In this document: positions 1-31,780 of the stretch, one piece after another
Layout of the letters: each line of letters opens with the position of its first letter
Position numbering within the stretch: position 1 is the first letter of the stretch
Position numbers and translations under genes: made by a program
Notes under the pieces: generated by a model
What the model was told of the DNA's origin: nothing
The model's database searches: none
The model's input: the letters and a program-made list of their open reading frames with translations, nothing else
DNA from: Acutalibacteraceae bacterium
GTDB lineage: Bacteria > Bacillota > Clostridia > Oscillospirales > Acutalibacteraceae
Direction of reading: 5' to 3'
Assembly: GCA_045602865.1 (NCBI GenBank)
Contig: JAZSCI010000017.1
Location: forward strand, 1-31,780
DNA: 31,780 bases

Positions 1-1000
1 CCACTGTAACAGGTGCTTCGAAGCCGGGCACAAGTCTCTTGAAGGAGTTTGTACTGGGGTTTGCAATAGCACAAAGAGAGCTGATATGCTTAAGAAGTCC
101 TCCGATGAAGTAATGTGCCTCGCGGCTAAGATGAGCATAACCCTCATCATCTGCAAATACGGGCTTACCATCCTTCATAAGGAGCATATGCACATGCATA
201 CCGCTTCCTGCCTCACCATATACGGGCTTAGGCATAAGGGTTGCACTCATACCATACTTTGCAGCGGTATTCTTGATTATGTACTTGATTGTCATTGTAG
301 CATCTGCCATCTTTGACATTTCTCCAAGCTGGGGTTCAATTTCAAACTGACCTGATGCGGCAACCTCAGGATGGTGATACTTAACAGGAATACCTGCTTC
401 TTCAATAAGCATACACATTTCGCTTCTGCACTCATAGGAAACATCATAGGGCTTCGCAATGTGATATGCCTTCTGCTTGGGAACTATGTAGCCCTTACCC
501 TCAGTATTACTGTTCCAGTATGACTGCTTTGCATCAAGAGAAACAGAAACGGAGTTGGGCTGTACCTCCCAGCCTACCTGATCAAAAAGATAGAACTCAA
601 ACTCAGGAAGGATAAGCATTGTATCAGCGATACCCGAATCTCTCATATACTGCTCTGCTGCAAGTACAATGTTTCTGGGATACTGTGCGAGAGGTCTGTT
701 TGCAGGAGTATCAATAATCATTGCATTACCGCTCATTGTAAGGGTAGGAATTTCACAGAAAGGATCGATCATAGCAGTATCGGGATCGGGAATAAACACC
801 ATATCACTTTTCTCAACAACAGCATAACCATAGTTGGAAGCATCAAAGCCTATACCGCTTACAAAAACATCCTCGGAGAAGCTTCCTGCAGGAATGGTAA
901 CGTGACGGAACTGACCGTTGATGTCAACCATCTTGAAGTCAACCATTTTAATGTCCTTCTCCTTAATCAAATCAATAATTGCCTGTACTTTTTCGTTCAT
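1..1000 (-). CDS. glnA: Glutamine synthetase type I, N-terminal part (runs off the window start; missing from the ORF track)
   Basis: Manual minus-strand translation from ATG at 1000: MNEKVQAIIDLIKEKDIKMVDFKMVDINGQFRHVTIP...GIGFDASNYG...LPEFEFYLFD...YHHPEVAASGQFEI...MPKPVYGEAGSGMHVH...NPSTNSFKRLVPGFEAPVTV. These are GS-I motifs. AAGGGG SD upstream. Confidence 0.95.
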   Translation of the reverse strand, partial: MNEKVQAIIDLIKEKDIKMVDFKMVDINGQFRHVTIPAGSFSEDVFVSGIGFDASNYGYAVVEKSDMVFIPDPDTAMIDPFCEIPTLTMSGNAMIIDTPANRPLAQYPRNIVLAAEQYMRDSGIADTMLILPEFEFYLFDQVGWEVQPNSVSVSLDAKQSYWNSNTEGKGYIVPKQKAYHIAKPYDVSYECRSEMCMLIEEAGIPVKYHHPEVAASGQFEIEPQLGEMSKMADATMTIKYIIKNTAAKYGMSATLMPKPVYGEAGSGMHVHMLLMKDGKPVFADDEGYAHLSREAHYFIGGLLKHISSLCAIANPSTNSFKRLVPGFEAPVTV

Positions 1001-1037
1001 AAATAAAGCCCCTTTGCAATAAATTTATATCCTTTGT

Positions 1038-1067
1038 ATTTTATCATAGCTATATTTATTTTGTCAA
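1038..1067 (-). promoter_or_regulatory. sigmaA promoter of glnA
   Basis: TTGACA-18 bp-TAAAAT with extended -10 TG on the minus strand. Confidence 0.65.
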
Positions 1068-1135
1068 TGAACAAGGAAAAATTAACCTGAACAATACATA
1101 AAAACACCTGCAGTATACCAAAAGAGAAAATAAAC

Positions 1136-1164
1136 TTGCTAAGAATATCTTTTATTGTTATAAT
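1136..1164 (+). promoter_or_regulatory. sigmaA promoter of the first GPH transporter
   Basis: TTGCTA-17 bp-TATAAT with TGn extended -10. Confidence 0.75.
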
Positions 1165-1292
1165 GACTGTAGGCGGATTTCAGTCGAAGCAGTGTTTTTC
1201 ACGCTGTTTCGACTGACTATAACAGCTAAAATATCAATATCAAAAATCAGTTATCCGTTTCTTACGGATAACCAACGAGAGCAGGTATAAAT

Positions 1293-2681
1293 ATGAACAA
1301 AAAATCCATCAAGCAAATGTTTTCGTATGGTGTGGGTGCAGTAGGCCTTGATTTAAGCTATGGTCTTTTCTACTCCTTCCTTGCAAAATATCTTACGGAT
1401 ATTCTTCATCTCAACAAGAAATTTCTGCTTTTTCTGACACCGTTTGCCAGAATATGGGACGGAATCAACGATCCTCTTATGGGTACAATCGTTGATAACA
1501 CACAGACAAAAATGGGTAAATACCGCCCCTGGATACTTATAGGTGCTTGTTGTAATGCAGTTGTACTTGCCCTTTTATTTACAAATCCCGGGCTTCAGCT
1601 TGGCGGTCTGCCTCTGTACATATATGTAGCAATTCTCTATGTAGGCTGGGGTATGACAAACACAATGGCAGATATCCCCTATTGGTCAATGGTACCCTCA
1701 TTTACAAATGATCCCAAGGAGCGCAGTCTTATTGCCACAATTGCACGAAGCTTTTCGGGTATCGGTCAGGGTATAATTTCCATATTCACGCCCATTGTAC
1801 TTCCTCTGCTCAGCGAAACAATATCCAATGGCGAGAAAATCGCAGATGCACGAAGCTACAGTCTGTGGGCAATTATCTGTGCCGCCGCATTGGTGGGCTT
1901 CTCTTGTCTTTCCGTTGCAAACACCAAGGAAAAGCACATTACAAAGCACAAGGAAAAATTCACCTTCAAGAAAATGTTCTCTATTGCCAAAAACAATGAC
2001 CAGCTTCTTGTATTTATGCTCTTTGCCATGCTTTCAAATGCAGGCTGGTATATGGTTTCAGGTGTGGGTGTGTACTACTTTGATGTGGTTATCGGTGATC
2101 CCGGCAAGCAAGGCACCTTCAATCTCTTCGGTTCCGTAGGCTCCATTCTCGGACTTGGTGTTATTCCGATTATGATGAAGTTCACTACCCGCAGAAGAAC
2201 ATATCAGACATCTCTCCTTCTTGCTATTTTCGGTTTTTCCGGAATGATGCTTTCCGTTTCTGCGGCAAGCTCCCTCCTTCTTATGAATATCTGCTATACA
2301 ATCGCCTCTATCGGTATCGCATCAATGTTTGTTTCACAGACAGTTTTCCTTGCCGATATTGTTGACTACGGCGAGGTAAAGCAGGGCTTCCGTTCAGAGT
2401 CAATCACCTTCTCCATGAAGGGCTTTCTCCAGAAAATGGCATATACCATTCAGACAATCATACTCTTTACAGGACTTGATGCCTCAAAATACAACGAAAA
2501 TCTCCATGCACAAAACAGCGAGGCTGTAAAGAGCGCAATAAGCTTTATGATGCTTATTGCACCCGTTATCCTGCTCATTCTCTCCTTCCTTGTTTTCACC
2601 TTCAGATTCAAGCTTCACGGTGAATATATGGAAAGCATCACAAAGCAGCTCAACGAAAGAGAAAAAGCAAATAACAAGTAA
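1293..2681 (+). CDS. Glycoside-pentoside-hexuronide (MelB-like) cation:sugar symporter, MFS_2
   Basis: 462 aa, about 12 hydrophobic segments. RIWDGINDPLMG..VDNTQTKMGKYRPW, MADIPYWSM and LADIVDYGE..G.RSE motifs. MelB cation-site Asp equivalents are retained. Confidence 0.93.
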   Translation: MNKKSIKQMFSYGVGAVGLDLSYGLFYSFLAKYLTDILHLNKKFLLFLTPFARIWDGINDPLMGTIVDNTQTKMGKYRPWILIGACCNAVVLALLFTNPGLQLGGLPLYIYVAILYVGWGMTNTMADIPYWSMVPSFTNDPKERSLIATIARSFSGIGQGIISIFTPIVLPLLSETISNGEKIADARSYSLWAIICAAALVGFSCLSVANTKEKHITKHKEKFTFKKMFSIAKNNDQLLVFMLFAMLSNAGWYMVSGVGVYYFDVVIGDPGKQGTFNLFGSVGSILGLGVIPIMMKFTTRRRTYQTSLLLAIFGFSGMMLSVSAASSLLLMNICYTIASIGIASMFVSQTVFLADIVDYGEVKQGFRSESITFSMKGFLQKMAYTIQTIILFTGLDASKYNENLHAQNSEAVKSAISFMMLIAPVILLILSFLVFTFRFKLHGEYMESITKQLNEREKANNK

Positions 2682-2742
2682 ATTTTTACATTTCTGTAAT
2701 TTTCTGTTTGTGATTTCTTAACATACAGAGGTTAAAATATAT

Positions 2743-3336
2743 ATGGTGATGAAATTGAAAGCTTTAAAAAAATATCCCTCCAGGACATTACTTGTCTTTT
2801 TGGGCGGTTTACTTACAGTTACAGGACTTTTCATATTACTTTTCCCCGGAGCATCCCTGAAAACAGTATGTCTTTGTATCGGTGCCCTTGCTCTTATAAC
2901 CGGTGCTATGCGTGTATTTGAATACTATAAGGACAGGAAATCAGGAAAACAATCCTTCTGGGATATTTTCAGCGGAATCCTTCTTCTGACAATCTCTCTT
3001 ATATTGATTTTCCGCCCTGCATTTCTGCTCTCGGTTATTCCGTTTTTTATGGGACTGAGTATTGCCACCTACGGAATTTCCTCCTTTTTCTCAATCCACA
3101 AAATCGGCAAAGGCTTATTCTCAAGACTTTCTTCAATAGCCTTGACTGTATTCGGTATTTTTCTTATTTTCAACCCATTCAAGGGTGCTACCACAATAAC
3201 TGCCTTTGTAGGCTTCGGACTTCTGATTTTCGGTGCGGCTCTGCTCTTGTACCAGATTTTTGGTAAGGACAGCACAAGCTTGCCGAAAACTGACGGAAAC
3301 GGCTACACCGAGGTCGAATTTAAGGATGTAGATTAA
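2743..3336 (+). CDS. HdeD/DUF308-family membrane protein
   Basis: 197 aa with repeated G(L/I)LL..G.F..F.P...hydrophobic hairpins (about 6 TM) and a short acidic tail. Confidence 0.75.
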   Translation: MVMKLKALKKYPSRTLLVFLGGLLTVTGLFILLFPGASLKTVCLCIGALALITGAMRVFEYYKDRKSGKQSFWDIFSGILLLTISLILIFRPAFLLSVIPFFMGLSIATYGISSFFSIHKIGKGLFSRLSSIALTVFGIFLIFNPFKGATTITAFVGFGLLIFGAALLLYQIFGKDSTSLPKTDGNGYTEVEFKDVD

Positions 3337-3352
3337 TTTCCTGAAAACAAAT

Positions 3353-3399
3353 AAATACGGCTTCTGCAAGGTATCTGCCTTACAGAAGCCGTATTTTTT
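3353..3399. terminator. Probable bidirectional intrinsic terminator between convergent genes
   Basis: Inverted repeat AAATACGGCTTCTG...CAGAAGCCGTATTT flanked by A and T runs. Confidence 0.85.
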
Positions 3400-3411
3400 A
3401 TTATTCTGACA

Positions 3412-3987
3412 TCACAAGGTATCGAGAGTCTGCTCATAGGCAGGAAGAAATTCTTCCATAAACAACAATGCCTCGGGCAATCCACATTCAGCTACACGCT
3501 TTCTTGTGGATTTTTCTGCCTCTGCAAATTCCGTGTTACCGGCTTTTCTCTCCTCGATACACTTAATCAATGCGCTGATACGATCAGCAGCCTTTATAAG
3601 CGGCAACAAATCCTTATCCTCTTCCCCTGTCAGGGCAAGAGAAAACACATCCCGAAGGTCATCGGGGAGCTTACCTAAAAGCTTCTCGTTTGCCGCCTCT
3701 TCAACACCACGAAAAGCCTCAAGAATATCCTTGTTGTGGTATTTAACCGGAGTAGGCATATCACCTGTTATAATCTCATGGGCATCGTGATAGAGTCCTA
3801 AAACCGCCGCTCTGTCAGCATTATAATTTTTCCCGAAGCGCTTATTTCCTATAACCGCAAGAGCATGAGCAATTACGGCAACCTCCTTGGAGTGACTGTC
3901 AAGGCTTTCATTTTCTGTATTTCTCATCAAAGCCCAACGGTCTATGTATTTCATTCGGGAAATCATAGCAAAAAAACTGTAACTCAT
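3412..3987 (-). CDS. yfbR: 5'-deoxynucleotidase, HD domain
   Basis: RMKYIDRW.LMRN...ESLDSHS, LYHDAHEIITGDMPTPVKY and IKAADRISALIKC match YfbR. Confidence 0.88.
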   Translation of the reverse strand: MSYSFFAMISRMKYIDRWALMRNTENESLDSHSKEVAVIAHALAVIGNKRFGKNYNADRAAVLGLYHDAHEIITGDMPTPVKYHNKDILEAFRGVEEAANEKLLGKLPDDLRDVFSLALTGEEDKDLLPLIKAADRISALIKCIEERKAGNTEFAEAEKSTRKRVAECGLPEALLFMEEFLPAYEQTLDTL

Positions 3988-3996
3988 AATAATTCC

Positions 3997-6900
3997 TTAT
4001 TTAAACTTAATTTTGAAGGTTTTTATCTCAAAGGGCTTGAAGGTCGCCGCAAAGGTATCACCCTCGAAGGGCATAGCCACATCCTCTTCTTCAAGAAGAT
4101 TACATTCACTAAGCTCTTTTATAGCACCGCAAAGCTTAAAGGTTGCGGAAATTTTACTGTTCCAGGTTTCATAAGCACGGACAATAATTGCATCACTGTC
4201 CTCTGCAACCTTAACAGTCTCTATAACAACATTATCTGCATCGCAGCTGATAAATGAATATTCAGCAGGTAAAGCACCCTCATTCTTTTCGCTGAACACT
4301 GTGTAAAGAGGGAAGTTTACATTATAGCCCTGTTTGACAACATCCGAATCATTTACTCTGCCCTTATGAGGATAGATTGAGAAGGAGAAGGAATGATGCT
4401 CTCTGTCCTGAATATGATTGGGGTTGGTAGCACATCTGAAAAGCGTGGGGCGGATATGTCCGTCCTTAACATCACAACCGTACTTACAGTCATTGATTAC
4501 TGAAAGTCCGAAGCCGTTATCAGAAAGGTCTGCCCATTTGTGCATAGACACCTCAAACTGTGCAAAATCCCATGTGGTATTTGTTGTTGTGGAGCGCTCC
4601 ACATTACCGAACTGAATATCAAAGGTTGCCTTAACCGCATTTACATCAACAGGGTAATCCGCCTTGAGAACAACGTGATCCTCGTGCCAATCTGCCTCAT
4701 AATCAACATCAATTCTGTCAAGCTCTGAATATACACAATAATACTCGGTAAATGTAGAATTACGGAAGGCTCTGTCAACCTTATACACTGCACGTACAGG
4801 GCCCTTCTCCACAAGCTCTGCAGATTTGAACTCAAGCTCCCATACCTTTTCCTCGAAATAGCATTTGATATCCCAAGCCTCGTGGTTATGAGGTCTGTCC
4901 TGATATGCTCTTACCTTACCCACACATTCACCCTCAGGAGCAACACTTCTGCCTGTAGGCTTGTGAATAAGACTTGTTATATTTCCGTCATCCCCAAAGG
5001 TAAGCGAGAAATACTTTGTATCGGCAGCCTTTTCGGTTGCATTGACAGAAGCTTTACCCGAAGGTACTGCAGCAGACACCTTAACACTTGTGTAGCCCTT
5101 TGCAGGAACTGAAGCCACAAACACAATTTTACCGTCAAAGGTTTTCTGGTAGGGAATCTCTTCTCCGTTAATATCAAAGAGAGAAAATTCTCCCTCAAGG
5201 GGACAATCGCAAACAACTGCATCTTTTCTGTTAAAGCCGGTTGTATTGAAAACAATAAGGCTGTCATTTTCTACATTAATAGCCGAAGAAATAGCTCTCT
5301 GAGCCTTTGCGGTCATATCGCAGCCTTCCCTGAGCACCTTCTCATAATCCTCCCTGCTATCCTCGTAAACGGGAGCAATGGATGAGCCTGGAAGAATATC
5401 ATGGAACTGATTGAGAAGAATCAGCTTCCAGTTTTCAAGGAGCTTTTCCCTGGGATAAGAAAGCTCTGTTTCCTTAAACGCAATTGCAGAAAGAGTTTCT
5501 GTATCGTGATACAGACATTCACTCTTACGGTTATATTTTTTGTTTCTTGCCTGACTTGTGAGAGTACCTCTGTGGAATTCAAGATAAAGCTCTCCGCACC
5601 ATACGGGAAGTCTTTTGTTTGAGCTGACCTTTTCATCAAGGTGTCGGAAGAAGTCAAGAGAGGTTGACTGCTTTACAACAGGACAGCCCTGAATACCCTT
5701 TGCCATTCTTCTGCCGTATTCGAGCATTTCAATTGTGGGGCCGCCGCCTCCGTCACCGAAGCCGTATGACATAAGATAATCCTTTGAAAGATCCTTCTGG
5801 GAATATCTCTTGTAGCCACCTAAAACATAAAGAGGTCTGAGCTTACTGTTATATGTTGTCTGCCAATTTTTCCTTTCATCGGCAGTAACGTGGCAGCTTG
5901 GCGGGAAGTGAGAAAGCACCTCTGTTCCGTCAATACCTCTCCACTTGAAGGTATCATAAGGGAATTTATTGTATTCGTTCCAGCTGATTTTTGTGGTCAT
6001 AAAATAGTCCATACCGCATTTCTTTATAAGCTGGGGAATTGCGGCAGAGTAGCCGAAAACATCGGGAAGCCACATAATCTTATTATCCACACCGAACTCA
6101 TCACGGAAGAAGCGCTTACCTACCATAAACTGGCGTACAAGAGCCTCACCTGAGGAAACATTGGTATCAGCCTCAACCCACATACTTCCTTCAGGCTCCC
6201 ATTTGCCCTCCTTCACCTTTTCCTTGATTCGTTCAAAAACCTCGGGATAATCCTGCTTCACATAATCGTAAAGCTGTGCCTGAGAGGACATAAAAATATA
6301 CTCAGGATATTCCTCCATAAATTTAAGAACGGTAGAGAAGGAACGACAAGCCTTATCGCGGCTCTGTCTGAGTCTCCAGAGCCATGCCACATCAATGTGA
6401 GTGTGACCTACACACCAGGCAGTAGCCTCCTCAAAGCGACCGTAAAGATTTTCGTCAAGATACTTTGATGCCTCTATAGCCGACTCTCTGAAAAACTGTC
6501 TGTCATTGGTATCTATATCAAGAATATTGCATGCTTCATTAAGTGCCTTAAGGATATTGATTCTCGCATCATCATCCTCGCCCTTGTATTTAGCCACCTT
6601 GAGAGGTGTAAGCAAATCGAAATATGTACCGAATGCCACATCATCCATAACCTGAAGCTTAGCACCCATCTGTATTTCGCCCTTCCATTCCCAATCATCG
6701 GAATAGGCATTGATAGCGATATCAAGCTCCTCACCGCCTTGGGCACACTCGGTAAGTGTAACATACTGGTGGTTACTGTCACTGCCCTGAACTACTTTAC
6801 CGTTTACGAAAATAATAAACTGCGGGTTTACCTCTTCTCTCCATGCTCTGGCATAAGGCTTAATGCTGTATAAAACGTGCTCACCCTTGAATTTTTCGGG

Positions 6901-7158
6901 TATTTTCACCTTTTGCCTGAACCAGCAATAGCATTCACGGTAGCCCCAATAATCCTTGTTTGCGGCAAAGGGAGTCCACTCACCTTTGTCAATATCCTCT
7001 ATAGAATACTGTCCGTCACGGAACAGAAAATCTCCTGTATCAACACTGTCAACAATAACAAACTTTGCATACATATCATTGAGAATCCGATTTATGCGTC
7101 CGCTAATCATATAGCGCTCACTGTTTTTGTCGTGAAAATCGACTTCAAAATGTGCCAT
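3997..7158 (-). CDS. Alpha-mannosidase, GH38 (cytoplasmic, no signal peptide)
   Basis: 1053 aa. GHTHIDVAWLW, WLPDVFGYS (nucleophile Asp), FGDGGGGPT, GELYLEFHRGT, LNQFHDILPGSSI and C-terminal FKPFEIKT. Confidence 0.95.
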   Translation of the reverse strand: MAHFEVDFHDKNSERYMISGRINRILNDMYAKFVIVDSVDTGDFLFRDGQYSIEDIDKGEWTPFAANKDYWGYRECYCWFRQKVKIPEKFKGEHVLYSIKPYARAWREEVNPQFIIFVNGKVVQGSDSNHQYVTLTECAQGGEELDIAINAYSDDWEWKGEIQMGAKLQVMDDVAFGTYFDLLTPLKVAKYKGEDDDARINILKALNEACNILDIDTNDRQFFRESAIEASKYLDENLYGRFEEATAWCVGHTHIDVAWLWRLRQSRDKACRSFSTVLKFMEEYPEYIFMSSQAQLYDYVKQDYPEVFERIKEKVKEGKWEPEGSMWVEADTNVSSGEALVRQFMVGKRFFRDEFGVDNKIMWLPDVFGYSAAIPQLIKKCGMDYFMTTKISWNEYNKFPYDTFKWRGIDGTEVLSHFPPSCHVTADERKNWQTTYNSKLRPLYVLGGYKRYSQKDLSKDYLMSYGFGDGGGGPTIEMLEYGRRMAKGIQGCPVVKQSTSLDFFRHLDEKVSSNKRLPVWCGELYLEFHRGTLTSQARNKKYNRKSECLYHDTETLSAIAFKETELSYPREKLLENWKLILLNQFHDILPGSSIAPVYEDSREDYEKVLREGCDMTAKAQRAISSAINVENDSLIVFNTTGFNRKDAVVCDCPLEGEFSLFDINGEEIPYQKTFDGKIVFVASVPAKGYTSVKVSAAVPSGKASVNATEKAADTKYFSLTFGDDGNITSLIHKPTGRSVAPEGECVGKVRAYQDRPHNHEAWDIKCYFEEKVWELEFKSAELVEKGPVRAVYKVDRAFRNSTFTEYYCVYSELDRIDVDYEADWHEDHVVLKADYPVDVNAVKATFDIQFGNVERSTTTNTTWDFAQFEVSMHKWADLSDNGFGLSVINDCKYGCDVKDGHIRPTLFRCATNPNHIQDREHHSFSFSIYPHKGRVNDSDVVKQGYNVNFPLYTVFSEKNEGALPAEYSFISCDADNVVIETVKVAEDSDAIIVRAYETWNSKISATFKLCGAIKELSECNLLEEEDVAMPFEGDTFAATFKPFEIKTFKIKFK

Positions 7159-7189
7159 TTTTCTCTCCCCTATGTGTAAAAGTACAATA

Positions 7190-7218
7190 ATAATATCATA
7201 GAATATGTTGTTTTACAA
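7190..7218 (-). promoter_or_regulatory. sigmaA promoter of the GH38-yfbR unit
   Basis: TTGTAA-17 bp-TATTAT with extended TG. Confidence 0.6.
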
Positions 7219-7264
7219 TAATTTAAAGTTAAAATAAGACAAATATATAGTTAATAATTAATAA

Positions 7265-7293
7265 TTGACAAATCAGAAAATAAAAAGTAAAAT
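7265..7293 (+). promoter_or_regulatory. sigmaA promoter of guaB
   Basis: TTGACA-17 bp-TAAAAT; AAGGAG SD before ATG 7330. Confidence 0.75.
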
Positions 7294-7329
7294 ATAAGGA
7301 AATAACTTAATGTAAGGAGAGATTAGTTT

Positions 7330-8835
7330 ATGGCACATTATTGCAAAGAACCTTCAAGAACATTCAGCGAGTATCTTCTCATTCCCGGATACACAGGACC
7401 GGATTGTATCCCTGATAATGTTAGTCTTAAAGCTCCTTTGTGCAAATTCAGAAAGGGAGAAGAGTCCCCCATCACTCTTAACATCCCTCTTGTTTCTGCT
7501 ATTATGCAATCTGTTTCAAACGACACTCTTGCAATCGCTCTTGCAAAGGAGGGCGGTATGTCCTTCATTTACGGCTCACAGTCCATTGAGGATGAGGCTG
7601 CTATGGTTGCCAGAGTAAAATCTTATAAGGCAGGCTTTGTTATCAGCGATTCAAACCTTTGCCCTGACAGCACACTTGGTGATGTTGTTAATCTTTATGA
7701 TTTATTAGGTCATTCCACAATGGCTGTTACTGATGACGGCACAGCTACAGGTAAGCTTCTTGGTGTAGTAACATCAAGAGACTACAGAATCAGCCGTATG
7801 CCTCTCGACACAAAGGTAAGCGAGTTTATGACTCCCCTTGAAAAGCTTATTACTGCTCCTTCAACAACTTCTCTCAAGGAAGCAAACGATATCATCTGGG
7901 AGCACAAGCTCAATTCTCTCCCCATCATTGATGATAATGGCAACCTTATGTATTTCGTATTCCGTAAGGACTACTCACAGCACAAGGAAAATCCTCAGGA
8001 AATCCTTGACAATGAAAAGAGATATATGGTTGGTGCAGGTATCAACACCCGTGACTACGAGCAGCGCGTTCCCGCACTTGTTGAAGCAGGTGCAGACGCT
8101 CTCTGTATCGACTCCTCCGAGGGTTACACAGAGTGGCAGAAGAGAACAATCGCTTTCATCAGAGAAAAATACGGCGACACAGTAAAGGTTGGTGCAGGTA
8201 ACGTTGTTGACCGTGAGGGCTTCCGTTTCCTTGCAGAGGCAGGTGCTGACTTCATCAAGGTTGGTATCGGCGGTGGCTCCATCTGTATCACCCGTGAAAC
8301 AAAGGGTATCGGCAGAGGTCAGGCTACAGCACTTATCGAGGTTGCTGCTGCAAGAGATGAGTATTTTGAGGAAACAGGTATTTATGTTCCTATCTGCTCA
8401 GACGGTGGTATTGTTCACGACTATCATATGACACTTGCTCTTGCTATGGGCGCTGACTTCATAATGCTTGGCAGATATTTCGCAAGATTCGATGAGAGCC
8501 CCACACCAAAGCTCAACATCAACGGCACCTATGTTAAGGAATATTGGGGTGAAGGCTCCAACAGAGCAAGAAACTGGCAGAGATATGACCTTGGCGGTCA
8601 GAGCAAGCTTTCCTTCGAGGAAGGTGTTGACTCCTATGTAACATACGCCGGCTCACTTCATGACAATGTTACAAAGAGCCTTTACAAGGTTAAATCCACA
8701 ATGTGCAACTGCGGTGTTCTTACTATTCCTGATCTTCAGAGGGATGCAAAGCTCACTCTTGTAAGTGCTACAAGTATTGTCGAGGGCGGATACCACGATG
8801 TTATGCTCAAGACAAATACAAACAACATCAGATAA
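7330..8835 (+). CDS. guaB: IMP dehydrogenase with CBS pair
   Basis: 501 aa. [27 protein letters not shown] (catalytic Cys), [12 protein letters not shown] and a CBS region. Confidence 0.96.
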
Positions 8836-8862
8836 TTTTCGGAATAATATCCTACAAAAACG

Positions 8863-8896
8863 AAACGCGTTGTGTTCATTTGAACATAACGCGTTT
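8863..8896. terminator. Hairpin between convergent guaB and E2-like gene, likely terminator
   Basis: AAACGCGTTGTGTTCA / TGAACATAACGCGTTT inverted repeat; the T-rich tail is better on the minus strand. Confidence 0.75.
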
Positions 8897-8953
8897 AACA
8901 TTTATGTATTAAATCAAGGTGAAAAAGCTTACGGACCACTTCCTATTTTAACA

Positions 8954-9883
8954 TTAAGCATTTTCGTTAAGAATAAGCTCAGGATTTTTGAAAAACTCCT
9001 CCATTTTTGTAAGGAAAGGTCTTACTTCGCCGAAATCCAATGCTCTGTGGTCGAAAACAATGTTAATGGGAAGAATTGTTCTGATTTCGATCTTCTCGTT
9101 TCCATCCTCATCCTTCACTACAACAGGCTTTCTCTGTAATGTACCGATACCGATAACACAAATCTGAGGAGGAATAACCATAAGCATTGCAACCTCACCT
9201 GAAAGACCTCGGGTATCTGCACCTACATTAGAAACAGTTATTGTACCCTGCTTAAGATCCTTACGGGTAATCTTCTCTGTATCAGGTATAGCCTTATACG
9301 CCTTCTTCTCCGCACCCTTAAGTCTTACGATTCTGTGCTTCTTATTGGTATTAGCACCGTAAAGGCGCTTGATAGCCTTAAGTATATGTCCCTTTTTCAG
9401 CTTATCAATTGTGTCGTGGAAGGAAACAGAATACAGAGCCTCTACAAGATTTGTCTTTTCAAGGCGGCGGTTAATATCTGCCTGATACTCTGCTATATCC
9501 TTAAGTGTCTTGTTACCCATATCCTTCATAGTAATTGTCATCATATTACCATCAGGAAGAATCCAGGGAACAGAAATATCAATATTATCAAACACAGTAA
9601 CCTTACCTCTTACGAGACCTCTCTCATAATGCATATGTGCATTAATAACAGGGTCAACCTCTATCGCCTCAGCAATAGCCTTGAGAAGCACCGCATTGAG
9701 CGTGATCTTCGGTCCCTCATCTGTGTTATGAACAGCCTGGAACTTCTTAAATTCATCCATAAAATGAGTTACATCAGGTTCATACTGATAACTAACGTGT
9801 GGTATATTCTGCCAACTCTCAGTTGTCATATTGGCAACAATTTTTCTTTGTATGCCGAATCTTGTAACACTTTTTACGCCCAT
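8954..9883 (-). CDS. Stand-alone 2-oxoacid dehydrogenase E2-type acyltransferase catalytic domain (no lipoyl or E3-binding domain)
   Basis: 309 aa starting directly at the catalytic core (QRKIVANMTTESWQNIPH). GTITVSNVG and FDHRALD motifs present; no lipoyl-Lys motif. Strong SD (AAAGGA) upstream. Confidence 0.85.
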   Translation of the reverse strand: MGVKSVTRFGIQRKIVANMTTESWQNIPHVSYQYEPDVTHFMDEFKKFQAVHNTDEGPKITLNAVLLKAIAEAIEVDPVINAHMHYERGLVRGKVTVFDNIDISVPWILPDGNMMTITMKDMGNKTLKDIAEYQADINRRLEKTNLVEALYSVSFHDTIDKLKKGHILKAIKRLYGANTNKKHRIVRLKGAEKKAYKAIPDTEKITRKDLKQGTITVSNVGADTRGLSGEVAMLMVIPPQICVIGIGTLQRKPVVVKDEDGNEKIEIRTILPINIVFDHRALDFGEVRPFLTKMEEFFKNPELILNENA

Positions 9884-9923
9884 AGTTTTCCTTTCATCCT
9901 TTCGGGAAATATATAATATTATT

Positions 9924-10823
9924 TTATTTATTGTAATTATCGAAATAACCTACCGCATTAAGCTCTGCAACGAGAGCATCTGCCTCCTCCTTAGTAAAGG
10001 GAGTGCCGGGATAAGCAATTTCTCCGCTATCTATACCAAGACAACCAAGAACATACTTGATTGAACGAAGACAACCATGCTTAAGTAAAATTTCAATAAC
10101 ATGATTAACCTTGTACTGTGTTGCTCTTGCACCATCAATATCTCCTGCGGCAAACTGATTGAAAAGCTTCACATACTCACCACACATAAGGTTGTATGTA
10201 GAGCCGATACCTGCATCTGCGCCCATAGCAAGACCGCAGATAAGCATTTCATCAGGTCCGTTAATAACATTGATATCTCCACCGTTAAGCTCCTTGATTC
10301 TGTGCATTGCATAGTAATCACAAAGTGTGAACTTAACACCTACAACACCATCTACCTTGATAAGCTGATCCATAAGATTAACGGGATCACTTGTAAGAAG
10401 TCCCTGTGCATAGGCTACAACGGGAAGCTCGGAAGCATCTGCGATGCGCTTGTAGTAATCAACAATTTCAGCATCGTTATACTTGTAATAGAAATTAGGA
10501 ACAACACTGGATATACCATCACAACCACATTCCTTAGAATGCTTGGCAAGCTCGATTGCCTCAAAGGGAGAAGCAGCGCCTACGTGATTGATGATCTTAC
10601 CTCTTCCGTTATTTGCTTCAACACAGGTCTCGGCAATAGTCTTACGCTGCTGAGTTGTAAGAACAGGACCTTCACCGGTAGAGCCGCAAATATAAAAGCC
10701 GGCTGCACCCTGGTTGTAGTTTCTGTCCATATTTGCTCTGATTGAGTCCTTCATAATAGTACCGTCAGCCTTGAAGGGGCTGATGAGAGCGGGCATAATA
10801 CCTTTAAAAATTACATTTGACAT
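9924..10823 (-). CDS. nanA: N-acetylneuraminate lyase (DHDPS/NAL family)
   Basis: 299 aa. GSTGEG, Schiff-base GVKFT, and NAL-type G-P-D-E and IGSTYN substrate motifs rather than DapA-type ones. Confidence 0.78.
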   Translation of the reverse strand: MSNVIFKGIMPALISPFKADGTIMKDSIRANMDRNYNQGAAGFYICGSTGEGPVLTTQQRKTIAETCVEANNGRGKIINHVGAASPFEAIELAKHSKECGCDGISSVVPNFYYKYNDAEIVDYYKRIADASELPVVAYAQGLLTSDPVNLMDQLIKVDGVVGVKFTLCDYYAMHRIKELNGGDINVINGPDEMLICGLAMGADAGIGSTYNLMCGEYVKLFNQFAAGDIDGARATQYKVNHVIEILLKHGCLRSIKYVLGCLGIDSGEIAYPGTPFTKEEADALVAELNAVGYFDNYNK

Positions 10824-10879
10824 AATATCACCTTCGGATAAGATTTTTACAAGAAAAATTTTACAAAATAACCAGTATA

Positions 10880-10908
10880 ATTATATCAAACCCACAAATG
10901 AATGTCAA
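10880..10908 (-). promoter_or_regulatory. Consensus sigmaA promoter of nanA-E2 unit
   Basis: TTGACA-17 bp-TATAAT with extended TG; perfect consensus. Confidence 0.85.
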
Positions 10909-11000
10909 TTCACATTTTTATAATATTACATCCATATTAAGAAAATGTTAACATGCACAACTCTACACTTATTAAAATTGTTCATTATGCACAAGCATCG

Positions 11001-11050
11001 AAAAAACAAAAACGAGCTATGAAAGCTCATCGTTTTTCATAGCTCATTTT
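11001..11050 (-). terminator. Intrinsic terminator of the 601-aa gene
   Basis: GAGCTATGAAA / TTTCATAGCTC stem followed by T-runs on the minus strand. Confidence 0.8.
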
Positions 11051-11062
11051 GAATTAAAAGTA

Positions 11063-12868
11063 TTATCTCTCTATTGATTTTGCAGAAACAATGTTGCTAT
11101 CGCTCGTCTTGTAGGTAATATCAACCTTGTCACCTACATTCAATATAACAACAGACTCATCCTCTGCCGCAGTAATTGAATAATAAGTCTTACCGCCATC
11201 AATAGCAATATAGTATGTGGTATTTCCGTTTACAACTGCCTGTCTGATATCTGTAATAGCGCCGCTTACAGTTTTGATTTCTGCTGATGCTGAAGAGTCT
11301 TCACCCTCAGAATCTGAACCGGCAAGAGCATCGGGAAGAACCGCATTATAGTTAATATTGAGAACCTTCTTGGTACTTGCTTTTACCTTGTTTACGTAGG
11401 ATTTCAGACAAGCCTCAAGGTCGGGGTTAGCATCATCCTCACTTCTTACAGCATCCTGAACACGCTCAACACTTACCATAGCATAGCTCTTAACAACCTC
11501 ATTATCCTTAAGAGCCATAAAGTAGGTTGCCTCGCCATCAAGATTAAGAAGAACAGGGAAGGTAGCCTGCCAGCCCTTATCGGAAACGATACCCTCTGCA
11601 GAGGTCTGTGCACCGTGCTCGGTTGTACCTGAAATCTTCTGGAACACTGCTTCCTTTGTACGCTGGTTAATAATAGCAAAGCCTACAATAGAGTCATCGT
11701 TTGTAACAGATGTAACACCGGTATAAAGCCAAACATCATCACCGGTTGCAATATAGCTGGCACCATCAGTGGTGGAAACAACTCCGCTCTGTCCGATATA
11801 TCCGTTGATGAAGCCGCCTGAATATTTACCGTAGTAGTTGTACTGCTGAACAAGTAAATCCTCGGAATAGATCTGGTCAATCCACTGGATGCTCTCATCA
11901 TTCTTAATCTGCTCAAGGCTATAATACTTAACATTATTCTTATCACAAGCATCAACAAGAACAACACCGATAACATCGGAACCGCCAACAAGACCTACAG
12001 TCTTATCAATACGCTCACAAACCCAGTAGGGATGTCCCTTTTCATCAATTTCAAGTGAAGGTGTACCGAACATATAGGTGGGGTATGCAAAACGAAGAAC
12101 ACGACTGAGCTTCTCGTTAAAGAATTCACTTGTGGAAACCTGAATATTGGGAAGTCCCATTTCCTCAAGAACTACTGCATTTGCTTCCTGGGTATACATA
12201 TTAACTGCAAGGTATGCAGGAAGACCGTCACGGGTATTTTTTATATACTTGAATATATCGCCGTATTTAAGAGGGAATATTCTGTAGGGATTCTCGTTAT
12301 AGTTAATCTGTGTGGAATATGTTTCATCGATAACGAACTGTGAAACCCACTCGGAAAGGTCACCAAGCTTTTTGTTAGCAAGGTTAAGTGCCACGTTTTT
12401 ATCAATCATAGGCACACTGCTGAAATCCTCAAGACTGGTAATTGTAGTAATACTCTTTTCAGTCTCACCGAAATTTTCCTCGTTTACGGTGATAATCTCA
12501 CTGTAATCCCTTGCACGGAAAAGTGCAGCAGAGGTAAGATAACCGACACCGAGGATAAGTGCAAACACAAGACCTATTGCCACAGGGGGAATTGCCTGTC
12601 TTTTTACATAGGTAATATACTCGGGCTTGATAAATGCCTTTGAGGTAAGAAAAATCATACCAATGTAAATCGCAAGAACAATTGCTATGAAATAGTAGAA
12701 CTCAAGAGCCTTAAAGTTAATAGCAGGAAGCATAACATAGTAAGCTACTGCGCCACCGATAACGGTAACAATAAGACTGATGATAATCTTCAGAATTTTT
12801 CTGTCGGGTGGAATAACAACCTCTTTAGGTCTGCCCTTTCCCGAAAAATCAACTTTGATGGGATCCAT
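11063..12868 (-). CDS. Membrane-anchored protein of unknown function (3 N-terminal TM segments, large extracellular region)
   Basis: 601 aa, own SD (AAGGAG), promoter and terminator. Three hydrophobic helices, then a beta-rich region; no catalytic motif recognised. Confidence 0.7.
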   Translation of the reverse strand: MDPIKVDFSGKGRPKEVVIPPDRKILKIIISLIVTVIGGAVAYYVMLPAINFKALEFYYFIAIVLAIYIGMIFLTSKAFIKPEYITYVKRQAIPPVAIGLVFALILGVGYLTSAALFRARDYSEIITVNEENFGETEKSITTITSLEDFSSVPMIDKNVALNLANKKLGDLSEWVSQFVIDETYSTQINYNENPYRIFPLKYGDIFKYIKNTRDGLPAYLAVNMYTQEANAVVLEEMGLPNIQVSTSEFFNEKLSRVLRFAYPTYMFGTPSLEIDEKGHPYWVCERIDKTVGLVGGSDVIGVVLVDACDKNNVKYYSLEQIKNDESIQWIDQIYSEDLLVQQYNYYGKYSGGFINGYIGQSGVVSTTDGASYIATGDDVWLYTGVTSVTNDDSIVGFAIINQRTKEAVFQKISGTTEHGAQTSAEGIVSDKGWQATFPVLLNLDGEATYFMALKDNEVVKSYAMVSVERVQDAVRSEDDANPDLEACLKSYVNKVKASTKKVLNINYNAVLPDALAGSDSEGEDSSASAEIKTVSGAITDIRQAVVNGNTTYYIAIDGGKTYYSITAAEDESVVILNVGDKVDITYKTSDSNIVSAKSIER

Positions 12869-12944
12869 TTTTAAAACTCCTTTAATACAGCAACGAAACA
12901 GTATGCACCAAAACCATACCGCTCCGTATACCTTAATCCTTTAC

Positions 12945-12973
12945 ATTATATACCATAACCCTCACAAAAACAA
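12945..12973 (-). promoter_or_regulatory. Probable sigmaA promoter of the 601-aa gene
   Basis: TTGTTT-17 bp-TATAAT. Confidence 0.5.
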
Positions 12974-13014
12974 GGATTTTTTGTTAATATAGAAAACACA
13001 TATTCTGTAGTTTT

Positions 13015-14517
13015 TTACAAGCTCCAATCAGATACAGATGAATAGAAATGATATTTGTCGCCTGTGCCCTTAACATTGGGATTTACGGAAACAACTTTTT
13101 TTCTGTAGAAAAGCGGAAGGAACGGCACCTCTGTGCTAAAGCCCTCTACAAATTGCTTTGTGGTTATCTCCCCTTTTTCAAGAGAGGAATACAAATCAAA
13201 AGCACTTTCACTTATACCGTAATTCAGGCTCCCGCCACCCGAGAAAAACTCACTCAGATCATATCGGGGTGTAAGCTCCGTTTCTCCCACATAGAAATCA
13301 AAGTGACCTTCCTTAAGCGCCGCCTTGAAATCCTTTGGCTTCTTTTTTTCGGTCACGGTAACACCAAAGCCTAATTTTTCAAGAGCATCCTTGAAGCTTT
13401 CTGCAACAGTCAGCTTGTATTTATTCTTGGTGCAAACAAGAATATTCACACGAAGCACCGCCGAGCCATTGGTACGGATACCCTCATCCGTAAACTTATC
13501 GAAGCCGTTACCTTCAAGAATCCTGATAGCTCCCTCTACATTACCCTCAGGACCGACAAGCTCCATATTTTCAAGCTCATAAAAATCATTTTTATACGGA
13601 GTCACCGTAGCAACACCCTGACCGAGGAAGGATGATGCGGCAATAATTTTTCTGTCTATTCCTATATTGATGGCTTGTCGTATAAAGGCAAGGGATGCTA
13701 CACTGCCTGCCCATCGGGAATTAACGCCTATATACACAAGATTATTAGTATCAAGTGAAACAGTTGAAGAAGACAAATTAGTGTATTCGCCATCACTGAG
13801 GTCATTGGAAAAGACGCTTATTTCGTTAGCCTTAAAGGGATAAACCGCTCCGTTAATACCCGACATATCATAGAGAGCAATCTGCTCATTCCATTGGGGA
13901 TTATAGCTTCTGTGATGCTTATTCACACTGAAATAAGGCTCATCTCCAAGATAATCAATAAAATATTTTCCTGTTCCGACGCTTTCTTTACCGTCACCTT
14001 TAACAACAGGGAAGCTAAGCACATTCAGTGCAAAGGGATCTTTTCTGTAGAGCTCAAAGGTTATTGTGTAATTATCCAGAACAATAGCCCTCGCTACATT
14101 GGATAAAGCGCCTTTGTAGTACACATTCGACTTAGCTTTCTCCAACGAGGATTTCACATCTGAAGCAACAAGCTCTGTGCCATCACTGAATTTAACATTC
14201 TGATTAAGCCTTACAGTTACATTTTTTCCTTCGATTTCCTCACTTACAGAAAGCTGTCTTATCCCCTTTCCGCTCTCATCGCTGATATAAAGGCTCTCAT
14301 ACATAATGGGGATAAGCTCTCTGTTCAGCTTACTTTCCGAGGCATAAGGAGTCATCTTATCTGCACTGGTATAAGGAAATGCAAAATCTGCATTAATAAC
14401 AGGTGTCGGAAGAACATAACCCTCTGTGGTTTCGGTAGTATCTCCCGTATCACCCTTGCAGGCGGAAAAGCCTACCAGAAAACACAGAACGAGAATTAAC
14501 GATACTATTTTTTTCAA
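13015..14517 (-). CDS. Family-5 (OppA/DppA-like) ABC solute-binding lipoprotein
   Basis: Lipobox-like LVGFSAC. MYESL, VRLNQNVKFSDGTELVASDVKSS, GTGKY, IRQAINIGIDR and EVPFLPLFY match the SBP_bac_5 pattern. Confidence 0.85.
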   Translation of the reverse strand: MKKIVSLILVLCFLVGFSACKGDTGDTTETTEGYVLPTPVINADFAFPYTSADKMTPYASESKLNRELIPIMYESLYISDESGKGIRQLSVSEEIEGKNVTVRLNQNVKFSDGTELVASDVKSSLEKAKSNVYYKGALSNVARAIVLDNYTITFELYRKDPFALNVLSFPVVKGDGKESVGTGKYFIDYLGDEPYFSVNKHHRSYNPQWNEQIALYDMSGINGAVYPFKANEISVFSNDLSDGEYTNLSSSTVSLDTNNLVYIGVNSRWAGSVASLAFIRQAINIGIDRKIIAASSFLGQGVATVTPYKNDFYELENMELVGPEGNVEGAIRILEGNGFDKFTDEGIRTNGSAVLRVNILVCTKNKYKLTVAESFKDALEKLGFGVTVTEKKKPKDFKAALKEGHFDFYVGETELTPRYDLSEFFSGGGSLNYGISESAFDLYSSLEKGEITTKQFVEGFSTEVPFLPLFYRKKVVSVNPNVKGTGDKYHFYSSVSDWSL

Positions 14518-15284
14518 CGAACCTCCACCCTCTCTATATATTGTGCCTTACCCGTTTTCTCATCAATATCAACGAGGCATCCGCACATAAAATAATCACC
14601 CCGGGGATTCTCGAATCTGACAGGCATATTTGTTCGAAATTTTTTTATCACAAGCTCAGGCACGATACCCAGAACAGACTGCACCGGGCCTACCATACCA
14701 ACATCTGTAATATACGCTGTTCCCTTGGGGAGAATCTGTTCATCGGAAGTCTGCACGTGGGTATGTGTACCGAAAACTGCACTTACCCTGCCATCAAGGA
14801 AAAAGCCCATAGACCTTTTCTCGGCAGTTGCTTCTGCGTGAAAATCCACAATCTTCACTTTGCAATCAGCAATCTCCTCCAATGCCTTTTCAACAGATTG
14901 AAAGGGATTTTCCAGAGGCTCCATATACACAGTTCCCATAAGGTTGATTACACCTATTTTAAAACTGCCCTTATCAATTATCCCTGCACCTCTGCCGGGT
15001 GCTCCGCCGGGAAAATTGTAGGGCCTTGCAACAAGAGAGCTTCCGTCAAGATAATCGTAAAACTCTGCCCTCCTGAAGGTATGATTGCCTAAAGTAATAA
15101 AATCTGCACCACTATCAAAAATCATTTCACAGGAATGCTTCGTAACACCATTCCCCTGAGCCGAATTCTCTCCATTCACAATACAGACATCTATTTTCTT
15201 TTCTCTCTTAAATGCAGGCAGCTTCTTCAACAAAAATTCGCAACCGCCCTGCCCCACAACGTCACCTATAAAAAGTAATCGCAT
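14514..15284 (-). CDS. ymdB: YmdB/TIGR00282-type metallophosphoesterase
   Basis: GDVVG, NGEN, TLGNH, DFHAEATAEK, GTHTHVQT and TDVGMVGP; directly downstream of rny, the usual synteny. Confidence 0.93.
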   Translation of the reverse strand: MRLLFIGDVVGQGGCEFLLKKLPAFKREKKIDVCIVNGENSAQGNGVTKHSCEMIFDSGADFITLGNHTFRRAEFYDYLDGSSLVARPYNFPGGAPGRGAGIIDKGSFKIGVINLMGTVYMEPLENPFQSVEKALEEIADCKVKIVDFHAEATAEKRSMGFFLDGRVSAVFGTHTHVQTSDEQILPKGTAYITDVGMVGPVQSVLGIVPELVIKKFRTNMPVRFENPRGDYFMCGCLVDIDEKTGKAQYIERVEVR

Positions 15285-15375
15285 TTGTCTACCATCATTT
15301 CTATATCTTTTTTCTTAATACAAGGATTAAAATTCTGCACCAAAAGGCAGTCTGCTCCTTTTCGGCTTATCAATC

Positions 15376-15413
15376 AAAAAGACTTGCGAAGTATCGCCCT
15401 TCAGCAAGTCTTT
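15376..15413 (-). terminator. Terminator-like hairpin after rny
   Basis: AAAGACTTGC..GAAG / CTTC.GCAAGTCTTT followed by TTTTT on the minus strand. Confidence 0.7.
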
Positions 15414-15423
15414 GTTGAACAAT

Positions 15424-16977
15424 TTATTTTGCGAAGTCTACTGCGCGACTTTCTCTGATAACATTAACCTTAATCTGACCGGGATATTCAAGCTCTTCCT
15501 CGATCTTCTTGGCAACATCTCTTGCGAGAATTGTCATCTGATCATCCGTTATAGCATCGGGCTTAACGAGAATACGAACCTCACGACCTGCCTGGTTTGC
15601 AAAGGTACCTTCAACACCGGGGAAGCCACCGGCAATTTCTTCAAGCTTCTTCAGTCTCTGAATGTATGCTTCAATATTCTCACGTCTTGCACCGGGCCTT
15701 GCTGCGGAAATAGCATCCGCCGCCTGAACAATAAAGTCTAAAACCGAAACAGACTCCACATCTCCGTGGTGAGCGTGGATAGCATGAATAACCTGCTCAT
15801 TTTCTCTGAACTTTGTAGCAAGAGCTACACCAAGCTCTATATGAGTACCTTCCTGCTCATGGTCAACAGCCTTACCGATATCGTGGAGAAGACCTGCGCG
15901 CTTAGCCATCTTAATGTCAGCACCAAGCTCTGCCGCCAGAACACCGGAAAGGTACGAAACCTCAAGAGAGTGATTAAGCACATTCTGTCCGTAGCTTGTA
16001 CGATACTTGAGCTTACCGAGAGTCTTAAGAATTTCAGGTCTGAGTCCGTTTACACCTGCATCAATAGCAGCCTTCTCACCTGCCTGTCTGATGTCATTTT
16101 CAACATCCTTCTTGGCTTTCTCGTATATTGCTTCAATGCTGCCCGGATGAATTCTTCCGTCATTAACAAGTCTTTCAAGAGTAAGTCTTGCAACCTCTCT
16201 TCTGACGGGCTCAAAGCAGGAAACAGTAATTGCCTCGGGTGTATCATCAATAATAAGGTCAACACCTGTTGTAGCCTCAATGGCACGGATATTTCTACCC
16301 TCTCGACCAATAATTCTACCCTTCATTTCATCAGAAGGTATGCTTACAACAGATACGGTTGCCTCTGCCGCGTGGTCAGCAGCACAGCGCTGGATAGCAC
16401 CGGAAAGGATTTCTGCAGCAAGCTTATCCATATCATCCTTGAGCTGCTGCTCATGATTGAAAATCTTAACCGCTTTATCGTGAACAAGCTGCTCCTCAAG
16501 AGTCTGGAGAATAACCTCCTTTGCCTGCTCCTTTGTGTAGCCGGAAATTCTTTCAAGAATTTCAAGCTGACTTTTCTTTAAGGATTCAATCTCCTGCTCC
16601 TTGTCATCAATAGCCTTGGCCTTTTTAGCAAGAGCCTCTTCCTTCTTTTCGTGTTGTTCAACCTTCTTATCGAGGGTTTCTTCTTTCTGAATAATTCTTT
16701 TTTCCTGACGCTGAACTTCATTCCTTCTTTCGCGAAGCTCCTGTTCAGTGTCTGTTCTGAGCTTGTGAATTTCATCCTTGGCTTCGAGAATTGTTTCTTT
16801 CTTCTTTTGCTCAGCCTCTGTCATTGCATTGTTGACAATACGGGCAGCTTCCTGAGTAGCTGAACCAATAGCCGCTTCTGCAACCTTTTTACGGTGAGCA
16901 CCACCAATGAAAAATCCTGCAATTCCGCCGCCTGCAAGGGCAACGATAATAAGCACAATCGCAAGACCTATATTCAT
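15424..16977 (-). CDS. rny: Ribonuclease Y (517 aa; start revised from ORF-track 17142 to ATG 16977)
   Basis: N-terminal TM, coiled coil, KH ([12 protein letters not shown]) and HD (LLHDIGK). AAAGGAG SD precedes ATG 16977. Confidence 0.96.
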
Positions 16978-16998
16978 ACAAACACATCTCCTTTCAAC

Positions 16999-17035
16999 AA
17001 AAAATAAAAAAGACAGAGGACAACAGCCCTCCGTC
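16999..17035 (-). terminator. Terminator-like hairpin inside the rny 5' leader
   Basis: GACGGAGG / CCTCTGTC stem followed by TTTTTTATTTTTT, about 10 nt before the SD. Confidence 0.7.
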
Positions 17036-17247
17036 CGTAGCAAAAATTGCTCATATAAAGTTTTGTCACCCACTTTCACAAGTGTGCGGAACATATCTAT
17101 ATAAAAAAGCCATAAAAAAACAGTAAAACAGGTCAGAACCACAAACAGACCTATATTGATTTATGTATAAAAATATATAAACAACAAAACTTAATAAACA
17201 AAACGGATAGTGTACCATCGCCATTTAACAATACAATATCATTTACA

Positions 17248-17276
17248 ATTATAATAGATAATATGTCAATAGTCAA
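17248..17276 (-). promoter_or_regulatory. sigmaA promoter of rny
   Basis: TTGACT-17 bp-TATAAT. Confidence 0.75.
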
Positions 17277-17277
17277 G

Positions 17278-17322
17278 AAAAAACGGTGAAAAAATATACA
17301 ATTTTTGTACATTATTTCACCA
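17278..17322 (-). terminator. Terminator of the GH73 autolysin gene
   Basis: GGTGAAA-AATGTACAA / TTGTATATT-TTTCACC stem followed by GTTTTTT. Confidence 0.7.
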
Positions 17323-17358
17323 TTAATTCAACACTTTTATTCCGTTTAAAACCGAAAA

Positions 17359-19815
17359 TCAGCCTTCAAGATAAACACTTTTAAGCTTCTCTCTTGTAAG
17401 CGCGCCGACTACTCCGTCAGCATCCAGACCTTCCGCCTCCTGGAAGGCTATAACCGCCCCCAGAGTTCCCGGTCCGAAGCTTCCGTCTACATCACTATTG
17501 GTAAGATACCCCGTTTTGTACAGATGCCACTGCAACCATTTCACCACATCTCCGCTATCACCCTGCCTTATTGTAACAGTGGGCTCTGCATAGGGGCAAG
17601 GCTCTTTTTCTTCTGCGGAGCCATTATCAACAGCTATGTAATCGCTGTGAACAAAACCGGTATACTTGGTTCCGTTATACTCTGTTTCCACCTTGTACCA
17701 CACTCCCGAAGCATCAAGAATTGTTACGGGATGTCCCTCCGGGATTTGCACAAGAGAAGCAGCACTTGTACCGGCAGAGCTTCTCACATTCAGTAAATCT
17801 GCCGTTACATAACCGATTTCGCCGTTTGCTTCTCCCGTAGTCTTTACAGACACCGCCTGAGAATACTCCGAATAGAATTTAATATCGTTAAAGGTATAAT
17901 ATGCTCTTATCTTATATTTATACGAGGTTCCGCTTCTTGCAGAGGAATCTGTAAATTTGTTCTTGCTTGCAGTTCCCGAAAGGTAATACTTTCCGGTAGC
18001 ATAGTTATATCTGTACACCTCATAGCCCGTACACTCAACACCACTCCAGGAAAGGGACACGCTTGTATCTGTTTTGGATGAAACTGTCAAATCAGAAGGC
18101 ACTGCGGGAGCAGATGCGGCATACACAATACTACTGAAAGCCGTATATATAAGCTCCCCCTTACTATCGTGCTTGTAAGCCCTGATTTTGTATTTCGCCT
18201 TTTGGGATGGAGAAAATGAAGAATCCTTATAAGTAAGAGCATCAACCGTTTTTATGCGTTTGTACTCTTTTTCGGTGTAATCATACTTATAAATCTGATA
18301 CTTTTCTGCACCCTCCACAGCTTCCCAGCTAAGAGTTACAGAGCCTGTGGTGTAGCTTTTGCAGGAAGCAGCAGGCTTGGAAGCCGCAAATCTGCCTTCA
18401 CTTGTAACATCCGCAAAAGGCATATTACGGAAAACGGGTATAGAGAACACTTTTTTCTGACCAAGTACGCCTGCCGCCTTATAAGCTTTATATTTGGAAT
18501 TAGCTTCACTTGCCGCCGCCCTTACATTAGCCATATACTCGTGATCATAAAGGCTGTCCGATGCGGGATTAACGTTAAACTTCTGTAAGTATCCCGTAAA
18601 CTGATAGGTGGAGAAGGAATCCACTATATACTTTGCTCCGTTATAAATACTGAGATAGGGATTTGTCCACGGTCTTCCGTAGGATGTATAAAGCTTTGCA
18701 TTCTCCTTTTTAATATATCCTATATAGTTAGTACCTGAAACAATTGCTCTTATTTTATAAAATTCACCTTTGGCACCTATATAGTATATTTCACTACCTG
18801 CGGGGATTTTCACAAGCACATCCGATGTTGTGGATGCACTCTTATACATAGAAACGCTTCTCTCAACAGACATATATCCGTTAGCCCATTCAAGACCGTC
18901 ACGCACACCCGTATATGCACCGATATTGTAGTAATTGTATATGCCGTAGAAGGGCGCATTCACTCCACTTGAGCCACCTGCATAGGAAGCCGATGAAGAA
19001 CCAACCTCCTGAACAATTTTCGATGCAAGGAAATAAGCGCTTATTCCGTGATCCCTTGCCGCCTTCATAATAGCCTCTGAATATGTTACGGCAACCCCAT
19101 CATCTTTATAGGTTTTTTCGTTGCCGTTTCCGTTGAGATAGGTAATTTCCGATTTGTACATCCAAGTGTTTTTCAGGATCGCCTCAACACCCTCAATAGT
19201 ATGGGACTCGTTAAAGGCAGTGCTTTCAAACTGGAATATATACTCCTCCTTAAGGAAGTTACGGGGATCCATATAATAAGCAACTGCAGTTTCAGAAGCA
19301 CTTACCCAGTTGGGATACTCCATAATAACTCCGTGGCATTTACTGCAGCTGCACTTATATTCTGCAGAAACAACATTCTCAATCAGTTGCTGACTGTGAG
19401 GAGTTCTTTCCCCCTTTACGGAAGCCTCCCAGTCAAGATTTGTGATAAAGGGAACAAATTCCCATTGGGGATATTTCTCATGCAGTTCTGTAAGATACTC
19501 TACATAGGAGGCAGGAAATCCTGCATCCAAAAGGCTTTGCTCATAATACTCTATACTGTTAGCCATTTTAAGTAAAGCTACAACATCATAAAGAGTGATC
19601 TGTCCGTCACCATCCATATCGGAAGCCTTCTTCTGTGCTGAGGAAGGCTTCTTCATTTTTGAAGAAAACTTAAGCACAAGTCTGGCATCCTCCGAGTTCA
19701 CCTGACCATCACCATTGATGTCACCAAGCAACGCAGCACTACTTACAACAGTCATATTAACAAAAAGAGTCAGTAATATAAGCAAAACGGCTATAATTCT
19801 GTAAAAAGCTTTCAT
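17359..19815 (-). CDS. Secreted modular peptidoglycan hydrolase: signal peptide, dockerin, GH73-like glucosaminidase with inserted SH3b, 2x Fn3, SH3b, PG_binding_1
   Basis: GDINGDGQVNSEDARL..DMDGDGQITLYDV dockerin. YYMDPRNFL, KIVQEVG, YNYYNIGA, QKFNV and HEYMANV as in Acp/Acd-type glucosaminidases. Fn3 patterns (LSWEAVEGAEKYQIY, LSWSGVECTGYEVY), LNVRSSAGTS, and GDSGDVVKWLQ..DGSFGPGT..FQ..GL.ADGVVG. Confidence 0.88.
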   Translation of the reverse strand: MKAFYRIIAVLLILLTLFVNMTVVSSAALLGDINGDGQVNSEDARLVLKFSSKMKKPSSAQKKASDMDGDGQITLYDVVALLKMANSIEYYEQSLLDAGFPASYVEYLTELHEKYPQWEFVPFITNLDWEASVKGERTPHSQQLIENVVSAEYKCSCSKCHGVIMEYPNWVSASETAVAYYMDPRNFLKEEYIFQFESTAFNESHTIEGVEAILKNTWMYKSEITYLNGNGNEKTYKDDGVAVTYSEAIMKAARDHGISAYFLASKIVQEVGSSSASYAGGSSGVNAPFYGIYNYYNIGAYTGVRDGLEWANGYMSVERSVSMYKSASTTSDVLVKIPAGSEIYYIGAKGEFYKIRAIVSGTNYIGYIKKENAKLYTSYGRPWTNPYLSIYNGAKYIVDSFSTYQFTGYLQKFNVNPASDSLYDHEYMANVRAAASEANSKYKAYKAAGVLGQKKVFSIPVFRNMPFADVTSEGRFAASKPAASCKSYTTGSVTLSWEAVEGAEKYQIYKYDYTEKEYKRIKTVDALTYKDSSFSPSQKAKYKIRAYKHDSKGELIYTAFSSIVYAASAPAVPSDLTVSSKTDTSVSLSWSGVECTGYEVYRYNYATGKYYLSGTASKNKFTDSSARSGTSYKYKIRAYYTFNDIKFYSEYSQAVSVKTTGEANGEIGYVTADLLNVRSSAGTSAASLVQIPEGHPVTILDASGVWYKVETEYNGTKYTGFVHSDYIAVDNGSAEEKEPCPYAEPTVTIRQGDSGDVVKWLQWHLYKTGYLTNSDVDGSFGPGTLGAVIAFQEAEGLDADGVVGALTREKLKSVYLEG

Positions 19816-19921
19816 ATTAAGCTACCCTTTCTTCATCCTTTTCTTTTTTGGCACAATCTTCGCCTTCATTTAACAAAGACAAATTTCTGCACAATTATCC
19901 AGAATAACAATTTTATATGTA

Positions 19922-21151
19922 TTATTTTATCATATCTACCACGGCTTTTATTTCTTTTTCAGAAATATCATTTACATTTTCACCCAAACACCAGGAATAT
20001 GAAAAAAGCACAAATCCCTTGATACCATTGGCTTCAGCCCTCTTAATCTGTCTCGAAATCACATCTGTATCTTTTTTCCATTCATCAGCCCCTACCCCTG
20101 CATACTCATCCTCATTTCCGCATTTATACATAGCAAGACCTGTCAGTAAAGTAAGCTCCTTGTGTTTTTCCAGATCGCTCCACTCTCCGAGCAAATCATC
20201 ATACGGCAGGGCTTCATTCTGAAAACCGTAGTAAAGCTGAGGAATCATCCAATCTGCAAATCCTTCTTCACGGCACCACCTTTCCACATCCGCATAAAGC
20301 CTGTTCTTGCATTTATCAATATCTCCACAAGGACTTATACTGAAAATCAACTCATCCCCATAGCTTTTGACCACATCGAAAGCCGAGGAGACAAGAGCAT
20401 TGACATTTTCTCTGCGCCATTCGCCGAGAGTAAGCCTTCCGCCTGCCTTGATATAATCTTTATAAATTCTCTCATCCCCCAAATCATCACATTCGGGATA
20501 AAAATAGTCATCAAAATGCACTCCCGAAACCTTGTAATTATCCAGTATCTCCCGTATTCCGTCAAGGACAAGCTGTCTTGCACAAGAGGATGCAGGATTG
20601 AGATACACCCCCTTCTCGCAGACAATAAAACTGTTTTTATCTTTTTCATACAATCCTGCCACCGCAGGATTTTCTTTGACATCCTTCAAATCCTGTGAAT
20701 AGCTTACTCTGTAAGGATTAATCCACAGATGAACCGATACACCTGCTTTTTCAGCCTCACACAGAAATATTTCAAGCACATCATAATCGCATCCCTCCCC
20801 GAAGCCCAGAAGCTTACTGTAAGGAAACAAATCCGATTCATAAAGGGCATCACAATAGGCTCTGCCATGATAGAAAACAGTATTGAGCCCGTATTCCGTC
20901 AGATTTGAAAGTAGTTCTTTTACTTCAAGGGTATATTCTTCTTTGCTTTTTCCCCGTGCCATAGCCCCTATTTCGTTGCAGGTAAGCCAAACTCCGTAAA
21001 CCTCACAACCAACCTTTTCCTCTGCCTTTTCTGTTTGGACTACATTAACCACAGCACTCAAATCTTCATCGGATGAATTTTCTTCCCGATCACATAAATA
21101 TATAAAAACAAAAACAAGACAAAATAAAAATAGAATACAACCTTTTTTCAT
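19922..21151 (-). CDS. Glycosyl hydrolase-like 10 (GHL10/DUF187, YddW/DigH-like), exported; start revised to ATG 21151
   Basis: GVWL, LNTVFYHGR..CDALY, HLWINPYR, YLNPAS, GVHFDDYFYP and PQLYYGF; N-terminal hydrophobic segment. Confidence 0.85.
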   Translation of the reverse strand: MKKGCILFLFCLVFVFIYLCDREENSSDEDLSAVVNVVQTEKAEEKVGCEVYGVWLTCNEIGAMARGKSKEEYTLEVKELLSNLTEYGLNTVFYHGRAYCDALYESDLFPYSKLLGFGEGCDYDVLEIFLCEAEKAGVSVHLWINPYRVSYSQDLKDVKENPAVAGLYEKDKNSFIVCEKGVYLNPASSCARQLVLDGIREILDNYKVSGVHFDDYFYPECDDLGDERIYKDYIKAGGRLTLGEWRRENVNALVSSAFDVVKSYGDELIFSISPCGDIDKCKNRLYADVERWCREEGFADWMIPQLYYGFQNEALPYDDLLGEWSDLEKHKELTLLTGLAMYKCGNEDEYAGVGADEWKKDTDVISRQIKRAEANGIKGFVLFSYSWCLGENVNDISEKEIKAVVDMIK

Positions 21152-21184
21152 AAAAAACACCGCCTGTATTATTTATACAGACGG
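21152..21184 (-). terminator. Terminator-like hairpin overlapping the GHL10 ribosome-binding site
   Basis: CCGTCTGTAT-AAATA-ATACAGGCGG then TGTTTTTT ATG. Confidence 0.6.
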
Positions 21185-21191
21185 CTTCCAA

Positions 21192-21980
21192 TCAATATTC
21201 ACTTTGCAGAAAATCATCCTCAAGAGTATCTATTCCGCAACCATTTTCATTACATACATTTCTTGCTTGCAATGGCTTGGGAGCATTTTTCACTTGCTCC
21301 GCCTCTTGCACAGATTTTAATCTGTAATATCGGCACACAAAAGCAAACATAAGTATATTTACGGCATATTGACAAATGCAGAGAATGTGAGAAACAAGGG
21401 AATTCGAAAAAACTGACACAAAAAGCTCACCCATAAATGTCAATTTATAATCTACAACTGCAAAGCTCATAAGCTTATAGATATTGTAAATAACACCAAC
21501 ACCAAAGGATGCTACCTCAATCGGTAAAAGCCTCGACTCACCTTCATCCCTCAATATATACCACAGAGATACCATAGTCATAAGGAATCCGAAAGAGCCC
21601 GCAACGGAAACCACACTCATAAACAGCCTGAAAACAATACCCCATGCACTTTCTGCAGACAAGGACAATGCATACAAATGAGGTGCGCTCTTGATATATC
21701 TTAACAGATAACAAAAAATCAACAAAAACTGTAGCCTTATTGTTACAGCTCTTTTCTTTCTCATTTTTGCTCTTTTATGTCCTATGCCTTCACCATTGAG
21801 CGCCACAAAGCCTACAAAAAGAACAACGTATATAGAAAAGCCCGAAAGCTTTGTTGCAAACTGTGCTACAACAGGTGTGGTAAGACCTCCTGCCATAACA
21901 AGAATATTACAAAACAATAACAAGGCGCTAAGCCACATAAGAAGCTTAGCCGAGCTTGAAACATATCCGGATTTAGTCAT
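21192..21980 (-). CDS. Hypothetical polytopic membrane protein (about 6-7 TM)
   Basis: 262 aa, GAGG SD and its own promoter; no family recognised. Confidence 0.65.
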   Translation of the reverse strand: MTKSGYVSSSAKLLMWLSALLLFCNILVMAGGLTTPVVAQFATKLSGFSIYVVLFVGFVALNGEGIGHKRAKMRKKRAVTIRLQFLLIFCYLLRYIKSAPHLYALSLSAESAWGIVFRLFMSVVSVAGSFGFLMTMVSLWYILRDEGESRLLPIEVASFGVGVIYNIYKLMSFAVVDYKLTFMGELFVSVFSNSLVSHILCICQYAVNILMFAFVCRYYRLKSVQEAEQVKNAPKPLQARNVCNENGCGIDTLEDDFLQSEY

Positions 21981-22014
21981 TTCTTCCTCACTGAATTAAT
22001 CTTTATTTTTCAGA

Positions 22015-22043
22015 ATTATACCACAACGATGCCGCTTTTGCAA
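22015..22043 (-). promoter_or_regulatory. sigmaA promoter of the 262-aa membrane gene
   Basis: TTGCAA-17 bp-TATAAT with extended TG. Confidence 0.8.
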
Positions 22044-22060
22044 TAAATAACATTTTTCAT

Positions 22061-22158
22061 TTCACAAAGAAAAACGATTTTGCGTCACAAATAAAATCGA
22101 TTTGATTCACAACGAAGCCCAATTCCGTTTCACAAATAAATCTCGTTTTATTTCACAA
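22061..22158. repeat. Five direct TCACAA-core repeats with 22-23 bp period
   Basis: TCACAA at 22062, 22085, 22107, 22130 and 22153 (spacings 23, 22, 23, 23), with partly conserved A(T/G)AAA..CG.TTT linkers. Confidence 0.85.
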
Positions 22159-22160
22159 AG

Positions 22161-22193
22161 AAAAGGGCTGACAGAAATATATTCTGTCAGCCC
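22161..22193 (-). terminator. Terminator of the second GPH transporter
   Basis: Perfect 12-bp stem GGGCTGACAGAA / TTCTGTCAGCCC followed by TTTTCTTT on the minus strand. Confidence 0.9.
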
Positions 22194-22205
22194 GAAAGCT
22201 ATTAA

Positions 22206-23786
22206 TTACAGTTCATGCTTCTGTGAAGCAATGCTCATCTGCTCCTTGGCAAGAGCTTCCATAGCTTCCTTGTCACCGGATTCAACCATCTTCTGTGCTG
22301 CATCACGGCGAGCAAGAAGTTCAGCGTACATACGCTCTCTCTTCTCACCACCAAGATCATAGAAGAGCATAGGAATAATGCCTAAAAGACCGGTAACGGT
22401 GGGAATGATGGTAGCCATTGCGAAAAGTCCCATCTTGGTATTGTCTGTCTGAGCCTGACCACGTGTGTAAGAGCTGATATCGTAGCCGATCCACTTCTTA
22501 AGCTGAAGGGATATAGCAGTGTTAAGAATAGAAGCAAGCTTCTTTGTAAGCTCTCTTGCAACTGATGTCATAGCCTCTGTACGATAACCATTCTTCCATT
22601 CACAGTAGTCCATAGCTTCGTTGTACATCTCACTGGGAATAACTCTACGAACACCCCAGAATACCATGTAAATAGCTTCCTTGATTGCCATAACGAAGAA
22701 CATGGGAAGCACTCTCTTATACAAGCCGTTATGCTTACCGCCTATCATACCTATAAGGAAAACAGGAATGTCAAGAATCGGCTGAATCTTTGTACTTACA
22801 AGGTAGAGAACTCTGGTAGAGAATCTTCTTCTGAACCATGAAACAAGACCGAAGGATACAGGGTTAATAAGTGCACCGGGAATACCTGCAACCATAGTCA
22901 TTGATGCAAAGTTAAGAACATCTATGTAGTAGTCGTTTATGCTGCCGCCGACACTGAAGTTTGAAAGTGTCTCGGAAAGGGTAAGCAGGAGAATGGGTTT
23001 GTTGTTAACAACAGACTTGATTCCCTGTAAAACATTGGGAGTTTCAATAGACTGCATAACTCTTTCTCTTGTCATAACACAGAAGATAAGTGCTGCAACA
23101 CCACTTACGATAGCGGTGAAGTTACCCATAAACATAAAGGTTGAGGTATATGAAAGGTTAATAACCTTGTTACCGATAAGGTCAAGAAGAACTGTAAGTA
23201 TCTGCTGAGGAAGCTTCTCGCCCAACAGACCGGAGAAGAACTCTGCCACCGTAATCAGTCGGGTTCGGTCAACCGGGTGAGGCGTAATTGTCGCCAACAT
23301 ACCTGTTTTTGCAATGCTTCGGAAGGTTCCTGCACCCTCACGGACAATTGCCAGGATGAAATATGTAATAAACTTCGACATATCTCTTGGTCCCTTGCCC
23401 TTAAAGAATACGGGAAGCAACCAATAGAAGCAGGTACCCAGTGTGCCGGGAATACCCAAAGCAACAAGATAAGGTTTAAATTTACCCCAACGGGTACGAG
23501 TCTTTTCAACAATCGCAGCTGTGAAAACGTCATTGATAACATCCCAGAAGCCGTTGAAAACACTAACTATTGTCTGATAATCCAGGTCGATCTGGAGAAT
23601 GTTTGTAATGAAACGGGATGAGAATGAGTCGATATTGAAGCTCTGGCACATATCATAAACAACGTACCATACTGTCTCTCGCATACCAACGTATCTTCTG
23701 TTTTCGTAGACATACTCTCTGTAGGATTCATCTACGGCACCCTGCTCAACAACATCCGCCTTAATCTCGGGTGAATTGTTTGACAA
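22206..23786 (-). CDS. Second GPH/MFS_2 sugar transporter (likely TTG start at 23786; ORF track gives 23801)
   Basis: FWDVINDVF..IVEKTRTRWGKFKPYL and AMDYCEWKNGYRTEA motifs, about 12 TM. GGAGGTG SD lies 6 nt before TTG 23786 and overlaps the ORF-track ATG. Confidence 0.88.
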   Translation of the reverse strand: MSNNSPEIKADVVEQGAVDESYREYVYENRRYVGMRETVWYVVYDMCQSFNIDSFSSRFITNILQIDLDYQTIVSVFNGFWDVINDVFTAAIVEKTRTRWGKFKPYLVALGIPGTLGTCFYWLLPVFFKGKGPRDMSKFITYFILAIVREGAGTFRSIAKTGMLATITPHPVDRTRLITVAEFFSGLLGEKLPQQILTVLLDLIGNKVINLSYTSTFMFMGNFTAIVSGVAALIFCVMTRERVMQSIETPNVLQGIKSVVNNKPILLLTLSETLSNFSVGGSINDYYIDVLNFASMTMVAGIPGALINPVSFGLVSWFRRRFSTRVLYLVSTKIQPILDIPVFLIGMIGGKHNGLYKRVLPMFFVMAIKEAIYMVFWGVRRVIPSEMYNEAMDYCEWKNGYRTEAMTSVARELTKKLASILNTAISLQLKKWIGYDISSYTRGQAQTDNTKMGLFAMATIIPTVTGLLGIIPMLFYDLGGEKRERMYAELLARRDAAQKMVESGDKEAMEALAKEQMSIASQKHEL

Positions 23787-23837
23787 GAAAGACACCTCCA
23801 TTGATAGAAAAACTCTATCTTTCCATTTATAAAAAAG

Positions 23838-23866
23838 ATTATATCATAAGAGAAATATCTTTTCAA
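23838..23866 (-). promoter_or_regulatory. sigmaA promoter of second GPH transporter
   Basis: TTGAAA-17 bp-TATAAT with extended TG. Confidence 0.75.
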
Positions 23867-23891
23867 CAAAAAAATATCTTTTTAAACTGAC

Positions 23892-23959
23892 ATACGCCAA
23901 CCTTGTGCAAAACAGCAATTTTAAGTAACAAACATTGTGCATTTTGCACATTGGCGTAT
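23892..23959 (-). terminator. Long hairpin after glnQ, possible terminator
   Basis: ATACGCCAA..TGTGCAAAA / TTTTGCACA-TTGGCGTAT inverted repeat with a large loop; weak U-tail. Confidence 0.45.
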
Positions 23960-23972
23960 TGTGTTTTTCTTT

Positions 23973-24719
23973 TTAAATAAGAATTTTACTAAGGAAGCTC
24001 TTGAGTCTGTCGCTCTGAGGGTTGTTAAAAATTTCATCGGGAGTTCCATCCTCCACGATAACACCCTCATCCATAAAGATTACTCTTGAAGCGACCTCTT
24101 TTGCAAAGCCCATTTCGTGAGTAACAACCACCATAGTCATACCCTGAGCCGCAAGTCCCTTCATAACATCCAGAACCTCACCAACCATTTCAGGGTCAAG
24201 AGCAGAGGTAGGCTCATCGAAAAGCATTACATCAGGCTCCATACAAAGTGCACGGACTATTGCAACACGCTGCTTTTGTCCGCCCGAAAGCTGGCTGGGA
24301 TAGGCATCTGCCCTGTCCTCAAGACCGACCTTTGACAGAAGCTCTCTTGCAAGAGCTTCTGCCTCCGACTGAGATTTCTTGAGAATTGTTGTGGGAGCAA
24401 GTGTCATATTACGAAGAACAGTCATATTAGGGAAAAGATTGAAATGCTGGAAAACCATTCCCATTCTCTGTCTGTGCTGATTTATATTAGTCTTTGGAGC
24501 AGTAATATCTGTTCCGTCAAAAATGATTTTGCCCTCTGTGGGGACCTCAAGAAGATTGAGAGATCTGAGAAATGTGGATTTACCGCTTCCCGAAGGACCT
24601 ACGATAACTACAACCTCGCCTTTTTTGATTTCACAATCCACACCGTCAAGAGCCTTCACAGAGCCTTCAATGTAGTGTTTTTTAAGTCCGCTGACTTTAA
24701 CCAAAGCATTATCGCTCAC
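23973..24719 (-). CDS. Polar amino-acid ABC transporter ATPase (GlnQ family)
   Basis: [39 protein letters not shown] and VTHEMGFA. Confidence 0.95.
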
Positions 24720-25440
24720 TCTTACGAAGCCTCCTTTCGAGCTTTCCTACAAGAGATGTAAGAAGCATAACCATTGCAAGATATACAAGAGCTACGGTGA
24801 ACAAGGGTATAAAGTAGTTAAATACTCTGCCTGCAACAACGTTACCTGATTTTGTAAGATCCATAACACCTACATAACCTGCTATTGAGGTTTCTTTAAG
24901 CAATGCAATAAACTCATTACAGAGAGTGGGAAGCACAGCCTTGAACATCTGAGGAACGATTATGTAGCGCATTGTCTGGAAATAATTGAAGCCAAGGCTT
25001 CTGCCCGCTTCAAACTGTCCGTTGTCAACAGACATAATACCCGCACGGAAAATCTCTGCAACATAAGCACCGGAGTTGATACCGAAGGCAACAATCGCAA
25101 CGGGAACACCGTCTCTTGCAGAAACGAAGATTACAAAATACATAATCATAAGCTGAACAGTAACAGGTGTTCCTCTTATTACTGTCAGATAAACCTTGCA
25201 CAGAGCATTTAAAAATGAAAGTGCATAATAACCAATGCCGCCACGGAGCTTCATTGATTCTCTGTTTTTGTCAAACGAGGAGCGCACCGCCGCAACAAGT
25301 ATACCGATTACAATACCGATAAGCAAAGCTCCTGCCGTAATTTTAAGTGTATTAAAAAAGCCTGTTATCATCAATTCATATCTTCCGTCACCGAAAACAT
25401 AGAGGAATTTCCCGACAAGCTCTCTCATAGAGTCCAACAT
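24709..25440 (-). CDS. Polar amino-acid ABC transporter permease
   Basis: [24 protein letters not shown] and [10 protein letters not shown] (EAA motif), LLKETS. Confidence 0.95.
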
Positions 25441-25472
25441 ACAAATTTCCTTTCACATTCAATAAAACACAA

Positions 25473-25499
25473 AATAAGGGCGGATTAACCGCCCTTATT
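25473..25499 (-). terminator. Hairpin between SBP and permease genes (terminator or stabiliser)
   Basis: Perfect 11-bp stem AATAAGGGCGG / CCGCCCTTATT. Confidence 0.75.
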
Positions 25500-25547
25500 G
25501 ATAGGCTGAATTCAAATCAAAGGATATACATCCTCATTCAAAGAAAA

Positions 25548-26297
25548 TTACTCAGCAATATACTTGTCGATAACCTGCTGAACAGAACCATCAGCAATAA
25601 GCTTCTCGAGAGCTGTGTTTACCTTCTCCTGAAGCTCTGTGTTTTCCTTTGCAAAGCAGATTGCATAATCCTCTACTGCATACTCTGTATCAAGAATCTT
25701 GAGACCTTTGTTTGCTGCAACATAGGAAAGTGCGGGCTGGTTATCAATGATAACACAGTCAACCTTACCGGCGATAAGAGCCTGAACAGCTACTGCACCG
25801 TTGTCATAACGTGTGATAGCTTCCTCGCCGTAGTCACCTGATGCATAGATGTCACCGGTTGTAGCAGTCTGAACACCAATCTTCTTGCCTTCGATATCAT
25901 CAATAGTCTTGATGTCGCTGTCCTCTGTAACGATAACAGCCTGGATACCTGTTGCGTAAGAATCAGAGAAGCTTACATCCTTAAGTCTGTCCTCAGTAAC
26001 TGTCATACCTGCCATACCCATATCGTACTTACCTGCCTGTACGCCGGGGATAATGGACTCGAAAGCAACATCAACAATCTTAAGCTCCATACCGAGCTCA
26101 TCTGCGATAAGAGCAGCAATTTCAGCATCGATACCTACAATCTTGTCACCCTCTACATACTCGTAGGGAGGGAACTCAGCATTTGTAGCCATTGTAAGAA
26201 CGGGCTTCTCTTCATTACCGCTGCCACCGCAAGCTGCAAAGCAAGCGATCATTGCAATAACAAGAACGATTGAAGCGATTTTCATAAACTTTTTCAT
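25548..26297 (-). CDS. Polar amino-acid ABC substrate-binding lipoprotein (start revised to ATG 26297)
   Basis: Lipobox FAAC, ATNAEFPPYEY, GIDAEI and AGMTVTEDR; GAGG SD before ATG 26297. Confidence 0.95.
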   Translation of the reverse strand: MKKFMKIASIVLVIAMIACFAACGGSGNEEKPVLTMATNAEFPPYEYVEGDKIVGIDAEIAALIADELGMELKIVDVAFESIIPGVQAGKYDMGMAGMTVTEDRLKDVSFSDSYATGIQAVIVTEDSDIKTIDDIEGKKIGVQTATTGDIYASGDYGEEAITRYDNGAVAVQALIAGKVDCVIIDNQPALSYVAANKGLKILDTEYAVEDYAICFAKENTELQEKVNTALEKLIADGSVQQVIDKYIAE

Positions 26298-26354
26298 GAT
26301 AAAAACCTCACATTTTTTTATTTCCGAAGGAACGCGCCTTCGGTTGTTGAGTGA

Positions 26355-26383
26355 ATTATACAACCATTAAAGGGAAAAAGCAA
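26355..26383 (-). promoter_or_regulatory. sigmaA promoter of amino-acid ABC operon
   Basis: TTGCTT-17 bp-TATAAT. A CCGAAGG/CCTTCGG hairpin (26324-26343) sits at the 5' end of the predicted transcript. Confidence 0.7.
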
Positions 26384-26470
26384 TACCGTTTTGCAAAAAA
26401 ATTCACTATATACACCCTTTTATGAATAATCATACTTTTGTAAACATTTACAGTCCGGAAAAATTTTTAG

Positions 26471-26499
26471 TGTACAAAAGCTTTTTTATGGTGTATAAT
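26471..26499 (+). promoter_or_regulatory. Probable sigmaA promoter of LRR-dockerin gene
   Basis: TGTACA-17 bp-TATAAT; CGGAGG SD before ATG 26541. Confidence 0.5.
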
Positions 26500-26540
26500 G
26501 TGAGCATATTGATGTTCCACCCACAAAAACGGAGGTTTCT

Positions 26541-27629
26541 ATGAAAAAAGCATTGGCAATTATTACGGTTATATCACTGCTTATAGCCACTATGCCCGTG
26601 GTGTTCGGCGCACAGTACGGTCGTTTTATGTACACAGAGAATACCGATGGCACTATAAACATCAGCCGCTACTATCCCGATGAGGCTGAAACAGGGAATA
26701 TTGTTATTCCGTCAAAAATAAACGGCAAAAAGGTTACAACAATCGGTTATCAGGCATTCAAGGAAAGAAGCATTGTGAAAACAGTGAAAATTCCCGACAC
26801 GGTTACCACCATCGGAACAGAGGCTTTCTACGGCTGCAGCAATCTTACCGAGGTAACTATAGGAGAAAATGTATCCACAATAGGCGCCTACGCCTTTAAC
26901 TCCTGCAAAGCCCTGACAGAAATAGATCTTGTAAATACAAAATACATAGGAGAAATGAGCTTCTACGGCTGCTCTTCTCTTGCCTCAGTATATTTCGGTG
27001 AGAATCTGGAATTCATACTTAAGAGTGCTTTTGCAAAATGCACCGCCCTTATTGATATTGAATTTCCTGAAACATTGAAATATATCGGCGAGTTCGCTTT
27101 CACACAATGCTCAGCTCTCCCTGCCATAATCCTTCCTGACAGGTTGGATTTCATCGGCACGAGCGCCTTCAAGGACTGCATAGCTGCAGAAAAGGTAGTT
27201 TTCGGCTCCGGTGAGCTTACAATTTCTCCCTACGCCTTTGAAAACTGCATTATGCTTACACAGGTTTACATCCCAAACAATGTTATTTCCGTGGGATTAG
27301 GTGCTTTCGAATTCAGAAACTCCAACGAAACGACAAGCTCTCATCCCGTGATTATCCGTTGTCACAAGGACTCCGCCGCATTTTCTTATGCTATAGAAAA
27401 CGGAGCCCCCGCCTATATAATCGAGCTTGATAAAACTATCGAGCACTTCGGAGATATCGATGGCAACGGAGTCACCAACAATACAGATGCCCGACTTGCT
27501 CTGCGATATGCTTCCGGTATTACCACGGTACCCAAATCCTCCGAGCTGTATCTGACAGGCGACCTGAATCAGAACGACACATTCGATCTTGAGGATGTAA
27601 AGGCTATTATGAAAATAGCGAACCTGTGA
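26541..27629 (+). CDS. Secreted BspA-type (LRR_5) leucine-rich repeat protein with C-terminal dockerin
   Basis: Signal peptide, IVIPSKINGKKVTTIG cap, repeated IG..AF..C..L..(V/I).(I/L)P units, then GDIDGNGVTNNTDARL..GDLNQNDTFDLEDV. Confidence 0.9.
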   Translation: MKKALAIITVISLLIATMPVVFGAQYGRFMYTENTDGTINISRYYPDEAETGNIVIPSKINGKKVTTIGYQAFKERSIVKTVKIPDTVTTIGTEAFYGCSNLTEVTIGENVSTIGAYAFNSCKALTEIDLVNTKYIGEMSFYGCSSLASVYFGENLEFILKSAFAKCTALIDIEFPETLKYIGEFAFTQCSALPAIILPDRLDFIGTSAFKDCIAAEKVVFGSGELTISPYAFENCIMLTQVYIPNNVISVGLGAFEFRNSNETTSSHPVIIRCHKDSAAFSYAIENGAPAYIIELDKTIEHFGDIDGNGVTNNTDARLALRYASGITTVPKSSELYLTGDLNQNDTFDLEDVKAIMKIANL

Positions 27630-28307
27630 TTATCTTGCGGTAATAAAGCCCTCAAACCCTGCTTTTTCAAGCTTTTTCAAATATTTATCGGCATTTTCTT
27701 TTGATTTGAATGCCCCTACCTGAATTGTATAAAGTGCTTCATTCTTTTCGGATGAAGCGCGTTCTTTTTCTTCAGAAGGAACTTTCACTCCGTAATAATC
27801 ACAAATACCCTTCGCAATTGCCTCACCGATTTTTCTTGTATTTCTTATAATGAAATCAGAGCCTTCCGTTGTATCGTGAAATTCACATTCACAGTAAACG
27901 GTAATCCCCTTTGCTGCTCTGCATTCATAAAATGAGGGCTTTGCAATAAGTCTCTCTGCACTCTTGCCCGGAGTAAGGGGTGACAGTCTGTCAAAAACTG
28001 CCTGCCCCACCTTTTTCCGCTCCCCGTCAACACTATAAAGAAGAATCTGTGTTCCTCCCGTAACATTGTGTTTTACAGTAGCATTTGTGTGAATTGCAAG
28101 GTGGATATCCGCACCGAAGGAATTGCTCTGTTCAACACGCTTGTACATATCCTCATCATAGGTGCATCTCACAGAAAAGCCTGCTTTCTTCAGATAATCC
28201 ACACAATATTTTGCAATCTTGTGGCATTGTTCTTTTTCGTTTGTTCCTCCCGTAGCATACACATTTGCTACCTGATTACTGGGAGAAACATATATTTTTT
28301 TACTCAA
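27630..28307 (-). CDS. N-acetylmuramoyl-L-alanine amidase (Amidase_3) with C-terminal SPOR domain; endolysin. Likely TTG start 28307
   Basis: KRVEQSN..GADIHLAIHTNA, YCECEFHD and YTIQVGAFKSKENA. AAGGAGGTG SD 10 nt before TTG 28307; no signal peptide. Confidence 0.85.
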   Translation of the reverse strand: MSKKIYVSPSNQVANVYATGGTNEKEQCHKIAKYCVDYLKKAGFSVRCTYDEDMYKRVEQSNSFGADIHLAIHTNATVKHNVTGGTQILLYSVDGERKKVGQAVFDRLSPLTPGKSAERLIAKPSFYECRAAKGITVYCECEFHDTTEGSDFIIRNTRKIGEAIAKGICDYYGVKVPSEEKERASSEKNEALYTIQVGAFKSKENADKYLKKLEKAGFEGFITAR

Positions 28308-28584
28308 AATGGGCTGACACCTCCTTTTTTCGTTCATCAAGGTCAGTACAATATGTCATAGCCCTGTCGCTATCGCTGATACCCTCTGTGGTAGGGTCCA
28401 CAACAACACCCAAAAGTGCCAGCATATTTACCCCCATACCGATTACATCAAGAAGCTCCTGTTGTTCAATGCAGGGAATAACTCCATACACAGATAAAAG
28501 TCTGTATAAAATTGATACAAGCAAGGTAGCCCCGCTGATGATAAAAGCCTTGTTATTAAGTCTTGCCCTTATATTGATTTTCAT
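28300..28584 (-). CDS. Phage holin, phi LC3 type
   Basis: MKINIRARLNNKAF, two TM segments, LLGVVVDPTTEGISDSDRAMTY; immediately upstream of the amidase. Confidence 0.88.
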   Translation of the reverse strand: MKINIRARLNNKAFIISGATLLVSILYRLLSVYGVIPCIEQQELLDVIGMGVNMLALLGVVVDPTTEGISDSDRAMTYCTDLDERKKEVSAHFE

Positions 28585-28612
28585 TCTGTTACATCACCTC
28601 AACCCAATTACT

Positions 28613-28894
28613 TTACATCAGATTCATATAATTATTTTCTATATGACCTTCAATATGTGTCACTCTTTTTTCCATACTTCCCAGCTGTTGCTTCACAGCC
28701 TTCATTTCACCCTCATTTTTATACATTCTCTCAATGAGGGAATTGTGCTTATCCTGCTTTTCCTCCAACAAATCAAGCCGATAGAGGGTTTTGCTCTGGG
28801 ATTTTGTGTTTCCGTAAATAAAGCCGGCAAGTGAAAATGCACCTGACACAAGCGCTACTATAATTGAAGAAACCGCTTCACTCACAGAAAACAC
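28613..28894 (-). CDS. Small phage protein (one TM + coiled coil) of the kind preceding holins; true start may be GTG 28885
   Basis: IIVALVSGAFSLAGFI then YRLDLLEEKQDKHNSLIERMY; position in the lysis cassette. Confidence 0.7.
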   Translation of the reverse strand: MFSVSEAVSSIIVALVSGAFSLAGFIYGNTKSQSKTLYRLDLLEEKQDKHNSLIERMYKNEGEMKAVKQQLGSMEKRVTHIEGHIENNYMNLM

Positions 28895-28921
28895 ACTCCC
28901 TTATATAATATAAACGCTTCA

Positions 28922-29890
28922 TCAGGATGACACCTCCGTTATGTCGGGGTAGTCCTCTATAGCTCTGAATTTCTCTGCAAAGGACGACCAGTTGTTTGCC
29001 ACTTTATAAGAATCAACGAGAGCTTCAGGAACATATAAATAGCCGTTACCGTTCGCAACGGGCGTACCCGAAAACGCACTCACATTATCAAGAATACACA
29101 CCTCAGATGAACGAATTATAACAGTTTCAAGGGAAGCGCACCCATCAAAGGCAGCCGCCTCAATTTTTGCAACTGCAGGAAGGTCAACCCTTGCAAGAGC
29201 TGAGGCATTCTGAAGTGCTTTTGCACCCATATTCACCAGACTGTTCAATTCAACTCCTACAAGATTCGGATTATTGGACAGAGCACCCGAATATATTCTT
29301 TCAACCGAAGGCAGGATTGCGTGTGAAAATCTGCAATTACCGAAGCTCTGAAGACCGAGACTGGTGACTTCAGGCAGATTAACCACCGTTATATTTGTAC
29401 AACCGCAGAAGGCGTATCCTCCTGTTTTTTTAATTTTCGTATCAAAAAGCACTCCTGATAAGCTTCTGTCAATAAGAGAATAATAATCTTTATTTTCTAC
29501 ATTAACATCTATCATCACCGAGGAATACACCTGATTCTCTTCCGGTGTAAGCATCATGATTCCGTTGGAGATAATACTTAGTTCTTCATCAATTTCCTCT
29601 TTTACGGGAATTGCAACATCAAGGTCGATGCGCGAAAAGGTCTTGCCTTCCTCGGGAACAAGACTATATTCGCCGTTTTTGTTTATCTCACCGGAAATGC
29701 TGACTTCTTCTTTAACGGGAACATCTACATTTACCGTAGCATGTGAGAGCACGCTGCCTGCTTCGGGGTAAATCTCATATTCACCGTTTTCTGTAACCTC
29801 CAGATGCTTCCACTCTTTTTTTGCCGAAGTATCTACTACTCCACCGCTTGCCAGACCGAGCAGATATCCGTTTTCAAATTCTGTATTCAT
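28922..29890 (-). CDS. Phage fibre-like protein: three ~37-aa repeats + BspA-type LRR
   Basis: Repeats (EVTENGEYEIYPE / EINKNGEYSLVPE / SIISNGIMMLTPE), then AF.GC..L..V.LP LRR units and a C-terminal YLYVPEALVDSYKVANNWS cap. Confidence 0.72.
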   Translation of the reverse strand: MNTEFENGYLLGLASGGVVDTSAKKEWKHLEVTENGEYEIYPEAGSVLSHATVNVDVPVKEEVSISGEINKNGEYSLVPEEGKTFSRIDLDVAIPVKEEIDEELSIISNGIMMLTPEENQVYSSVMIDVNVENKDYYSLIDRSLSGVLFDTKIKKTGGYAFCGCTNITVVNLPEVTSLGLQSFGNCRFSHAILPSVERIYSGALSNNPNLVGVELNSLVNMGAKALQNASALARVDLPAVAKIEAAAFDGCASLETVIIRSSEVCILDNVSAFSGTPVANGNGYLYVPEALVDSYKVANNWSSFAEKFRAIEDYPDITEVSS

Positions 29891-29903
29891 TTATCCGCCC
29901 TCC

Positions 29904-30947
29904 TTATTCAAAATACTTAATGACAGTATTGTTTTCGACCTCAATAATATCTCTGTCAATAGCCGCATTTGTGTAAATATATGTAGGAACACCCATTTCA
30001 ACCGGATTAAATGCCGTATCAGAAAGCTTATAATAATAAAGCTCCGATACAGGAAGCTTATCCATAACATATTCAACAGTCTTTTCCACATCATCCCAGC
30101 TATGCTGCCACTCTGTTGTTTCGGGAAATTTACTGAATGCACCGTAAGAAACACAATAACAAGGTCTGTTGAAGCTCAAAATGGAGTTTGATGCCGTATT
30201 CTGCTGATATTCACTACAGAACGCAAGACATATAGACTTGGAAGCACCCTCCTTGAAATACACAAACACATAAGGATATGCATCACGGTCAATGCCGTAA
30301 TGCTCATATAATCTGTCTGTAAGCAGAGAAAATACCGCCGTATAGATTTTTATGCCGCCCTGCGCAACCGCCGGGAAATATGCAGGTTCCGCTAAAGGAT
30401 TGTCCGTATCCTTCCAGAAGCTGAAATATCCTTCATCAGAGATAGGTCTTGTTCTTGGCTCTTTATATTGATTGCCGTTTGCAACAAACAATCTTTCGTA
30501 AGGCTCCAAGGTATTATCTCCTACGAGAAATCTTACATCTGTGTATTGAGAAGAAGGGTACATATCAGGAAAAACAACCTCTGTATCTCCTACAATTGTT
30601 TTCATCACACCGGATTCAGAAGTATCATATTCAACATCAGCAGTTATGCCGTCAAACATAAGACTTGTCATTTTACCAAAGGTAGGACTGTCCTTCCTTG
30701 TATCCTTTTCAAAGCTTATAGTATGCTCCTTCCCGTTCACATCAATCAGACGGGCTTGTGTTTCATTCTCGTTAAAAACAATTTCATCATAGCCTTTTCC
30801 GTAATCATCACTGATACCGGCAATACCCTTCATAATTTCAAGGGTTGTGGCTTTATCACTTACATAAACACCCTTTAAAGCAAGATTATCGACACCAATT
30901 CTGTTAGCATTAACCAGCTTTTCACAAAGCTTCTTTATTGATGACAT
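29904..30947 (-). CDS. Hypothetical phage protein with one possible InlB B-repeat/Flg_new-like unit
   Basis: 347 aa, TAATG coupling with the upstream gene; VRFLVGD...VANGNQYKEPRTRPISDEGYFSFW segment. Confidence 0.55.
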   Translation of the reverse strand: MSSIKKLCEKLVNANRIGVDNLALKGVYVSDKATTLEIMKGIAGISDDYGKGYDEIVFNENETQARLIDVNGKEHTISFEKDTRKDSPTFGKMTSLMFDGITADVEYDTSESGVMKTIVGDTEVVFPDMYPSSQYTDVRFLVGDNTLEPYERLFVANGNQYKEPRTRPISDEGYFSFWKDTDNPLAEPAYFPAVAQGGIKIYTAVFSLLTDRLYEHYGIDRDAYPYVFVYFKEGASKSICLAFCSEYQQNTASNSILSFNRPCYCVSYGAFSKFPETTEWQHSWDDVEKTVEYVMDKLPVSELYYYKLSDTAFNPVEMGVPTYIYTNAAIDRDIIEVENNTVIKYFE

Positions 30948-31504
30948 TAATCTTCACCTCCAACAAGCTTTGAAATCTCATCAATCCCCTCGGCAATTTC
31001 ATCCCACAAGGCTTTTACGAAATCATACACCGCTTTTGCAGAAGGGTATTCACTGTGGGTACTGTCCTCATTTACTACGGTAACAAGACCGCTCATAAAT
31101 TCAGACAGTCTCATTTCCATATATTCGCTGCAGAAGGATGCCAGAAGATGACAATATCTCTCATACTCAGAAATGTCAGGCTTCTCCTGTATCCTGGATT
31201 CTTCGGTGTAGGAGCCTTCACCAACATACACATACGCAGGAGTCGGGGAATATGTAAGCATAAGCCTGTCATTCTCCTTGCGGTATGCATACACACCGAT
31301 GCTTCTTTTACCTTTTTCAAGCATAGGAATCAGGCACATATTATTAATAACAGGAATCTGCACACCATCAAACACTGCAGTGACTGTTAAGCCCTCGAAG
31401 CTTTCAGGCAATTCAAACTCGCACATATTCACACAATATTCACCATAATTAACGGGTGTATATTCTGTAATACTTACTCTTTTTTCAGTAACTCGTATTT
31501 TCAT
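30947..31504 (-). CDS. Phage structural protein, BppU N-terminal-like
   Basis: CEFELPESFEGLTVTAVF..CLIP..IGVY pattern and STHSEYPSAKAVYD motif; GAGGTG SD. Confidence 0.5.
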   Translation of the reverse strand: MKIRVTEKRVSITEYTPVNYGEYCVNMCEFELPESFEGLTVTAVFDGVQIPVINNMCLIPMLEKGKRSIGVYAYRKENDRLMLTYSPTPAYVYVGEGSYTEESRIQEKPDISEYERYCHLLASFCSEYMEMRLSEFMSGLVTVVNEDSTHSEYPSAKAVYDFVKALWDEIAEGIDEISKLVGGED

Positions 31505-31515
31505 CGGCGCACCTC

Positions 31516-31780
31516 TTAACCATATTTCTTATACATGGCATTAAGATACTTCTGATAAGTTGAATATTTATCCATAGCAGTGGGACTGGAAAGGTACTCT
31601 GTCTCTGTCATAATACCTGTGTAGCCTGTTTTGGCACAAAACTCATCATAATTTCTCGGGGTTGAAACAGATTTATCATTATTTTTTCCACCATTACTTC
31701 CGGAGCCGGAGGATCTGCCTGATGAGCTTCTGCCCGAAGAAGATGCTGCCTGGGCTGCCTTTTCTCTGGCAAGCTCATAC
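31516..31780 (-). CDS. C-terminal part of a Ser/Gly-rich phage protein (starts outside the window; missing from ORF track)
   Basis: Manual translation: YELAREKAAQAASSSGRSSSGRSSGSGSNGGKNNDK...DKYSTYQKYLNAMYKKYG* (TAA 31516-31518), 11 nt before the next ATG. Confidence 0.75.
   Translation of the reverse strand, partial: YELAREKAAQAASSSGRSSSGRSSGSGSNGGKNNDKSVSTPRNYDEFCAKTGYTGIMTETEYLSSPTAMDKYSTYQKYLNAMYKKYG

What the first reader, a model, noticed from the sequence alone, without database searches (positions are those of the whole stretch)
8954..10823. Sialic-acid lyase co-transcribed with a lipoyl-less E2-type acyltransferase: candidate new acyl-transfer step in sialic acid metabolism
Seen: a perfect sigmaA promoter drives nanA, followed 40 nt later, with no terminator, by a 309-aa gene made only of the E2 catalytic core. 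It keeps the His (DHRALD) and Ser (TVSNVG) motifs. The window has no lipoyl domain, E1, E3, nanE, nanK or sialidase. Known: E2 cores share fold and His mechanism with chloramphenicol acetyltransferase, which O-acetylates small molecules from acetyl-CoA; mucosal sialic acids are often O-acetylated and are normally de-acetylated by esterases such as NanS. Inference: without a lipoyl arm this protein needs another acyl partner. It could move O-acetyl groups from O-acetyl-Neu5Ac to CoA, conserving energy before lyase cleavage, or acetylate the sugar product or a nonulosonate. I do not know of a described system like this.
Basis: partly seen in the sequence, partly recalled or inferred. Interest (0 to 1): 0.72.

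Follow-up and report, generated by a model that had tools for sequence, protein, structure and literature searches.

The report
Lipoyl-free E2-type acyltransferase, optional nanA partner
A cattle-gut Clostridia genome has a real two-gene operon, a sialic-acid-lyase-like gene followed by a stand-alone E2-type acyltransferase, but the promoter belongs to the acyltransferase and the lyase is an optional passenger, so a dedicated sialic-acid role is unlikely and the acyltransferase's substrate remains unknown.

Summary
On the minus strand, a 12/12 sigma-70 promoter precedes a NanA-like gene (9924-10823). A 40-nt spacer without a terminator follows, then a 309-aa E2 catalytic core (8954-9883, "E2L") with the His279 and Ser218 motifs, then a terminator.

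No lipoyl domain, GcvH, lipoate ligase or true E1 was found in the genome. Five relatives carry only biotin carriers.

The sialic-acid reading is weakly supported:
- nanA sits upstream of E2L in 15 of 64 related species and at none of 36 E2L loci from about 28 other genera.
- nanA was lost repeatedly, leaving remnants, while E2L was always kept.
- The promoter is E2L's own. A palindrome over its -35 box (GTGAAT-N4-ATTCAC) matches the ArgR "ARG box" consensus. It is present in 46 of 59 loci, with or without nanA.
- In the same genus this palindrome also precedes gdhA and an aminotransferase/aldolase operon.

E2L belongs to an uncharacterised family of roughly 300-aa proteins. It has an E2 fold plus a conserved three-helix insert, and a trimer is predicted.

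Best reading: a lipoate-independent, CoA-dependent acyltransferase with an unknown acceptor, probably tied to nitrogen or amino-compound metabolism. First readers of this scan noted the same pair on other genomes.

The parts
10880..10908 (-). Sigma-70-type promoter: -35 TTGACA, 17-nt spacer, TG-extended -10 TATAAT
   Evidence: 12 of 12 matches. The homologous promoter is found in 46/59 related loci, with or without nanA.
10898..10913 (-). Palindromic operator GTGAATTGACATTCAT over the -35 box (family consensus GTGAAT-N4-ATTCAC), ARG-box-like
   Evidence: The same palindrome occurs 1-3 times per genome in 23/26 same-genus genomes, against 0-1 for the reversed control in 7/26. The ARG box consensus TNTGAATWWWWATTCANW is quoted in PMC5291005. 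An ArgR gene is present in the genome.
9924..10823 (-). NanA-like class I aldolase (299 aa, P0002), optional first cistron; Schiff-base Lys164 at 10332..10334
   Evidence: PF00701 scores 213 bits. NCBIfam NanA PRK04147 scores 222.5, below its cut-off of 281. The best solved relatives are all N-acetylneuraminate lyases (E 6e-46). The residues of E. coli NanA S47, T48, Y110, Y137, K165, T167, G189, D191, E192 and S208 are kept in the alignment.
9884..9923 (-). 40-nt spacer with ribosome-binding site, no terminator
8954..9883 (-). E2L: stand-alone E2-type acyltransferase catalytic core (309 aa, P0001)
   Evidence: PF00198 is the only Pfam hit. The AF2 model has pLDDT 94.4. The top fold matches are E2p/E2o cores. 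A homotrimer is predicted at 0.92 against a best control of 0.00.
9278..9454 (-). About 59-aa three-helix insert (residues 144-202) between the two halves of the E2 core
   Evidence: It splits the Pfam and PDB matches. The model shows helices at 146-163, 167-179 and 190-198. It is conserved across the family alignment A1. Residues 169-183 lie in the predicted subunit interface.
9047..9049 (-). Codon of catalytic His279 (DHRALD)
   Evidence: D278, H279 and R280 are nearly invariant in 52 family members.
9230..9232 (-). Codon of Ser218 (TVSNVG), the E2 oxyanion Ser/Thr position
   Evidence: Ser or Thr is kept in nearly all displayed family members; N219 and G221 are nearly invariant.
8855..8896 (-). 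Intrinsic terminator of the operon (15-bp stem followed by a U-run), shared back-to-back with the convergent IMPDH gene
   Evidence: Equivalent terminators lie directly after E2L in relatives L018 and L130.
11011..11031 (-). Terminator of the upstream 601-aa gene, which isolates the operon

Best explanation
The unit is promoter + operator, then (nanA), then E2L, then a terminator. E2L is a lipoate-independent member of the E2/CAT acyltransferase superfamily. It is probably a trimer in which His279 of one subunit and Ser218 of the next line an active-site channel, and it moves an acyl group between CoA and an acceptor that is not a lipoyl arm (inferred). The family-specific three-helix insert sits at the subunit interface and probably reshapes the acceptor side (inferred). 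The promoter belongs to E2L. It carries an ARG-box-like palindrome over the -35 box, so transcription is probably repressed by ArgR or a similar regulator, together with gdhA and an aminotransferase/aldolase operon (inferred from motif and regulon). This points to nitrogen or amino-compound metabolism. The NanA-like gene is an old but dispensable first cistron. It is likely a true sialic-acid-type aldolase of an N-glycan-foraging cattle-gut bacterium. It shares E2L's promoter without E2L depending on it.
For: Operon anatomy. E2 fold, intact catalytic residues and conserved insert. Trimer: score 0.92 against a best control of 0.00, a mark reached by 21/30 solved homo-pairs and 0/23 single chains; the job used 3 copies, unlike the calibration, and solved E2 trimers may be remembered. 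No lipoate system; in five relatives the only Biotin_lipoyl proteins carry EAMKM inside oxaloacetate-decarboxylase-type clusters. The family is made of stand-alone proteins of about 300 aa: 86 representatives at E<1e-30. nanA is optional: 15/64 loci; scattered on the E2L tree with 12 changes, at least 6 forced; pair identities co-vary at rho 0.70; short nanA 5' and 3' end remnants in nanA-less leaders; no P0002 ortholog elsewhere in 10 nanA-less genomes. The promoter and palindrome go with E2L: 46/59 loci, also in L129 and L130, but absent from L131, which has nanA without E2L. Regulon. ArgR gene. ARG box consensus. E2L is followed by its own terminator, so YdjC downstream is a separate unit.
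Against: No acceptor is identified and nothing was assayed. The regulator is not shown to be ArgR: the central four bases at E2L (TGAC) are not all A/T, the arg operon of the genus shows only imperfect boxes upstream of argG, and the palindrome is missing upstream of E2L in other genera. The nanA-E2L pair stays together through rearrangements (this window, L038, L059/L060, L129). It also persists to 59% NanA identity. E2L still co-occurs with NanA-like genes within GH38+ genomes (OR 5.5, p 0.009, not corrected for kinship). So some functional tie to nanA is not excluded. Eight of ten nanA-less genomes keep a different NanA-like paralog elsewhere.
Confidence: 0.55

Rival explanations
1. One reading: E2L performs an acyl-transfer step of sialic-acid catabolism. 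It would either move O-acetyl groups between O-acetyl-Neu5Ac or O-acetyl-ManNAc and CoA, or acylate the sugar product.
For: There is tight co-transcription with a NanA-like gene in 15/64 species and in more distant lineages. The pair stays linked after rearrangements. The neighbourhood often holds YdjC deacetylase and GH38 mannosidase. E2L co-occurs with NanA-like genes at OR 11, and at OR 5.5 within GH38+ genomes. The genome has sialidase-like and AGE genes.
Against: E2L is kept where nanA is deleted (49/64 loci), and it stands alone in about 28 other genera. In the family sample, 16/25 E2L genomes lack any NanA-like gene. The promoter and operator are E2L's and are shared with gdhA. YdjC is a separate transcription unit. 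Ester-to-thioester transfer is thermodynamically uphill (my knowledge).
Confidence: 0.15
2. E2L is an acyl-CoA:amino-acid N-acyltransferase of arginine/glutamate metabolism, for example an unconventional N-acetylglutamate synthase or an ornithine/arginine N-acyltransferase, repressed by ArgR.
For: An ARG-box-like operator lies over the -35 box. The same motif sits at gdhA and at class-III aminotransferase operons. ArgR is present. The arg operon of the genus (argGHCJBDF) has no separate argA within the stretch read.
Against: ArgJ is present in the own genome and in 23/25 E2L-bearing genomes, so E2L does not replace ArgJ. Only 25/150 genera have E2L while 116/150 have ArgJ. The regulator's identity is unproven. 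The motif is absent upstream of E2L in other genera.
Confidence: 0.15
3. E2L is an ordinary E2 core completed in trans by a separately encoded lipoyl protein plus E1 and E3.
For: Full E2 fold and catalytic residues. The MAG is only 91% complete.
Against: No lipoyl domain, GcvH, lipoate ligase or true E1 was found in the genome. Five relatives, two of them single-contig assemblies, have only biotin carriers and one BirA-sized ligase each. There is no subunit-binding domain.
Confidence: 0.03
4. E2L is mainly structural, a trimer-based cage or scaffold, with catalysis secondary.
For: A trimer is predicted. The C-terminal NPELIL resembles the E2 inter-trimer 'knob' (the comparison is from my knowledge).
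Against: The near-invariant DHR, N219, G221 and Ser/Thr218 argue for selection on catalysis.
Confidence: 0.05

Closest known systems
Catalytic (core) domain of dihydrolipoyl acyltransferase E2 of 2-oxoacid dehydrogenase complexes (e.g. PDB 1b5s, 7q5r, 1eaa)
   Same: The fold matches (Foldseek E 1e-18, TM by target 0.7-0.8). It has the DHRxxD His motif, the Ser/Thr-Asn-x-Gly motif, a predicted trimer with an inter-subunit active site, and a C-terminal hydrophobic tail.
   Different: It has no lipoyl or subunit-binding domains. The host has no lipoate system, E1 or E3. A conserved insert of about 59 aa (three helices) lies between the core halves. It is usually encoded as an isolated gene.
Chloramphenicol acetyltransferase and other CAT-superfamily small-molecule acyltransferases
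   Same: It is a trimeric His-dependent acyl-CoA transferase that needs no swinging arm, so this is the closest model for how E2L may work.
   Different: There is no sequence membership (no CAT Pfam hit at E<=0.01). The acceptor is unknown. The insert is absent from CAT.
N-acetylneuraminate lyase NanA (E. coli 1nal; 8u8w)
   Same: It has the class I aldolase fold, and in the alignment to E. coli NanA the Schiff-base Lys, catalytic Tyr, GSTGE, GxDE and GSTYN motifs are all kept.
   Different: It scores below both NCBIfam NanA cut-offs. No nanE/nanK/transporter cluster is nearby. It is transcribed from an ARG-box-like promoter together with E2L. It is frequently deleted in sister species.
ArgR/AhrC regulon operators (ARG boxes)
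   Same: The palindrome core TGAAT-N4-ATTCA matches 14 of 16 specified positions of the E. coli consensus. It overlaps the -35 box, as repressor sites do. An ArgR gene is present.
   Different: It is a single, near-perfect box with fixed G/C flanks. The targets seen are gdhA, an aminotransferase/aldolase operon and E2L, not the arg biosynthetic operon. Binding is untested.

Membership tests
2-oxoacid dehydrogenase E2 component | Acyltransferase catalytic domain (PF00198) with catalytic His and Ser/Thr | tested here: met
   PF00198 scores 126.5 bits. H279 and S218 are conserved across the family. The fold matches E2 cores.
2-oxoacid dehydrogenase E2 component | One or more N-terminal lipoyl domains | tested here: not met
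   The catalytic domain starts at about residue 10 and no PF00364 hit was found. No Biotin_lipoyl match was found anywhere in the genome.
2-oxoacid dehydrogenase E2 component | Peripheral subunit-binding domain and E1/E3 partners | tested here: not met
   PF00198 is the only Pfam hit. The E1_dh matches are transketolase and DXS cross-hits. E3 was not searched separately.
2-oxoacid dehydrogenase E2 component | Host lipoylation machinery (LplA/LipB, GcvH) | tested here: not met
   No match in the own genome. Five relatives have only EAMKM biotin carriers and one BirA-sized ligase each.
2-oxoacid dehydrogenase E2 component | Trimeric building block | tested here: met
   Prediction only: 0.92 against a best control of 0.00. 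Solved E2 trimers may be remembered by the model.
N-acetylneuraminate lyase (NanA) | DHDPS/NAL fold with Schiff-base Lys, Tyr137, Ser47/Thr48 | tested here: met
N-acetylneuraminate lyase (NanA) | Sugar-binding GxDE motif and Ser208 | tested here: met
   NGPDE at residue 188 and GSTYN at 207 align to E. coli D191/E192/S208.
N-acetylneuraminate lyase (NanA) | Curated equivalog score | tested here: not met
   PRK04147 scores 222.5 against a cut-off of 281; TIGR00683 scores 198.8 against 382. A paralog in a sister genome does pass, at 354.6.
N-acetylneuraminate lyase (NanA) | Cleavage of Neu5Ac to ManNAc + pyruvate | not testable with these tools
   Needs an enzyme assay.
N-acetylneuraminate lyase (NanA) | Companion catabolic genes (nanE/nanK or AGE route, sialidase) | tested here: inconclusive
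   No NanE above cut-off in the own genome or in 12 genus mates. An AGE + APH-kinase cluster and sialidase-like BNR proteins lie elsewhere in the genome. None is adjacent.
Chloramphenicol acetyltransferase family | Sequence membership (CAT Pfam family) | tested here: not met
   The Pfam scan returned only PF00198 at E<=0.01. The resemblance is at superfamily and mechanism level only.
ArgR/AhrC-controlled promoter | ARG box matching TNTGAATWWWWATTCANW at the promoter | tested here: met
   TGTGAATTGACATTCATT matches 14 of 16 specified positions.
ArgR/AhrC-controlled promoter | ArgR binding and arginine-dependent expression | not testable with these tools
   An ArgR gene is present. EMSA and expression data are lacking.

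The most novel reading that the evidence does not exclude
E2L founds a lipoate-independent branch of the E2 acyltransferases, in which the helical insert replaces the lipoyl-arm entrance with a pocket for a soluble amino compound. Under an ArgR-type nitrogen signal it would couple CoA thioesters to amino-sugar or amino-acid metabolism. It might N-acylate glutamate, ornithine or an amino sugar, or exchange acetyl groups of sialic-acid-derived sugars with CoA.
Probability: 0.2. Interest if true: 0.75.

Novelty: new variant of a known kind. Interest (0 to 1): 0.5.

Why it matters
E2 cores are textbook lipoyl-dependent enzymes. Here is a conserved, apparently catalytic branch of them in gut anaerobes where no lipoate system was found: at least 86 sequence clusters, and 25 of 150 sampled genera of one family. 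Finding its acceptor would add a new reaction type to a classic fold. It would also annotate thousands of genes now mislabelled '2-oxo acid dehydrogenase subunit E2'. The shared operator with gdhA gives a concrete, testable handle (arginine or nitrogen control). The repeated loss of nanA is a caution against reading function from a single operon.

Tried and rejected
- Classical E2 completed in trans: rejected. No lipoyl, GcvH, LplA or E1 was found, and relatives have only biotin carriers.
- Conserved partners outside the genus: none among 36 loci.
- PG_binding_1 and YdjC as operon partners: rejected. A terminator and a new promoter follow E2L.
- The 225-aa gene that replaces E2L in L131: unrelated to E2L or to the PG-binding protein.
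- E2L as a substitute for ArgJ: rejected. They co-occur in 23/25 genomes.
- Clear ARG boxes at the arg operon: only imperfect ones upstream of argG.
- The palindrome upstream of E2L in other genera: absent.
- Rex, CRP/FNR, cre and TnrA/GlnR consensus sites (recalled from memory): spacing or half-sites do not fit.
- Literature: three full-text searches found no description of this family or pairing.
- Protein atlas: only unnamed E2-family clusters.
- Co-transcription from public RNA: two metatranscriptome runs hold a 201-nt contig inside nanA and a 258-nt contig inside E2L. None spans the junction, and DNA carry-over cannot be excluded.
Full report
**1. What is in the sequence**

Both genes lie on the minus strand.
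- P0002 (9924..10823, 299 aa) is a DHDPS/NAL-family protein: PF00701 scores 213 bits.
- P0001, here called E2L (8954..9883, 309 aa), matches only PF00198. The match comes in two stretches, residues 12-141 and 202-305.
- A 12/12 sigma-70 promoter with a TG extension lies at 10908..10880.
- The upstream 601-aa gene ends in its own terminator at 11031..11011.
- The nanA-E2L spacer is 40 nt and holds no minus-strand terminator.
- A 15-bp hairpin followed by a U-run lies about 55 nt after the E2L stop.

The unit is promoter, nanA-like gene, E2L, terminator.

**2. The organism and the lipoate question**

Related contigs are named Acutalibacteraceae or Oscillospiraceae MAGs from ruminant guts. The DNA occurs in bovine gut metagenomes. 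The window's genome is 2.04 Mb in 343 contigs and 91% complete.

It gave no match to Biotin_lipoyl, GCV_H or BPL_LplA_LipB. Its only E1_dh matches are weak cross-hits to a transketolase N subunit and a DXS-sized gene.

Because the MAG is incomplete, I checked five relatives that carry E2L, two of them single-contig assemblies. Each has one to three small Biotin_lipoyl proteins. All four that I read carry the biotin motif EAMKM and sit in oxaloacetate-decarboxylase-type clusters. Each genome also has one BirA-sized ligase. A classical dehydrogenase completed in trans is therefore very unlikely.

**3. The E2L protein and its family**

- In a library clustered at 50% identity, 86 representatives match at E<1e-30. 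Almost all of the full-length ones are stand-alone proteins of about 300 aa. Canonical E2s appear only at about 1e-18.
- In an alignment of 52 members, D278, H279, R280, N219 and G221 are nearly invariant, and position 218 is Ser or Thr.
- A profile of the family aligns to solved E2 cores as two halves. These are separated by an insert of about 59 residues that E2 cores lack.
- The AlphaFold2 model is confident (pLDDT 94.4). It shows the insert as three helices, 146-163, 167-179 and 190-198.
- The best fold matches are E2p/E2o cores, with TM by target of 0.7-0.8.
- A homotrimer is predicted with score 0.92 against a best control of 0.00. That mark was reached by 21 of 30 solved homo-pairs and 0 of 23 single chains. 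This job used three copies, unlike the calibration, and solved E2 trimers may be remembered by the model.
- The predicted interface includes His279-Gly285 on one subunit. On the neighbouring subunit it includes the loop after Ser218 plus insert residues 169-183.

The catalytic machinery therefore looks intact, and the insert sits at the inter-subunit active-site region. The genome has a second, 28%-identical paralog on contig C136, next to HydF and an endonuclease.

**4. The NanA-like protein**

- Its nearest solved relatives are all N-acetylneuraminate lyases (E 6e-46 to 1e-34), ahead of DHDPS.
- In the alignment to E. coli NanA, S47, T48, Y110, Y137, K165, T167, G189, D191, E192 and S208 are kept.
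- It scores below both NCBIfam NanA cut-offs: 222.5 against 281, and 198.8 against 382.
- The genome has no NanE above cut-off.
- It does have an AGE-family epimerase next to an APH-family kinase. It also has sialidase-like BNR proteins, one with an FRIP motif beside a GH38 mannosidase, and nine GH38 matches in all.

A genuine sialic-acid-type aldolase in an N-glycan forager is plausible but unproven.

**5. Is the pairing conserved?**

- Among 64 species-level loci with an E2L of 45-90% identity, a NanA-like gene lies directly upstream (3-55 nt) in 15.
- The common synteny is a divergent ABC-DUF1854-ABC unit, then (nanA), E2L, a PG_binding_1 protein and YdjC.
- Reverse look-ups from NanA homologues found the pair again at 68% and 59% NanA identity. 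A 55% homologue has nanA but no E2L.
- On the E2L tree, nanA presence is scattered. It needs 12 changes, at least 6 of them forced, and is no more clustered than shuffled labels.
- NanA and E2L identities co-vary across the 15 pairs (Spearman 0.70).
- nanA-less leaders keep short (14-24 nt) matches to the 5' and 3' ends of nanA.

This is an old pair with repeated deletion of nanA.

- Ten nanA-less genomes have no ortholog of P0002 elsewhere. Eight of them have a different NanA-like paralog at 31-35% identity. One of three paralogs tested passes the NanA equivalog cut-off.
- Outside this clade, 36 E2L loci from about 28 genera share no neighbour, and most are isolated genes.
- In 150 genera of the family, E2L co-occurs with NanA-like genes (OR 11, p 6e-5). 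It co-occurs equally with GH38 mannosidase (OR 13). Within GH38+ genomes the NanA association drops to OR 5.5 (p 0.009).
- These tests ignore kinship and overstate significance.

**6. The promoter is E2L's and carries an operator**

The region upstream of nanA in nanA+ loci is homologous to the region upstream of E2L in nanA- loci.

In 46 of 59 loci (13/15 with nanA, 33/44 without) the promoter reads GTGAATTGACATTCAC-N-TATAAT. This is a perfect 6-4-6 palindrome centred on the -35 box. The window has one mismatch: GTGAATTGACATTCAT at 10913..10898. The palindrome is also present in the distant pairs L129 and L130. It is absent from L131, where nanA stands without E2L.

GTGAAT-N4-ATTCAC occurs 1-3 times per genome in 23 of 26 same-genus genomes. 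The reversed control occurs 0-1 times, in 7 of 26. Among the 23 loci fetched, it lies upstream of three kinds of gene:
- E2L, at 4 loci;
- a class-III aminotransferase + class II aldolase operon, at 5 loci, including the own genome at C12:3223;
- an NADP-specific glutamate dehydrogenase, at about 12 loci; one was checked against NCBIfam and passes the gdhA equivalog at 674.9 against a cut-off of 536.

The core matches the ARG box of ArgR/AhrC, quoted as TNTGAATWWWWATTCANW in PMC5291005. An ArgR gene is present.

Caveats: the arg operon of the genus shows only imperfect boxes upstream of argG. E2L genes in other genera lack the palindrome. No binding data exist.

E2L is followed by its own terminator in relatives, so YdjC is a separate transcription unit.

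**7. Reading**

Shown:
- a real two-gene operon;
- a catalytically intact, lipoyl-free E2 core with a family-specific insert;
- no lipoate system found in the host;
- nanA is optional;
- the promoter and operator belong to E2L and recur at nitrogen-metabolism genes.

Inferred:
- E2L is a CoA-dependent acyltransferase for a non-lipoyl acceptor;
- it is controlled by ArgR or a similar regulator;
- it is not dedicated to sialic acid.

A role as a substitute for ArgJ is excluded by co-occurrence in 23/25 genomes. A priming N-acetylglutamate-synthase-like role remains only a guess.

**8. Expression**

Two gut metatranscriptome runs contain a 201-nt contig inside nanA and a 258-nt contig inside E2L. 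No contig spans the junction, and DNA carry-over cannot be excluded.

**9. Prior notes and literature**

First readers of this scan flagged the same pair on other genomes, and also orphan E2 cores, one of them 'under a palindromic operator'. None of these had been followed up. Three full-text searches found no paper describing the family or the pairing.

Noticed in passing
Own genome contig C12:403-7352 (locus L140); palindrome at C12:3223-3238: Two GSA-aminomutase-like class-III aminotransferases, a double class II aldolase, a 255-aa unknown protein and split transketolase subunits form a divergent cluster. Its promoter carries the same GTGAAT-N4-ATTCAC palindrome, between the -10 box and the ribosome-binding site. 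The cluster is conserved in at least 7 genus mates. The pathway is unassigned.
   Followed up: partly
Loci L141, L143-L145, L147-L149, L153, L155, L157, L159, L160: The same palindrome lies about 200 nt upstream of NADP-glutamate dehydrogenase (gdhA) in about a dozen same-genus genomes. It is often divergent from a GH51-like arabinofuranosidase gene.
   Followed up: partly
window 3997-7158 (-): A GH38 alpha-mannosidase lies just beyond the convergent IMPDH gene. In relative L129 the order is nanA-E2L-GH38 directly. The genome has nine GH38 matches, which suggests N-glycan foraging.
   Followed up: partly
Own genome contig C136:3814-4755: A second E2L paralog (313 aa, 28% identity, motif DHRIGGF lacking the His+4 Asp) lies downstream of HydG/HydF-like hydrogenase maturases and a lipoprotein-like endonuclease.
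   Followed up: partly
Own genome contig C152:656-3578; also L131:8712-10452: An AGE-family epimerase, a CBM9_2-like protein and an APH-family kinase form a cluster. The latter two genes lie beside nanA-YdjC in a distant relative. This could be a route for ManNAc/GlcNAc.
   Followed up: no
window 10823-9924 versus relatives: The window's nanA is on a long branch, 70-77% identical to all other paired nanA genes, although its E2L is 90% identical to the nearest relatives. The pair has also moved away from the usual ABC/YdjC flanks.
   Followed up: partly
window 11063-12868 (-): A 601-aa ORF with no Pfam match lies directly upstream of the operon and ends in a strong terminator.
   Followed up: no
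window 17359-19815 (-): An 818-aa protein combines a type I dockerin with fn3, SH3 and PG_binding_1 domains, which hints at a cellulosome-like surface system.
   Followed up: no
L014/L015 about 9300-12930 and many of L017-L080: A prophage (HTH repressor, terminase, portal) is inserted just downstream of YdjC in about 18-20 related genomes, suggesting a recurrent integration site.
   Followed up: no
window 26541-27629 (+) and 28922-29890 (-): Two BspA-type leucine-rich-repeat proteins.
   Followed up: no
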